Shown here in pieces: positions 1-64,000 of a stretch of DNA of 64,000 nucleotides; position 1 is the stretch's first letter, and each line of letters begins with the position of its first letter. A model generated the notes under the pieces. That model did not search any database, had not been told where the DNA came from, and saw only the letters and a list, made by a program, of their open reading frames with translations. A program made the translations under genes and the position numbers. The stretch is from an uncultured bacterium (GTDB lineage Bacteria; Abyssobacteria; SURF-5), in contig CAZSKP010000018.1 in NCBI GenBank assembly GCA_964607485.1, positions 23,538 through 87,537 of the forward strand, given 5' to 3'.

Positions 1-1147
1 TCCTGTCAAGAAAGCCGAATTTCCTCGGGCGTCCGGCAGGAAACACCCCCTTCTGCAAGACCACGACCGCGGGCAATAGCACGAGCGAGAGAAACGCCGC
101 AAACCCCACTCCGACGGCGACGCTGATTCCGAATTCCCTTATGGAGAGGATCTTGAATACAACGAGCGTGGCGAACCCGACCATGGATGTGGCCGCGGCG
201 AGCAGGATGGGCGTGCTCATTTTTCTCACGCCTGACGCCACGCCGGCCGTCTGGCCGAGTCTTTCGCTTTCCTCCCTGCAGGCGTAAATCACGTGGATCG
301 CGTACGAGCTGCCCAGCGCTATGAGAACGGCAGGCATCGAGGCGCTGAGTATCGAAAGAGGAAACCCGAAGTAGTACATTATGCCCATAGTCCACACAAT
401 GCACGTGACGATTATGAGCACCGGCCCCACGGTGAGCCTGACCGAGCGAAAGAAGGCGAACATCCCCAATGCCATGAGCAACAGCGCCGCGGGTCCCAAT
501 ATCCTTGCGTCGCGCCCGATGCCTATGTTGGCTTCCTCGTTCATTATCTGGTAGCCGAAGGGGTAGATGCGTTCCGGCCCTGAATACTTGTCGGCGATGG
601 CGTGGAGCGAGCGATACAATCCGCGTTGGTCGTAACCGGGGCTGAGTTTGATCGCGAGCAGAGTGGAAGTCTCATCCGTCGATATCAGTCGGCCATAGAC
701 GTCATCGTCGAGCCGAATGTCCTGTCGGAGGCGCTCGACCTGTTCGGGAGTGCTGGGAATGGAGGAGAGGTACTTGCGCACGTCGAGGCCCCAATCCCGC
801 CATTTCACACGCCTCACGGTCGCCAAGCTGAGGGTTTCCTCCTTCCTCACGTTTTCCAGAGAATTGAGCTCCTGCGTGATGGCCTGTATCTTTGCCAACG
901 TGGATGGACGGTAGATAGTGTCGCTCACCAGGGCGAGGTAGGCGGATTCGTCCTTGCCGAAGTAGGCCGAATATCGCTCGTTTGCCCGAAGGACGGGGTC
1001 GTTCGCAGGGAGGTCGCCCTCAAAAAACGGGCGCATCGTGAGGTTCGGAATGCCCGCGGCGAGAATGATCGTGAACACGATCGAGAACGCCAGAATGATC
1101 AGTGGATGCTCGACGGCCAGGTTTGTCAGCAGGGAGAATTTTCGCAT
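1..1147 (-). CDS. MMPL/RND family transporter, N-terminal part (runs off window edge)
   Basis: Own translation from ATG at 1147 (MRKFSLLTNLAVEHPLIILAFSIVFTIILAAGIPNL...) is open to the window end, with TM helices and ALGSSYAIHV and LLAAATSMVGF motifs that match the 42-44 kb MMPL paralog. Absent from the ORF track; 602..1249+ is its antisense shadow. Confidence 0.88.
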   Translation of the reverse strand, partial: MRKFSLLTNLAVEHPLIILAFSIVFTIILAAGIPNLTMRPFFEGDLPANDPVLRANERYSAYFGKDESAYLALVSDTIYRPSTLAKIQAITQELNSLENVRKEETLSLATVRRVKWRDWGLDVRKYLSSIPSTPEQVERLRQDIRLDDDVYGRLISTDETSTLLAIKLSPGYDQRGLYRSLHAIADKYSGPERIYPFGYQIMNEEANIGIGRDARILGPAALLLMALGMFAFFRSVRLTVGPVLIIVTCIVWTMGIMYYFGFPLSILSASMPAVLIALGSSYAIHVIYACREESERLGQTAGVASGVRKMSTPILLAAATSMVGFATLVVFKILSIREFGISVAVGVGFAAFLSLVLLPAVVVLQKGVFPAGRPRKFGFLDR

Positions 1148-1153
1148 CGGGAA

Positions 1154-2749
1154 TTACGGGCTTGCGAGGGCCAGGTTGACCGCCCGCTTGAAGTCGTCCA
1201 TTGCGAACGGCTTGGTGATGTACTGACACCCGGTGCTTTCAAGAAATGATTTTATCTCGGGCACAAAGATGTCGCCCGTCATGAAGATGACCCTTCCCTG
1301 AAGCTCACCTCGGTTTTCGACCAGCCACCGGTAAAGCTCGACACCGTTGAGACCGGGCATCCTGCAGTCGATTATCAGCAGGTCATACTTTTTCTTGAGC
1401 AGCCAGGTCATGGCCTCCTCTCCGTTTTGCACTGCCGTAACATGGTGCTCCGCCCTGAGTATGTCGCTGATAGCCGACCTGCAATCGGGGTCGTCCTCGG
1501 CCACGAGCACGTGGCGCCTCTCCCCGTCGGCGGGGACAAGCGTAAGCGCCTCCTTCTCACCGTCCTCGTTGGCGACCGTCGTTATCGGCAGTCTGATGGT
1601 GAATGTCGTGCCCTTGCCCTCCTTGCTTTGCACGGAAATTTCTCCACGGTGCGCGCGTATGAGGCCGTGCGAGACGCTGAGGCCGAGACCGGTTCCACCG
1701 CTTCCCTTCGTGGAGAAGAAGGGGTCGAATATCTTAAGCAGATGTTCCTCGGGTATTCCGCAGCCGGTGTCCGAGATGGTGAACACGATGTCATTGCGCT
1801 TGCGGATCGAGCGTATCGTCAGCTTTCCTCCCGCCGGCTGCATGGCTTGAAAGGCGTTGTTTATCGTGTTGAGAAACACCTGTGCTATCTGTTTCTCGTC
1901 GGCCATGGTCAGGGGTACCTGGTCATCGAGTCGAACGTCCACCACAACATTGCTTGCCTTGATCCTGTAGTCGAGCAGCGCCAGAGTGTCCATCATCGTG
2001 ACGTTCAGATCGACAGGGTCGCGCGTCGTGCTCGACGGACGGGCGAAGTTCAACAGCGAGCTCACAACCGAGGCGGCGCCCGAGGCGGACTTCTCTATGG
2101 TGTCGATGTACCGGAGAATTCCGTCGGGAAAGTCCTGTTCCTTCAACAACTGGGCATATGCCAGCACGGGGAGCAGCTTGTTGTTCAGCTCGTGCGCCAC
2201 CCCGGCGACGAGTTCTCCGAGCGAAGCCAGCTTCTCGGAGCGAACCAGTTGCTCATGAGTTTCCTTGAGCTTCGCATTGGCCTCTTCCAGTTCCGCGGTC
2301 CGCTCGCATACCTTTTCTTCGAGCTGCTTATAGAAACGCTCCTTCTCCTGTTCCATTTGCTGCTTCAGAGATGCGCACTCGAGCACGAGGCGGCGGTTTT
2401 CGACTCCGCGCTCGGCGATGAGCTTTATTTCATCCACGTCGAATGGTTTTGTCACATATTCGAAGGCGCCGTGTTTCATCGCATCGACGGCATTCTTCAC
2501 GGTGCGCGTCGCGGTCACGATAACCACTTCGGGCGGCCGGTCGCTCGCCCTGATTATCTTCAGGGCTTCCAGGCCCGACATGCCGGGCATAAGGATATCC
2601 AGAAACACGATGTCGGCGTCGTTCTGCTTCAAGTGCTCAAGCCCCGCCTCGGCCGAGTCCATGAGGGTGACGTCGTAGCTGTCCTTCAAGATGATGCGAA
2701 TTGCCTCGCGCACGCTCAGTTCGTCATCAACCACGAGAATCTTATGCAT
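1154..2749 (-). CDS. Hybrid sensor kinase/response regulator (REC - coiled coil - HisKA - HATPase - REC)
   Basis: ILVVDDE...FLDILMPG...KPF receiver; VAHELNN H-box; N, G1, F, G2 boxes; C-terminal receiver VLVAEDD...IIDCRMPG...KPF. Confidence 0.95.
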   Translation of the reverse strand: MHKILVVDDELSVREAIRIILKDSYDVTLMDSAEAGLEHLKQNDADIVFLDILMPGMSGLEALKIIRASDRPPEVVIVTATRTVKNAVDAMKHGAFEYVTKPFDVDEIKLIAERGVENRRLVLECASLKQQMEQEKERFYKQLEEKVCERTAELEEANAKLKETHEQLVRSEKLASLGELVAGVAHELNNKLLPVLAYAQLLKEQDFPDGILRYIDTIEKSASGAASVVSSLLNFARPSSTTRDPVDLNVTMMDTLALLDYRIKASNVVVDVRLDDQVPLTMADEKQIAQVFLNTINNAFQAMQPAGGKLTIRSIRKRNDIVFTISDTGCGIPEEHLLKIFDPFFSTKGSGGTGLGLSVSHGLIRAHRGEISVQSKEGKGTTFTIRLPITTVANEDGEKEALTLVPADGERRHVLVAEDDPDCRSAISDILRAEHHVTAVQNGEEAMTWLLKKKYDLLIIDCRMPGLNGVELYRWLVENRGELQGRVIFMTGDIFVPEIKSFLESTGCQYITKPFAMDDFKRAVNLALASP

Positions 2750-2750
2750 T

Positions 2751-4778
2751 TTACGATGCCCCTTGCGGTAAAACTATCTTCACCTCGGTTCCTTTGTTTG
2801 GCTCGCTCGATACGAAGATGTCCCCGCTGTGCTCCCTGACTATCCGCCGCGAGATAGCGAGGCCCAAGCCCATTCCTTTCACCTTGCTCGTGTGGAACGG
2901 TTTGAACAAGTTCGGCATCTCCTCGGGGGAGATGCCGGTGCCGGTGTCGGATATCGAAATTTCCGCGACCATGCCGGGCGGAATGCCGTTTTCCTGTCCC
3001 ACGAGTTGGGGATCGGGATAGCGCCCGGCCTTCGTGGAAACGGTGAGCGTGCCCCCGGAGGGCATGGCCTCCAGCGCGTTGCGGAGTATTTGCGCCAGCG
3101 CTTCGCTCATCAGACTCCTGTCGAACGGAAGCCGGCCGTTAGCTATCTCGAAATTCTTCTTCATCGTGATGTTCTGCGACTGTGCGGTTTCCAGTATCCC
3201 GTCGATGCCTTCTTCGAGCAGTGAATGTATGTCCCCCAGCTCGGGTCGCGTCTCGAGCGGCTGCGAGAATGTCAGCAGTCGTTCGACGACCGAATCGAGC
3301 TTATCGATTTCTTTAAGCGCTATCTCGGAGAATTCGTCGCGGAACTTCTCGTCGGCGTAGCTTTCGGGGAACAGTTGAGTAAACGTTCGGATCGCCACCA
3401 GCGGATTCTTTATCTCCTGCGCCATGCAGAGCGCGCAACGCTGCCAGGCATCGTCGATGTCTTCGGCCGGGCGTTTGACCGTGGACAGGTCGGTGAACAG
3501 TATCACCGCTCCGATCGGTTGGCCGCCGGTATCGGTCAGCAAAGAGGTGGTTATCCCCAGGAGCAGTTTGGTCGCCGGGTCGATAACCTCCTGGCGGCAG
3601 AAGGACTTTTCCTGACGCAGCGTTCGGAACACGATGTCGGCAAACACCGAGCCCACCCGCTGAACGTTTTGGCCCATCACCTCGGAGGCTTTCAAGCCCA
3701 ATATTTGTTCGGCCGCCTTGTTAAGTATGATGAGGCGCCCGTCCGAATCCGTCGCCATCAACCCGGAGGTGACGCCCTGGAGGATTTCCTCGAAGCGTTC
3801 CTTTTGGACGAAGACGGCGCGATGCTGTTTGGCATTCTCGATGATTGCGGCTATTTGCTGGGAGAGGAGGTACAAGAACTCCAACTCCGTGTCGGACAGC
3901 CGCTTGCCCGTCACCTTCCTCCCCAACACCAGCGCGCCTATCAATCGGCCCTTTGCAGCCAGCGGCACGCATATTCGCGCCTGCAGCAGGCTGAGTTCTT
4001 TCCTCACGGGCAGCATCTCATCGAGGTCGTGGCGCGCGTCGGGGTCGTCGAGATTGAGTATCTGGTCGTATTTTCTCAACCATGAGACCAGGCTGGTCCA
4101 TGGAACCGTCCGATACCCGTTGAGCGCGGACGTGTCGATCCCGACGGCGGCCGTCATCCGCATCTGCAGCTTGTCCTCGCTGTGAAGAAGCAGCGCGGCC
4201 CTGTTTACGGCAAACATTTCCACGACGGCATCGAGCACCAGCGCGTGAAGCCGGTCGGGCGCAGACACGTCGGCCACCGCTTTCAGGAATTTGCGGAGCG
4301 AGTCGAGCATTTCGCTTCTTTGGGTGACCGCGCGTTCGTCCGGGGGCGTCCCTAGCGGAACCGATCGCCCCGGCGCTTGAGCCGGAGCTTCTTTGAAGGC
4401 GGCCAGCCTCTGTATGAGCCTTGCCCTCTCGAGCGCGCGAGTGGTCGCCGCGAGGAGGGCCTCTTTGTCGAACGGCTTGGCTACTATATCGTATACACCC
4501 TTCGCCCTCATCTCACGCGTCATATCGGAGCGGGTCTGTACGGCGAGCATGATGCAGGTCAGGTCGGGACAGAGGGACCGCAGACGTTGGAAGACCGAGG
4601 CGCAGTCGGTATTCTCCAGGAATTCATCCAATATGACGAGGTCGACCGGCTGTTCGACGACCGCGTTCAACAACTGGGGAAGCGTGCCCGCCGACACCAG
4701 CATGTGTTCATCACCGAGCAACATCCGGAGGGATTCCTGGATGCTGTCCTCGCTCGAGGCAACGACTATCACATCCAT
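2751..4778 (-). CDS. Atypical REC-GAF-PAS-HisKA-HATPase protein; phospho-acceptor His replaced by Gln (pseudokinase)
   Basis: H-box reads MAQEIKNPL; ATP-binding boxes intact; start set at ATG 4778 behind AAGGAG. Confidence 0.9.
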   Translation of the reverse strand: MDVIVVASSEDSIQESLRMLLGDEHMLVSAGTLPQLLNAVVEQPVDLVILDEFLENTDCASVFQRLRSLCPDLTCIMLAVQTRSDMTREMRAKGVYDIVAKPFDKEALLAATTRALERARLIQRLAAFKEAPAQAPGRSVPLGTPPDERAVTQRSEMLDSLRKFLKAVADVSAPDRLHALVLDAVVEMFAVNRAALLLHSEDKLQMRMTAAVGIDTSALNGYRTVPWTSLVSWLRKYDQILNLDDPDARHDLDEMLPVRKELSLLQARICVPLAAKGRLIGALVLGRKVTGKRLSDTELEFLYLLSQQIAAIIENAKQHRAVFVQKERFEEILQGVTSGLMATDSDGRLIILNKAAEQILGLKASEVMGQNVQRVGSVFADIVFRTLRQEKSFCRQEVIDPATKLLLGITTSLLTDTGGQPIGAVILFTDLSTVKRPAEDIDDAWQRCALCMAQEIKNPLVAIRTFTQLFPESYADEKFRDEFSEIALKEIDKLDSVVERLLTFSQPLETRPELGDIHSLLEEGIDGILETAQSQNITMKKNFEIANGRLPFDRSLMSEALAQILRNALEAMPSGGTLTVSTKAGRYPDPQLVGQENGIPPGMVAEISISDTGTGISPEEMPNLFKPFHTSKVKGMGLGLAISRRIVREHSGDIFVSSEPNKGTEVKIVLPQGAS

Positions 4779-4779
4779 G

Positions 4780-7335
4780 TCACACTGTCTCCTTCGCAAA
4801 CAATTGCGTCACCGGGAGCGATATCACGAACTCTGTGCCGCCGCTATCGTTGCTGTCAACGGAGATATTGCCTGAATGCTCCTTGATTATCCCGTGCACC
4901 ACGGCGAGCCCGAGGCCGAGGCCTTTCTCTTTGGTGGTGAAGAACGGGTCGAAAATCTTCGCCAGGTCCTCTCGGCCGATGCCCCTGCCGGAGTCGCGAA
5001 CCTTGATGATAAGCGTCTCCGCGTCTTCGACTGAGGCGACTATCTCGGTTCCGTAGAACATCTGAACGATCTGGTCGCGGGGCAGGCCGTCGGGGCTTCT
5101 GTATCTGCTCTTGCGCAGTCCCACGGTTATCATCAGCTCTCCGCCTACGCGGCCTTCGTCGGCCTCGATCGCCTGCAGACTGTTCAGACAGAGGTTGAGC
5201 AGCGCCTGCTTGAGCTGGCTCTTGTCGCATATTATCGGGGCGGAGGTGACCTCGAAGTTCTTCACGACGGCGACGCTCAGCTTGGTTGTCTCGGTGCTGA
5301 GGAGCAGCAGCACTTCCTCGATGATATCGATGACGTCCACCGATTCGAACAGAGGGGCGGACGGCCGGGCGAATTCGAGCAGCTTTTCCACAATCGAGTT
5401 GATTCGCTCGACCTCATCGACGGTTATCGAGGAGAACGTATCCCGGAACTCCTTGTCCTCAAACCTCGTCGGCAGAAGCTGTGCAAACGTCTTTATAGAC
5501 ACGAGCGGGTTCTTGATCTCGTGCGCCATTCCGGCTGCGAGCGTGCCCAGCGAGGCGAGCTTGTCGGCTCTCCACATTTCGCCCTCGAGCAGCTTGATGT
5601 CCGTCAGGTCGTTGAACACGAGCAACGCGCCGGTCACGTCGTCTTTTTCGTCTTTGATGAGCGAGGTACTCGCGCTGAGGTAGGAAATGGCGCCCTCCTC
5701 GGACAGGATATGGACCTCCTGGTTGGAGAACCGGCTTTTCCCGCTCACGGTATCCGCGAGCATCGAGCGGAGAGGGGTCGGGAGAACGTCGATTCCCCGG
5801 TTGATCACGTTCTGAGACGTGAGCCCCAAGATTTCCCTTGCTTTGTCATTGCAGGTGTTAATCGTCCGTCTGCGGTCTATCGCGATCACTCCGCTGCTCA
5901 TGTATTTCAGTATGTTGTCGTTGTGGTTCTTGAGCATCGTGACCGTGTGGTGAAGCAGCGCGTTTTCGAGCGCGACCGCCGCCTGATTGCCCAGCGTGGC
6001 CAGCAGGTTCAGGTCCTCGCTCGAGTATATGTCGGCCGATATCTTCTCACCCAGCGACAGCAAACCGATGAGTTCGCCCCGGTAGATGAGCGGGATGAGG
6101 ACTTCCGCCTCTATGTGTTCGAATTCCCGTTTCAACGGCTCGAATTCGGTGTAAGGGAGGATCCTCTTGAGCTCTTCTTTGACGAGCGCCGAACGCTCCT
6201 TGTTCATCCGTTCGATAATCGCGCTTTCCGAACCGATTTCACCATTGGCGTCCCCCAGCGAAACAGGCAGCGAAGCCGTTATGGTGAATTTCTTCTCGTC
6301 CGGGTCCGACAACAAAATGGCGGCGTTTCTGACCTGCAGCAGCGAGGCCACCTCGTGCACTATGCGGTTCTGGAGGTCTTCGAGGTCGAGTATCTTCGTC
6401 ATTGAGAAACTGAACTCGGTCAGGGCGGCCTGATAGTTGTAGCGGCCTCGGAAGAAATACCTGTCAATGAATATCTCCACGCCACGCCGCACGGGGAAAA
6501 CGACCAATGCGGCGCACGCGGCCGCAAAGAACGCGGCACCCTTTGGTCGCATGTGCAGGATCGGGCCAATCAAGAACAACAGGGCGACGAGCGCACCCCC
6601 GAGCACCACGACCGTGCCCAGATAGATGAGAACGCTTCTGAAAACGACGCCGAGGTCCATGAGCCGGTGCCGCATGATCGCGTAGGACGTACTCCCTATG
6701 GAGGCCATGATGACCACCGCGGTCAGCGGACTGGAATATTGTGAGATGCCCGCTACCGGCAGGAGCAAGGTGAACGCGACAATCGCGATGGCCGACAGCG
6801 ACACTCCCCAGAAGATATATTTGAGCTGCACCCGCTCGAAGCGGCCTGGATGAGTGAAATATTTTCGCGCGAGCAAATACAGGGCGGTCCCTGAATACGC
6901 AATGTCAAATATGATCTGTATGAAAATCCCTTTCCCATATACCGGCCTCACCACGCCGCCGACATAAACGATGTCCTGCATGACCAGGGGTGTAAAGCCG
7001 AGGGCCGAGACGAAGACTGCCGGCACGTAAAGAAGGAGCCAAATGCGTAAAGGCGGGAACTCATCCCTCTCCTGGGGGAACACATAGGCAAACAGGAGGA
7101 AACTGGAGGCCATCAGCGGGCCTGCCGCGAAGGCCACGTGGCCGGCGAATCTCAGCACCTCATGACGGCCGCCGACACTGATGACGAACAGTGCCAACGC
7201 CCAGGTGCCGCTGCTGTACAGCAGGGCAAGGAAGGAGATGTTTATGATTTTCTTGGGATTCTTGGCGAAGACATAGGTGCCGAGTATGAAGACAAACAGC
7301 GTGGTAGTGAGAATGCTCAGAGGTTTTAGGTCCAT
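4780..7335 (-). CDS. Membrane sensor histidine kinase (N-terminal multi-TM/7TM-type, GAF, PAS, HisKA, HATPase)
   Basis: About 8-9 hydrophobic segments, YAIMRHRLMD, GAF (LGEKISADIYSSEDLNLL), MAHEIKNPL, FDPFFTTK, GLGLGL; start may be 7335 or 7377. Confidence 0.93.
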   Translation of the reverse strand: MDLKPLSILTTTLFVFILGTYVFAKNPKKIINISFLALLYSSGTWALALFVISVGGRHEVLRFAGHVAFAAGPLMASSFLLFAYVFPQERDEFPPLRIWLLLYVPAVFVSALGFTPLVMQDIVYVGGVVRPVYGKGIFIQIIFDIAYSGTALYLLARKYFTHPGRFERVQLKYIFWGVSLSAIAIVAFTLLLPVAGISQYSSPLTAVVIMASIGSTSYAIMRHRLMDLGVVFRSVLIYLGTVVVLGGALVALLFLIGPILHMRPKGAAFFAAACAALVVFPVRRGVEIFIDRYFFRGRYNYQAALTEFSFSMTKILDLEDLQNRIVHEVASLLQVRNAAILLSDPDEKKFTITASLPVSLGDANGEIGSESAIIERMNKERSALVKEELKRILPYTEFEPLKREFEHIEAEVLIPLIYRGELIGLLSLGEKISADIYSSEDLNLLATLGNQAAVALENALLHHTVTMLKNHNDNILKYMSSGVIAIDRRRTINTCNDKAREILGLTSQNVINRGIDVLPTPLRSMLADTVSGKSRFSNQEVHILSEEGAISYLSASTSLIKDEKDDVTGALLVFNDLTDIKLLEGEMWRADKLASLGTLAAGMAHEIKNPLVSIKTFAQLLPTRFEDKEFRDTFSSITVDEVERINSIVEKLLEFARPSAPLFESVDVIDIIEEVLLLLSTETTKLSVAVVKNFEVTSAPIICDKSQLKQALLNLCLNSLQAIEADEGRVGGELMITVGLRKSRYRSPDGLPRDQIVQMFYGTEIVASVEDAETLIIKVRDSGRGIGREDLAKIFDPFFTTKEKGLGLGLAVVHGIIKEHSGNISVDSNDSGGTEFVISLPVTQLFAKETV

Positions 7336-7390
7336 TCGACACTCGCCGGCTTGGTCGCCTGAGAGCCGGCGCTCCACCCCGTACGGAATT

Positions 7391-8644
7391 TCACTTCAGT
7401 CTCGTGTCGCTATTTCGGTACCTCTTTGCTATCACGGCGGCACAGGCGCCGTCCAAGCCATGAACATTGATGAGCGCAGTGTTGACCCTGTTGAAGCGCG
7501 CGTTGTTCGGAACATAGTCGAGGTCGCATTCGGGATCGGGAGTCTCATAGTTGATTGTGGGCGGAATGATATCCGTCTCGAATGACATGAGCGCGGCGAC
7601 TACCTGCATCGGGCCTATGGCGGAGTTGGGAATTCCGATCATCGATTTTATCGCGCTAATCGGCAGACGGTACGCCTGTTGGCCGAACACCTCTTTGAGC
7701 GCCCTCGTCTCCATCATGTCCTGCACGACGGTCGAGCTCCCGTTCGCGAGGACGTAGTCCACATCGGTGGGGGGCATGCGCGAGTCCGACAAGGCCGCCC
7801 TGATGGCGTTCACCATCGTACGTTTGGTCGCCTTCGGTCCGGAGACTTTGTCTTTGTATCCGTGTCCCACAACCTCTCCGTAGATGTGCGCGCCACGCGC
7901 CCGGGCATGCTCCTCTTCCTCGATCACGATGAAGGCCGCTCCCTCCGAGACGACGCCGCCGCGACGATGCCTGTCGAAGGGACGCATGATCTTTTCCGGC
8001 GGCGTGCCGTCGTCGTAAACCAGGAGCCCGGCCAATATGTAGCTGATGAAGGCGTAATAGGAGAGCATGCTCTCCGTCGCGCCGGCCACCACGATGTCCC
8101 TGCGGCCTCTACGAATCTCGTTCAATCCCGCCCCAATCGCGTTGAGACCGGAGGTGCAATGCGTCGAGATCGTCGTCGCCGAATCGAACAGATCCACAGA
8201 GTGGGAGGCTTCTCCGACGGCCCCATGGACCGCCATGGAGGCAAATGCATAGGGCGGGACTTCGAAGGGGTCGTCGTTGATAGCAGTAGAGAGATGTTTT
8301 TCGATGTTGTCGGCGGATGGCGCGGTGGTGCCCCCGAAAATGGCAAGGCGTGTTTTGTCGAACAGGTCCGGACTGATTCCCGCGTCCTGGAGCGCCATCT
8401 TGATGGCCGCAAAGGCGAACTGGACGCACTTGCCGTGAATCTGCAGTTGAATCTCGTCCATGTAGTCTGCGGCGTCGAAATTCTTCACTTCGCCGGCGTG
8501 ATGCACCGGCAGCTTCGAGGTGTCAAAACGTGTAACGTAGGAAACTCCCGACCTGCCCTCGGTAAGAGACTTCCAAAAGGCATCTTTCCCGTTGCCTACC
8601 GACGAGACAACTCCCACTCCGGTCACGACACAGCGTCTGCTCAT
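7391..8644 (-). CDS. FabF-like beta-ketoacyl synthase homologue with non-canonical active site
   Basis: VVTGVGVVS, RPFD..R.G, EGAA, PPTINYETPDPECDLDYVPN; Cys kept (STHCTSG) but His positions read ANGSST and KSMIGIP. Confidence 0.9.
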   Translation of the reverse strand: MSRRCVVTGVGVVSSVGNGKDAFWKSLTEGRSGVSYVTRFDTSKLPVHHAGEVKNFDAADYMDEIQLQIHGKCVQFAFAAIKMALQDAGISPDLFDKTRLAIFGGTTAPSADNIEKHLSTAINDDPFEVPPYAFASMAVHGAVGEASHSVDLFDSATTISTHCTSGLNAIGAGLNEIRRGRRDIVVAGATESMLSYYAFISYILAGLLVYDDGTPPEKIMRPFDRHRRGGVVSEGAAFIVIEEEEHARARGAHIYGEVVGHGYKDKVSGPKATKRTMVNAIRAALSDSRMPPTDVDYVLANGSSTVVQDMMETRALKEVFGQQAYRLPISAIKSMIGIPNSAIGPMQVVAALMSFETDIIPPTINYETPDPECDLDYVPNNARFNRVNTALINVHGLDGACAAVIAKRYRNSDTRLK

Positions 8645-8700
8645 CTCCTAGACCCTTCTTCTCCCCGCCTCCCCCCGCACCGTGGGTCGAAGCTCAAGAC

Positions 8701-8747
8701 ACACAATATGTTGGGAGTTCCTACAGATATACCCTAATATATGGACC
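8701..8747. promoter_or_regulatory. Tandem NrdR-box-like operator pair
   Basis: ACACAATATGTTGGGA at 8701 (13/16 to acaCwAtATaTwGtgt) and weaker CCCTAATATATGGACC starting 31 bp later. Confidence 0.4.
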
Positions 8748-8770
8748 TCACAATTGCACCTTTCCAAAAT

Positions 8771-8799
8771 ATTTTACTATCAAACCCTCCGTATGTCAA
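8771..8799 (-). promoter_or_regulatory. sigma70-type promoter of the ketosynthase-kinase operon
   Basis: TTGACA-N17-TAAAAT in an AT-rich intergenic region. Confidence 0.75.
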
Positions 8800-8857
8800 G
8801 AAATTTGGCCACGTTGTGGCATACGGTGAAATATTTAATAATCGGCAGGCTTATATT

Positions 8858-9748
8858 TTAACCTAAAGAATAAGTCTTGTCAACCCTTTTCAGCTTGCCC
8901 ATACTGACGAGTCGCCTCAAATGCATTTCAATCATCCAACGGTCATCCCAGTGAAACGGAGCGTCGGGCGCTTTCTGGTTTTGACGGTATATGATTTCGC
9001 GGGACAGGATGTCGTCAAGAGTGCGCGGTCGGGAGAGGAATTCCAGTATCACCCGATCGCGCCGGTGAATGATGTCGGCATAGCTTTTCAACCGCTCGTC
9101 GATGTTCTCGGTGACGACTCCGTCTCCGTGCGATGTGACGACCACTTGCGGCGATAAATTGCGGACGCGTTCGATCGAGGAAAGGAATTGGCCTATGTCG
9201 GAGGTGACGCCGGCGTACCATGGTCCGAATGTGGTGAGGTCTATGTCGCCCAGATAGAGCACGCGCTCCCGGGGAAAGAAGAAACAGCAATGTCCGGCCG
9301 AGTGACCGGGCGTATGCATCACCTGGAGCACGGTATGCCCGAGGTCGATCTCGAATCCGTCGGTGAACGTCCTGTCCACCGTGTACGGCCTGTACCTGCA
9401 CACGTCGAGCAGAAACTTCCGCCAATACTCCATCAGGGCTGAGCTGCTCACGACGGAGAAGCCGCTCATGAAGTCGTCTATCGGGCCGTATCCATGGGCG
9501 TCGAGCTCGTGGACCGCCAGCGTGGCGCCGCTGAAGCAGTAGTTGAACACCCGGTGGTCCTCATGGTAGTGGGTGTTGAGCACGATGTCCGCGCCCTCAG
9601 CGGAAGCTATCCGGCGCATCGCGTCTTCTCCGGAGGCCGGATCAATGATGACCGACACATTGTCCTTGACGTACAGGGAATGGCAGAACGGGTAGCGCCC
9701 GCGGTTTTCCGCTTCGACATAGAAGATGCGGTCGGCGATTTCAATCAT
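8858..9748 (-). CDS. MBL-fold metallo-hydrolase
   Basis: THYHEDH, HTPGHS, GD, SHG motifs. Confidence 0.92.
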   Translation of the reverse strand: MIEIADRIFYVEAENRGRYPFCHSLYVKDNVSVIIDPASGEDAMRRIASAEGADIVLNTHYHEDHRVFNYCFSGATLAVHELDAHGYGPIDDFMSGFSVVSSSALMEYWRKFLLDVCRYRPYTVDRTFTDGFEIDLGHTVLQVMHTPGHSAGHCCFFFPRERVLYLGDIDLTTFGPWYAGVTSDIGQFLSSIERVRNLSPQVVVTSHGDGVVTENIDERLKSYADIIHRRDRVILEFLSRPRTLDDILSREIIYRQNQKAPDAPFHWDDRWMIEMHLRRLVSMGKLKRVDKTYSLG

Positions 9749-9781
9749 TGGCTCGATGGGTCCAGGTATTCCGGCGGGGAA

Positions 9782-10984
9782 TCAAATAATCTTCTCCTCG
9801 GCGAGTCGTTCGATTTCGGCCTCGCTCAATCCGAGTCCCTCGAGCACCTCGCGAGTATGCTGGCCGTATGCGGGCGCGGGCAGCCTGTCCACGCGGCCGG
9901 GTGTGTCCGACAGCTTTATCGGTATGCCCATCGCCCTGGTGGGTCCCTCGGTGGGATGGTCGATCTCGACGATCATCTTGCGATGGAGCATCTGCGGGTC
10001 TCTCATCGCCTCGGCGACCGTGTTGACCTTTTCGATGCAGGTGTCGTGTCCCTCAAACAGCGAGAGCCACTCGTCCATCGTCTTGCTCTTGAATATGTCG
10101 GCGATTTGCTTCTTCAACCCGCCGTTGTTGTGTGTGTCGAGCTGAGTCTCTAGGTCGAGCTGCGCGTCTATCAGGTCTTCGCGTCCGATGAGCCGGCACA
10201 CGTTGGCCCAGAATTTCGGCTCGAGCGCACCGACGGAGAGCGCCCTGCCGTCCTTGGTCTCATATGTGCCGTAGCACACGAGCCCGCCAGCGAGGTCCAC
10301 CTCTCCCCTGTTCTGGAGATCATTCGACACGAAATGTTTGGCGGCCACGTTGGCCATCCACGACGCGACCCCGTCCATCATGGAGATGTCCACGTACTGG
10401 CCCTTGCCGGTGCGCTCGCGGGAATAGAGCGCCATCATTATTCCCAGCGCGGCGAGCATTCCCCCGCCGCCGAAGTCGGCTATCGGAACGCCGGGCACTA
10501 CGGGCGGCCTGTCCTTGAACCCGGTGATGCCGAGTATGCCCGCTATGCCGATGTAGTTGATGTCGTGTCCGGCGCGCTGATTGTAAGGGCCGTCCTGTCC
10601 GTAGCCGGAGATGGAGCAGTAAACGAGCCGGGGGTTTATCTTGCTCATCTGCTCGTAGCCGAGGTCGAGCTTGTCCATCACGCCGGGGCGGAATCCCTCG
10701 ACCAGGACATCATGATGCCTGGCAAGTTCCATCAATATCTGTTTGCCCCGCTCGTGCTTGAGGTTGAGCTTCATGCTTTTCTTGTTGCGATTGACCGCGA
10801 GGAAGTATGCGCTTTCCTCCTTCACTTTCGGCGGAAACCAGCGCACGTAATCGCCTCCGAACGGGTCCTCCACCTTCAGCACTTCGGCTCCCATGTCGGC
10901 CAACAGGAGGGTACAGTATCCGCCCGGCAGCAGGCGGGTGAGGTCGAGCACCTTCAGTCCTTCAAGCGCCAACTTCGGTGACAT
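9782..10984 (-). CDS. Family III CoA-transferase (CaiB/BaiF / alpha-methylacyl-CoA racemase-like)
   Basis: LEGLKVLDLTRLLPG, NRNKKS, FRPGV, GHDINY, IADFGGG. Confidence 0.95.
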   Translation of the reverse strand: MSPKLALEGLKVLDLTRLLPGGYCTLLLADMGAEVLKVEDPFGGDYVRWFPPKVKEESAYFLAVNRNKKSMKLNLKHERGKQILMELARHHDVLVEGFRPGVMDKLDLGYEQMSKINPRLVYCSISGYGQDGPYNQRAGHDINYIGIAGILGITGFKDRPPVVPGVPIADFGGGGMLAALGIMMALYSRERTGKGQYVDISMMDGVASWMANVAAKHFVSNDLQNRGEVDLAGGLVCYGTYETKDGRALSVGALEPKFWANVCRLIGREDLIDAQLDLETQLDTHNNGGLKKQIADIFKSKTMDEWLSLFEGHDTCIEKVNTVAEAMRDPQMLHRKMIVEIDHPTEGPTRAMGIPIKLSDTPGRVDRLPAPAYGQHTREVLEGLGLSEAEIERLAEEKII

Positions 10985-10996
10985 TGCATTTCCTTT

Positions 10997-12529
10997 CTAT
11001 TTGCGTTCCATTTCCTCGACCATCTGTTTCTTCAATTCCTTCTTGCTTACTTTCCCGATGACGTTCTTGGGTATGTAGTCGAGGAACTTGACGTATCTGG
11101 GAATCTTGTAACTGGCCATGTTCTCCTTGCAGAATTGCAGGACGTCTTCGGACGTCAGCGCGCCTTCCTCCCGGGGCACGACGCATACCATCACCTCTTC
11201 GCCGTACTTCTTGTCCGGCACGCCGATGACGGCGACTTCGAGGATTTTCGGATGCGTGTACAGCACATCCTCGAGTTCTTTCGGATAGATGTTCTCGCCG
11301 CCCCGGATCACCATCTCCTTCTTCCGGTCGACGACGTAGAGCGCACCGTCCTCGTCGAGGCGGCCCATGTCACCCGAGTGCAGCCATCCGCCCCGCAGGG
11401 CGAGGGCCGTCTCTTCCGGCTTGTTCCAGTACTCCTTCATCACGCCGTCGCTGCGGATGACGATTTCTCCGACCTCTCCGGTGGACAGCTCGCGGTCGTC
11501 CTCGTCGAATATCTTCATCTCAGCCCCCTCGAAAGCCACACCGGCGGAACCGATCTTGTGCGGTCCTCCGGGGGGCGTGAGGCAGGTTCCCCCGCTGCTC
11601 TCGGTCAGCCCGTATCCCTCCATCACTCTCATGTTGTACCTTTTCTCGAACTCTTTTATCAGCTCGATGGGCGTGGGCGCCGCGCCTATCACGCCGAAGC
11701 GAAGCGACGACGCATCGACCACATTGGAATCTTCGAGCTGAAGCAGGATGTGGTATATCGTGGGGACGCCGAAAATTCCGGTCACGCGATATTGCTCGAC
11801 GCATCCCCAGAATTCCGTCGCCGAGAAGTTTTTCCTCAGAACGATTGTGGCGCCCGCATACAGGCAGGGCATGCTCAAATCCAGCAGGCCGGCGCCGTGG
11901 AAGAGCGGAAGAACGCAGAGGGCCCTGTCGGTGTCGGTGACCTCGGCGGCCCGGGACTTTGCCATTCCGGCGAAGGTGACGTTCCTGTGCGTGAGCAGCG
12001 CGCCCTTGGGCTTTCCCGTCGTGCCCGAGGTGTACAGGATGGCGCAGGGCGAGTCGGGAGCTATGCGGTGAGCGCTCGGCGCCTCCTCGGCGGATGACAG
12101 TATCTCGTTGAGCTTCGCCGCCCCGGCCAGCGGGTGCTCCATCTCATTTACGATCAGGCGCTTCACGCCCGTCCGGCCCGCGAGCGCCTCGACGTGGTAC
12201 ATGTAATCGCCGTCCACGAAAAATACGCGCGTGCCCGAATCGTTCAGCAGGTATTCGACCTCGTTGGTCTGCCACCAGCAGTTCACGGGCCCGGCCACCG
12301 CCCCGGCTTTCTGGATTCCGAAGAATACGATATAGAATTCGGGCGAATTGTTCATCATCATGGAAACTATCTCGCCCTCTTTGACGCCCATCAGGCCCAG
12401 CGCGGCCGCAACGCGGTCGCTGCCCTCGTCGAGGTCGCGATAGCTGACCGTCCTGTCGTAGAAGAGTATGGCGGGCTTGTCGCCGTATTTCGACGCGTTC
12501 GTCCGGAGCATCTCGGGAGTGGTCTTCAT
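10997..12529 (-). CDS. Long-chain fatty acid-CoA ligase / AMP-binding enzyme
   Basis: YTSGTTGKPKG, EGYGLTE, HSGDMG, GGENIYP. Confidence 0.93.
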   Translation of the reverse strand: MKTTPEMLRTNASKYGDKPAILFYDRTVSYRDLDEGSDRVAAALGLMGVKEGEIVSMMMNNSPEFYIVFFGIQKAGAVAGPVNCWWQTNEVEYLLNDSGTRVFFVDGDYMYHVEALAGRTGVKRLIVNEMEHPLAGAAKLNEILSSAEEAPSAHRIAPDSPCAILYTSGTTGKPKGALLTHRNVTFAGMAKSRAAEVTDTDRALCVLPLFHGAGLLDLSMPCLYAGATIVLRKNFSATEFWGCVEQYRVTGIFGVPTIYHILLQLEDSNVVDASSLRFGVIGAAPTPIELIKEFEKRYNMRVMEGYGLTESSGGTCLTPPGGPHKIGSAGVAFEGAEMKIFDEDDRELSTGEVGEIVIRSDGVMKEYWNKPEETALALRGGWLHSGDMGRLDEDGALYVVDRKKEMVIRGGENIYPKELEDVLYTHPKILEVAVIGVPDKKYGEEVMVCVVPREEGALTSEDVLQFCKENMASYKIPRYVKFLDYIPKNVIGKVSKKELKKQMVEEMERK

Positions 12530-12580
12530 GGCTGTTTTCTTTCCCTTAGTGTGGTTGGCTTCGATGTATTGAGCGATGGA

Positions 12581-12886
12581 TCAACCGGTGGGAGCGTCGG
12601 TTGACCGATAAGCCTCTTCCGCCATTTCAAGCATTGCGTCGAGCCGATGCGACAACTTCTTCGAGACCTCGTCTTTTTCCTCGCGAAGTCTGAACAATTC
12701 GTCGGCAATGTTGAAAGCTGCGAGCGTGATGGCCTTGGTCGGCGATGTTATCTTGCCCGACGACGCGATCTTCTGTATCTGTTCATCGACGAATCCGGCG
12801 AGCTCGTTTATGTACTTCGGATCGTCCGTCTTGAAACTGAATTCGGTTCCATAAATAATGACTTTCACGGTTGTCTGGGGGCTCAT
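12581..12886 (-). CDS. zapA: Cell division protein ZapA
   Basis: VIIYGTEF..., LAAFNIADEL motif; conserved position downstream of pheT. Confidence 0.88.
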   Translation of the reverse strand: MSPQTTVKVIIYGTEFSFKTDDPKYINELAGFVDEQIQKIASSGKITSPTKAITLAAFNIADELFRLREEKDEVSKKLSHRLDAMLEMAEEAYRSTDAPTG

Positions 12887-13167
12887 TTCTTGTCCTCCCC
12901 CTTGAGGGCGCGCACTTTCTTCAGCAGCTTCTCTACTTCTTTGCGGATGCGTTCGCGCTGCTGCTCCATCTTCTTCCTCTCGGCCTGCGTCTCCATCAGC
13001 ACCGAGCCGTGCTCCTCGAGCACTTCGAGCCGTCGGCTCTTTTCCAGCAGGTCGTTGAGCAGGTTTTCATTTTGCCGGCGCAGCTCATCGTTCTTTTCGC
13101 ATGCATTCCGAAAGTCCGCTATCAACCGCTCCATCTGCCCTTGGAGTCGCGCCAGCTTGTCTTCCAT
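12883..13167 (-). CDS. Coiled-coil protein, ZapB-like
   Basis: 94-aa all-helical heptad pattern between pheT and zapA, overlapping the zapA start. Confidence 0.7.
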   Translation of the reverse strand: MEDKLARLQGQMERLIADFRNACEKNDELRRQNENLLNDLLEKSRRLEVLEEHGSVLMETQAERKKMEQQRERIRKEVEKLLKKVRALKGEDKK

Positions 13168-13173
13168 CGTTTA

Positions 13174-15582
13174 TCACGACCTCAGCTTCGCATCGAACCG
13201 CCCCTCGAGCTCTGCAACGATTCTCTCCATGGCGGCGGTGATTTCCTCGTCGGTCAGCGTGCGCTCGTCGCTCTGGAATCTGAGGCCGAACGCCAGGCTT
13301 TTCTTGCCTTCGGCCACCTGCTTTCCGCGGTACACGTCGAACAGGAGCACGCGCCTGAGTATCTCGCCCCCGGCTGCGATTATCGCCGAGTTGAGCGCTG
13401 CCGCCTCGACGGCTTCGTCCACGACCACGGCCAAATCGCGGTCGGAGTATGGGAAACGGGAGAGCTTCTCATATCGACGCGCGGCTGCTGGCCGGGGTTC
13501 GAGCGCGGAGAGGTCTATCTCAAACAGAGAGACCTGTTGCTCGATTTCATATTTCTGCAGAAGGCGGGGATGGACGCTGCCGATCCTGCCGATGGGTTTC
13601 CCGCCCACCACAATGTCGGCGCAGACGCCAGGGTGAAAACATGGATATGACGCCTTCACCGTCTCGGGCGCGGCACAGCCCATCGATTCCAGAAGCGTCT
13701 CGGCGACGCCTTTCATATCGAAGAAGTCGACCTCCGTGGGCTGGTTCCTCCAGCTCACCGGACGCGAGCGGCCGGTGGCCGCGGCGCAGACGAACGCGCG
13801 CTCATCCGGCAGAGGCTCCTTCGGGGCGGGCCGGTACACTTTGCCCGCCTCGAAAAGTTTCAGGTTCTTGTTGCCCGCGTTGATGTTGTTTCGCAGGCTC
13901 TGAAGCAGGCCTGGAACGAGAGACGTGCGCATCACGCTTTCGTCCTCGGCCAGAGGGTTCTTCATCTTTATCGGCTCGATGTGAGGCTCAATCCGGCCGT
14001 CGGAGAAGTCCACCATATCTGCGGGCGAGCCAAAGCTGAACGTTATGACCTCCGAAAAACCGCAACTCCTGAGAACGGCCCTGCACTCGTCCTCGCGCGG
14101 GCGAGGCTGCACGCCGCGCTCGATTGCCGTGCTGTCTTGCGGGTACGTGGCCGGGATGTTGTCGTAGCCATACACGCGCGCAACTTCCTCGATGAGGTCG
14201 ATTTCGGCGCCGACGTCGGGCCGGTGGCTGGGCACGCCGACGCGCACCGTCTCGACATCCTTGGAGATGATGTTGAAGCCGAGCGAAGACAGGATAGATG
14301 CCGCAGTGTCCAGAGGTATCTCGACTCCCAGTATCCTCTTGATGCGACTGTGCCTCAGGTCGATTTCCAGAGGGGCGAATGTGCGCGGATATTGGTCGAT
14401 CCGACCGGGGGCTACCTTTCCACCGGCGAGCTCGGCCATCAGCACGGCCGCGCGGTCGAGGGCGAGGGTAACCATTTCATAGTCCGCCCCCCGCTCGAAC
14501 CGGTAGGACGCCTCGGTTGAAAGGCCGAGCGCCTTCGACGTCCTCCTGACGCTGACCGGGTCGAAATAGGCGGATTCGATGAGCACGCTCTTCGTCTGGT
14601 CGGTCACCTCGGAGTTGGCGCCCCCCATGACGCCCGCTATCGCGACCGGTTTTTCGGCGTCGGCAATGACGAGCATGTCTTCGGAAAGGTCGCGGCCGGC
14701 GCCGTCGAGGGTGACGATGGATTCGTCCTTGCGCGCGCGTCTCACGACGATTTTGTTCTCGTCGAGCTTATGGTAATCGAACGCGTGGAGCGGATGTCCG
14801 AGTTCGATGAGGACATAGTTGGTCACATCCACGACGTTATTGAGAGGCCGAAGCCCGGCCTTCAGGAGCCTCTGCTGCATCCACGCCGGCGAAGGGCCGA
14901 TAGTGACATCGGAGACGATACGCGCCGCATAACGGGGGCAGCCGGTGTCGTCGTCAATGGTGATAGAGGTCAACGAGGCCGTGTCGGGGCCGGCTTCGGG
15001 CACGTCCACCTGTGGAGGTCGTATCTGTTCGCGAGCCAGCGCTGCCACCTCGCGGGCAACGCCCAGCATGCTGAGGCAATCGGGCCGGTTGGGGGTGATG
15101 CCCAGTTCCAACACGACGTCGGCGAGGCCCAGCGCCTCCTCCAGGCTCGCGCCCAGGGGGACATCGGGCGGGAGAATCATTATGCCGGAATGATCTTCGC
15201 TGAGTCCGAGTTCGCGTTCGGAGCACATCATTCCCTCGGACACCTGGCCGCGAATCTTCGTCTTCTTGACTTTCATCCCGCCGGCAAGCGTGGCGCCCAC
15301 TACCGCGACCGCAACCCTGTCCCCCTCCTTCATGTTGGACGCGCCGCAGACGATATGGGCGGGGGATGGCCGGCCGAAATCGACATCGCAAAGCACGAGC
15401 TTGTCGGCGTTGGGATGGGCGGATATTTTGAGTATGCGCCCGACGACGACCTTATCGAATTCGGGCCTCACATGCTCGACGGCCTCCACCTCCGTGCCCG
15501 CCATCGTCAGCATGCGGGTGAGTTCGTCCGGCGGGAGGTCAACCGGAACGAATTCTTTCAGCCAGTCGAGCGAAACGCGCAT
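13174..15582 (-). CDS. pheT: Phenylalanine-tRNA ligase beta subunit
   Basis: HPNADKL, ITPNRPDCLS, DLIEEVAR, C-terminal FDX-ACB domain; follows pheS. Confidence 0.99.
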   Translation of the reverse strand: MRVSLDWLKEFVPVDLPPDELTRMLTMAGTEVEAVEHVRPEFDKVVVGRILKISAHPNADKLVLCDVDFGRPSPAHIVCGASNMKEGDRVAVAVVGATLAGGMKVKKTKIRGQVSEGMMCSERELGLSEDHSGIMILPPDVPLGASLEEALGLADVVLELGITPNRPDCLSMLGVAREVAALAREQIRPPQVDVPEAGPDTASLTSITIDDDTGCPRYAARIVSDVTIGPSPAWMQQRLLKAGLRPLNNVVDVTNYVLIELGHPLHAFDYHKLDENKIVVRRARKDESIVTLDGAGRDLSEDMLVIADAEKPVAIAGVMGGANSEVTDQTKSVLIESAYFDPVSVRRTSKALGLSTEASYRFERGADYEMVTLALDRAAVLMAELAGGKVAPGRIDQYPRTFAPLEIDLRHSRIKRILGVEIPLDTAASILSSLGFNIISKDVETVRVGVPSHRPDVGAEIDLIEEVARVYGYDNIPATYPQDSTAIERGVQPRPREDECRAVLRSCGFSEVITFSFGSPADMVDFSDGRIEPHIEPIKMKNPLAEDESVMRTSLVPGLLQSLRNNINAGNKNLKLFEAGKVYRPAPKEPLPDERAFVCAAATGRSRPVSWRNQPTEVDFFDMKGVAETLLESMGCAAPETVKASYPCFHPGVCADIVVGGKPIGRIGSVHPRLLQKYEIEQQVSLFEIDLSALEPRPAAARRYEKLSRFPYSDRDLAVVVDEAVEAAALNSAIIAAGGEILRRVLLFDVYRGKQVAEGKKSLAFGLRFQSDERTLTDEEITAAMERIVAELEGRFDAKLRS

Positions 15583-15634
15583 TATTCAGATCTTCCCGAG
15601 GACCGTGTGAGCTCCTCCTCGGTGACGCGGTGAA

Positions 15635-16651
15635 TCAGAACTGCTCAAGGAACCTGATATTGTTTTCGTAGAGCATTCGGATGTCTTCGACGCCGTATTT
15701 GAGCATGGCCAGTCTGTCGACGCCCATGCCGAACGCGAACCCCGTGTACTGCTCGGAGTCGTACCCGACGGCCTCGAATACCTTCGGATGTATCATTCCT
15801 GCTCCCAATATCTCCAGCCAGCCCGTCTGGGAGCAGGTTCGGCAGCCAGCGCCGCCGCAGATGACGCAGCGGATGTCCACCTCGGCGCTCGGCTCGGTGA
15901 ACGGGAAGAAGCTCGCACGGAATCGAAGCTCCGTCTGCGGGCCGTAGAGCCTGTGGATAAACGCCTCCAATACCCCTTTCAGGTCGCCCAAGGTGATATT
16001 CTCGTCCACCGCGAAGCCCTCGACCTGGTGAAACATGGGGCTGTGCGTGACATCGTCGTCGCGGCGATATACCTTTCCCGGAGCGATTATCCTCAGGGGC
16101 GGTTTCTGGGACGACATCACTCGTATCTGAACGGGCGACGTATGGGTCCGGAGCAGAATCTCGTCGTTTATGTAGAAGGTATCCTGCATGTCCCGCGCCG
16201 GATGGTCCTTGGGCATGTTGAGCGCCTCGAAGTTATTGTATTCGGTTTCGACGTCGGGCCCGGTGGCCACCTGAAAGCCGAGGCCCTCGAATATCACCCG
16301 TATCTGCTCGAGCACGAGGGTGACGGGGTGAAGATGGCCGACCTCGGGCTTGACGCCGGGCAGCGTGACATCGACACTTTCGGTCTCGAGCCTCTTCTCG
16401 GTTTCGGCTTTCTCGAACCTCGCGCGTTTCGAGTCGATGGTCTGCTGGATTTGGGTCTTCAGCTCGTTTGCGAGCTTGCCGAAGCCAGCGCGCTCCTCCT
16501 GAGGGAGCGAGCCCGTCTGACGAAGCAGCCCGGTGACGGCTCCCTTTCGGCCGAGGTATTCCACCTGAATCTGCGTGAGCTGGGAGAGGTCGGGGCACTT
16601 CTCTATCCTCTCGAAGGCTTCGGCTCTTATCTTTTCCAGCTGTTCTTTCAT
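15635..16651 (-). CDS. pheS: Phenylalanine-tRNA ligase alpha subunit
   Basis: HPARDMQDTFY, LRTHTSPVQ, FPFTEPS, GFAFGMG. Confidence 0.99.
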   Translation of the reverse strand: MKEQLEKIRAEAFERIEKCPDLSQLTQIQVEYLGRKGAVTGLLRQTGSLPQEERAGFGKLANELKTQIQQTIDSKRARFEKAETEKRLETESVDVTLPGVKPEVGHLHPVTLVLEQIRVIFEGLGFQVATGPDVETEYNNFEALNMPKDHPARDMQDTFYINDEILLRTHTSPVQIRVMSSQKPPLRIIAPGKVYRRDDDVTHSPMFHQVEGFAVDENITLGDLKGVLEAFIHRLYGPQTELRFRASFFPFTEPSAEVDIRCVICGGAGCRTCSQTGWLEILGAGMIHPKVFEAVGYDSEQYTGFAFGMGVDRLAMLKYGVEDIRMLYENNIRFLEQF

Positions 16652-16668
16652 TTAGAAAATCCGCCGCC

Positions 16669-17349
16669 TCATTCCGCAAATACCGCGGAGCCGATTCGGA
16701 GCATCGTCGAGCCTTCTTCTACGGCCACCTCGAAATCGTTGCTCATGCCCATCGAGAGCGTCTGGAAGCTCGCCCCTTCGATGTCCTTTTCCCGAAGCCC
16801 CTCGGCCAATTCGCGCAGCCGTCTGAACGCGGGCCGGGCCTCCTCGGGGTCGGGCACGAACGCGGCCATCGTCATCAATCCCTCGATGCGCAGGTTCTGC
16901 ATGGAGGCGATCTCGCGTATCAGAGGCTCGGCTTCATCCGGAGAGACGCCGTGCTTTTGTTCTTCACCCGAGGTGTTGACCTCGACGAGGATAGGCATGG
17001 AGCGGCCTGCTTCGGCGCATCTCTTCTGCAGCGCCCCGGCGGTGGAGACGCTGTCAACGGACTGGACCATGTCGAACAGTTCGACGGCCTGTTTCGCCTT
17101 GCGCGATTGCAGATGGCCGACCATGTGCCATTGCACCGCCCGGCCTATCTGGGGTTGTTTCGCCGACGCCTCGCGCACCCTGTTTTCTCCGATGATGCCG
17201 ACGCCGCAGTCGATTGCCTCTTTTATCTTGTCGATTCCCACGGTTTTGGTCACGACGACGAGCGTTGTTTCGGCCGGGTCTCGGCCGGCCCGTTCGGCGG
17301 CCCGTCCGATTCGCTCGCGGACGCGCATGAGATTCTTCCTGATACTCAT
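16669..17349 (-). CDS. yggS: PLP homeostasis protein YggS
   Basis: VVTK, GENRVRE, WHMVGHLQ, LSMGMSNDF, RIGSAVF; start trimmed to MSIRKNL. Confidence 0.95.
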   Translation of the reverse strand: MSIRKNLMRVRERIGRAAERAGRDPAETTLVVVTKTVGIDKIKEAIDCGVGIIGENRVREASAKQPQIGRAVQWHMVGHLQSRKAKQAVELFDMVQSVDSVSTAGALQKRCAEAGRSMPILVEVNTSGEEQKHGVSPDEAEPLIREIASMQNLRIEGLMTMAAFVPDPEEARPAFRRLRELAEGLREKDIEGASFQTLSMGMSNDFEVAVEEGSTMLRIGSAVFAE

Positions 17350-17509
17350 CGTCGATTGACGTTTGACGCACGGAGACATCGCTGAGAAGCGCGGGCCGAC
17401 GTATCCGCCCGGAGTTCGAAGCATGGCCCGCTTTTTCGAGTTCGACTATGTGCAGCAGGCATTGAGACCGGGGTCGTTTCAGCTTCGTTCCGAATCGGTC
17501 TGATCAGAC

Positions 17510-18589
17510 TCATTGGGAGGCGTTTTGCATTCGTTTCAACTTCACTTTGAGACGTATGACTTCCTTGGGGGCTACGACATCGCCCTCGTCGTCCTCTTTG
17601 AGGAATTCCCAGACTTTGAGAGCCTCCTTCAGCTTGCCTTCCTCTTCGAGCTTCCGCGCCTCCAGCTTCTTTCGGAGCCGGGCGATCGACCGTTTCTGCA
17701 TTATGTACTTGGGAAACCTGCGGTCGTAGTCCTCGAACACTGCGAGTGCCTTTTCCTCGTCGGGCAGTCGCTCCAGAGCGAGCGCATAGGCGCGTTCGAC
17801 CCATGGCTCATGCTCGTAGTTGGTCGCCTCTCCGAGGTAATAGGCCGCTTTTTCCCAATCGTTCAGCTTGCGGAAATATATCGTGAAGCCGAGTTCCGAG
17901 TAAAGCTTGGAGCTGCGGGGATTATTCTTGATACCCTTCTCCAGAAATTCTACGCCCTTGTCGATGTATATTTGCTTTTCTTCCGCCGTATGGAACATCA
18001 TCGCCACGTTATATGCGAGATGCCAGGCCCCAAGGGAGTAAGCCTCTATGAAATGAGGGTCGAGCGCGACGACCGTCTCCATCATTGGCAGCATCCGCTG
18101 GACGAGTCCCCGGTGCCAGTACTCGTCGAACTTGAGCCACAGCATATCCGCAACAAGCTTGCGGAACCCGAGGACCAAGGCTCCCACGTTGGCGCTCACG
18201 TCGGGATTCGCCCATTCGATTCCTCCCTCGATCAGCGTGACTTTGGACTGTCTGACCAAGTCCAGGAATTGCTGATACAGCCGTCCGAATTGGGGATTGT
18301 TTATCACGCGCCACTTGGCGTCGACCGAGAGATTCTCAAAATCCGGATCGAGCGAGTCGCCGACCTCTTCGACACGCTCGAACAGGGCGACCTCCTCCGG
18401 AGCGCGGTCGTCGTTCCCCTTGACGACCCGCTGCAGTACCTGTTGCTGTACGGCCTCCTGGTTGTCGATCCACTTGAGGAACACAACCTTGGCTTGGTCG
18501 TTGTCAATGCCTGTCTGCAGGATGGAGATGGGGATCAGAAACGCGAGGGCGAGGGCGCCGAAAACTAACCGTTCCTTCCATTTACTCAT
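17510..18589 (-). CDS. Membrane-anchored TPR-like protein linked to ABC transporter
   Basis: N-terminal TM then helical repeats (LDPHFIEAY, LEKGIKNNP); co-oriented 6 bp after the permease. Confidence 0.7.
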   Translation of the reverse strand: MSKWKERLVFGALALAFLIPISILQTGIDNDQAKVVFLKWIDNQEAVQQQVLQRVVKGNDDRAPEEVALFERVEEVGDSLDPDFENLSVDAKWRVINNPQFGRLYQQFLDLVRQSKVTLIEGGIEWANPDVSANVGALVLGFRKLVADMLWLKFDEYWHRGLVQRMLPMMETVVALDPHFIEAYSLGAWHLAYNVAMMFHTAEEKQIYIDKGVEFLEKGIKNNPRSSKLYSELGFTIYFRKLNDWEKAAYYLGEATNYEHEPWVERAYALALERLPDEEKALAVFEDYDRRFPKYIMQKRSIARLRKKLEARKLEEEGKLKEALKVWEFLKEDDEGDVVAPKEVIRLKVKLKRMQNASQ

Positions 18590-18595
18590 GTCAGG

Positions 18596-19393
18596 TCACA
18601 TATCCTTCTTTCTGAACAAAATGTATCCGATCAGCAGGCCGAAGCCGGCGTACAAGAGGGCATATATGAATAATTTCGTCATTCCCTGGGGCACGTATGG
18701 GTCGTCGTGTATGAGCTGATTCCGCAGGTAGAAGTTGCTGAAGTTGGGGAGGATCAGGTAAAACACCCTGATGATGGTCGACATCAGGTCCGAGGCGGCA
18801 TGTTCGCTCAGGTTTCTCAGGTAGTTGACCGAATGACCGACGATGTAGATGAATATTCCGACTATGACCGGGAGCGTCGCCGAAGTGGACAGCGTGGACA
18901 CCGCGAGTGCGAGGGCGGAAAGCACGAACAACTCGAAGTAGACGAGGAGCATCGCCTTGAACGTCACGAAGGCGGTCAGGGAAAAGGTGACTCCGGTCTC
19001 TTCTATGTATCGCCTTGGCTGCAGATAGAGGATGACCAGGAACAGTATTGACATCAAGACGATGTTCAGGATAATGGTGAGCTGGGCGCCGAGGTATTTC
19101 CCCAGCAGGTAAGTGATGCGCTTCATTGGCTTCGACAAAATCGTGTGGATGGTCCTGTTCTCGGTTTCCACGGGAATCAGGGCGCCCGCCGCGAACACCG
19201 CGATGAGCATTCCGAAAAAGGATATTGCGCTGAGGCACACGTCCTTCACCATCTTGACTTCTTCGCCGGGCGAAAGCACCGTCAGGAACGTGGAGCTCCC
19301 TATGATAAGCATTGCGAACAGCAGAAACGCAATGAGGGTTTTCCTCCTTATCGATTCACGGTAAGCGTTGAGCCCTATAACTATCGAATTCAC
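18596..19393 (-). CDS. ABC-2 type transporter permease
   Basis: Multi-TM; ETENRTIHTILSKPMKR...LLGKYLG; ends FRKKDM. Confidence 0.9.
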   Translation of the reverse strand: MNSIVIGLNAYRESIRRKTLIAFLLFAMLIIGSSTFLTVLSPGEEVKMVKDVCLSAISFFGMLIAVFAAGALIPVETENRTIHTILSKPMKRITYLLGKYLGAQLTIILNIVLMSILFLVILYLQPRRYIEETGVTFSLTAFVTFKAMLLVYFELFVLSALALAVSTLSTSATLPVIVGIFIYIVGHSVNYLRNLSEHAASDLMSTIIRVFYLILPNFSNFYLRNQLIHDDPYVPQGMTKLFIYALLYAGFGLLIGYILFRKKDM

Positions 19394-20352
19394 GCCGTCT
19401 CCTCCTTGACAGAGCGAATGAAAAGATCTTCCAAGGACTCTTTCTTGGGCCTGACCTCTACTATCTCCGTCGAGCTTGTCTTCAGAATATCCAGTACGTC
19501 GTAGATTCCTTGCTGCGCGGGCAAGCGTATGCTTGTGAGCCCGGTGTCACCCTCTTCGACACTGCATTTCATCGACACGAGCTTGTTTCGAGTGTCCTCC
19601 GCGAGGGAGGACACGTCTATTTCGACTGCACGGTCTTGCAGCACTAGGTCGAGCAGTCTGCCGTGTTTTATCAGCCTGCCGCGGTTGATGATGCCTACCT
19701 TGTCGCAAATCATTTCGACCTCGCTCAGTTCGTGCGAGCAGACGAAGAGCGTCTTCCCGAGGTTCCTGAGCTTTATCATGAGGTCCCGTATCTCGCGTCG
19801 CGCAATCGGGTCGAGGCCCACGGTGGGCTCGTCGAGTATCAACAGCTTCGGGTCGCTCAGGACCGCCTGTGCCAATCCTATGCGCTGGCGCATTCCTTTT
19901 GAATAATGCTGGACGAGACGATTGGCGGCATAGTGCATTCCGACAAGCTCCAGCGCCTCGTCTATCCTTTTTTTCAAGTTGGAGCCGCGGAGGCCGTACA
20001 GCTTTCCGTAGAAAGCAAGCACCTCTTTGCCGGTGAGAAACTCATGGAAATAGGTGCCTTCGGGCAAATATCCGATCTCAGTTTTCAGCCTGCTGTTGGC
20101 CGTTTCGGGAGCGAACACACTGTTTGAGGTGAACCGCTTCCCGAACAGCTTGCATTCGCCCGATGTCGGAAAGAGTATCCCGAGCAGAATCTTTATGGTG
20201 GTCGTCTTTCCCGCTCCGTTCGGTCCCAAGAAACCGAATACCTCGCCCTCTTCCACGCTAAGGGCAAGATTGTCCACCGCAGTGACCGTTCGCAGTCCGA
20301 ACAATGAGCGAAAAACCTTGGTCAGATCGTTAATCTCAATAGCTGTTGCCAT
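19390..20352 (-). CDS. ABC transporter ATP-binding protein
   Basis: GPNGAGKTT, YSKGMRQR, LILDEP, H-loop SH. Confidence 0.97.
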   Translation of the reverse strand: MATAIEINDLTKVFRSLFGLRTVTAVDNLALSVEEGEVFGFLGPNGAGKTTTIKILLGILFPTSGECKLFGKRFTSNSVFAPETANSRLKTEIGYLPEGTYFHEFLTGKEVLAFYGKLYGLRGSNLKKRIDEALELVGMHYAANRLVQHYSKGMRQRIGLAQAVLSDPKLLILDEPTVGLDPIARREIRDLMIKLRNLGKTLFVCSHELSEVEMICDKVGIINRGRLIKHGRLLDLVLQDRAVEIDVSSLAEDTRNKLVSMKCSVEEGDTGLTSIRLPAQQGIYDVLDILKTSSTEIVEVRPKKESLEDLFIRSVKEETA

Positions 20353-20479
20353 AACCTACTCTTCCCCATTCAAGACATCTCATTGTATTGCGCTTGCCGC
20401 TGCTTTTCGGTAAGAAAACCACTCGCGAGACATCGAGAGTATCGGAGTGATAACCAGCGGGCCCGCTTCCGAAGAAATT

Positions 20480-20508
20480 ATTATACAGCCTGAACAGCCG
20501 GCAGTCAA
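20480..20508 (-). promoter_or_regulatory. sigma70-type promoter of ABC operon
   Basis: TTGACT-N17-TATAAT. Confidence 0.75.
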
Positions 20509-20649
20509 GCAACTCGCGTGCGGCCTTTTATGCCGGGTTGCGTTCATAGACTCCTGGGCCTTGTCATTGCGAGAAACCGACGCCGCTGTGCAGGATTATC
20601 TGAAAATGGAGCATCCGATTCTCTCTGCCGTTCATGAAATCCCGCTTGC

Positions 20650-21150
20650 GCGACAATGATCAGGTGAGCACGGGAACGACAGAGTGAACATGGCAATGAG
20701 AGAGAAGGAGTGGCAATGCCGCCGGTCGGTCGCGGGCGAGGCCGCAGTGGGAAGAGGTGGCCGCGCAGTGTTGTTCACTGCATGAGGAGGATGTCGATGC
20801 AAGGGTTTGTTGCGCCCCTGACGAACCTCCCAGGCGCTGGGTCGAGTGTCACGGCCGAGGCCACACTGCGCTTGACGAATTGGGGGCTTTCGTCGGCGCC
20901 TGGGTGAGGCGTTCGGTTGTTCGTCGTTCTGCTTCAGCCTTGCTCTGACTGCCCTGTTGGAGGGGCGCAACGAATTCCTTGCACTATCTGCTCGTCCTCA
21001 TCAGGCTACTTGTAGGGGTGACACGAATATGCTCTGTTTCGCGGTCAGGATGGTATCTACCAACATGGGCAGGTCCACAAGGTAAATCATGTCATCCTTC
21101 CAGATATCCTCCTGTTGTTTGGTGATGCTGCTCCTGTCAAGGGCGGTCGC
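20650..21150 (+). ncRNA. Candidate large structured non-coding RNA, family unidentified
   Basis: Several nested long imperfect inverted repeats whose mismatches are G-U pairs on the plus strand; no convincing ORF. Confidence 0.5.
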
Positions 21151-21569
21151 TACTCTTCGCCGCCCGAGGATTTCGCTCTTTCGGCGTCTTGGTTCGGTTC
21201 GCTCTGAGCCTCTATTTGCCTGATAACTCGCTTCAGCTCGTCGTATTTTATCGGCTTGTAAAGACACATCGTCCCCTCGAGGCTCGATTGGTCGAGATAC
21301 TGATTTACATCTCCCAGCGCGGTAGTCAGGATGACGGGCGTGCGCGGCTTGAGACTCTTTATCCTGTTCAGCAGGTTGATGCAGGCGCTGTGCAGAAGGA
21401 ACAGGTCGGTGATAATGAAGTCGAATGTCCACCGGCTCAGCCGGTTCATGGCCTGTTCCTCGTTCGAAGCCACCACTACATCATATCCGTCCTCTCGCAG
21501 GATTTTCGCCAGAGCCACGAGCGCGTTGCGCTCGTCATCCACGACGAGGACCCTTTTCGACGATGACAA
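21150..21569 (-). CDS. Single-domain response regulator
   Basis: VLVVDDE, IITDL, ILTT, KP; probable TTG start at 21569 after AAAGGAG. Confidence 0.9.
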   Translation of the reverse strand: MSSSKRVLVVDDERNALVALAKILREDGYDVVVASNEEQAMNRLSRWTFDFIITDLFLLHSACINLLNRIKSLKPRTPVILTTALGDVNQYLDQSSLEGTMCLYKPIKYDELKRVIRQIEAQSEPNQDAERAKSSGGEE

Positions 21570-21642
21570 CTCTGCTCCTTTTTCGATGAATTGGGAATTT
21601 GCCGCTGTATCTGATTGACAACAATCCGTTCTTTTCGGACAG

Positions 21643-21658
21643 AGCATTTAAAATGCCA
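21643..21658 (-). promoter_or_regulatory. sigma54 (-24/-12) promoter
   Basis: TGGCAT-TTTAAA-TGCT with exact GG/GC spacing upstream of the response regulator; near-palindrome ATGCAAATTTTGCAT at 21832-21846 is a possible enhancer site. Confidence 0.65.
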
Positions 21659-22078
21659 ACTATCGAAGTGTTTCGGCAATCGGGAGACCTTATCTACGTA
21701 ATCCTCAGTATTCCAAATATTTATGTACATAACTGAAACCCCTGAAGAGCGGTGTTCTGCTCGCATGACGAGTTCTTCCGAGCGAGTCGCCGCGAAATAT
21801 TTGCATCATTTGTTTTATCATACCAAAACCCATGCAAATTTTGCATAGACACTCCATTTGTTTCGTCGCGGAGCATATGAATGAGAGCTAGGAATTGGCG
21901 TTTTTTTGGTGAAGTCAGAATTTCCTCAACGATCCCCATCGCGGCTCCTGAAAAAGTGTCTGTCCCATTTTTCCGGCGGAACCATCTGCGCGCCACACCC
22001 ACAGTAATCTCGGCAAAGGTGAAGCCGGAATATGAGAGACGCCCCCGGGTCATGGCAGGGTTTGTCGGGAAAAACAAC

Positions 22079-22108
22079 TTGCAAGACGATACTGCTAAAA
22101 GGTATAAT
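22079..22108 (+). promoter_or_regulatory. sigma70-type promoter of nfeD operon
   Basis: TTGCAA-N18-TATAAT. Confidence 0.55.
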
Positions 22109-22176
22109 TCAAGTAACTCACGCATGATATGTCGATTCGCTGCCTGCACATCGCCGGCCGAGCCTGGTGAAGGAAT

Positions 22177-23748
22177 TTGAGATTAATGTCACGGTCCCTA
22201 TGTTGCAGCAGTACTACATCTGATCCAGGTAAAGCATCCCGGCGTAAGAGCCGCTCCCGAGCACTGCTTCGATATTTAAGCCTCGTCCCTGTTCTCATTT
22301 TGGCATTGATTTTCCTGAGCATTGGCCTCGACCTATCCCCCGTCTCCACCGACGCGGCCGACGCCGGTCAGAACAGCACACTGGTGATTCCCATCCACGA
22401 TGTCATCGACCGTGGCCTGGCCTTCTTCGTCAAACGGTCGCTGGAGGGAGCCGAACGCGATGGGGCCGACTCCATAATCGTCGAACTGAACACGCTTGGC
22501 GGGCGCGTCGACGCCGCGCTGGAGATACGCGATGCCCTCGAAGCGAGCAAGATTCCCATAACCGCTTACGTGAACAAACGCGCGATATCCGCGGGCGCTC
22601 TCATCTGTCTGGCCACCAAGAGCATCGCGATGGCGCCCGGGAGCACCATCGGCGCGGCTACGCCTATCAGCATCGGCCCCGTGGGAGAAGCGCACCAGTT
22701 GAGCGAGAAGGAGGTCTCATATGTCAGGGGCGAGTTCCGCGCCACCGCCGAGAGAAACGGGCATTCACCGGTGTTGGCCGAGGCCATGGTCGACCCCGAC
22801 ACGGAGGCGCTCGTGGTCCTGGGTGGGAACGCGCCAAGAGTAGTGTCGGCGTCGGAAGCGGATAAGCTTCGGAAGCAGGACGAAGGAATCGACTTGGAGG
22901 TCGTCTCTCCCAAAGGGAAGCTGCTCACGATGACGGCCGCCGAGGCCGTGAAGGTCGGTTTGGCCGGCTCCATGCCTGCCTCGTCGGACAACCTCGTGCG
23001 TTCGCTCGGCCGCAACCCCTCAAACGTACGTGTGGCGAAAATATCATGGTCCGAAAACTTCGTGCGCTTCCTGACGCATCCCATCGTCTCCGGGCTCCTG
23101 TTGACGCTCGGAGTGCTCGGCATCTTTTTCGAGCTGCAGATGCCCGGCTGGGGACTAAGCGGCACGTTGGGCGCTCTGTTTCTGCTTCTCTTTTTCGGCG
23201 GCCACTACCTTGCGGGCCTCGCCAGCTTCGCCGACGTGCTTCTGTTTGCAATAGGTCTCGCGCTGTTGGCGCTGGAGTTGTTCGTTGTGCCCGGGTTCGG
23301 AATCACCGGCATCTCGGGATTTCTCTTCATACTGGCGGGCATCTACCTGGCGCTTGTGAAAAGGCCGATACCGGAATTCTCGTGGGACTATCAACTGCTC
23401 AACAACGCTCTGGGCACGTTCATCTTCTTCGCGGTTGCCGTCACAATCGGCGTCGTTGTCATCTGGAAGCTTTTTCCGGAGTCGAGGCTGAAAAGGCTGA
23501 TGGTGCTCTCAACGAGCGAAGACGCGAGGCTCGGCTACACCGCCTCGGAGAATCTCGAAGCGCTCGTCGGGCGGCCCGGCAGAAGCCTGACCCACCTCAG
23601 ACCCGCCGGCCGCGCGGTCGTCGCGGGCGAACCCATCGAGGTGCAGACGGAAGGAGACTTCATCGAGAAGGATAGGCCTCTTAGAATAGTGAAGGTTGTC
23701 GGGAATAAGGTGTTCGTGGCCGAAGAAAGGAACGTGAATGAAGGATAA
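22177..23748 (+). CDS. nfeD: Long NfeD-family membrane-bound serine protease (ClpP-class, TM, OB-fold)
   Basis: NTLGG, AISAGA (Ser), [20 protein letters not shown]; start uncertain. Confidence 0.9.
   Translation: MRLMSRSLCCSSTTSDPGKASRRKSRSRALLRYLSLVPVLILALIFLSIGLDLSPVSTDAADAGQNSTLVIPIHDVIDRGLAFFVKRSLEGAERDGADSIIVELNTLGGRVDAALEIRDALEASKIPITAYVNKRAISAGALICLATKSIAMAPGSTIGAATPISIGPVGEAHQLSEKEVSYVRGEFRATAERNGHSPVLAEAMVDPDTEALVVLGGNAPRVVSASEADKLRKQDEGIDLEVVSPKGKLLTMTAAEAVKVGLAGSMPASSDNLVRSLGRNPSNVRVAKISWSENFVRFLTHPIVSGLLLTLGVLGIFFELQMPGWGLSGTLGALFLLLFFGGHYLAGLASFADVLLFAIGLALLALELFVVPGFGITGISGFLFILAGIYLALVKRPIPEFSWDYQLLNNALGTFIFFAVAVTIGVVVIWKLFPESRLKRLMVLSTSEDARLGYTASENLEALVGRPGRSLTHLRPAGRAVVAGEPIEVQTEGDFIEKDRPLRIVKVVGNKVFVAEERNVNEG
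23641..23724 (+). repeat. 84-bp imperfect direct repeat, copy 1 (3' end of nfeD)
   Basis: Aligns codon by codon with 25739-25822. Confidence 0.9.
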
Positions 23749-23761
23749 AGAGGGAGGAGCG

Positions 23762-25702
23762 ATGAAGGTTCAGAGATATTCATTCATGTTTGTGTGTTTC
23801 ATCGTTTTCACCATGTTGTTGCCGGGAACGACTGTCTCTGCCGCTCCTATCATTCGACTGGAAAAGGACGTGCCCCAGAGTCAGGTCTCGCCCGTGCCCA
23901 CAAACGTCACGTTCGACCTGTATGATTCACCGACATCGACCACCATGGTGGCGACGCAAACCTTTGCCAGGGGGGAGTGGTGGGCCGACTATGGTTTCAA
24001 CCGTTTCTCGACCGCTTCCAGCCCCATAGTCAGGTTCAAGGCCGACTTCACGAATACCTCGGGCCTGACCGGCGCCGTGGACCTGTGGATGGAGATCAGG
24101 CTGGATGGCGTGGTGAAGGGACAGCGAGAGCAGGTGAAGAAGGAATGCTGGGCATTGTATTCTGAGGAAGCGCTTGACGCGGTGCACGCGGAGAATACCG
24201 ACTTCGCGGCCGACGCGGATATGCTCGACGGGATGGACTCGTCGGAGTTTGTTACCGGTGCGCACACTCATGACGGCTCGGATATCGCAACCGGAACCGT
24301 GGCCGACGCGCGCATCGCCTCGACCATCGCCCGCGACACCGAAATCATGCCGACGGTGTTGGCGGGTGACGGCTCCGGCTCCGGCCTGGACGCAGACAGG
24401 CTGGACGGACTGACTTCCACCGATTTCAGCGCCGCCGCCCATTCCCACAGCGGGGCCGACATCACGAGCGGAACCGTGGCCGACGCGCGCATTGCCTCCA
24501 CCATCGCCCGCGACACCGAGATCATGCCGACGGTGTTGGCGGCCGACGGACCCGGCTCCGGACTGAACGCAGACACGGTTGACGGCGCGCACGCTTCCGG
24601 GTTCGTGACACAGGCGGAGTACGACGCGCTGCTCGCGCGGGTGGAGGCGCTGGAGGCGAAGCTCCAATACATGACTGTCCAGTCCGGCGTAATAAACGGC
24701 CTGGCCGGCCCGCACGTCATCTTCACCGGCGCCAACGTCCACATCCGCAGCGGCTCAGGCACGACGGACGACGGAGGCTCTCTCACCGGGCGGGGCAACC
24801 TCATCATCGGGTACAACGAATATCTCGCCGTGCCCGTGGTCGGCCGGGGCGGTTCCCACAATCTGATAATAGGACGCACGCACGAGTATTCAAGCTACGG
24901 AGGGCTTGTGGCGGGACGGGGGAACACCATCAGCGGCGCTTATGCAACCGTCACCGGCGGCTACGGCAACACCGCGAGCAACACGTATGCGAGCGTGAGC
25001 GGCGGCCAGGGCGGCACAGCATCCGCCTACGCCGCGAGCGTGAGCGGCGGAAAGGATAACGTGGCCGGCGGTCAGTATGCGAGCGTCAGCGGTGGTGTCG
25101 CAAACGCGGCCGGCGGCAATTACTCGAGCGTGAGCGGCGGGTACGACAACGACGCGACTTATCTGTATTCGAGCGTAAGCGGCGGTACCGCAAACACCGC
25201 CAGCGGCCAATATGCAAACGTCAGCGGCGGCGAAAGCAACGAGGCTTCAAACTATGCGGCGAGCGTGAGCGGCGGCGTCGGAAACACCGCCACCGGACAA
25301 TATGCGAGCATCAGCGGCGGGAGCGTAAACATCGCCAGCGGCGACAATTCAAGCGTGAGCGGCGGCGCAGAAAACGAGGCCGCCGGCGAGTCCGCAAGCG
25401 TGACCGGCGGCGACATCAACGCGGCCAACAGCTCCTATTCGAGCGTGACCGGCGGCCGGTACAACACGGCCAACGGCTTCGTCTCAAGCGTGACCGGCGG
25501 CTACGACAATGACACCATCGGATATTATTCGAGCATCAGCGGCGGCACGCTAAACGAGACCAGCGCCTACTTTGCGAGCGTGAGCGGTGGCGAAAGCAAC
25601 GATGCCAGCGGCGAAGCGGCGAGCGTGAGCGGCGGCCTCGGCGTCACGGCCAGCGGCCTGCATGACTGGCGTGGAGGCTCCTGCGCGTTCTGCGACAACT
25701 GA
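23762..25702 (+). CDS. Secreted repeat-rich fibre/adhesin-like protein
   Basis: Signal peptide; two 59-aa repeats with DAD-x-LDG motifs; short coiled coil; about 18 14-aa SVSGGxxNxASGxY repeats; ends CAFCDN. Confidence 0.75.
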   Translation: MKVQRYSFMFVCFIVFTMLLPGTTVSAAPIIRLEKDVPQSQVSPVPTNVTFDLYDSPTSTTMVATQTFARGEWWADYGFNRFSTASSPIVRFKADFTNTSGLTGAVDLWMEIRLDGVVKGQREQVKKECWALYSEEALDAVHAENTDFAADADMLDGMDSSEFVTGAHTHDGSDIATGTVADARIASTIARDTEIMPTVLAGDGSGSGLDADRLDGLTSTDFSAAAHSHSGADITSGTVADARIASTIARDTEIMPTVLAADGPGSGLNADTVDGAHASGFVTQAEYDALLARVEALEAKLQYMTVQSGVINGLAGPHVIFTGANVHIRSGSGTTDDGGSLTGRGNLIIGYNEYLAVPVVGRGGSHNLIIGRTHEYSSYGGLVAGRGNTISGAYATVTGGYGNTASNTYASVSGGQGGTASAYAASVSGGKDNVAGGQYASVSGGVANAAGGNYSSVSGGYDNDATYLYSSVSGGTANTASGQYANVSGGESNEASNYAASVSGGVGNTATGQYASISGGSVNIASGDNSSVSGGAENEAAGESASVTGGDINAANSSYSSVTGGRYNTANGFVSSVTGGYDNDTIGYYSSISGGTLNETSAYFASVSGGESNDASGEAASVSGGLGVTASGLHDWRGGSCAFCDN

Positions 25703-25738
25703 GCGCGGAAACCGCGGCCTTTCGCTCCCGGTCGGTCG

Positions 25739-25822
25739 TTGCGGACCGATGAAGAATCTATCGAGAAGGGTAGGCCTCTTAGAATAGTGAGGGTCGTCGG
25801 AAACAAGGTGTTCGTGGCAGAA
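25739..25822 (+). repeat. 84-bp imperfect direct repeat, copy 2 (nfeD 3' remnant)
   Basis: Translates IEKGRPLRIVRVVGNKVFVAE versus IEKDRPLRIVKVVGNKVFVAE in nfeD. Confidence 0.9.
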
Positions 25823-25844
25823 CTGGAGAAAGACGAGGCAGGTG

Positions 25845-26255
25845 ATGAGCGGAGGACTCGAAGAAAAGAAGACGCTTCTTTCCATGGCGCGTGTGTTCCG
25901 TAACGACATACAGGATATCCAGCAGAGAGGCGCGGGCTACTACTCGTGCAGCCCGTTCGTGAGCCGTTACAACAAACTCCTGGCAAAGGCGAAGGAGCTT
26001 TTCGCCGACGACCAGACCGTCCTCCTGGATTCGTTCGACGAAGTGGAGGACACCAAGTCGGTCGATCCCGCCGACAAGATGAAGGTGACGCAGCGCGTGC
26101 TCATCGAGCTGGGACAGCTCATTGCATTCATGGAATCGATAATCGCACAGGAGGAGGGAAGGCGGCCGAAACAGGTCGAACCGCTTTCCGCAAGAGGAAC
26201 CTCTGAGGCGGCGCCGGCCGGGGAAGACCCCGCCGGAACGGAACAGGAGGATTGA
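25845..26255 (+). CDS. Hypothetical protein
   Basis: In-operon ORF with RBS-like GAGG and normal codon usage. Confidence 0.7.
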   Translation: MSGGLEEKKTLLSMARVFRNDIQDIQQRGAGYYSCSPFVSRYNKLLAKAKELFADDQTVLLDSFDEVEDTKSVDPADKMKVTQRVLIELGQLIAFMESIIAQEEGRRPKQVEPLSARGTSEAAPAGEDPAGTEQED

Positions 26256-26258
26256 GGC

Positions 26259-26735
26259 ATGGTCGTTCTGTTGCTGTTTGTTGTCGCGGTTATCTTCATC
26301 TGTATCGAGTTGTTTTTGCCCGGCGGTGTGTTCGGGGTGCTGGCGGTCATCGCCCTCATCGGCAGCGCCGTGCTCGCGTTCCGTGAATACGAAGAGATGG
26401 CGTTCTGGATCGTCGCCGGCGAGATGATAGCGGCCACGGTGTTGGTACTGGTTGCGATAAAGAGGTTCCCTCACAGCCACGCGGGCAAACTGCTCATACT
26501 CGGGCGCAATCTCGACAGGAAGCTCGGCTACAGCGGCACCGAGTCGCTGGATGAATACGTCGGCCAGGAGGGCGAGAGCCTCACTCATCTTCGCCCGGCA
26601 GGTATCGCGAAGATGGGCGCGAGACGGCTGGACGTGGTATCAGAGGGAACGTTCATCGACAAGGGCAAGAGGGTGAAAGTCGTGGCGGTCGAGGGCAATC
26701 GAGTCGTCGTCAGGGAGACGGAAACCACGACCTAA
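26259..26735 (+). CDS. Short NfeD-like protein (TM + OB-fold)
   Basis: [34 protein letters not shown]. Confidence 0.9.
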
Positions 26736-26752
26736 GAAAAGGAGGATGGCTA

Positions 26753-27754
26753 ATGAAGGTAGGGGTACTGTTAAGCCTCATCATCGTCGGCATCATTCTG
26801 GCGGTCATCGCCGTGCTGGCGCGGTTCTTCGGGTTGTGGCTGCGGGCGGTGCTTTCCGACGCGCACGTCAGCTTCGCGAGCCTCATCGGCATGAGCCTCC
26901 GGAAGGTAAGCCCGAGCGTGATTGTAAATACGCGCATCATGGCGATAAAGGCCGGATTGAACGTGAGCACCAACGACCTTGAAGCCCACTACCTCGCCCA
27001 CGGCAACGTCGTCCGCGTGGTCCAGGCGCTTATCGCGGCAAACAAGGCCAACATCCCCCTCACCTTCGCCCGCGCCGCCGCCATCGACCTTGCCGGCCGC
27101 GACGTGCTCGAGGCGGTGCAGACCAGCGTCAACCCGAAGGTCATCGACGCGCCCGACCCGCGCAAGGGCAAAGACACCGTTGACGCCGTCGCCATGGACG
27201 GCATACAGCTCAAGGCGAAAGCGCGGGTGACGGTGCGCGCGAACCTCGACAGACTCGTCGGCGGCGCCACGGAGGAAACCATCATCGCGCGTGTCGGAGA
27301 GGGAATCGTGACCACCATCGGCTCGGCCGAGACCCACAAGAAAGTGCTCGAGAACCCCGATATGATCTCGCGACAGGTGCTGGCGAAAGGACTCGATTCC
27401 GGCACCGCCTTCGAGATTCTTTCCATCGACATCGCCGATGTGGACGTCGGCGAGAACATCGGCGCGCAGCTTCAGGCCAAACAGGCCGACGCCGACAAGC
27501 AGATAGCGCAGGCCAAGGCCGAGGAGCGCCGCGCGATGGCCTTCGCGAGGGAGCAGGAGATGCGGGCGCAGGTGGTCGAGATGCGCGCCAAGGTCGTCGA
27601 GGCCGAGGCCGAAGTTCCCCGCGCCATGGCAGAGGCATTCCGCAGCGGCAACCTCGGCATCATGGATTATTACCGGTTCCGCAACATCCAGTCCGACACG
27701 TCGATGAGGCAGTCGATCTCCGACATGGGCCAGCACGGAAAAAAAGAAGAGTGA
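26753..27754 (+). CDS. floA: Flotillin-like protein FloA (YqfA)
   Basis: [46 protein letters not shown]. Confidence 0.96.
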
Positions 27755-27755
27755 C

Positions 27756-28466
27756 ATGAACAAGTTAATCATCACACTTGTCATCATCTGGATTTTCTGG
27801 AGGGTATTCAAGTCGGTCATCGAGGAACTTCAGAAGCGCCTGGAACGGCGCATGGGCGGAGAAGAGGAAAAGATGTTTCCTGACGCCGCCCGACGCTCGC
27901 CGACCGTGCCACGCCGACCGGTGTCGGCGGCCTCGAGCCGTCAACCGAACAAATGGCAGCCAGGCCAGCCGGTCCCCGGGAAGCAAGAAGACGAGCTGGA
28001 GAAGTGGTACCGAGAGGCGCTCGAGCGGAAGCGGCAATTGAGCGAGGCCGCGGCGCCGCCTCCGCCGCCCGCTGGGGAGCGCATGCCCCTCCAACCCGCG
28101 CGACCGCGACCGGCGCAACCGCGACCGACACAATCGCGAGTGCTCCAGCCCCATCCACCGCAACGGCGCGTGGAAGCGCGTGTCGAGCACCGTCGTCAAG
28201 TGCATGTGGAGCGAAGGCGGGTTGCGCATCCGCGCGAACCGGTCGCGCATGAGCCCGCGAGAAGACACCGGGAGGCGCCCGCCGCTACGCCGAAGCCGCA
28301 TGAGTTCATGAGAATGCCCAAACGCGAGACCCGGCAGAGACGCGGCCTGGCAGAACTCGTCGGGGCGGGCGAATGGGACATGAATGACATACGCAGAGGC
28401 ATAATCATCGCCGAACTCCTCGGATCCCCGAAGGCGCTCGGCGACATCGATTCGCACGTGATATAG
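27756..28466 (+). CDS. Membrane-anchored Pro/Arg-rich protein (YqfB-like position)
   Basis: N-terminal TM, disordered middle, C-terminal RRGIIIAELLGSPKA; directly after floA. Confidence 0.7.
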   Translation: MNKLIITLVIIWIFWRVFKSVIEELQKRLERRMGGEEEKMFPDAARRSPTVPRRPVSAASSRQPNKWQPGQPVPGKQEDELEKWYREALERKRQLSEAAAPPPPPAGERMPLQPARPRPAQPRPTQSRVLQPHPPQRRVEARVEHRRQVHVERRRVAHPREPVAHEPARRHREAPAATPKPHEFMRMPKRETRQRRGLAELVGAGEWDMNDIRRGIIIAELLGSPKALGDIDSHVI

Positions 28467-28523
28467 TTGGCCAGTCTGCGGGGTTGGCCGTCATGCCCGC
28501 GCGGTTTGAAGAGGGGGTGAGTC

Positions 28524-29030
28524 ATGGCCATCAATTGTCCGGTGTGTCAAAAGCTCATGGTTGAGGAAGATTTCGGCGGCGTAAGAGTCGATGTCTGCAA
28601 ACATGGCTGCAAGGGAATTTGGTTCGATTGGTTTGAGTTGACCAAGCTTGACGAAAGCAACGAGGGGTTTGGCAATGCGCTTGAGGAAGCGCTTAACTCG
28701 CCGCGCGTGAACGATGAAAACCGGGGAAGAATCAACTGCCCGAAGTGCGGCAAACCGATGCAGACGCATCAGTATCACTCGCCGAAAGGAGTGAATGTTG
28801 ACGAGTGCTATGTATGCGGAGGATTTTTCCTGGACTCCGGCGAACTGAAAGTCGCCCGAGACACTCACATGAGCGAGCAGGAGGAAAATGAATACTTGGA
28901 AAGTCTGCTTGCCGACGTCCCAGGCTATCAGCAAGAGAAGAAGAATATAGAAAAAGAAAAACTCCGAAACGAAGCCGCTCGCAGATATACAAGGTTCTTG
29001 AGGATTGGCTACTACCTGCCGCGTCTCTAG
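28524..29030 (+). CDS. Double zinc-ribbon (zf-TFIIB-type) protein
   Basis: Two CPxC...D.C..(.)C.G.(W/F).D..EL units. Confidence 0.85.
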   Translation: MAINCPVCQKLMVEEDFGGVRVDVCKHGCKGIWFDWFELTKLDESNEGFGNALEEALNSPRVNDENRGRINCPKCGKPMQTHQYHSPKGVNVDECYVCGGFFLDSGELKVARDTHMSEQEENEYLESLLADVPGYQQEKKNIEKEKLRNEAARRYTRFLRIGYYLPRL

Positions 29031-29056
29031 CGGGTACCTGAAAGGAGGTCGGGCAA

Positions 29057-29608
29057 ATGGGAATGATCGCTCTCATCATCGTTGTCGCGATCGTGCTGTA
29101 TGTGGTGTTCGCGTACAACAGGCTCATCACGCTTCGCAACCGAATCAAGAACGCGTGGGCGCAGATAGATGTCCAGCTCAAGCGGAGATACGACCTCATC
29201 CCCAACCTCGTCGAAACGGTGAAGGGATATGCAAAGCACGAGCGGGGAGTGTTCGAGAAGGTGACGGAGGCCCGCGCGCGAGCGGTCGGCGCGGCCAGCG
29301 TGAAGGACCAGGGCATGGCCGAGAACCAGCTCACCGGCGCACTGAAGACGCTTTTCGCCGTGGCGGAGAATTATCCGGAGCTGAAAGCGAATCAGAATTT
29401 CATGATGCTCCAGGAAGAGCTGGCGGGAACCGAGGGCAAGATTGCGTACGCGCGGCAGTTCTACAACGACAACGTCATGCAGTACAACATCCTCCGTGAA
29501 AAGTTTCCCACCAACATCATAGCCGGCGCCTTCAGCTTTAACGCTGAGGACATGTTCGAGATCGAGGTTCCGGCCGAGCGCGAGGCCGTGAAAGTGAAGT
29601 TCGACTGA
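29057..29608 (+). CDS. lemA: LemA family protein
   Basis: [42 protein letters not shown]. Confidence 0.97.
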
Positions 29609-29641
29609 AGCAAGAGACGTTCCACGAAGAAGAGCGGAAGG

Positions 29642-30658
29642 ATGAGCGGACTACCTGAATGGGCCACGGCAAACAGGCTGGCGATTGCATTCCTGGTGCT
29701 CTTCCTGTTCATCCCTTTGCTCGTACTGCTGATGCCCGTTTCGACGAACCTGTATGAACAGATGAGCGGGAATCGGCGCAAGTCGATCGCCTTGTGCGCG
29801 TTTTTCATCCTCCTGATATTCATCCTCGCGCTCTTGTTCGACGAGATAGCTCCCGGCGCAAGAGTGGTGATGCTTCCACTGGCTCTTGTCGTCGCCACTG
29901 TGGGGCCGCTCGTCAGCTATTACAACAGCGACAAGATAATCCTCAGAATGAGCGGCGCAAGGCCCGCGACTAAGGAGGAGCATACGTTCCTCAAGAACAC
30001 GGTCGAGGGGCTTGCCATAGCCGCCGGCGTCCCGCCGCCAAAACTCTACGTCATCGAAGATACCGCCCCGAACGCGTTCGCCACGGGCAGGAACCCCGAG
30101 CATGGCGTCATCGCCGTGACGACAGGCCTGCTGCAAAAGCTCGACCGGCGCGAGCTCGAGGGCGTGCTCGCCCACGAGATGTCGCACATCAAAAATTACG
30201 ATACGCTCCTGAGCTCGATAGCGGTGATTCTCGTAGGAGTGGTCGCGCTGTTGAGCGACTGGATGCTGAGGACCTTCTGGTTTGCGCCGCGCAGGGGGAG
30301 AAGGTCGGGCTCGTCGCAGTCGGAGGGCGGCGGGCAGGTGCAGGCCCTCATCCTGGCAGTCGCAATCGTCATGGCGATTCTGGCGCCGATTGTGGCGCAA
30401 CTGCTGCGGCTGGCCGTCTCGCGAAAGCGCGAGTTTCTGGCCGACGCCAACGGCGCGTTCCTCACACGCTATCCCGATGGCCTGGCGAGCGCACTCAAGA
30501 AGCTCGACGCCGACACGGAACCGCTCGAGGTTGCAAACAAGAGCACCGCGCACCTCTACATAATAAATCCGCTCCGAGAACACGCAAGCTTCCTCAACAA
30601 CCTCTTCTCAACCCACCCGTCCACACAGGAGAGGATCGCCGCACTCGAGCGCATGTAG
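29642..30658 (+). CDS. htpX: M48 zinc metalloprotease HtpX
   Basis: PNAFATGR, AHEMSH, SRKREFLAD, STHP; start may be 29732. Confidence 0.95.
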   Translation: MSGLPEWATANRLAIAFLVLFLFIPLLVLLMPVSTNLYEQMSGNRRKSIALCAFFILLIFILALLFDEIAPGARVVMLPLALVVATVGPLVSYYNSDKIILRMSGARPATKEEHTFLKNTVEGLAIAAGVPPPKLYVIEDTAPNAFATGRNPEHGVIAVTTGLLQKLDRRELEGVLAHEMSHIKNYDTLLSSIAVILVGVVALLSDWMLRTFWFAPRRGRRSGSSQSEGGGQVQALILAVAIVMAILAPIVAQLLRLAVSRKREFLADANGAFLTRYPDGLASALKKLDADTEPLEVANKSTAHLYIINPLREHASFLNNLFSTHPSTQERIAALERM

Positions 30659-30826
30659 CGAATTATAAGGCGTGCGAGAATAGCTTGCCCCGGCGGAAAC
30701 TGGTCTGTAAGTGAACCACGGATTGACACGAACTTGTGCTCACTCGACACAAATCGCTGAATGCAAAGAACCGTGATTCTTTCTCATGTCATCGACGATG
30801 TTGCCTGATCGGGAGGATATGGGAGA

Positions 30827-32461
30827 ATGCTTAAGATTCTCGGTATTTTCTTAGGCGTCCTGTCAGTGCTGACGGTTTTCGCACCCTTTGTCGTTGTGGC
30901 CGTCTTCCTGTATTTCTATACTCGCAAACGTATGCTGCGAGAAAAGGAGATGCAGGAAAGGAGTACGAAGGGGCTCGCTAAATTTGCACAGCGAGTCGGA
31001 TGGAAATACTCCACCTCCGGCGAAATGTTCCTGCCCTACTTAGGGGATACGGTTAAGGCGGATTCGATGACAAAGGTCTGGAATATCCTCGAAGGCATAT
31101 ACAAGGATTATCCCGTACACGTTTTTGAAACGGGAAGAGAGGGCGGCGAATTCCTCGCCTGCTTCCGGCTCGAACATGAGGGAGATCTCCCGCTGGTGGA
31201 CATCAGACCCCATATGAGGATAAGAGGATGGACTTCAAGAACCGAAAAGACCGCCAGGGCTCTCCAGCTAGGACCGAAGGCGCCGTACATTGAATTCGCG
31301 GGGGACCCGTCGTCAGATGAATTTTCGAAGACCTTTCGCGTGGTTTCGACGAACGAGGAGTTCGCCCGCGCCGTGTGCGGCACGGACTTGATGGAATATC
31401 TCCTCCGCCATCGCGATTTTGGCATTAATATTCTTGGGAACACGGTGACGTTGTATCAGCCACGATTGGAGTTCAAGCGCGGTTCCATCTATGTCGGCAA
31501 CAGAGAGGTGATAACAGACGAACACCCGGTGCTCAGGGCAGCGGGCATCGAGCCCCGGCTGCGCCAGCTCCTTGAAGTCAAGAGTCTCATATCTGCTCAT
31601 TTGCCTGCACGACTATCGCCGCAGGCAACAGGGCGCGTCGAGCGGAGTGAGCGTCGGGCGGAGCGGCTTCCGGCTACCAGGGAAGCCGAATCCAAACCTT
31701 CCATAATCTCAGCCACCGCCCTTGTGCTCGCCAACATGATTCCGCTGGCGGGCGTCTTGTACTGGAGCTGGTCTGTCGCCAATATCCTGGTCTTGTTCTG
31801 GCTCGAGAACGTAGTCGTCGGCTTGTACAACATCCCGAAAATGGCGCTGTGCAAAGGATTTCTGGCCGTTGACAGCCGACGCACCTATCTCTCCTCCGCC
31901 GAGCGCGATGCAATGTCCAAATTGTCGCGAGGAGACTTCGCATCGAAGGCCTTCTTGATCCCGTTCTTCATGGTTCATTATGGCGGGTTCGTGACCGTGC
32001 ATGGGACGTTCCTCATGATGTTTGTCCTCAGTAATAAAGCCATGCGTGAATCGTTCGACTTCTCCACGATTATGATCGCGCTGGCCGGCCTGATACTGAG
32101 CCACGGCATATCGTTCTTCGTCAATTTCTTGGGCCGTGGTGAATACCTCCACACCGATATCCGAACACTGATGGCGAGGCCTTATGGCCGTGTCGTCGTG
32201 ATCCATATCGTGATAATATTCGGCGGCATCTTGATCATGGAAGCAAATAACCCTTTGTGGGCGCTGGTCCTGCTGGTGATCCTAAAAATCGGCATGGACT
32301 TGCTTGCCCACCTGGCCGAGCGCGGAAAGTTGTCCCAGGAAGCAATGATGGAAAAGCAAGGCGCAAGGCTCCGGAAAAGACGGCTTCAAGTTCGGCGATG
32401 GCGTGCGAGGAAGCAGGCGGGAAATGCATCGCGAGAGCGTGGGTCTCACATGAAAGAATGA
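30827..32461 (+). CDS. Two-domain membrane protein (C-terminal multi-TM, DUF6498-like)
   Basis: N-terminal TM and soluble domain; C-terminal FWLEN, FFMVHYGGF, PYGRVVVIH. Confidence 0.65.
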   Translation: MLKILGIFLGVLSVLTVFAPFVVVAVFLYFYTRKRMLREKEMQERSTKGLAKFAQRVGWKYSTSGEMFLPYLGDTVKADSMTKVWNILEGIYKDYPVHVFETGREGGEFLACFRLEHEGDLPLVDIRPHMRIRGWTSRTEKTARALQLGPKAPYIEFAGDPSSDEFSKTFRVVSTNEEFARAVCGTDLMEYLLRHRDFGINILGNTVTLYQPRLEFKRGSIYVGNREVITDEHPVLRAAGIEPRLRQLLEVKSLISAHLPARLSPQATGRVERSERRAERLPATREAESKPSIISATALVLANMIPLAGVLYWSWSVANILVLFWLENVVVGLYNIPKMALCKGFLAVDSRRTYLSSAERDAMSKLSRGDFASKAFLIPFFMVHYGGFVTVHGTFLMMFVLSNKAMRESFDFSTIMIALAGLILSHGISFFVNFLGRGEYLHTDIRTLMARPYGRVVVIHIVIIFGGILIMEANNPLWALVLLVILKIGMDLLAHLAERGKLSQEAMMEKQGARLRKRRLQVRRWRARKQAGNASRERGSHMKE

Positions 32462-32526
32462 GTGTAACTCACCAGGAACAAGTGGCGCACTTGTAGTCGG
32501 TGTGATCGGCGAGAAATGGGAGATGC

Positions 32527-32820
32527 CTAGAGCAGGTCGTCGAGCAGCCGGCCTGCGACGGTGCGGTTGACGTTTTCGTCCTGCGGATTTTGCGATTCGA
32601 TGCGAGTCTTGGCCTCCGCGACCTGGTCGGCCCGGGTGTCGGGAATCTGTTTGACGAGCGAAACGAGCCGGGCGACCTCTGCGGCCCTCTGCGCCTCGGG
32701 AGAGATATTCACCCCGTCGCTGGACCGTACCTCGTCGGCGCGGCGTCGGCGCTGGTCTTCCTGCTGGCGCGGCTGATTCAGGAAAGGCTCATTTACGCCG
32801 TCTATCTTGCTGATGTCCAC
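32527..32820 (-). CDS. flgM: Anti-sigma28 factor FlgM-like
   Basis: 97 aa; D.V.IS..A, PDTRADQV..AK..I pattern; sigma28-like promoter upstream. Confidence 0.75.
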   Translation of the reverse strand: MDISKIDGVNEPFLNQPRQQEDQRRRRADEVRSSDGVNISPEAQRAAEVARLVSLVKQIPDTRADQVAEAKTRIESQNPQDENVNRTVAGRLLDDLL

Positions 32821-32884
32821 GGTTCACCTCTACTCTGGCGCAAGAGGATATACCTTGATATTCCTTCGCTCGTTTCTACTACAT

Positions 32885-32913
32885 ATATCGGTCAGAAGCG
32901 TCCTTTGCTTTAG
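32885..32913 (-). promoter_or_regulatory. sigma28-like promoter
   Basis: CTAAA-N17-CCGATAT, spacer one base longer than the usual consensus. Confidence 0.5.
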
Positions 32914-32960
32914 TCAAAATTATACAGAGAATCGGCGAGAAGGTCAAGCGGGGCGAGATT

Positions 32961-33815
32961 TTATATCTCTAACTTCTCGCCTACCAACGAATTATCTATT
33001 TCCGCAAGTAATGGTGGAATCTTGCGCTTGCTCAGCCTCAACAAGTCCCAGGCCGCCCTGTCGAGCTCCGGATTGTTCCCTCCACCGGAACCTATCCCCT
33101 TGGCCCGGGCAATGATATCGGCCAGATGAGTCGCGGCGGCGTAGCCGATGTGTTCTTCCGGCGCCTTCATTGGAGCATGGTGATGGCCGAGGGCGGAGGT
33201 GACTTCCTCGGAAAGGTTCCATCGTCTTGCCAGCAGGCCGCCCACCTCGGCATGGGTGCATCCGACGGCCCTCTTCTCGGCTTCGAACAAGGGAATCGCT
33301 TCATCCCTGCTGAGCACGAGGGCCTCCTCGAATTTTGCCTGCAGATGCTGGCCCAGTATGATCTTACCCAGGTCGTGGAGCAAACCGCAGATGAAGAACT
33401 CGTCTTCCCGTCGTCCGGCTTGAGGAAACGCCTCCTTTGCGATGATCCTCCCCGCAACCCCCACTCCAAGCGAGTGCCGCCAGAATTTCTCCCTCTCGAA
33501 AAGGCCCGCGATGTCGCCGTCGGAGGATATATCAAAGACCGTCGCCGTCATTACAAGGTTGCGAATGATATTGTACCCGAGCATCGTGACGGCATGGTTT
33601 ATCGTGGTCACTTTGTTTCGAAGCCCGTAGTAAGCGGAATTGGCAAGCCTGAGCACCTTTGTGGCGGTCGGCGGGTCGCGCGATATGATGTTTGCGATAT
33701 CCGAAGCCGACGACTCAGGATGCGCAATTGCGGCATTGAGGTCGGCCAGAACCGACGGAATGGTGGGAAGAGTGACTATGCTTTCTATAATGCTCTCGGA
33801 CAGCTCCTCGCTCAT
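32961..33815 (-). CDS. HDOD domain protein
   Basis: LPTIP, DP..ATKVLRLANSAYY, FWRHS, GLLHDLGK, THAEVG. Confidence 0.95.
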   Translation of the reverse strand: MSEELSESIIESIVTLPTIPSVLADLNAAIAHPESSASDIANIISRDPPTATKVLRLANSAYYGLRNKVTTINHAVTMLGYNIIRNLVMTATVFDISSDGDIAGLFEREKFWRHSLGVGVAGRIIAKEAFPQAGRREDEFFICGLLHDLGKIILGQHLQAKFEEALVLSRDEAIPLFEAEKRAVGCTHAEVGGLLARRWNLSEEVTSALGHHHAPMKAPEEHIGYAAATHLADIIARAKGIGSGGGNNPELDRAAWDLLRLSKRKIPPLLAEIDNSLVGEKLEI

Positions 33816-33834
33816 CGTCGCAACCCTTTCCCGC

Positions 33835-34086
33835 TCAATGCGTCTTCGAAATCCTCTCCGTTTGGCAGCACACCTCGATGATGTCCTCCGGCCGAAGGGC
33901 GTCTATCAGGTCGGGCAGCTCGCCCACCCTCTCGGCTTCCAGCTCGATGCGGTCAAAGTCGCTCACGTCGGAATAGAAGGTCAACTGCCGGCCTTCGTCC
34001 GCATCTTTGAGTAACGCGACTACCGGGGTGCCGTCTTCCAGAACAAACCGTCTCGCCAGCCCTTCCTGCACTTTTTGCCACGCCAT
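33835..34086 (-). CDS. Hypothetical protein
   Basis: 83-aa ORF with GGAG RBS, co-oriented with neighbours. Confidence 0.6.
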   Translation of the reverse strand: MAWQKVQEGLARRFVLEDGTPVVALLKDADEGRQLTFYSDVSDFDRIELEAERVGELPDLIDALRPEDIIEVCCQTERISKTH

Positions 34087-34189
34087 AATCTCGCTCCGTT
34101 TTTTTCAGACTCCGCCGGTTACCCCTCAAGGTTATCAAATAGTAGTATATTCGTCAAGCTTCATGCAAATCCACGGCGGAGGTCGTCGC

Positions 34190-36025
34190 TCAGTAGCCCA
34201 TCCGCTCCAGCCGTCTCAGATTGTCGCGCGCCTCCTCCATGTCGGGTCGGATTCGAAGTGCCTGCTCCCATTCGTTGCGTGCGAGTGTGTGGCGTCCCTG
34301 AAGAGCATAAATTATGCCAAGTCCGTTGTGCGCCTCGGCGCTGTCGGGGTCGAAGCGAATCGCCATCTCAAACTGCTTCTCCGCCCGGTTGAGATCGCCG
34401 GAATCCTTGTACGCCAGGGCCAGGTTCACATGCGCGATGGAGCTCGAAGGATCGAGCTCGACCGCCTTCTGGCCGGCGGCGATCGCTTCGGGAAGCCGGC
34501 CCTGCATCCTGTAAATGACTGTCAGGTTCATGTACGCCATGCCGAAATCCGGCTCGAGCCGGAGCGCCTCGCGAAATTCCTCGGCCGCCCTGTCGAGCCA
34601 GCCCTTGGCCTTGTAGGCGAGCCCCAGGCTGTTTCGATAACTGGCCACATCGGGCGCAAGAATCACCGCCTGTTTCAGTTGCTCCAGGCCCGCGTCCACC
34701 TGTCCGCGTTCGAGGTAAACGTTGCCGAGGTTGAGGCGCATCCTGTGATTCTCCGGATGCATCTCAACTATGTACCGGTACAGACGAATCTCGTCTTTCC
34801 AGATGAAATTGCGCTTGATCGACAGCAGCGAGAACAACAGAAGCACGCAGCAAAGCGCGACCGTGGCCGGCCTGCGCAGGCGTCGGGCCTTACCGCTCTC
34901 GTCCGAGCCGCAGAAGATTTTTTCAAATCCGTCGGCCGCGCAGAGGAAAACACCGATGCAGGGCAGATACAGGAAATGGATGGGAGTGAACAATTCCGAA
35001 CGCGCCGCCCCGGCGTATATCGGAAGGATGTTGCTCATGGGAATGAACACGATCAGGTACCACAGCAGGCCGAACAGTCCGGTCTTCGTTTTCCTGGCAA
35101 GCCACGGAATAGCCGCCGCCACGGCGATCGCAAAGAGCAGCGGCAGCAGAATTCGCGGCTCGCCTATCGATTGGGCCAGCGGGGTGCGCGGGTCATAGTC
35201 GAGATGGAACGGAAAAAGCAGGAGCAAGAAATAATGGAACAGTACCGCCGGAATCGTTATGAGTCTTCGCGGCAACTCCGTCGCAAAGGCGGCGACGATG
35301 CCCCCGGCCTCGCCGAGCACGTTCGCGCGAACCCACAGATACACGGCGGCCAGCAGGAAGAAGGGAACGTATCCGGCGACCCTTGCGGCGTGGGTCGGCC
35401 TCCGGCTTCTGTCGATGATGAATGGATCGACCAATATTAACACGAGCGGAAGCGTAATCACTTCCTCCTTGGAGAAAAAACCAAGTCCGCACAGTACCAG
35501 CGACGCCGCGTAGGCTATCGCGGAAGCGCGGGTGTCGACCGACCGACGAAATCGGACATACAGAAGAATTGAAGAGAGGAAGAAGAAGGCCGACAGAATG
35601 CCGGTTCGGTCGGCTATGGCGACGATTCCCTTATGAACCGGATGCGACGCGAAAAGGAGAGCCGCGACTAACGCGGTTCCCCCGCTGCGCGAGACATGTC
35701 TCAGGATATGGAACACCATGATCGCATTTGCGGCGTGAAGCAGCAGGTTGGTCAGATGGAATCCCCATGGCCTCAGGCCCCACAGGGCGTATTCGAGCGC
35801 GAATGAAAGCATGACGACGGGCCGATAATAGAGTCCGAGAAAAGGTTCGCGGAAGAGCAAAGGCAGGGCGTCCCAGTGCTTGATAAGAACGTTGCCCGTC
35901 ACGAGCGCCCTGTCATCCCACACGAAATCCGCAGTCAGGGCGTTCAAGTTGACGACAAACACCAGGCCAATGAGAATAAGGGCCGGCGTCAAGGCGCCTT
36001 CATTTCCCGTCGAGGAGTCGTTCAC
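34190..36025 (-). CDS. TMTC-like GT-C membrane glycosyltransferase with C-terminal TPRs
   Basis: FVWDD, YYRP, HLTNLLLH, LFASHP, SKE; multiple TPRs. Confidence 0.85.
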   Translation of the reverse strand: MNDSSTGNEGALTPALILIGLVFVVNLNALTADFVWDDRALVTGNVLIKHWDALPLLFREPFLGLYYRPVVMLSFALEYALWGLRPWGFHLTNLLLHAANAIMVFHILRHVSRSGGTALVAALLFASHPVHKGIVAIADRTGILSAFFFLSSILLYVRFRRSVDTRASAIAYAASLVLCGLGFFSKEEVITLPLVLILVDPFIIDRSRRPTHAARVAGYVPFFLLAAVYLWVRANVLGEAGGIVAAFATELPRRLITIPAVLFHYFLLLLFPFHLDYDPRTPLAQSIGEPRILLPLLFAIAVAAAIPWLARKTKTGLFGLLWYLIVFIPMSNILPIYAGAARSELFTPIHFLYLPCIGVFLCAADGFEKIFCGSDESGKARRLRRPATVALCCVLLLFSLLSIKRNFIWKDEIRLYRYIVEMHPENHRMRLNLGNVYLERGQVDAGLEQLKQAVILAPDVASYRNSLGLAYKAKGWLDRAAEEFREALRLEPDFGMAYMNLTVIYRMQGRLPEAIAAGQKAVELDPSSSIAHVNLALAYKDSGDLNRAEKQFEMAIRFDPDSAEAHNGLGIIYALQGRHTLARNEWEQALRIRPDMEEARDNLRRLERMGY

Positions 36026-36028
36026 CCT

Positions 36029-37900
36029 TCACCGCCCCGTTCTATTGAGGTTGTCCAGACTCTTGCGCGCGCTCCTCAGGTCGGGCTGGATGCGCAGGGC
36101 CTCTTCCCAATGCTGACGCGCTTTGTCATATTCTTTCTTGGCCGAGTACAGCGCGCCCAAGGCGTCGTGTGCCTGAGCGTCGTCGGCATCGTTATCGAGC
36201 GCCGCGAGGAATTGCTCCTCCGCCTCATCGAGCCGGCCCTCGCGCTTGTAGATGAGGCCGAGATTCGTGTGCATCGCCGAATTCGACGGCTCGAGTTCGA
36301 CCGCTTTTTCGCCTGCAGCCGTCGCCTCCTCGAGCCTTCTTATATGCACATAGGCAACGGCTAAGTTGGAGTATGGTCCGGCATTGTTTGGATCGAGCCG
36401 GATGCTCTTCTGAAATTCCGCTATCGCTCTGTCGGTCCATCCCCTTTTGAGATAAGCAAGCCCGAGTGTATTGTGGGTCTCGGCAGTTTCCGGCTCCAGG
36501 GCGACCGCTCGTTCGAGCTCCGCAATGGCTTCATTCATCCCTCCCGCAGTCAGATAGGCGTTGCCGAGGTTGACGCGCATCGCAGAGTCTTTGGGGTGCA
36601 TCCGAACAATGTATCGGAACAGCCCGATTTCATTCTTCCATATTGCGTTCCGCCTGAGAGAGAGCAGACAAAAAGCCATGACCACGGCGAGAAAACACAG
36701 GATCGTTCCTCTGCGACATAATCTGCCAACCCCGCTCTCATCGAAACGGTCGAGCGTTCCCCTGAGCGCAAGCCCCGCGCAGAGAAAGATCCCGATTGAC
36801 GGCAGGTAGACAAAATGGATGGGAGTGAAGAGTTCAGTGTCGGCAATCTCGGGAAAGATCGGGATGATGTTGCTCATGGGAACAAACACGATGAAGAACC
36901 AGAGCAGCCCGAACGCGGCCGGCTTGCACCTTCTGAACAGCCACGGAACCATCGCGAGAATCACGAGCGTCGCAGCCACCGCCGCCCACGCGGAGAATTC
37001 CAGCCCCGACGCCGCCAGCGGAGTGCGGGGGTTGAAATCCAGGTTCAGCGGGAACGCCAGGAGAAAAATGTAATTCAGCATGAGCTTGGGAATAGTGAGC
37101 AGTCTGCGCAGCGGCTCCACGGCAAAGGCCTGAGCCATCCCGCCGACCGACACGCCGACCGAATTGCGCGCCCACAGGTACAGAAACGGCAGCAGCACGA
37201 AAGGCGCGTAAAGCGCGGCGCTGCGAGTCCAACTGCGCCTGAGCTTCTCCGGAAACAAGAACCAATCGGTCAGGATTATTATTGCCGGCAGCGTCAACGC
37301 TTCTTCCTTGGAAAAAAGCGCCAGCGCGCAGAAGACAACCGCCGCTCCGTATCTGAGCCAGGCCTTTTTGGAATTTCCGGAATTGCGATACCCGATGTAT
37401 AGCGTGAGGGCGCCGAGGTAAAAGAAGGCAGAGAGCATGCCCGTCCGGTCAGCAATGTTGACCACGCCCTTGTGCGCCGGATGCGCCGCGAACAGGAGGG
37501 CGCCCAGGAAGGCGGCGTCGGCATTACGCGACACCCGTTTCAGAATCGCGAACACGAGAATCGAATTTGCGCCGTGAAGCAACAGGTTGGTGAGGTGAAA
37601 CCCGAACGGCCTCAAACCCCAAATGGCGCGTTCGAGCGCGAAGGAAAGCATGACAACGGGGCGGTAGTAGCTCGCGAGGAAGGTCTGCGTGAACACCGTC
37701 GGGAGCGTATCCCAATGCCTGATAGCACTGTTGTTCGCAATGAGCGTCCAGTCGTCCCACACGAATCCGGCGGATAACGCGTTCAGGTTGCCGGCAAGCA
37801 CCACGCCGAGTATCAACAAGACGGGGATAGTCGCGAGCCTGTTCGGGATCTGATGCGCCGCCTTGCTTGCTAGGTCACAACTCCCATGCTCGCTCGCCAT
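36029..37900 (-). CDS. TMTC-like GT-C membrane glycosyltransferase with TPRs (tandem paralog)
   Basis: Same motifs as neighbour; start trimmed to MASEHG. Confidence 0.85.
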   Translation of the reverse strand: MASEHGSCDLASKAAHQIPNRLATIPVLLILGVVLAGNLNALSAGFVWDDWTLIANNSAIRHWDTLPTVFTQTFLASYYRPVVMLSFALERAIWGLRPFGFHLTNLLLHGANSILVFAILKRVSRNADAAFLGALLFAAHPAHKGVVNIADRTGMLSAFFYLGALTLYIGYRNSGNSKKAWLRYGAAVVFCALALFSKEEALTLPAIIILTDWFLFPEKLRRSWTRSAALYAPFVLLPFLYLWARNSVGVSVGGMAQAFAVEPLRRLLTIPKLMLNYIFLLAFPLNLDFNPRTPLAASGLEFSAWAAVAATLVILAMVPWLFRRCKPAAFGLLWFFIVFVPMSNIIPIFPEIADTELFTPIHFVYLPSIGIFLCAGLALRGTLDRFDESGVGRLCRRGTILCFLAVVMAFCLLSLRRNAIWKNEIGLFRYIVRMHPKDSAMRVNLGNAYLTAGGMNEAIAELERAVALEPETAETHNTLGLAYLKRGWTDRAIAEFQKSIRLDPNNAGPYSNLAVAYVHIRRLEEATAAGEKAVELEPSNSAMHTNLGLIYKREGRLDEAEEQFLAALDNDADDAQAHDALGALYSAKKEYDKARQHWEEALRIQPDLRSARKSLDNLNRTGR

Positions 37901-37990
37901 CCGCACCCCCATTCGGAACCGCACCGAAAAATTATAGCACACATGCAGCTTCGCCACAACGACGCCGCTCTCACAGTATGTAAGCCCAAA

Positions 37991-38019
37991 TTGACGGGGC
38001 GCATGATGGGTGCTAGAAT
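37991..38019 (+). promoter_or_regulatory. sigma70-type promoter for epimerase-like gene and selD
   Basis: TTGACG-N17-TAGAAT with extended TG. Confidence 0.65.
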
Positions 38020-38097
38020 AGACGCAGTATCGGACCCGGTCCGGGTGCAAGCCATCGGGTCGAATCGCGTGTGGTTCCCTTAATTGACTGTCAACGG

Positions 38098-38955
38098 ATG
38101 CAGATTTGCCTGAACCTGACAACGCTGCTTCGCGCGAGTCTCGAGGAGTCCGTCGGCGCCGCCGCGCAGGCGGGCTTCGGGGCGGTCGAGTTATGGGTCG
38201 ATGCCCTCGAGAGGTACCTCGATGCGCATACAAGCGACGACCTTCGCGCCCTGCTGGACGAACACCGCATGAGGGTTCTGAGCATCGGCGATATCGAGTC
38301 GGTGACCTTCTGCAATCCCGAACAGTTCGATGAGCTTCGCCGGCGCTGCGAGCGCCTGGCCTCGGTTGCGCGCGCGATATCGTGTCCGACGTTGGTTGCG
38401 AGCGCCTCGGTGAGGCCGCGGGGCGTGGACGCCTCCGAGATAGCCGCCGAGACCGCGTCGGTTCTCGGAAAGCTGCTCGACATAGTGGAGCCGGAAGGAG
38501 TGGGGCTCGCGTTTGCGTTTCGAGGCTTCGGATGGTGCGCGGTGAACTCGCTCGAGCAGGTCAGGGAAGCGGTGGAAGCCCATGCGGGAAGGCGCGTCGG
38601 GCTCGCGCTGGACACGTTTGACCTCCACACCACGGGCGTCCGACCGGGGACGCTTGAGGCTGTGGAGCCGTCGCAGATATTCGTCACGCGGTTGAGCGAT
38701 TGCAACGAAGCTCCGCCGCCGATACTCTCCGAGACCGACAGGGTGCTGCCCGGAGAGGGCGTCGCGGGCCTCAACGCTCTGTTGGACGCATTGTGGAAGA
38801 CCGGCTTCGCAGGACCGGTCTCCCTGAAGATTCTTAGCCCCAGGCTCTGGAGCCTCGGCGCCGCCGAGACGGCAAAGGTCGTCATGGCGACGGCGGCTCG
38901 ATATCTGCCCGCGACAATTTCGGAGGAGCCTGAGGGGAAAAGTGAATCCGTCTGA
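38098..38955 (+). CDS. Sugar phosphate isomerase/epimerase (AP endonuclease 2 TIM barrel) homologue with degenerate metal site
   Basis: AGFGAVELW, LALDTF, DRVLPGEG, GFAGPVS; start at ATG 38098. Confidence 0.85.
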   Translation: MQICLNLTTLLRASLEESVGAAAQAGFGAVELWVDALERYLDAHTSDDLRALLDEHRMRVLSIGDIESVTFCNPEQFDELRRRCERLASVARAISCPTLVASASVRPRGVDASEIAAETASVLGKLLDIVEPEGVGLAFAFRGFGWCAVNSLEQVREAVEAHAGRRVGLALDTFDLHTTGVRPGTLEAVEPSQIFVTRLSDCNEAPPPILSETDRVLPGEGVAGLNALLDALWKTGFAGPVSLKILSPRLWSLGAAETAKVVMATAARYLPATISEEPEGKSESV

Positions 38956-38974
38956 CACATTCACAGAGGGCAAG

Positions 38975-40021
38975 ATGGCGGACAAAGTCAGACTCACGAC
39001 GCTTACGAAGAGCGGCGGGTGAGCGTGTAAGGCCGGTCAGAGCGACCTGGCGCAGGTCCTGCGCTTGCTTCCACCCGTAGCCGATCCGAACATAATCGTC
39101 GCGGCAGATACCGCCGACGATGCGGCCGTGTACCGTCTGGACGACGAGACGGCCATCGTGCAGACGGCCGACTATTTCACGCCCATCGTGGACAATCCTT
39201 ACGACTTCGGGCAGATCGCGGCCGCGAACTCGCTGTCGGACATCTACGCGATGGGGGCGCGTCCGCTCTTCGCGCTGAGCCTCGCCGGGTTTCCCGTCAA
39301 GAAATTTCCACACTCGCTGCTCGCGGAAATCCTGAGGGGCGGGATGGACAAGGCGACCGAGGCGGGCATCAGCATAGCGGGCGGTCATACCGTCGAGGAC
39401 GACGAGCCCAAGTACGGCTTGGCCGTCACGGGCATCGTGGCGCCCGACCGCGTCGTCAGAAACTCGACCGCCAAGCCGGGCGACGCGCTCATACTCACCA
39501 AGCCGCTCGGCACGGGAATCATCACGACGGGGATCAAGGCCGAAATGGTCTCCGACGAAACCATCGAGAGAGTGACCCGGCTGATGGCCACGCTGAACAG
39601 GCGGGCCTCCGAGGTGATGGTGAAGGTCGGCGTGAGCGCGTGCACCGACGTGACCGGCTTCGGGCTCATGGGGCATCTTCAGGAGATGGTGGCCGCCAGC
39701 GGTGTGGCCGCGCGAATCCACGCGTCGGAAATTCCCGTCATGGATGAGGTCTGGGAGCTGATCAAGCGAGAATGCGTGCCCGGCGGCAGCGAAGCAAACA
39801 AGAAGTTCGCCGACGATTTTGCGAGATGGCACCAGGACGTGGAGGAGTCTGTGCGGCTGGCGCTGTGCGACGCGCAGACCTCCGGCGGCCTGCTCATCGC
39901 CACACCCCACGAGAAGACGGAGCAGATGCTCTTTACGCTGCACGAGGCCGGCGTCGATATGGCCGCCGTCATAGGCCAGATTATCGACGGCCCCGCCTGC
40001 TGCATCTTCGTCGAACCGTGA
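38975..40021 (+). CDS. selD: Selenide, water dikinase SelD, selenocysteine-containing
   Basis: ATG 38975 MADKVRLTTLTKSGG-TGA(39020)-ACKAGQ continues in frame into DDAAVY, DYFTP, GGHT, DAQTSGGLL. Confidence 0.96.
39031..39050 (+). promoter_or_regulatory. SECIS-like hairpin
   Basis: GCCGGTC-AGAGC-GACC(T)GGC stem with bulged U just downstream of the UGA; overlapping alternative GACCTG-GCG-CAGGTC. Confidence 0.6.
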
Positions 40022-40090
40022 ATCATTTGACACCGGTTGGTTCAGGTCTCATCGGTCTGTTGTCCAAATGAGAATCGACCACATTCTCTT

Positions 40091-40122
40091 GCAGGGGCAG
40101 GCACGGGGGCCTGCCCCTACAA
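40091..40122. repeat. REP-like palindrome (GTAG family)
   Basis: AGGGGCAGGC-ACGGGG-GCCTGCCCCTAC; near-identical copy at 52022-52052. Confidence 0.8.
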
Positions 40123-40187
40123 GTCCTGATTGGTTTCGGCAACAAGCCGTGAAGACCTGACCGCATTTCTTCGGGAGGAGAAAGAGA

Positions 40188-40526
40188 ATGAAGAGGCTCC
40201 AGAAGTTCATCGACCGTGCGGTCGATATGAACGCCATCAAAGACGAGGCGCTGCTGTCGTCGCTCGGCGTCGAGGCCCGCTACGTGCCGGAAGAACTTGA
40301 GGACTTCGACGAGATGGAATTCGGGCTGGGGCGCTCGGGCGACCGGACCGTCATATTCACGCTCGTGCTCGTGCAGAAGAAGTTACAGCGCGTGTCGCTC
40401 GGCTGGATTCCCGAGGGAGGCGAGGAGGACGACATGCGCGCGTTCTCCGAGGCCGAGCTGACCGAAGTCATGAACGAAAAGGGCGACACGCTCGCAAGCT
40501 TCTTCGAGAAGATTTTCAGCGGGTAA
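40188..40526 (+). CDS. Acidic hypothetical protein
   Basis: GGAGGAG RBS; 112-aa ORF with strong GC3 bias. Confidence 0.75.
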   Translation: MKRLQKFIDRAVDMNAIKDEALLSSLGVEARYVPEELEDFDEMEFGLGRSGDRTVIFTLVLVQKKLQRVSLGWIPEGGEEDDMRAFSEAELTEVMNEKGDTLASFFEKIFSG

Positions 40527-40532
40527 CCGACC

Positions 40533-41843
40533 TCAGGATTCGGCCGGTTCGAAGACAATATCGCCGTCGCTTTCGGGCGAGCGAGCACCTTCAATCCTTT
40601 TCCCGCCGTCATCATCCATATCCGGTCCGACGCTGTAGAGCAAGTAACCCGTGCCGGTCCTCCTGTAGATGAAACGCTTTTCGGAAAAGGGATCGGTCAG
40701 GATGTTTTCCGGGACAATCGGCACCAGCTCATCGAGCGTTTCTGGATACTCTCCGTTTTCCAAGAGATGCAGGCGCAGGGCTGTCTTGATGATATTGGCT
40801 CGCCGGTCGACATCGGCTGTGGTGAGAGCGAGAATGATCTTGCGAAGACTTTCAAATCTTATCTGCGTTACCTCATCCTTGGGGATTTTATCTTCGAGTC
40901 GGCTCCTGGAGAACTCCGGATAGGACTTTCTTGATTCTTCAAGGAAGATTTGGCTGAAGGTTTCGCTCGTTTTCTCCCATCTGAGCATGCAGAAGCGAAA
41001 GCTCAAATATCCACCCACCCTTCGTACCGTGTCCAGGAAGAGGTCGGGAATCGTGGGATTCTCAACAGGGAACTTGAAATAGAGAATCCCCCTGGCCCGG
41101 TCGCTATAGACCCTTTTTCTATTTGCGAACTCGCGTTCGAGCATATCATTCGGGGATGCTCGGCCCGCCTCGATTTCAATCAGCTTATCCAGGAGTTTCT
41201 TACACACGTCTTTATCGTTCAGGGCTATCAGATACGAGTCTGCGGCGTCGTACGCCATTCCCTCAATAGCCATTCCGACCAGAGCTTGTATGACCGTGCC
41301 GCTGTCGGATACATTGCGAGCGAAGAGAAGCATGTCCGCGTAGGTTTCTCCCGCCCTGTCATATTCTCCTTTATTTTCAAACAACTTCGCCTTAACTACG
41401 AACAGCCGACCAATATGCCGAAAGCCACCTAAATAGGTAATGTCTTCTTCCGCAGGACCTTCTTCCGGCATCAGACAGAATTCTTGCCGGTTGCCTTTTC
41501 TGACCATGTCCATGGCCACCTCATTCTTGCTAATGAAATCCTCAAGCTCAGGGTCGTCCTCCTGCCAGCCGTTTTCAACAACATTCATGAAGCGGGCCCA
41601 TAGCAAATCGTCGTCGGGCAGGGGCGCAAGCGACAGGCAGGCTTCGAGATAATATTTCGCCGCGTTGTTGTCCTCAAGTCCTGCGATAAGCTTCTTGATG
41701 ACTTCCTCGTCCGACTCTTTAGGCAAGCGGGCCGGGTTGAAGTACCACTGGAAGGCGATGGTGAACAGGGAGAGGAAGGCCACAATCGAGACGGTTACGA
41801 CGAGAATCCACTTGAGACGGGCGTTGTTTCTGACGCTAAACAA
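40533..41843 (-). CDS. Membrane-anchored helical protein with pseudopilin-G-like C-terminal motif
   Basis: N-terminal TM; YPETLDELVP, DPFS...F.Y, LYSVGPD..DDGG. Confidence 0.7.
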   Translation of the reverse strand: MFSVRNNARLKWILVVTVSIVAFLSLFTIAFQWYFNPARLPKESDEEVIKKLIAGLEDNNAAKYYLEACLSLAPLPDDDLLWARFMNVVENGWQEDDPELEDFISKNEVAMDMVRKGNRQEFCLMPEEGPAEEDITYLGGFRHIGRLFVVKAKLFENKGEYDRAGETYADMLLFARNVSDSGTVIQALVGMAIEGMAYDAADSYLIALNDKDVCKKLLDKLIEIEAGRASPNDMLEREFANRKRVYSDRARGILYFKFPVENPTIPDLFLDTVRRVGGYLSFRFCMLRWEKTSETFSQIFLEESRKSYPEFSRSRLEDKIPKDEVTQIRFESLRKIILALTTADVDRRANIIKTALRLHLLENGEYPETLDELVPIVPENILTDPFSEKRFIYRRTGTGYLLYSVGPDMDDDGGKRIEGARSPESDGDIVFEPAES

Positions 41844-41863
41844 TGTTCAATCCCCTTAAACTC

Positions 41864-41892
41864 ATTCTAGCGGTTGATGTGCTGCGTGTCAA
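41864..41892 (-). promoter_or_regulatory. sigma70-type promoter
   Basis: TTGACA-N17-TAGAAT about 20 bp before the start at 41843. Confidence 0.7.
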
Positions 41893-41898
41893 GAAGGG

Positions 41899-42064
41899 AT
41901 TGTACTATTATCTATGAAAATGGCGAATTTTTGTTGCGATTATGATGCGTCCTGTTGTAGGGGCGGTTCGCGAACCGCCCCTACGGAAATTTCACGGAGC
42001 GATGGGGACAGTCACCGTAATATTCGCGAGAGCGATGGGGACAGTCCCCGTCGCAATCGTGGGA
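41899..42064 (-). repeat. Composite palindromic repeat element, copy A
   Basis: GGGACWGTCCC palindromes + GTAGGG...CCCTAC hairpin + conserved tail shared with 58040-58217 and 63003-63128. Confidence 0.85.
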
Positions 42065-42092
42065 CAAATTCACTGTGCCGGATTCCGGCATC

Positions 42093-44483
42093 TCAGGCGG
42101 CTCTGTCGCCGTCTTTGGAGGGGCGGATGAATCGAAGGAGCCGGCTTGCGGGTTTCTGGCCGACGGTATCCGCAAATTTGGGCTTGAACAGCGCGAAGCA
42201 GGCGGGCAGTACCGTGACCGCGCCGAGGAAGCAGGCGACCATGTTCACCGACACGAGCGCGCTCAGCCAGCGGCTGGGAGGAAAGTTCGAGATCATCAGC
42301 ACCAGAAAACCGGCCGTGATGACGACCGCGTTGAAAAGGATGGCGCGCCCCGATGTCACGAGCGTCGTCTGTATCCTCTTCGTCCGGTCGGGTCTCTTCT
42401 CGGCCAGCAGGCGGTACCTGGCGACGAAGTGTATCGCATAATCCACCCCTATGCCGATGCCCATTCCCGAGAGGAGGGCCGTCGTCACGCCGAGCGGGAT
42501 CCCCGTTGCGCCCATCAGGCTGAAATTAAGCATCGTAGCGATTCCGACGGGTATGATGCAGAACAGTCCCGCCGTGGCGCTGCCGAACATGAGCGAGGTG
42601 ATGATGAACACCATCACTATTGCGGTCAGGATGCTCAGTATCTGGCCCCGCACGATGAGGTTCATGAACGTGAACGACGACATCACGTGTCCGGCCAGAT
42701 GCACCTTTGCCGGCAACCCCGCAAACAGCTTGTCGGCCGAGGAGCGCACCCCGCGAATCACCCTGTCGAGCACCCGTGAGTGGTCGGAGTTAACGCGTAT
42801 CCGCACGTTCGCCTGTCTGTAGTCGTAATCGACGACATCATCGAAATCGTCAGGGTCGCCCGAAAGCGAATACAGGAGCAGGTACTGTGCGACCAGGTCC
42901 TGCGAATCGGGAATCCGCAGGTACTCTTTCCGATTTTCGTTCATCACGCGATTCATCCGCTTGATGTAGTCGGCGATGGAAAGTGTCGCGCCGACTTCGT
43001 CCATCTTCTTGACTTCGTCCTGCAGGCTTTCAATCGCGCGGAGAATTTTCGGCGACTTCATGTCGTCCTGATTCTCGCCCTCGACGACGATGTTGAGCGT
43101 GTTGGTGCCGCCGAATTTTTCGTTGAGGATCGTGTCGGCCACGAGCACCTCGCTGCCCGGCCGGAAATTCGACAGCAGGCTGCCATCGACGTACACTCGC
43201 AGCAGCCCGACGATGCCGATGGCTATCACGACTCCCGTCACCGCGAGGACGGCGGCAGGGTGTTCGGCTGTGAGCCGCCCCGTCCACAGAAGGCCTTGAG
43301 ACAGCCGGCCGCTTCGCTCGCCCGCCTCCCGCTCCTTCGGGTTGTAGCGCATACCTTTCGGGTATCTGACGGGCAGGAGCACGAGCCATGCGGGGATGAA
43401 AGTGAGCGAGAACACCAGCGCGCTCGTCACACCGATGGCGGTGAAAATTCCGAGATATTTCACGGGCATCATGTCGGAGGTGGCCAGCGACAGGAAGCCG
43501 GCAGCCGTCGTCAGCGACGCCATGGTCACCGGGGCCCACATCTCGTGCATGGTGGTGAGCACGATCTCCCTGCGGTCGCCCAGAGGGGAGGATGCGGCCT
43601 CCTCGTGGTACCGATTGATTATGTGAATGCCGTACGCGAGGCCGATCGCCATCAACAAAACCGGCACGACCGTCGTCACGGCGTACATTGGAATGTTCGC
43701 AAGCGCCATGACACCCATGGTCCAGACAACGCTCGCGACGACGACCGCCAGCGGCAGAAACACTCCCCGTGCGGAGCGCAGCGTGAGATAGAGCACGATG
43801 AGTGATACCAGCGTCACAAGCGGCAACGTCCTGCGCATGTCTTCGGCGGCGTATCTCCCGATCGTTCCCTCCATGACCGGCCTGCCCGCGATGATGACGC
43901 GGTTGTCGCCGAGGTCGAAGTCCTCCAGAACCATCCGCTTTATGCGGTCGTACATCTCGACCTTGTCCTGTCCCTCCTCCAGCTTGGCGAATATCGAGGT
44001 GGCGGTGCCGTCGGGAGAGACGACGTTGTTGACGAAGATCTCATTGTCAAGCACGGCCCGGCGCAGTTCCTCGGCGGCCTCGAGCGTTTCCGGGGCGGTT
44101 TCCATGAGTGGGACGACCTCGAGACCTCCCTCGGAGCCGACAATGTTGTCAAGAGTCTGGAGGCTGATGAGGTCGTCGCCGATGATGCCGTCCATCTGTT
44201 CTATCTTCAGGCTCATCTTCTCCACGAGCTTGAGCGTGTCCGGGTTGAAGATGCCGTGCGGGCCTTCGTTGACAATGCCCACGATTATCCGCTTCTTCGC
44301 GTTGAACAGCTCTTCCACATGTTTGTTGTAGATGAAGACCGGATGGTGCTCGGGCATCATCGTTTCGACATCGGTTTCGAGCCGGAGCGTGCGGATGGGT
44401 AAAGCGATTAAGAGGGTGGCCGCTACCACTGCGAGTATTGTCGTTTTTGGAAAGCGGGCGATGATTCTGTAGAGGCGGTCCAT
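42093..44483 (-). CDS. MMPL/RND family transporter
   Basis: Two TM blocks with large loops; AIGLAYGIH, GIGVDYAIH, SLTTAAGF; start trimmed to MDRLY. Confidence 0.93.
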   Translation of the reverse strand: MDRLYRIIARFPKTTILAVVAATLLIALPIRTLRLETDVETMMPEHHPVFIYNKHVEELFNAKKRIIVGIVNEGPHGIFNPDTLKLVEKMSLKIEQMDGIIGDDLISLQTLDNIVGSEGGLEVVPLMETAPETLEAAEELRRAVLDNEIFVNNVVSPDGTATSIFAKLEEGQDKVEMYDRIKRMVLEDFDLGDNRVIIAGRPVMEGTIGRYAAEDMRRTLPLVTLVSLIVLYLTLRSARGVFLPLAVVVASVVWTMGVMALANIPMYAVTTVVPVLLMAIGLAYGIHIINRYHEEAASSPLGDRREIVLTTMHEMWAPVTMASLTTAAGFLSLATSDMMPVKYLGIFTAIGVTSALVFSLTFIPAWLVLLPVRYPKGMRYNPKEREAGERSGRLSQGLLWTGRLTAEHPAAVLAVTGVVIAIGIVGLLRVYVDGSLLSNFRPGSEVLVADTILNEKFGGTNTLNIVVEGENQDDMKSPKILRAIESLQDEVKKMDEVGATLSIADYIKRMNRVMNENRKEYLRIPDSQDLVAQYLLLYSLSGDPDDFDDVVDYDYRQANVRIRVNSDHSRVLDRVIRGVRSSADKLFAGLPAKVHLAGHVMSSFTFMNLIVRGQILSILTAIVMVFIITSLMFGSATAGLFCIIPVGIATMLNFSLMGATGIPLGVTTALLSGMGIGIGVDYAIHFVARYRLLAEKRPDRTKRIQTTLVTSGRAILFNAVVITAGFLVLMISNFPPSRWLSALVSVNMVACFLGAVTVLPACFALFKPKFADTVGQKPASRLLRFIRPSKDGDRAA

Positions 44484-44548
44484 AGGGTTTTCAGGACTCG
44501 ACAGTGTGTTGCCCAAAGGAGATTTCTCTCGATAACATTTTCGCACGT

Positions 44549-44640
44549 GTCATTCTGAGGACCCTGGCGACGAAGAATCTCTCCTTTTCGCGCAACCTTA
44601 CGCCTGTCATCAGGAGATTCTTCGCTTCGCTCAGAATGAC
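44549..44640. repeat. GTCATTCTGAG...CTCAGAATGAC palindromic intergenic element
   Basis: Terminal inverted repeat with inner GAAGAATCTC/GAGATTCTTC; relative at 59568-59689. Confidence 0.8.
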
Positions 44641-44767
44641 GAATAGGCGATTGCTTCTAGGCAACAGCGCTTCGACAGCCTGATCTTTCCTCTTGAGGCT
44701 GGGAGAAGCAAGTCGAGAGAGTTGGGGCGTATGCTTCAAAAAGGGGTGCCTACATAATCCCGCTTCC

Positions 44768-44796
44768 ATTATAATAGCCGGGTGAGAACATGTCAA
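44768..44796 (-). promoter_or_regulatory. Consensus sigma70 promoter for MMPL gene
   Basis: TTGACA-N17-TATAAT. Confidence 0.8.
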
Positions 44797-44960
44797 TTAT
44801 TTTTGGGCCCGTTATACGTCAATCATGCGGTGCTTGGTTTTTGTCAAGAGAATCATGTATAATTCTGACAGAAGAATGCCTGCTTCGATACCGATCCGAT
44901 ACCCGCGGCAAACGGACTGTATCTTATTCCTGAATATCGTGCACGAGTATCCCGAGAGGT

Positions 44961-45431
44961 TTGATGATGCGCCTGAGTAACGAGCATTTCGCTGAAGTCG
45001 AGATCCTGTCTTTTGAATCGCATTGTAAGCTCGATGGAATGTCTTATGAACAAACGGTCAATGTGAAGACGAGCGCCGGATCGGTCATCAGGCTGTTTGA
45101 CTTCATGGGATTCGCCGTTAACGAGTCGCGGCTGGGCAAGAACAAGAAGGTGGTCCTGTGCGTTCCTTATATCGACGGCGAGGTGGCCGTGCTCGAATCC
45201 GGAAAGCCGCAGCTCCTGGACAGCGATTTCGACAGCGAGAGTACTGTCCCTTCCAGGGTAACGTTGATTGCAAAAGTCCTGGAGACCAGCAGCGAGGACC
45301 ACGACCTCCTCGTCGATGCCGGTTTCGGTAAAATCTATGTCATCCCGAACGGGGATGTGTCTGAGTTCAGCGCAGGCGACATCATAAAATTCAAGGCACG
45401 CAGGCTTGACCTGCTCGAGATACTGGAGTAA
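44961..45431 (+). CDS. Hypothetical protein (beta-rich)
   Basis: GAGAGG RBS; 156-aa ORF. Confidence 0.65.
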   Translation: MMMRLSNEHFAEVEILSFESHCKLDGMSYEQTVNVKTSAGSVIRLFDFMGFAVNESRLGKNKKVVLCVPYIDGEVAVLESGKPQLLDSDFDSESTVPSRVTLIAKVLETSSEDHDLLVDAGFGKIYVIPNGDVSEFSAGDIIKFKARRLDLLEILE

Positions 45432-45503
45432 CAGGCACGACCAGGCCTTTTCCCGGCTGCCTAACGATTTGCCGGCCGCGCTTCCTTCACCCGGATACCA
45501 CTA

Positions 45504-47306
45504 ATGACGCGCTCTGATCTTTTCGCCTTCCTGAAATCATCCAAGTTCGCTCAGGTAGCCGCAATCTTTCTGCTGGCGTTCGCAATCCGGATGGTGTACC
45601 TCTATGAGATACACGACAACCCGTTCTTTCGGCATCTGACCCTGGATGAGACCGCATACGACCAATGGGCTCAGCGCATAGCAGGAGGCGAGTGGCTGGG
45701 CAAGGATATCTTCTATCAGGATCCCCTCTACCCCTATTTCCTGGGGGTGGTTTACTCCGTTATCGGGCGCGACTTCCTGTGGGTGCGTGTGCTCCAGCTC
45801 TTCATCGGCTCCGTGACGTGCGTGCTCATATATTTCATGGGAAGCCTGATCTTCGACCGAAGTACCGGACTGGTTGCCGGGGTGATTGCCGCCATCTACA
45901 AGCCGTTTTTCTATTTTGAGGCGATGTTCCTGAAAACCTTCATGGGCGTTTTCCTGATATGCCTGTTCGTTGTGCTGCTCCTTGTGACCCGGCCCCGGCG
46001 GTCCTTCCTCTTATGGGTCGCTTCGGGATTCGTTCTCGGTTTGCTGGCGCTCGTAAGGGCGAACACGCTGGCGCTTGCCGGAGGGGTAGTCGTATGGCTT
46101 TTCGCGACCGGCAGCGAAGCCGAGAGAGCGAAGCATAAGCTCATCGCCGCCGCCGGCTTCATGGTGGGACTGGCGGTGGTCGTTTCCTGCGTTTTCGCCA
46201 GAAACTATATTGTAGGGAAAGATTTCGTGATTCTGACATCGCAGGGCGGCCAGAATTTTCTCATAGGAAACAACCCGTGGAGCCTGAGCGGAAGGTATGA
46301 GCCCCCCATATTTATCAGGCCCAATCCCAGATACGAGCAGCAAGATTTCCTCGTTCGAGCCGAGATTCTCACAGGACGAAAACTGAAGCCCTCGGAGGCG
46401 TCCGAATACTGGTTCGGCGAGGCGTTCGACTTCATACGGCATCAGCCGCGAAGATGGCTGAGGCTCATGTGGATGAAGTTCTGGCGATTCTGGAACTGGT
46501 ACGAGATACCCGATAACCAGAATTTCTATTTCTTCAGCCGTTACTCCCGCCTGCTGAGATGGCCGCTGCCCAATTTCCGCATCGTGGCCGCGCTGGGCCT
46601 GAGCGGCATGCTGCTGTGCCTGCCCCAATGGAGAAAGGCGCTGCTGCTTTACCTCGTGATCATCCTCTACTCGGCCACAGTGATAGCATTCTACGTGTTC
46701 GGACGATACAGGCTTCCAGTGGTCCCGCCGCTGATGGTGTTCGCCGCCTATGTGCTGTCCACGATGCCGGCGATGATAACGCAGAAGAAATACCTGCGAC
46801 TGGCGGCGGCGGGTTTGGCGGCGCTCGTCTTCTTCAAACTGCTCGGAACGCACGTCAGCCCCAACGACTACTACGGCGACGATTCCAACGCCTACTGCCG
46901 ACTGGCGAGTGTGTATCAGGTCGAGGGAAAGCTGGACGACGCCCTTTCCGCGTACAAGCGGGCGACTGAAATCATGCCCTACTACTGGGCTTCATATTTC
47001 GGTCTGGGAGAAGTGTACGAAGGCAAGGGCGAGCCGGACGCAGCGCTCGAGAACTACAAGCTGGCCAGGATCTACAATCCGGGCAACGCCGACATCTGCG
47101 CCCGGATGGGAAGAATATATTACCGGAAGGGACAACTCGAACTCAGCGCGGAGATGTACCGGGCGGCGACAGAGCTGCAGCCCGATTGGACCGTCCCCCA
47201 CGTGTGGCTGGCAAACATCTATCAGCTCCAGGGAAAGCCCGAGCAGGCCGAGGCGCATCTCAGGAAGCTCGCAGAATTGAAGATGCAGGAGATGCCGGAG
47301 GAGTAG
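45504..47306 (+). CDS. GT-C (PMT/ArnT-like) membrane glycosyltransferase with TPRs
   Basis: DE..YD.WA, PLYPYFL, NFLIGNN, RYRLP; C-terminal TPRs. Confidence 0.88.
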   Translation: MTRSDLFAFLKSSKFAQVAAIFLLAFAIRMVYLYEIHDNPFFRHLTLDETAYDQWAQRIAGGEWLGKDIFYQDPLYPYFLGVVYSVIGRDFLWVRVLQLFIGSVTCVLIYFMGSLIFDRSTGLVAGVIAAIYKPFFYFEAMFLKTFMGVFLICLFVVLLLVTRPRRSFLLWVASGFVLGLLALVRANTLALAGGVVVWLFATGSEAERAKHKLIAAAGFMVGLAVVVSCVFARNYIVGKDFVILTSQGGQNFLIGNNPWSLSGRYEPPIFIRPNPRYEQQDFLVRAEILTGRKLKPSEASEYWFGEAFDFIRHQPRRWLRLMWMKFWRFWNWYEIPDNQNFYFFSRYSRLLRWPLPNFRIVAALGLSGMLLCLPQWRKALLLYLVIILYSATVIAFYVFGRYRLPVVPPLMVFAAYVLSTMPAMITQKKYLRLAAAGLAALVFFKLLGTHVSPNDYYGDDSNAYCRLASVYQVEGKLDDALSAYKRATEIMPYYWASYFGLGEVYEGKGEPDAALENYKLARIYNPGNADICARMGRIYYRKGQLELSAEMYRAATELQPDWTVPHVWLANIYQLQGKPEQAEAHLRKLAELKMQEMPEE

Positions 47307-47315
47307 CCCGCCGCG

Positions 47316-48416
47316 TCAGCCAGCAGTCGCCTCTATCCGCACCTCTATGGCTTCGCCCATCTCCCGTGTTCCCGCTGAAGGCGAGGGGTCATCGTCGGCC
47401 TTCAGGTCGGCCGTCACGTGCTTCCCTTCGCTGAGTACTTCTGCTACCGCGCGTTCCAACCGCCTGGCGGCGCCCGCTTCGCCGACGTGCTCGAGCATCA
47501 GGACGGTGGAGAGCAGAATTCCCGCCGGGTTGGCCTTGTTTTGTCCGGCTATGTCGGGAGCGCTGCCGTGCGTTGCCTCGAACACTGCGAACTTGTCGCC
47601 CATGTTGACGCCGGGCGCGACTCCCAGCCCCCCAATGAGCCCCGCCGCAAGGTCGGAGATGATGTCGCCGTAAAGGTTAGGGAGCACGAGCACGTCGTAT
47701 TTTTCCGGAAACTGCACGAGCTGCATGCACATGTTATCGACGAGCTTGTGTTCATACGAGATGTCCGGATACCGCTTGCTCACGTCGGAGGCGACCTTCA
47801 TGAACAGGCCGTCGGTGTATTTCATTATGTTGGCCTTGTCTATCGCGGTCACCTTTTTTCTGCCATGCTTTCGCGCGTACTCGAACGCGAACGTCACAAT
47901 CCGCTCCGAGCCCTTGACCGAGATCGGCTTGATGCTGATGCCCGTATCGCACCCCAGTTCGACTCCCTTGTGCTCTCTGAGAAACCGGAGGATGGGGTTG
48001 TCCTCGCCGCAGCTTTCCATGAACTCGATGCCCGCATAGAGGTCCTCGGTGTTCTCGCGCACCACGACGATGTCGATCGACTGCGGGCTGGAGATGCGGC
48101 TGCGAATGCCCGAGAAGTACTTGCACGGCCGCACACAGGCATACAGGTCGAGTTTCTGGCGAAGCTCCACGTTGACGCTCCTGAAGCCTTTGCCGACGGG
48201 AGTCTCGACGGGTCCTTTGAGCGCGACGCCGTTTCGCCTTATCGAATCTATCACCCTGTCGGGAAGCGGCTTTCCTTCTTTCCCAACGACCGAGGCGCCC
48301 GCCTGCTGGACATCCCACTCGACGGCCACGCCCAGCGCCGACACGCATTGCTTGGCCACCTCGGTGATTTCGGGCCCGACGCCGTCGCCGGGTATGAGGG
48401 TAATCGTGCGGGCCAT
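47316..48416 (-). CDS. icd: Isocitrate/isopropylmalate dehydrogenase family, probably isocitrate dehydrogenase
   Basis: IPGDGVGPE, RSVNVELRQ, RENTEDLY, KANIMK, NLYGDIISD, EATHGSAP. Confidence 0.88.
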   Translation of the reverse strand: MARTITLIPGDGVGPEITEVAKQCVSALGVAVEWDVQQAGASVVGKEGKPLPDRVIDSIRRNGVALKGPVETPVGKGFRSVNVELRQKLDLYACVRPCKYFSGIRSRISSPQSIDIVVVRENTEDLYAGIEFMESCGEDNPILRFLREHKGVELGCDTGISIKPISVKGSERIVTFAFEYARKHGRKKVTAIDKANIMKYTDGLFMKVASDVSKRYPDISYEHKLVDNMCMQLVQFPEKYDVLVLPNLYGDIISDLAAGLIGGLGVAPGVNMGDKFAVFEATHGSAPDIAGQNKANPAGILLSTVLMLEHVGEAGAARRLERAVAEVLSEGKHVTADLKADDDPSPSAGTREMGEAIEVRIEATAG

Positions 48417-48422
48417 AACACC

Positions 48423-49757
48423 TCACATGCAGACGTCGATCTGGAAATCGCCCGCCTCCAGCAGCGAGCGCACGCGCTGGAGGAACCCTATCGAGGTCGC
48501 TCCATCGACGATACGATGGTCGTATGAGAGGCACAGGTACATCATCGGCCTTACGGCGATGGCGTCATCGACGACGACGGCGCGTTTCTCTATTTTTTCC
48601 GCGCCCAGTATTGCCGCCTGAGGCTGGTTTATGATGGGCGTTGAGAGGATGGCGCCGAGCGAGCCGGGGTTGGTGACGCTGAACGTTCCTCCCTGTATCT
48701 CATGCAGCGACAACCGGCCCTCGCGGGCGCGCCTGGCGAGCGAATCGAGCGCCGTCGCGAGCTCCTCGACGCCCAGCCTGTCGGCGTTGCGAATGACGGG
48801 AGTCATCAGCCCGCGCTCGGTCTGGACAGAGACGCCGATGTTGTAGTACCGCTTGATGATGATCCTGTCGTCCACGAGCGAAGAGTTGATGTACGGGAAT
48901 TCCTTCAGCGCCTGGACCGCCGCGGCGATGATAAACGGGAGATACGTGAGAGACGTTCCGTATTTCTGTCGGAAGGCTTCCTTGTGCTTTCCGCGGAGAG
49001 CGACAATCGCCGACATATCGGCCTCGGCGATGGTGGTCACGTGGGGCGACGTGCGCTTGCTGCGGACCATGTGCTCCGCTATGGCCTTGCGCATTCCTTC
49101 GAGCGGCACCGCTTCTTCGAGTTCCTCGAGAGGTCTCTCGGCCGGCTTCCTCGCCGGTTTTTCGGGAGCCTTGGGCGCTTTGGGGCGAACCTCTTTCTTG
49201 CCGCCTTCTTTCATCGAGATGTAATCCAGCAGGTCATCCTTTGTCACACGGCCGTCAGCGCCGCTTCCCTCGATTTCCTCGATCTCGATTCCGTGCTCCT
49301 TCGCCATGCGGCGGACAAGGGGAGAAGATCTTTTTTGGCGGCGTTCGGCGACGGGTTCGGCCTCCTCGCGTTTTCCTGTCGGCTCTTTTGCCTTTTCCTT
49401 CTTTGCGACATCTTCTTGGACGGCCTTCTTTTTCTTCTCCGCCGGGGCCGCCTTCTCTTCCTTTGGCGGAGTTTTCTTCTCAGCCTCCGCGGGCTGTTCC
49501 TTTTCCTCCAGTTCTTCGTCCGGCCCGGCGATGATGGCGAGCAATCCGCCGACCTTGACCTCGTCGCCCTCTTCGGCCATCTTTTTCCGAAGTATTCCCT
49601 CGGCAGGCGACGGAATCTCGACGTTGGCCTTGTCCGTGGCGACCTCCACGAGCGGCTCGTCCAAACCGATCTCGTCACCGACTTCCTTCAGCCACTTCAC
49701 TATTGTTCCGCTGACCACGGTTTCGCCCACTTCCGGCATCACGACTTCGGTTGGCAT
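48423..49757 (-). CDS. 2-oxoacid dehydrogenase E2 dihydrolipoamide acyltransferase
   Basis: Lipoyl TDKA, E3-binding domain GSGADGRVTK, DHRIVDG. Confidence 0.96.
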   Translation of the reverse strand: MPTEVVMPEVGETVVSGTIVKWLKEVGDEIGLDEPLVEVATDKANVEIPSPAEGILRKKMAEEGDEVKVGGLLAIIAGPDEELEEKEQPAEAEKKTPPKEEKAAPAEKKKKAVQEDVAKKEKAKEPTGKREEAEPVAERRQKRSSPLVRRMAKEHGIEIEEIEGSGADGRVTKDDLLDYISMKEGGKKEVRPKAPKAPEKPARKPAERPLEELEEAVPLEGMRKAIAEHMVRSKRTSPHVTTIAEADMSAIVALRGKHKEAFRQKYGTSLTYLPFIIAAAVQALKEFPYINSSLVDDRIIIKRYYNIGVSVQTERGLMTPVIRNADRLGVEELATALDSLARRAREGRLSLHEIQGGTFSVTNPGSLGAILSTPIINQPQAAILGAEKIEKRAVVVDDAIAVRPMMYLCLSYDHRIVDGATSIGFLQRVRSLLEAGDFQIDVCM

Positions 49758-49855
49758 GACGGCCTCCACTCGGATAGGTACGGATTACCTCAATCTACGC
49801 GAAATGCTAGCATAAAATGGTGATTTATAAGGACTTATAGTAATTAAACAAACGG

Positions 49856-50836
49856 TCAGTATTCGATTGCGCGGTTGACAGCCGCGATAATGTCATCTTC
49901 GCTCGGCATATAGAACTCTTCGAGCGGCGGGCTGTAGGGAATCGGCGTATCAGGCGCCGCCACGCGCAGTATGGGCGCGTCGAGATAGTCGAACAACTCG
50001 TCCGAGAGCAGCGCGGCTATCTCGGCCCCGATGCCGAGGGTCTTATGGTCTTCGTGGACGAGCACGACCCGGTTGGTTTTCCTGACCGACTTGTAAATGG
50101 TCTCCTTGTCGAGCGGCAGAACGGAACGCAGGTCGATCAACTCAAGCGACAGGTCCTCGTCGGCCAGCTTCTCGATTGCGCTTCGGCAATGATGCACCAT
50201 CGAGCCATAGGTGATTATCGTCAGGTCGCCGCCCTCCTGAAGGACCTTCGCCTTGCCGATGGGCACGACATAATCTTCCCCGGGCACGTCGTCCTTGGCG
50301 CGGCGATAGAGATACTTCGGCTCGAAGAATATCACGGGGTCGTCGTCGCGTATCGCCGACTTCAGCAACCCCTTTGCGTCGTAGGCCGAGGACGGGACTA
50401 CAACCTTGACGCCGGGCGTATGCGCGAACCACGCCTCGGGGCTCTGCGAATGGTAGAGGCCGCCGTGCACCCCCGCCGCCGACGGCGCCCTGATGACGAT
50501 CGGCGCGTGCATGTCACCCGCCGTCCGATACCGCAGCGTCGCCGTTTGGTTGACTATCTGGTCGAATCCGCAGGAGATGAAGTCGGCAAACTGTATTTCG
50601 GCTATCGGCCTGAACCCCATAAGCGCCATGCCGAGCGAGATGCCGACTATCGCCGATTCGGATATCGGCGTGTCCACCACACGGTTTTCGCCGAACTGCT
50701 GGTACAGGCCCTCGGTCGCCCGGAACGCGCCGCCGTACTCGCCCACGTCTTCGCCGAGCACGATGACCGATTCGTCACGTTCCATTTCCTCCTTTATTGC
50801 CAGGCGAATCGCCTCGACCATCGTCATCTCGGGCAT
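49856..50836 (-). CDS. 2-oxoacid dehydrogenase E1 beta
   Basis: GEDVG, DTPISE, EIQFADF, HSQSPE. Confidence 0.96.
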   Translation of the reverse strand: MPEMTMVEAIRLAIKEEMERDESVIVLGEDVGEYGGAFRATEGLYQQFGENRVVDTPISESAIVGISLGMALMGFRPIAEIQFADFISCGFDQIVNQTATLRYRTAGDMHAPIVIRAPSAAGVHGGLYHSQSPEAWFAHTPGVKVVVPSSAYDAKGLLKSAIRDDDPVIFFEPKYLYRRAKDDVPGEDYVVPIGKAKVLQEGGDLTIITYGSMVHHCRSAIEKLADEDLSLELIDLRSVLPLDKETIYKSVRKTNRVVLVHEDHKTLGIGAEIAALLSDELFDYLDAPILRVAAPDTPIPYSPPLEEFYMPSEDDIIAAVNRAIEY

Positions 50837-50839
50837 ATC

Positions 50840-51823
50840 TCAGGGCTCCTCATCGGCTGCGAACACGTGTTTGAGCGCATCCTCTCCGGGCGGAAACGGG
50901 CTCTCGTCCGCGAACTTCACCGCATCTTCAAGCACGCCGGAAATCTTGTTCAGTATCTCCTGCTCCTCCGATTCCTCGAGATACCCCTTCTCGGTGAGGA
51001 ACCTTTTGAACCTCGCAATCGGGTCCTTCTGCTTCCACTCTTCCTTTTCCTCTTCGGGCTGATACTTGGCCTCGTCGTGCTCGGAATGCCCGCTGATACG
51101 GTAGGTCATGCACTCGATGAGCGTCGGACCGCCGCCGTTCCGGGCCTTCTCGGCCGCTTTCTCCATCTCATCGTACACAGCGAGCACATCGTTTCCGTCG
51201 ATCTTGACGCCCTCGAATCCATACGAGTCGGCCCGGTACGACACACAGCAGATGGCCATCTCCCTCTCGACGGGCGTCGAATAGGCATACTTGTTGTTCT
51301 CGCATACCAGCACGAGCGGAAGCTTGTGAATTCCGGCGAAATTGAGTCCCTCGTGGAAATCGCCTCGGTTGGAGCCGCCCTCGCCGAAGTAGCTGACGGC
51401 GATGTTGTCGCCGCTGCGAATCTTGAACGCGAAGGCGACGCCCGCCGCGATGGGGATCGTCGAGGCCAGGATGCTCGTCGGCGGGATTATTCCCAGCTTC
51501 TTGCTGCCGGCATGGAGAAAGGAATCTCTCCCCTTCGACGGCCCCGTTTGCTTGCCCATTATCTGGGCCATCAGAATCTTCGGCTCCATGCCCTTGGTCA
51601 GGAACGCGCCTAAGTCCCTGTGGACGGGCGAGATGACGTCGCCGTCTTTCAGGTGCTCGCACGTGCCGACGGGTATAGCCTCCTGCCCCTTCGACAGATA
51701 CAGACCGCCGAAGATTTTTCCCTGGCGATACAGCTTGGACAGCCTGTCCTCAAACTGCCGTGTCAGAAGCAGGTCGCGATAGAGCTTCAGCAGCTTCTCT
51801 TTTGGGAGGTCTTTCGCAGACAT
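50840..51823 (-). CDS. 2-oxoacid dehydrogenase E1 alpha (branched-chain-like)
   Basis: GQEA, FGEGGSNRGDFHEGLN, ENN, YR..GHS. Confidence 0.95.
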   Translation of the reverse strand: MSAKDLPKEKLLKLYRDLLLTRQFEDRLSKLYRQGKIFGGLYLSKGQEAIPVGTCEHLKDGDVISPVHRDLGAFLTKGMEPKILMAQIMGKQTGPSKGRDSFLHAGSKKLGIIPPTSILASTIPIAAGVAFAFKIRSGDNIAVSYFGEGGSNRGDFHEGLNFAGIHKLPLVLVCENNKYAYSTPVEREMAICCVSYRADSYGFEGVKIDGNDVLAVYDEMEKAAEKARNGGGPTLIECMTYRISGHSEHDEAKYQPEEEKEEWKQKDPIARFKRFLTEKGYLEESEEQEILNKISGVLEDAVKFADESPFPPGEDALKHVFAADEEP

Positions 51824-52021
51824 ATGTACAGCTCTCCACCGGCCGGACAGACTCATAGCACCGCTGAGCATCCCGGCCTCAAAGACTGAATAAAGTATAT
51901 CAGTATCAAATGGGCTCAGCAAGCGGGCGAAATGAGCGGCCGACCCACACCGCGCCTTCGAGAAATCGAGGTGTTCGCGGCCTGTTGGGCAAATGGTTGG
52001 GTACGATGGGACTGGATTCCC

Positions 52022-52052
52022 GCAGGGCAGGCACAGGGGCCTGCCCCTACAA
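52022..52052. repeat. REP-like palindrome (GTAG family)
   Basis: AGGGCAGGCACAGGGGCCTGCCCCTAC; matches the 40091 copy. Confidence 0.8.
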
Positions 52053-52078
52053 ACTACATGATTGTCCAGTGAACAGGA

Positions 52079-52978
52079 TTACTTGGGGAAGCGATGCGCG
52101 AAATCGACGGCTCGATTTACGAGCGAACGCCGCCGTGCTCTCATGCGCTTTCGAACGTATTTCAGCTTTCGCCTGAGGTGCTCGACACTTAGGTCTCTCC
52201 GTATGCCGGATGGTGTGAGGCGGTGAGTTGCATCCAAGACAGTGTAAAAGTGGTCCCATCCTCCGCCGAGTTCGCGGTTGCGTCGAGCTTCCTCTCCCTC
52301 TTGGATCCTCTTGAATCCTTCTTTTCTGTCCAGGCCATCTGCGAGCCGCACATGCGAATAATCATGGTTCTGATGAATTGCCATTACGAGCGGCGTCGCG
52401 TCTATGACCGCAACTTTTTGTTTGGACGCCTTCCAGACCAGCCAGTTGTCATATCCCGTTCGGCCTAGCGCGAAAGGCGGAATTGAGGCAAACAATCCTC
52501 TTCAGAACACGAAATAATCAATCCACCAGGCGTCCCGCTGTTCGCCCGATTGAAGCGCAAGGGACCGTAATCTTTTCTCATAACCCGGATTGAAGTTCCA
52601 CAATTCCCCGATGTTTACATCCCAACGCTTTCCGACCATGAGGAAACGGCGCGGCCAGGAACGTACTCGTTCCACCGCTCGCGCGAAATCGCTCAGCAGG
52701 ATGATGTCGGTATTCACATAGCAGAGCAAGTCATAGCGTGCAAGTCGATGAGCCTTTTCGAAGAGGTCGTCGAGCAATGGCGTGCGGAATTCGTTCCGCG
52801 TCACTTCCGGGCCGTGGCGCAAGCCCAGTTCATCGCAGACCTCCGCGGTGCCTTCCTCGTTTCCAAACAAGATAATGTCAGGTTTGGGTTCCAGCAGCGT
52901 CCAGCTCGTGAGGGCATTGCGCTGGATGATGCCGGAGTGTTGCCTGAAAGGTTTCGGCATGCTAAAGATCGTCAGCAT
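52079..52978 (-). pseudogene. Glycosyltransferase-like gene interrupted by a single in-frame TGA (52502-52504)
   Basis: Two track ORFs share a frame: IDYFVF*RGLFASIPPFALGR; YVNTDI and HQNHDY motifs. Confidence 0.75.
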
Positions 52979-53078
52979 TCGACGGGCCTCATCTCGGGAA
53001 TTGGCGTGCGGCGAGGAAAGCGATGCTGCGGACTTTCGATATCCGCCGACAGTGACGTGTCAGAGCGCATCTCTGCAG

Positions 53079-54137
53079 CTACCCGATCGACTCTTTCAGT
53101 TTCTCGGTTGTCCTTTCTATCTGGCCCAGGGATATGCCTTCTCTGAACGCGAGCACGATTCCTATGATGATGACGGGGAAGAACGTGGCCGCGTGAGCCA
53201 CCAGCGCGTATACCTTCGCGACGGAATCGCTTATCGAGGAGTTGCAGAGCTGAAGTCCGATTTGCACGAAAAAGTGGAAGGGACCGGCATAGCCCGGCGT
53301 CGGAATCGACACGCCCACCGCGGCGGACGCGAGGATTGCCGTGACGGACACGAGCCGGAGCTTGTCCTGGATTCCGAACGCGAAAAAAAGGGGATAGAAC
53401 ATCAACGCGTTGAATGTCCATTGCACGATTGAGATCAGGATGGAAATGACTACGTGCCGCCAATTTTTGAAAATGTGGAGCCCCTCGGTCAGCCCCATGA
53501 AGATGCCTATCAGTTTCTCCCTCATTCCTCCGGGCAGGAAGAACAATGCCCTCTCTAGTATTCTCGCGGCAAGCTCTTTCTTGAAGTACACGAGAACGGT
53601 GAGTCCCACGAGCACCGCAAACACCGAGGTGGCAACCACGCCGAGGAAAAATTTCACATCCGCCAACGAACGGCCGGTCGCTCGCATCAGTACCGTTTCG
53701 TCCAACGGATAGAAGAGAAGAACGCCCGCTATGAGCAGGAGCAGCACGAACGTGTCGAACATGCGGTCCACAACCAGCGACGCGAGCGACGCCGTCAACT
53801 TGATATTCTCTTTTTCAGAGAGAAGGTAGGCGCGGATGAATTCGCCCGCGCGGGCGGGCAGCAGACAATTTCCCATGAAGCCGATGAGTATGGGTGAAAG
53901 CAGGCGGAAAAACTTGACCTTCTTAAGGTCGTGGAGGAGGTAATACCAACGGAAGGTCCGGAAGACATAGGTTATCAGAGCGAATACTATGGCCGGCACG
54001 ATATAGATGTACCTTGCTGTCGCCAAAGCATTCCATATTTCGCCCCAATTGGTGACGCTCCTGAAGAAGAGCCACAAAAAAAACGCGGCCACGGCCACGC
54101 CAAGGCCGAAGTTGAGCCAGAATCTAAATCTCTTCAA
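53079..54137 (-). CDS. Lysylphosphatidylglycerol synthase TM / flippase-like (UPF0104) protein
   Basis: R..RW, N.LLPARAGEFIR, DR.FD, PTPG..G. Confidence 0.9.
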   Translation of the reverse strand: MKRFRFWLNFGLGVAVAAFFLWLFFRSVTNWGEIWNALATARYIYIVPAIVFALITYVFRTFRWYYLLHDLKKVKFFRLLSPILIGFMGNCLLPARAGEFIRAYLLSEKENIKLTASLASLVVDRMFDTFVLLLLIAGVLLFYPLDETVLMRATGRSLADVKFFLGVVATSVFAVLVGLTVLVYFKKELAARILERALFFLPGGMREKLIGIFMGLTEGLHIFKNWRHVVISILISIVQWTFNALMFYPLFFAFGIQDKLRLVSVTAILASAAVGVSIPTPGYAGPFHFFVQIGLQLCNSSISDSVAKVYALVAHAATFFPVIIIGIVLAFREGISLGQIERTTEKLKESIG

Positions 54138-54149
54138 ACCGCCTCCTTT

Positions 54150-55244
54150 TCACCGTTTCCCGCGGCGCTCTTTCTCCATGGCCTCGATGAAGCTCTCGAA
54201 CAGGTACGAGGCGTCGTGAGGTCCGGGTGAGGCTTCGGGATGATATTGGATGGAAAAAATGGGCAGAGTGCGGTGGCGCATGCCTTCGACCGTCTTGTCG
54301 TTGAGGTTCATGTGCGTCACTTCGACATCCGCCGGCACGGAATCGCGAACGACCGCAAAGCCGTGGTTCTCGGCGGCGATTTCCACCCTCGCCGTGGCGG
54401 CGTTCTTGATGGGCTGATTGCCGCCGTGATGGCCGAACTTGAGTTTGCATATCTTCGCGCCCAGCGCCAATCCGAGCATCTGATGTCCGAGGCAGATGCC
54501 GAACGTCGGCTTCCGCTCGATCAATTCCCGGATCGTGTGAACCACGTTGGGCACGCCCTCGGGGTCGCCGGGGCCGTTGGACAGGAAGATTCCATCGGGC
54601 TGATGCGCCAGGGCCTCGGCCGCCGTCGTCTGCGCCGGAACCACGATGACCTCGCAGCCTCGCTCGGAAAGCTTGTTGAGTATGTTGCGCTTCACGCCGA
54701 AGTCGAACGCGACCACGCGGAACCGTCTCTCGCCCCGCGCGGGCACGCGATACTCCTCCGAGCAGGTGACCTCCTTGACGAGGTCGCGGCCTATCAATCC
54801 GGGCGACGCCTTCGCCTTTGCCACGAGGCTGTGAACGTCGAGGTCCTCTGTGGAAAGCACCGCCTTCAAGGCCCCCGCCTGGCGTATGTGCTTGGTCAAC
54901 GCGCGAGTGTCAACGCCCTCGATGCCCAGGATATCGTTCTCGGCGAGGAATTCGGCCAGCGGCTTCTGGGAGCGCCAGTTGCTGGGGTAGCGGCAGCACT
55001 CGCGCACCACAAACCCCTCCACGTGTGGCTTTAGCGACTCGAAATCCTCTTCGTTCACACCGTAGTTGCCGATGAGCGGATACGTCATCGTCACTATTTG
55101 ACCCTTGTACGAGGGGTCGGTGAGGATTTCCTGATAGCCGGTCATGCTGGTGTTGAAAACAATTTCGCCCGACCTCTCGCCGCGGGCGCCGAACGAGGTT
55201 CCTTCGAAGTATCGGCCATCCTCAAGCGCAAGCAGTGCTTTCAC
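54150..55244 (-). CDS. carA: Carbamoyl-phosphate synthase small subunit
   Basis: [36 protein letters not shown]. Confidence 0.98.
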
Positions 55245-55330
55245 AGTTCGCTCCGCTAATTATGCATCCACCGGTAAATGGGCCGCGCAGTCGCAGCAAT
55301 CAACGGCGCGGCGCGTTTTTCCTGTCACAC

Positions 55331-56635
55331 TCATTCAACAAGCCGCCCGTCGTGCAGCCTGAGCCGTCCCCCGACAACGACGTGCACGGCGCGGCCTTTC
55401 AAGCGCCATCCGTCAAACGGCGAGTTCCGGCACTTGCATTCTAACTTCTCCGCATCGACCACGAATTCCGCCGACGGGTCGAATACGGTCACGTCCGCCC
55501 TCGCTCCGGCTTCGAGCCTTCCCATCGGAAGGTCGAGTATGCGGGCAGGACCGACGGTCATCTTGGAGACGGCCTCGGACAGCGTGAGGACGCCTCCGTC
55601 CACCAGCTTCGTCACGACGAGCGGCAGACAGGTCTCGAGGCCAATTATTCCAAAGGCCGCATCCGCGAAAGCGCATTCCTTCTCGGCCTGAGTATGAGGC
55701 GCGTGATCGGTCGCAATCGCATCGATGGTCCCGTCGCGCAGCCCTTCCTTTAATGCCTCGACGTCGTCCGCAGTGCGCAGCGGAGGATTCATCTTCGCAT
55801 TTGCGCCGGATGTCTCCACGGCGTCCTCGGTCAGGGTAAAATAATGCGGGGCCGTTTCCGCCGTGACCTTCACGCCCTCGCGTTTTGCCGAGCGGATGTG
55901 TTCGACCGAGCCTGCGCAGCTCACGTGCGCGATGTGCAGCCTTCCTCCGGTGCGTCGGGCAAGCGCGATGTCGCGCTCGACCATCGTTTCCTCCGCGGCG
56001 GGAGGGATTCCGGGGAGGCCGAGCCGAGCAGCAACCGCCCCCTGATTCATACAGCCGTTTCCGCTCAGGGCCGGGGCTTCGCAATGAGAAATGATCGGAA
56101 GACCATACATATTCGCACATTCAAGCGCCACACTGAGTACCTCGGCGTCGGTAATCGGATGACCATCGTCGGAGAGCGCAACGGCGCCGGCTTCCTTCAG
56201 CGCTCCGATTTCAGTCAGGTCCTTTCCCTCCAGTCCGCGCGTGACCGCGGCCACGGGATAGATGTGAGTCCATGCCGATTTCTCGGCCTGCGCGTTCAGG
56301 AATTTTATCACATCGACGCTGTCGGCGACGGGGTCGGTGTTGGCCATGGGCACGAGCGCGCAGAATCCGCCCGCCACGCCGCTGCGGCTTCCGCTCTCTA
56401 TCGTTTCCTCGTCCTCCCTGCCGGGCTCGCGCAGGTGAGTGTGCATGTCGATGAAACCGGGCGCGACAATGAGGCCGCGTGCATCGAGACGCTTCGCATT
56501 GGACGAGGAGAGGTTCTTGCCGATTTCCGCGATGACCGAACCCTCGATCAGCACGTCCATCACTGCGTCGGTTCCCGATGCCGGGTCGATGACCCTGCCG
56601 CCTTTTACGAGGATGTTCACTTCCGCCATTTCCAT
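55331..56635 (-). CDS. pyrC: Dihydroorotase
   Basis: DMHTHLREPG, MANT, KMNPPLR, TDHAPH. Confidence 0.97.
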   Translation of the reverse strand: MEMAEVNILVKGGRVIDPASGTDAVMDVLIEGSVIAEIGKNLSSSNAKRLDARGLIVAPGFIDMHTHLREPGREDEETIESGSRSGVAGGFCALVPMANTDPVADSVDVIKFLNAQAEKSAWTHIYPVAAVTRGLEGKDLTEIGALKEAGAVALSDDGHPITDAEVLSVALECANMYGLPIISHCEAPALSGNGCMNQGAVAARLGLPGIPPAAEETMVERDIALARRTGGRLHIAHVSCAGSVEHIRSAKREGVKVTAETAPHYFTLTEDAVETSGANAKMNPPLRTADDVEALKEGLRDGTIDAIATDHAPHTQAEKECAFADAAFGIIGLETCLPLVVTKLVDGGVLTLSEAVSKMTVGPARILDLPMGRLEAGARADVTVFDPSAEFVVDAEKLECKCRNSPFDGWRLKGRAVHVVVGGRLRLHDGRLVE

Positions 56636-56805
56636 TCAGGCGCCGATTGGGAACGCCATCCGTCATCCGTGCGCCCGCAAACGAGTTCCCGCCCCAAGCG
56701 TCCCGGCACAATAGTATAACATCCCGGTCAACAGGGCCGGGATGAGGGGCTTCCCCTTTGTTTTCTCTCTCCTTGCACCCCCGGATGGACGTTCCTCTCG
56801 CGGCC

Positions 56806-57996
56806 TCAGAGGACTTCCACATTATAATTGTGGTAATCGGAAAATCTTTTCTGATAGTGGGATGCGATTCTTCCGTCCATGTCGAAAAGATATGCGATGA
56901 GCGCCGCACGCACCCACATCCCGTTGCGCGCCTGCCTGAAGTACATCGCTCGGGGATTGTTATCTATATCAAAAGGAATTTCCTCGTTGCGAGGGAATGG
57001 GTGCATGATGGCCGCATACCATTTCATCCGGGAAACCATGTCTCGGTTCAGGTAGTATTTGCCCGTGTCCAGGTTATCGAAGAATTCCTTGTCTGCCTTG
57101 CTGTCGTGCTCGTGTTGAATCCGGGTCATGTACAGCAGATCGACCTTTTCGATGACTTCATTCAGGTCGTCCGACTCCTTGACCTTAACGCCCTTGTCCT
57201 CCAGCCTGCCTCTCAGCTCGGCGGGAAGCCGGAGCTTGGGGTGGTCGGGCGCGACGAAGTACATCGTCGTGTTTTCGTATCGTGAGAGAAGATTCGCAAG
57301 CGACCTGACGGTTCTCCCTCTCCCGATGTCGCCGCAGAAGCAATACACCTTATTGTCAAGACCCTTGGTGAGTGTCGGGTATTTCTGCCGGAGCTCATCG
57401 AACCGATTCCATTGCGAGGAGTCCTTCGGGGAGCGGAAGGAAAAGGTGATTTGTATGGTGTAGATGTCAAGCAGCGCCTGGGTCGGGTGCTCGTCGGCTC
57501 CGGCGCCGCCGTTGATTATCGGGACATTCCGCTGGTTGAATTCCTCGAGGCCGTTCATCAGATACGCGCAACATTCGGCAAAATCGGGAATTCTGCTTCG
57601 CATTATGATGATATCGAAGTAACTGCTGAACATCCGGACCGAATCCAGCGGCGACTCGCCCTTGTATTCCGAAGATACCGAGGCGTCGCGAATTTCGTTG
57701 CACATGATTCCGAGAATCTGGCAGGCGGCCATGAATGAGAGAAACGTTCTGGTGGAGGCCTGAGTGAAGTACAGCATGGCCCTCTTGTGAGATAACAGAC
57801 TGGACAGGTACTTGTAGCCCTCTTTGGTGCCGGCTATATTTTTTATCATGTCGGCGACGCTTGAGAGGTGTTCGAGAAGCCCCTTGTCGAACTGTTCGGA
57901 AAAAATGACGTGCTTCAGCCGTTCGTTGCGCTGGAATTCGGGGATTTTCATCAGTATAGGCCTGTTCAGCCGCGACTCAAATTCGTACAGATTCAT
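56806..57996 (-). CDS. pyrB: Aspartate carbamoyltransferase, long atypical form
   Basis: STRT, HPTQALLD, GRTVRSL, YMTRIQ, MHPFPR; upstream of pyrC and carA. Confidence 0.9.
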   Translation of the reverse strand: MNLYEFESRLNRPILMKIPEFQRNERLKHVIFSEQFDKGLLEHLSSVADMIKNIAGTKEGYKYLSSLLSHKRAMLYFTQASTRTFLSFMAACQILGIMCNEIRDASVSSEYKGESPLDSVRMFSSYFDIIIMRSRIPDFAECCAYLMNGLEEFNQRNVPIINGGAGADEHPTQALLDIYTIQITFSFRSPKDSSQWNRFDELRQKYPTLTKGLDNKVYCFCGDIGRGRTVRSLANLLSRYENTTMYFVAPDHPKLRLPAELRGRLEDKGVKVKESDDLNEVIEKVDLLYMTRIQHEHDSKADKEFFDNLDTGKYYLNRDMVSRMKWYAAIMHPFPRNEEIPFDIDNNPRAMYFRQARNGMWVRAALIAYLFDMDGRIASHYQKRFSDYHNYNVEVL

Positions 57997-58039
57997 GGCA
58001 GCCCTCTTTGATTTGGCCCTTCACCGGTTTGCTTGCGTA

Positions 58040-58217
58040 GCGATGGGGACTGTCCCTATTTACGTAATCCTGCCTTTTGGATTCGTAGAATAGGGACTGT
58101 ACCCGTCGCAATCGCGGATATTTCCGTAGGGACGCACGGCCGTGCGCCCCTACACCAGGACGCAACATGAAAATCGCGACAAAAATCTGTCATTCTCACA
58201 GATAGCAGTACAGTCCT
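58040..58217 (+). repeat. Composite palindromic repeat element, copy B
   Basis: GCGATGGGGACTGTCCC...GTAGGGACGCACGGCCGTGCGCCCCTAC...TCATTCTCACAGATAGCAGTACAGT. Confidence 0.85.
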
Positions 58218-58279
58218 CATCGCATTTTGGTTGCGGCTACTCCGCGCTGTAGGACACGGTGTTTTCCCCGTATCGGGTC

Positions 58280-58304
58280 AAAAAAAAAGCCCTCACATGA
58301 GGGT
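58280..58304 (-). terminator. Intrinsic terminator in pyrB upstream region
   Basis: ACCCTCATGTGAGGGC hairpin followed by nine T. Confidence 0.8.
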
Positions 58305-58411
58305 CAATCACACGCATGTTTTCTTGAAGGCGGACCTTCAGCCATTCACACCTCACGCGCCCACACTATCTGCATGGAACCGATACACGAGGCCCTTTCA
58401 CACCGCGCCCT

Positions 58412-58441
58412 ATTATAACCCTATGCGCCTCGATGTGTCAA
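58412..58441 (-). promoter_or_regulatory. sigma70 promoter for pyr leader
   Basis: TTGACA-N18-TATAAT. Confidence 0.75.
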
Positions 58442-58475
58442 GCCTCGGCCCGGGAGCCTTTGTTCACAAAGGTTT

Positions 58476-59516
58476 CTAAACCTGCTCGTACAAAGCTCTG
58501 CGTTCAGGGTCCATCGCCGCGAGCCGCTCGCGCGCAGCCTCCGCCGAAACGGCTTCGAGCGAGCCGTCGGGATTCTGCACGACGATCCCACTCTTGGTCA
58601 GCATTTTGTGCCGCTTCTTGCGCTCCTCCTTGTCGGGAGAGCACACGAGCTGACAGTTGCCGCACGTGAGGTAAAGCTTCGTTTCCATCAGGACGTGATG
58701 ATGCCCGCCGTCCATGTCGGGCCGCTGGTTGTACGCTTCGATTCCGTGCAGCAGCGCGGGCATGAACTCGGCCTCGCCCTCCGGGATGACGAACCGTCCG
58801 GGCGACCACGTGGACCATTTGCCCGACGGATGCAGTCCGGTGAATCCACCGCAGACGAATTCGCACCGCAGGTAGCTGCGCCGCTTCGAATACGTGAATT
58901 CGCTCCCTCCAAGCGTCACGCGCGCTTCGTCCTCCGGGTCCATGAAGCCCGACGCGCACGACGCCATGCACAGGCGGCATTCGTCGCAGTAATTATCCTC
59001 CTTCGGCAACGGGTCGGTCGGTTCCAGCTCCGCGGTCGTGACGACGGCGCCGAGGATGACCGCCGCGCCCTCGTTCTTGGTGAGCACGTTGCCGGAAAGC
59101 CCGAAGCTCCCCACGCCGGAGCGGACGGCGAGGTATCTCAGCGAGATGTCGGGAATCATATCGATGGCCCCGCGAGGGGTCTCCTGCCTGTACACCTCGT
59201 TGGCTGCCAACGGATACGAGGGAAAGCCCTTTTGCTCCAAATATTTTGAAAGTCCAAGCGCTATCCCGCCGGACAGAAGGTTCACGCGAATATTGTCCCG
59301 CTCATGAGAACGCCGGTCCTTCTTCATCAAATATGGCGGGATCAGGCTCTGGTCGAGCGGGAGCGCAAAGCTCACGGCCGACTTCGCGCCCGGCAGCACG
59401 TAGGAAAGATCGGCCGTCGGTGGTCCGCCCGCGAGAGTTTCCGTCGTTGCGATGCCCGCCGCGCATGCACCTTCGCACATCACGTAATCGATAACAGTTT
59501 CGCTGAGACTTTTCAT
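58476..59516 (-). CDS. Epoxyqueuosine reductase / reductive dehalogenase-like 4Fe-4S protein
   Basis: AVRSGVG.FG.SG, CDECRLCMASC, CEFVC, CGNCQLVC; start trimmed to MKSLSE. Confidence 0.8.
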   Translation of the reverse strand: MKSLSETVIDYVMCEGACAAGIATTETLAGGPPTADLSYVLPGAKSAVSFALPLDQSLIPPYLMKKDRRSHERDNIRVNLLSGGIALGLSKYLEQKGFPSYPLAANEVYRQETPRGAIDMIPDISLRYLAVRSGVGSFGLSGNVLTKNEGAAVILGAVVTTAELEPTDPLPKEDNYCDECRLCMASCASGFMDPEDEARVTLGGSEFTYSKRRSYLRCEFVCGGFTGLHPSGKWSTWSPGRFVIPEGEAEFMPALLHGIEAYNQRPDMDGGHHHVLMETKLYLTCGNCQLVCSPDKEERKKRHKMLTKSGIVVQNPDGSLEAVSAEAARERLAAMDPERRALYEQV

Positions 59517-59567
59517 TGTTGCTTTTCCTCCTGTTTCTGAACTTACTACTCGGAGCACATGGTAGTT

Positions 59568-59689
59568 GTCATTCTGAGTCCTTCGGCTGCGCTCAGGATA
59601 AACTCCGCGAAGCATCTCAGAGTATGCGACAGCCTTGGGCTAGACATGAGATCCGTCACTTGGGCCTGCGGCCCTTCGTTCAGGATGAC
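59568..59689. repeat. GTCATTCTGAG...CAGGATGAC palindromic intergenic element
   Basis: Same family as 44549-44640. Confidence 0.75.
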
Positions 59690-59729
59690 AAGTATGTGAT
59701 GTATTTCATACTCGCCGTCGTAGTTTCCC

Positions 59730-60683
59730 TTACCGGGAGACCTGCAGGTCGTAGCTGGATTCTATCGTACGCACCAGGAACGCCAGCGCCGCGTTGGCAG
59801 GAGTCGGGATACTCGCCTCCTCCCCCATCCTCGCCACCGCGCCGTTGATGGCGTCAATCTCGGTCCGCCTCTTGGCGAGCACGTCCTGAAGCATCGAGGA
59901 GACGTTGGTGGCGGTGAGCCGGCACACTTCTTCCACTTGCGCGAGCGGTTCCTTGTGCGCAAGGTTGATGCGCTTCGCCCCCGCGACGGCGACCGCCTCG
60001 GCGACCGCATCCTTCATTATCCGCCGTGTGCCCTCGAATTCGAGCAGCCTGCCGTTGTTCAACCGCGTAATGGCCGTGAGGGCGTTGATGCCCACGTTTA
60101 TGACGAGCTTGCCCCAGATGGTGCTCTCGAGGTCGTCGGAGACCTGAGGCTGAAACCCTGCGGATTCGAGGATGTCTCTGACGCGCTTCAGGTGGTCGGT
60201 GAGCCGGTTCGGCGGCGTGCCGACCACCGTCTTTCCGGTGCCGGCATGGATGATGGAGCCGTCGGCCACAAGCGTGGCGCCCTGTGACGTGATTCCCCCG
60301 ATAGCCCTCTCGTCACCCACGGCCCGGCTTATCAGCTCGACGTTGCCCAGCCCGTTCTGAAGCGTCAGCACTGGCGTCGAGGGCTTGATGACCCCCGCGA
60401 TGCTGTTGACAGCTTTCTCGGTGTCGTATGATTTCGTCGCAATGATGGCCAGTTCGCATCCCGCCACGTCCGCCGGCCGCGCGGTGGTGTCCACCTTGAC
60501 GTTTCGCGTGCCGGATATGCCCTCGACATGGATTCCGTCGCGCCCGATCTTCCGGGCGCGGTGGGGACGGATGTCGAGCATGGTGACCCGATGGCCCGCC
60601 TCCCGGAGCATGGCCCCGAACAGGCAGCCGATGGCGCCGGGCCCGACGATCGCGATGCTGGAATTTGCGCTGGTCATCGGCAT
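59730..60683 (-). CDS. panE: 2-dehydropantoate 2-reductase
   Basis: GPGAIG, TKSYD, LQNGLG, WGKLVIN, SSMLQD, TEIDAING. Confidence 0.96.
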   Translation of the reverse strand: MPMTSANSSIAIVGPGAIGCLFGAMLREAGHRVTMLDIRPHRARKIGRDGIHVEGISGTRNVKVDTTARPADVAGCELAIIATKSYDTEKAVNSIAGVIKPSTPVLTLQNGLGNVELISRAVGDERAIGGITSQGATLVADGSIIHAGTGKTVVGTPPNRLTDHLKRVRDILESAGFQPQVSDDLESTIWGKLVINVGINALTAITRLNNGRLLEFEGTRRIMKDAVAEAVAVAGAKRINLAHKEPLAQVEEVCRLTATNVSSMLQDVLAKRRTEIDAINGAVARMGEEASIPTPANAALAFLVRTIESSYDLQVSR

Positions 60684-60729
60684 TGAGTTCCCGAAAGCTC
60701 GCGCTACTGCTCTGTGACATTAATTCCAG

Positions 60730-60792
60730 GTCATTCCCAACTTGATTGGGAATCCATCGACGATTCTGGATTCCCGCTTTCGCGGGAATGAC
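60730..60792. repeat. GTCATTCCC...GGGAATGAC double palindrome
   Basis: Two ATTCCC-N8-GGGAAT units in inverted arrangement. Confidence 0.8.
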
Positions 60793-60838
60793 GAAGAACA
60801 AAAACTAGACAAAGAGCAAAAACTAATTCTACATTCCG

Positions 60839-62968
60839 TTACGGTTCTTCCACTCTTACGCTGACAAAATAATTCGCGCTCTCACCGGCCCCGAGCGACA
60901 GCGGCCACACGCCGGTGACGCTGGAACCTTGATACGTCTTCTCGAAGCCGCCCTCGGATTGGGAGACAGTCTCGATGGGAAACCTCCACAGTGTCACGGC
61001 GGGCTCGTACCGGATAACGATGGCGATTTTCATCCAGTGGTCCACGAGCCGCACGAGCTGGACCGAATCGAGCACACCGATGCTTTTCATGCGGTTGTGC
61101 TCAAGCGAGACTCCGGGAATTTCATAATACCGGTCTTCGCTGTCTCCCGCGAGAAGAGTGAGATTCAGCTCGACGCCGAACATCGTGGAGTCGATTGGTT
61201 GTTCGCCGCACCGTACCACGTAACGCGCCTCGATTCCCGCCTCCTGGTCGATGACGAACGTCTTTTCAACGAGCACCGGTATCGGGCTGTTCATCCCCCA
61301 CAGATTGCCCGCCCGTTCGAGCTTCAGCGTGAGCTTGTCGCGGGACTTCTTCTTGCGCAGCAGCCTGTATGGCTGGTCAACAAAATCTCCCTGTTCCCGG
61401 TACTCCGCGCGCGCAAATTCGTCGATCGAAGCACCGGGGCGAATGAAATGATCGAGGAAGCAGCGCCGGTCGTACCAGTCGTAGTGCAGGCTTTTCTCAA
61501 GCCCCTGCTCTTTCACGCGGACGATGTCGTGGATAGATTTGACCTCGTTCCCCGCCGGGCCGGTGGAGGCGTTCTCGATCTTCCGGTGATAGGCCTCTGG
61601 CCTGCGGCTCATGACATCGGTGATATTGAAACTCTTCGGCTTGTAACTTATCTCCGCCACGGAGCCGCCATAGCCCGGGCTGACGCAGACACCGTAATTC
61701 GTGGTTGAGACGAGAAGCTCGTCGCGACCGTCGCAATCATAATCGACCTGCTCGACATGAATCCCTGAATCGGCCTTTCCGAGCGCGCGCTCGGCGATGC
61801 CCTCGGCGCGGAGCAGATGGCTGTAATTGGCGAACCTCAGGTAATTCAGGTACAGGCCGCCGAAAAGGCCGTGCCAGTACGGGCAGTTGCACTGTCCCCG
61901 CCACAGCTCGCGCTTCGCCTCGGCCGACCCCTTGCCCGTCATCGAGCCGACCTTGCGGCTGACGTGCAGCATCTTCTTGTGCATTCGATTGGCTTCCGGA
62001 TACTTGGCCAGAAAGTTGCGCCAGAAGCCGCCCCGGATGAACGGCCTGTAGTTCTCATACAGTCCATCGGCTTTGAGTTTTTCCACAATCTCCTGATAGC
62101 GCGTCGTCACGTTCGAGGGCAGCGACCATTCCATCATCTCTTCATACGACGCTGCCGGCAGGTATATACGGCCCGCCGGCGGGTTCGAGCGTATGAACTC
62201 CGAGAATGTCGGCATCTTTATCCAGTCGGAATTGTCCTCGAGCATCGTGAACAATTTCTCCAGGTATCCCTCGGTGTACACCCACTTGTACGTCTCGGGC
62301 CAGACGCCGAACTTCTCCCCGTCGTCACCGTAGGTGATGCCGCTCTGTCCGGCTCCCTCCGGGAGTGTCCGAAGATATTCGATGGTGTCCTCGGCGAGCT
62401 TGAACGGAATGAAGTATCGGAGATTCTTGTCGATGGGGAACACGGCGAGCTTGCGGCCGTCGCTCTCGGTGAGGTAGTAGCCGAACATGTCCTTGGAGCC
62501 GAGTCCGGCGTAAGAGAAATGCGTCTCGTCGATGATTGTGTACTCCAGCCCCGCCTCCGCAATGATAGACGGCAGGTGCGGCTCCCACACCCGTTCGGTG
62601 AGCCACAGGCCGCGCGCTTTCTGGCCGAAGCGCCGCCGTATGTAATCGTTCATCATGCGAATCTGGCCGAGCGCATCGTTTCGCGGAATGATGGGCAGAA
62701 TGGGCTCATAGAAGCCGCCGCTCAGCATTTCAACCTGGCCGCGTTCGGCGAGCGAGGCGATCATGTCGATGTAGCCGGGCTCGTTCTGCTCCATCCATTC
62801 GAGCAGCGGTCCGGAATAGTGAAGGGCCGCGCGCACGGCGGGATGACGCGCAAGCGTTTGCAGAAACGGAAGGTAACAGACCTCGTAGGACTGTCTGAAC
62901 ACTCCGTCGAAGTTGCCCACGGGCTGATGTGAGTGTATTCCGAACATGAAGTTTACATGCGTCGTCAT
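60839..62968 (-). CDS. GH57 alpha-amylase / 4-alpha-glucanotransferase
   Basis: HSHQPVGN, WLTERVWEP, DDGEKFG, QCNCPYWHG; start trimmed to MTTHVNF. Confidence 0.94.
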   Translation of the reverse strand: MTTHVNFMFGIHSHQPVGNFDGVFRQSYEVCYLPFLQTLARHPAVRAALHYSGPLLEWMEQNEPGYIDMIASLAERGQVEMLSGGFYEPILPIIPRNDALGQIRMMNDYIRRRFGQKARGLWLTERVWEPHLPSIIAEAGLEYTIIDETHFSYAGLGSKDMFGYYLTESDGRKLAVFPIDKNLRYFIPFKLAEDTIEYLRTLPEGAGQSGITYGDDGEKFGVWPETYKWVYTEGYLEKLFTMLEDNSDWIKMPTFSEFIRSNPPAGRIYLPAASYEEMMEWSLPSNVTTRYQEIVEKLKADGLYENYRPFIRGGFWRNFLAKYPEANRMHKKMLHVSRKVGSMTGKGSAEAKRELWRGQCNCPYWHGLFGGLYLNYLRFANYSHLLRAEGIAERALGKADSGIHVEQVDYDCDGRDELLVSTTNYGVCVSPGYGGSVAEISYKPKSFNITDVMSRRPEAYHRKIENASTGPAGNEVKSIHDIVRVKEQGLEKSLHYDWYDRRCFLDHFIRPGASIDEFARAEYREQGDFVDQPYRLLRKKKSRDKLTLKLERAGNLWGMNSPIPVLVEKTFVIDQEAGIEARYVVRCGEQPIDSTMFGVELNLTLLAGDSEDRYYEIPGVSLEHNRMKSIGVLDSVQLVRLVDHWMKIAIVIRYEPAVTLWRFPIETVSQSEGGFEKTYQGSSVTGVWPLSLGAGESANYFVSVRVEEP

Positions 62969-63002
62969 CATCTTGCTCCAATGCGGGGACTGGATCTTGC
63001 TC

Positions 63003-63128
63003 CGGGGACAGTCCCCATCGCTCTCGCAGATATGTCTGCAGGGGCACACGGCGGTGCGCCCCTACAACAGGACGCATCACGAAAATTGCGACAAATATTC
63101 ATCATTCTCACAGATAGTAGTACAGTTC
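63003..63128 (+). repeat. Composite palindromic repeat element, copy C
   Basis: GGGGACAGTCCCCATCGC...AGGGGCACACGGCGGTGCGCCCCTAC...TCATTCTCACAGATAGTAGTACAGT. Confidence 0.85.
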
Positions 63129-63138
63129 GCCCGGGCGT

Positions 63139-64000
63139 TCAGACAATCCACATTTCCGCCTCGAAGTCTTCGTCGGGCACAGTGAAGCTGAGCATACCCT
63201 CGCGTGGAAACCGCATGATCTCCACCCTGTCGTTTTTCAGGCTCGCGAAGAATTCGACCTCTTGCCCCGCACTGAGGCCGAGGTCGGCGAACGGGACGGA
63301 AAGCTCGAGTATCCTCTTCCACGCAATGGTATCGTAATCGCGCACCTTCTCGAACTCGATTCCGTTCGGGCTGAGCTCCAGGGTGAGCTTCTTCTCTTCC
63401 GCGGCTTCGAGGTAAAGCGGCATCGTGAGCCTCTGAAGCTGGGGGCCGAGCAGGTACACGTCGAGCCTCACCCCCGAGTCCTCGGGCCGTATGCCGTCCG
63501 CCGTTTCGACGTCGAAGCGCATGTACAGATTGACGAGGTCGAAGCCGTAGTGTATGTGCGTGAGGTATCGGCAGCCGAGCGCGATCGCCTTGTCGCCCCG
63601 GCTGCACTCGTAACATCCCGCCCCCTGCCATTCGAAGAAGTCGGTCACGGAGCCGTCGATTCTCGGCCTTATGAGCGAGACGGGCACTCGGCCGAGCGGC
63701 GCCTTTTTCTCGCGCAAGAGCGGCGTGGAGAGATAGTGGGGAACTTCCGCGCCGATGGATGTGAACACGTTCTGCAGGTGCATGCGAAACATCCGGTCGA
63801 ATTCGCGGTCATTGTCGGTCGAAAAATCGGGACCGTACCACCAGAACCAGTCGCTGCCCTCGGCCGCGTACATTTCCTCCCAGGCAACGTCGAGTCCCGG
63901 AGCCTGCGGCCCGTGCTTTTCCTCGAACTTCTTCAGAAACTCCCTCGTGCGGCCTACGCAGTTCCATGCGTCGTTTTCCTCGGGCTCGCCTATCCATATG
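63139..64000 (-). CDS. GH57 amylopullulanase-like protein, C-terminal part (starts outside window)
   Basis: Frame open to the edge: IWIG..EEN.AW...AEGSDWFWWYG. Confidence 0.92.
   Translation of the reverse strand, partial: IWIGEPEENDAWNCVGRTREFLKKFEEKHGPQAPGLDVAWEEMYAAEGSDWFWWYGPDFSTDNDREFDRMFRMHLQNVFTSIGAEVPHYLSTPLLREKKAPLGRVPVSLIRPRIDGSVTDFFEWQGAGCYECSRGDKAIALGCRYLTHIHYGFDLVNLYMRFDVETADGIRPEDSGVRLDVYLLGPQLQRLTMPLYLEAAEEKKLTLELSPNGIEFEKVRDYDTIAWKRILELSVPFADLGLSAGQEVEFFASLKNDRVEIMRFPREGMLSFTVPDEDFEAEMWIV

Follow-up and report, generated by a model that had tools for sequence, protein, structure and literature searches.

A family-specific candidate structured RNA that adjoins a receiver-only response-regulator gene and resembles CU-rich small RNAs

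The DNA window analysed here is the whole stretch of 64,000 nucleotides. The element of interest lies in an 800-nt gap between two minus-strand genes, one encoding an ABC-transporter ATPase and the other a receiver-only response regulator. The main features of the locus are as follows.

19390-20352, minus strand: ABC-transporter ATPase gene, on one side of the gap
20650-20793, strand not given: left flank with outer stems and domain I; not conserved, with no alignment left of ∼20794
20794-21125, minus strand (favoured as the probable strand): conserved non-coding core, the sole block alignable among nine orthologues
21150-21569, minus strand: receiver-only response-regulator gene (Pfam Response_reg, E = 1.1e-17), adjoining the core at every locus
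21643-21658, minus strand: sigma54-type promoter TGGCATTTTAAATGCT, upstream of the regulator gene, with the motif at the corresponding place in 9 of 9 orthologues

The element was originally predicted to be a nested fold of ∼500 nt, closed by outer stems and representing a candidate large structured non-coding RNA of no known family. Re-reading of the sequence confirmed that all of the stems listed in that prediction exist where they had been placed. However, the conserved unit proved to be only ∼330 nt long: the block that aligns among relatives spans 20794-21121 (with the core extending to 21125), at 68-76% identity. The pairing of GCGAC (20650-54) with GTCGC (21146-50), thought to close the structure, is used by the minimum-free-energy fold on both strands but is located in the unconserved flank. 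The stem 20657-70/21129-39 and domain I (20683-90/20772-79) also fall outside the alignable block, and the TGAGGA/TCCTCA stem has its TGAGGA arm (20783-88) in the flank that does not align.

In a DNA search of 40 related genomes, the core was matched in 8 of the 9 further genomes that belong to the same family, and in none of the remaining 31. The phylum is represented by 11 genomes in the collection, 9 of which carry the core, and has no cultured model in these collections. A single match, the element itself, was obtained in the 4.7-Mb assembly, which disposes of a multi-copy MITE, and no match was found in plasmid and phage collections. A scan of genome contigs with a loose pattern returned at least 120 loci; among the matches listed, the only true homologue was L068, which is the same stretch as L009. 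A tighter pattern applied to metagenome contigs gave nine loci, none with the rest of the element, and two of these matched the element profile over the pattern itself only.

When the whole window was scanned with the covariance models of Rfam 15 at gathering thresholds, no match was obtained. Relaxing the search to E values of up to 10 added just two matches, regarded as noise, one to SAM-SAH at 14 bits and one to radC at 12.9 bits, where the threshold is 40 in both cases. RNase P RNA and 6S RNA were located on other contigs of the same genome. The reported lack of an RNase P, tmRNA, SRP or riboswitch signature is in keeping with this result. As far as the Rfam scans and sequence searches extend, the element matches no Rfam family and is known from one family of a small phylum.

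Structure, wobble and codon tests were performed on the nine orthologous sequences, which are mutually related. Codon periodicity was absent in all six frames, with 269-304 substitutions per codon position in every frame, and no open frame was kept across the orthologues, stops being present in all six frames in the window and in its relatives. This agrees with the earlier statement that no credible long open reading frame is present. Two sets of short minus-strand frames were considered and rejected: a 29-codon frame starting at ATGATT, the start codon of which is absent in L002 and which is frame-shifted in L005, and short frames following GAGGAAGAG, where the frame changes between species.

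Consensus folding of the nine sequences with RNAalifold recovered two long helices (P1 and P2) and two small hairpins, irrespective of the strand used. These elements, together with a further long-range pairing and domain III of the original prediction, are located as follows.

20797-20819, strand open: P1 arm nearer the ABC-transporter gene; 20 pairs; share of cells paired 90.6% (plus) and 91.7% (minus)
20829-20841, strand open: first arm of P2; 12 pairs on minus with 92.6% of cells paired, 10 pairs on plus with 81.1% paired
20853-20862, strand open: hairpin P2a; loop CUCG (UUCG in L008) on minus, CGAG on plus
20874-20894, strand open: hairpin P2b; stem GACGAA/TTCGTC, conserved loop G5 on plus and C5 on minus
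20893-20904, strand open: partner arm of P2, from duplex, wobble and pair counts
20949-20960, strand open: long-range pairing arm 1, CTGCCCTGTTGG, inside the domain closed by P1
20961-20984, strand open: partner arm of P1, from the consensus fold and pair counts
21047-21098, strand open: domain III, AGGATGGTAT (21047-56) with ATGTCATCCT (21089-98); weak
21060-21072, strand open: long-range pairing arm 2, CCAACATGGGCAG, outside P1

Compensatory changes were counted over P1, P2, the hairpins and the long-range pairing, with 500 shuffles and partners slid by 1-3 columns as controls. Of the 450 cells of the plus alignment, 90.4% are paired; changes on both sides were seen in 14 of 51 pairs, compared with 6.5 ± 1.8 in the shuffles (none of the 500 reached the observed value) and 1-5 in the slid controls. 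The corresponding values on the minus alignment were 92.3% of 470 cells and 15 of 53 pairs, as against 6.8 ± 1.8 (again 0 of 500) and 2-7. Pairs with changes on both sides numbered 7 (plus) or 6 (minus) in P1 and 7 in P2 on the minus strand. The 22-bp helix (P1), the inner helix (P2) and its two capping hairpins, all of which had been recognized in the single sequence, are conserved and carry compensatory changes in the nine orthologues.

Folding energies were less telling. For 20650-21150, the plus-strand fold had an energy of −202.2 kcal/mol, compared with −196.1 ± 6.3 kcal/mol for shuffled sequences (z = −0.96; 13 of 100 shuffles as good), and is not significant. The minus-strand fold was modestly beyond its shuffles (z = −2.57; 0 of 100 as good), which is a mild effect. 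For the core alone, the mean z over the nine orthologues was −1.8 on plus and −1.9 on minus; these values do not separate the strands, and the folding z-score was accordingly rejected as a strand test.

The segment CTGCCCTGTTGG is complementary to CCAACATGGGCAG save for one bulged base, and the resulting 12 pairs are formed in 97.2% of cells in the nine sequences. Both arms are nearly invariant. Since 8 of the 12 pairs show no variation at all, it is the complementarity of the arms that argues for this pairing. Because arm 2 lies outside P1, the long-range pairing would cross P1, and a pseudoknot formed by 20949-60 and 21060-72 is predicted. An extension of this pairing by CCTTG/CAAGG, assessed by eye, holds in 4 of 9 sequences and was rejected. 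Domain III is present in the sequence as described, but it is a weak helix: its duplex energies over the nine orthologues sum to only −50 kcal/mol and consensus folding does not support it. RNAalifold found no consensus helix in 20985-21125 on either strand, although blocks of sequence within this region are conserved.

The sequence is also represented in RNA libraries. A search matched a small share of the sequence words in metatranscriptome libraries X1 and X2, which belong to two studies and are labelled as sediment. Six contigs from these libraries cover 20721-21164 at 90-95% identity; strand, ends and level are not readable from these contigs, and an RNA library may hold DNA. One contig reaches 20721, inside the unconserved left flank, and one crosses 21150 and takes in the 3′ end of the regulator gene. 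The lack of contig cover over the regulator and ABC genes was given no weight. With the Rfam searches blank, the sequence non-coding, the helices covarying and RNA-library contigs at hand, the core of that prediction, a candidate large structured non-coding RNA of no known family, stands, and the element is very probably a real RNA of this kind.

The RNA had been assigned to the plus strand on the basis of a G-U bias in its helices. This bias is genuine in the window genome, where 6 plus-only wobbles and 1 minus-only wobble occur in P1, P2 and P4 (4 and 1 in P1 and P2). It is reversed across the nine sequences. When, for each sequence, the union of the plus- and minus-strand duplexes of each helix was examined, P1 was nearly balanced (7 plus-only versus 13 minus-only) and P2 gave 6 versus 18, so that P1 and P2 together contain 13 plus-only and 31 minus-only wobbles, counts that come from related sequences and are not independent events. 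In P2, A-C mismatches on the plus strand that are G-U on the minus strand are found in 8 of the 9 sequences. The earlier impression arose because the window itself is the exception among the nine, and the argument for a plus-sense molecule fails beyond this genome.

Further observations bear on the strand. The covariation term of RNAalifold was −1.49 on minus and +1.32 on plus. In a near relative found among the RNA contigs, the plus-only wobble of the window at 20838 is replaced by C-G, and position 20839 is part of a pair that is standard on the minus strand only. The loop of hairpin P2a reads C(CUCG)G or C(UUCG)G on the minus strand, which is of the YNMG type with C-G closure; CUCG and UUCG loops are stable tetraloop types. 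On the plus strand no promoter was found by a consensus scan of the window, as originally noted, and the printed orthologue flanks, read by eye, share no motif left of P1. The orthologues have no sigma70-type or sigma54-type motif in common, either on plus in the region left of P1 or on minus immediately right of the core. Most of the strand evidence that can be drawn from the sequences, namely the wobble asymmetry, the YNMG-type tetraloops, the conserved sigma54 promoter described below and the lack of a plus promoter, points to the minus strand, which is probably the functional one. On that reading the element is co-oriented with the regulator gene and not, as had been proposed, convergent with it.

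The response-regulator gene probably starts at the TTG at 21569, which is preceded by AAGGAG, and its receiver shows the greatest likeness to the receivers of NtrC/ZraR-type activators. A homologue of the regulator is syntenic with the core in all nine orthologues. Both genomes of the phylum that lack the core also have no close regulator homologue (best matches of 36% and 34% identity). The suggestion that the gene is sigma54-driven was borne out by the motif TGGCAY-N5-(A/G)TGCW, which is present upstream of the regulator in all nine orthologues and on the minus strand each time. The distance from the regulator stop codon to the core is ∼25 nt in the window, and the two abut in L008. A consensus scan of 20200-21800 detected no minus-strand intrinsic terminator, in the form of a short GC-rich hairpin and U run after the regulator stop, and the consensus scan found no intrinsic terminator at either end of the element. 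With so short a distance and no terminator in between, the regulator transcript is expected to enter the core.

The flanking genes are both on the minus strand at every locus, although the downstream gene varies. In the window it encodes the ABC ATPase; in the six orthologue loci examined, it encodes a multihaem cytochrome in three, and UvrB, a membrane transport protein and an unknown protein in one each. Because the gene on the other side differs between loci, the element belongs with the regulator, and a role as leader or riboswitch of the downstream minus-strand gene was rejected for the same reason. The ABC operon also has a strong promoter-like site of its own at 20508-20480, which counts against such a leader.

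The profile of the element also matched short loci elsewhere in the genomes of the phylum, through which a family of small RNAs was noticed. A pattern search identified 25 such genes in 10 of 11 genomes, with 1-4 per genome, whereas the reversed control pattern gave none. The small RNAs share a layout in which a 5′ hairpin precedes a single-stranded, CU-rich seed (CTCTTCCTCATCAGGC or a variant of it), followed by a 12-bp hairpin bearing an invariant GGGGTG loop and then by a CUCUCCUUUU tail. The 12-pair hairpin has no broken cell in the 25 sequences, 4 of its pairs show compensatory change, and its wobbles occur on that strand only. Three subfamilies were distinguished. The 6 genes of subfamily A all share TGGATT and TATAAT-type promoter boxes, subfamily B has the sigma54 motif TGGCAC-N5-TTGC, and subfamily C has CTTGC and GATATAAT boxes. 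The family has no match in Rfam. A covariance model built for it (R1) matched 11 of 151 genomes: all 10 of the family and, more weakly, one of the sister family. None of the 140 genomes from outside the phylum was matched. The small RNAs appear to be phylum-specific, CU-rich and anti-Shine-Dalgarno-like; an assembled 16S gene, with which they might be compared at its 3′ end, is absent from all 11 genomes.

The part of the core that resembles these small RNAs consists of three boxes.

20991-21007, plus strand the small-RNA seed, minus strand its complement: seed box CTCGTCCTCATCAGGCT, near-invariant in the nine orthologues
21014-21023, strand open: loop box AGGGGTGACA, the terminator-loop sequence of the small RNAs
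21031-21041, strand open: tail box GCTCTGTTTCG, a degenerate version of the small-RNA tail CUCUCCUUU

In all nine cores, R1 aligned over its full length to the same place (20983-21041) and in the plus orientation. Scores ranged from 25.5 to 8.3 bits (E = 1.5e-4 to 2.5, with five of the nine below 0.05), compared with 71-85 bits for members in the family's own genomes. The seed, the loop motif and the tail are kept in these alignments and the stem columns are broken. The seed CTCTTCCTCATCAGGCT, the GGGGTGA motif and the CU-rich tail thus occur in the element in the same order as in the small RNAs. In contrast to them, the element is five times longer and has neither the 12-bp terminator hairpin, the stem being broken in the alignments shown, nor a directly upstream promoter of its own, as judged from the printed orthologue flanks and the plus-strand scan of the window. 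Judged by these alignments, the second half of the core contains a degenerate full-length copy of a subfamily-A small RNA.

The copy keeps exactly those parts that are single-stranded in the small RNA, and on the minus strand these parts are complementary to the segments that are accessible in the small RNA. Judged by invariant columns, no other stretch of the element is as well conserved as the seed, loop and tail boxes. At the seed box, the minus strand is predicted to form 12-20 contiguous pairs with the seed of same-genome small RNAs in 24 of 24 small RNA-element combinations. The pairing spans 14-20 nt for the 6 subfamily-A combinations and 12-14 nt for the 18 involving subfamilies B and C; shuffled controls gave a mean of ∼10 nt with maxima of 13-17, and the B and C values fall within this range. 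The seed box of the window genome has G where the small RNA has T, giving a mismatch in the proposed duplex. Loss of the stem with retention of the loop fits a pairing partner better than a paralogue, although this pattern does not prove the strand. RNAduplex energies for small RNAs against the whole core favoured the minus strand (−59 to −80 kcal/mol, compared with about −44 to −56 for shuffles, and with L147/L006 as an exception at −35.0 kcal/mol). They were set aside because the program allowed unrealistically large loops and the result merely restated the homology.

The best explanation of these observations is that the core is a family-specific structured non-coding RNA forming one unit with the sigma54-dependent receiver-only regulator gene. 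More specifically, and tentatively, the sigma54-driven regulator transcript may continue at its 3′ end, on the minus strand, into a structured extension that displays an anti-small-RNA site, as a sponge or target. The minus-strand RNA would be made as a 3′ extension of the regulator transcript, and P1 (20-22 bp) would close a domain holding the 12-bp P2 and the two hairpins. The 12-bp pairing of 20949-60 with 21060-72 would tie the upstream part of the RNA to the P1 domain and close a loop of ∼100 nt, carrying in order the complements of the small RNA's 3′ tail, terminator loop and seed. Through these the RNA would base-pair with the small RNAs, best with those of the sigma70-driven subfamily A, and as a sponge or small-RNA target it could couple sigma54 signalling to small-RNA activity. 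A role of the element towards the CU-rich small RNAs, as their sponge or their antisense partner, is, by the complementarity described, a possibility held with slightly more reserve than the 3′-extension model as a whole; it may capture a small RNA by means of a mirror-image copy of it.

A more elaborate version, and a doubtful one, would be a scaffolded anti-small RNA. In this design, a covarying P1/P2 platform and a pseudoknot-closed loop would present exact complements of the tail, terminator loop and seed, the segments that are paired within the small RNA having decayed. It would have originated as an inverted copy of a small-RNA gene, and a two-component/sigma54 signal would use it to switch off the whole small-RNA regulon.

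On the plus strand the module matches the small RNAs in order, spacing and orientation (helix, seed, GGGGTGA and CU tail). With this co-linearity it could equally be a same-sense paralogue. The element would then be a long plus-strand member of the CU-rich family, convergent with the regulator gene. Its 5′ hairpin would have grown into the P1/P2 domain and its terminator stem been lost, with the same seed, G-rich loop motif and CU tail directed to the same targets, for example Shine-Dalgarno regions, and with its 3′ end antisense into the end of the regulator gene. Consistent with this, the wobbles of the window itself favour plus, the region is G- and T-rich on that strand, the P2b loop UUGGGGGCU is like the loop of the small RNAs on plus, and an RNA-library contig extends past 21150 into the regulator 3′ end. 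However, no plus-strand promoter motif is shared upstream of P1 in the printed orthologue flanks and the window scan, whereas the small-RNA genes do have shared ones; the A-C mismatches of P2 on plus become G-U on minus in nearly all of the sequences; and a loop sequence kept after loss of the stem that presents it is easier to understand in a pairing partner. A plus-strand paralogue is, on balance, somewhat unlikely.

Alternatively, the minus-strand RNA could be a structured 3′ UTR in the regulator mRNA that acts only in cis, for example by blocking a 3′ exonuclease, ending transcription or binding a protein. The module would then be a remnant of an inverted small-RNA gene and would take no part in RNA-RNA interactions. 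The core abuts the regulator stop and the two are always found together, and this model draws on the same strand evidence as the sponge or target model; pyrimidine- or U-rich tracts after P1 on minus, seen by eye in several orthologues, would also suit it. Against it, the canonical terminator of hairpin and U run is missing, and the seed, loop and tail boxes are the best conserved in the element, which argues for function and not for a relic. A purely cis role is considered improbable.

It is very improbable that the element is not an RNA and instead acts at the DNA level (as protein-binding inverted repeats or enhancer sites for a sigma54 activator) or is a decayed gene, a small protein gene or a MITE, since, although the P1 arms form a long inverted repeat and a short minus-strand stretch, YLVDLPMLVDTIL, has some synonymous-looking changes, the element is single-copy and unmatched in plasmids and phages, has no frame open across the orthologues and no codon periodicity, shows RNA-type signals in its strand wobble asymmetry and its compensatory changes across a 141-nt spacer, and is present in RNA libraries.

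The favoured model, a 3′ extension of the regulator transcript with an anti-small-RNA site, has counterparts in part among known systems. The large structured bacterial non-coding RNAs curated in Rfam include OLE, GOLLD, ROOL, HEARO and raiA. The element is comparable to these in size class, in having long-range helices, in its unknown biochemistry and in its narrow phylogenetic range. It differs in being unmatched by Rfam even at the relaxed E value and in its ties to a single gene and a small-RNA family. Regulatory RNAs derived from 3′ UTRs are exemplified in enterobacteria by CpxQ and SroC, which are functional RNAs lying directly after a stop codon, on the coding strand, and produced from the mRNA's own promoter, as is proposed here; the element differs in being much larger and structured, and in that no terminator was found.

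Closer in the proposed function are bacterial small-RNA sponges and decoys, transcripts that titrate trans-acting small RNAs through a site complementary to their seed. An example is the sponge RNA reported for the quorum-sensing small RNAs of Vibrio cholerae (PMC9732341). The site proposed here would offer 14-20 nt of complementarity to subfamily A. The element differs in that its site lies inside a 330-nt covarying scaffold and mirrors the loop and tail as well as the seed, and its pairing is predicted. In cyanobacteria, crosstalk is reported between Yfr1 and Yfr2 (PMC6778093): widely conserved small RNAs have an invariant single-stranded motif that is flanked by hairpins, and a nearly complementary conserved motif occurs in another RNA family. 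The arrangement of a conserved single-stranded motif in the small RNAs and a near-complementary motif in another RNA family is shared by the present system. The two systems are unrelated in sequence, and the partner here, in place of a second small RNA, would be a large structured RNA that adjoins a regulator gene.

With the element, a candidate phylum of only 11 species-level genomes would contribute both a new large structured RNA and a new family of small RNAs. Should the sponge reading fail, it would still provide a clean, covariation-supported RNA motif fit for a curated family. If the sponge reading is true, the element would show how an inverted small-RNA gene can give rise to an anti-small RNA that a folded scaffold presents, and sigma54/two-component signalling would be wired to post-transcriptional control.

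The CU-rich small RNAs, a degenerate subfamily-A-like copy of which lies within the element, are a new family and have no Rfam entry. They are roughly 75-130 nt long and fall into three subfamilies, with sigma70-type promoters in two and a sigma54-type promoter in one. The search revealed 25 genes across 10 of the 11 phylum genomes and none among 140 genomes from other phyla. Covariation was seen in the terminator hairpin, the loop of which is invariably GGGGTG. The first three copies below lie in the organism's own genome, outside the window.

Contig C15, 70245-70307, minus strand: CU-rich small RNA
Contig C29, 25370-25432, minus strand: CU-rich small RNA
Contig C24, 66127-66189, minus strand: CU-rich small RNA
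Loci L145-L169: copies in relatives

In the unconserved flank of the element, the minus-strand sequence CTCCTTCTCTCTCATTGCC (window 20690-20715) bears a loose likeness to the subfamily-C seed, in this genome only.

Two plus-strand boxes within the element, about 20 nt apart, may resemble the 3' end of 16S rRNA.

21077-21085, plus strand: ACAAGGTAA, possibly 16S rRNA 3'-end-like
21106-21113, plus strand: ATCCTCCT, possibly 16S rRNA 3'-end-like

The putative likeness is to the conserved 3'-terminal region of 16S rRNA and its anti-Shine-Dalgarno end, and the minus-strand reading of ATCCTCCT is AGGAGGAT, a strong Shine-Dalgarno-like box. An assembled 16S gene was present in none of the 11 phylum genomes.

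The following features of the window lie on either side of the element and regulator.

20480-20508, minus strand: sigma70-like promoter (TTGACT, 17 nt, TATAAT; 11 of 12 matches)
21721-22149, minus strand: ORF of 142 codons, preceding the promoter of the regulator gene
22177-23748, plus strand: gene for a membrane-bound ClpP-class protease of the NfeD type, oriented divergently to the regulator unit

The strong sigma70-like site is upstream of an ABC transporter operon, which therefore need not rely on read-through from the element. On this minus-strand downstream side, a multihaem cytochrome c (Cytochrom_c3_2, Paired_CXXCH) follows the element in three of the six orthologue loci examined (L002, L004, and L005). 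The 142-codon ORF, having no match in Pfam or NCBIfam, may not be a gene.

The only sister-family genome (G010) contains one weaker small-RNA match (contig C123, 1028-1086, minus strand; 44 bits) but lacks both the large element and any close homologue of the regulator, which implies that the CU-rich small RNA may be older than the element.
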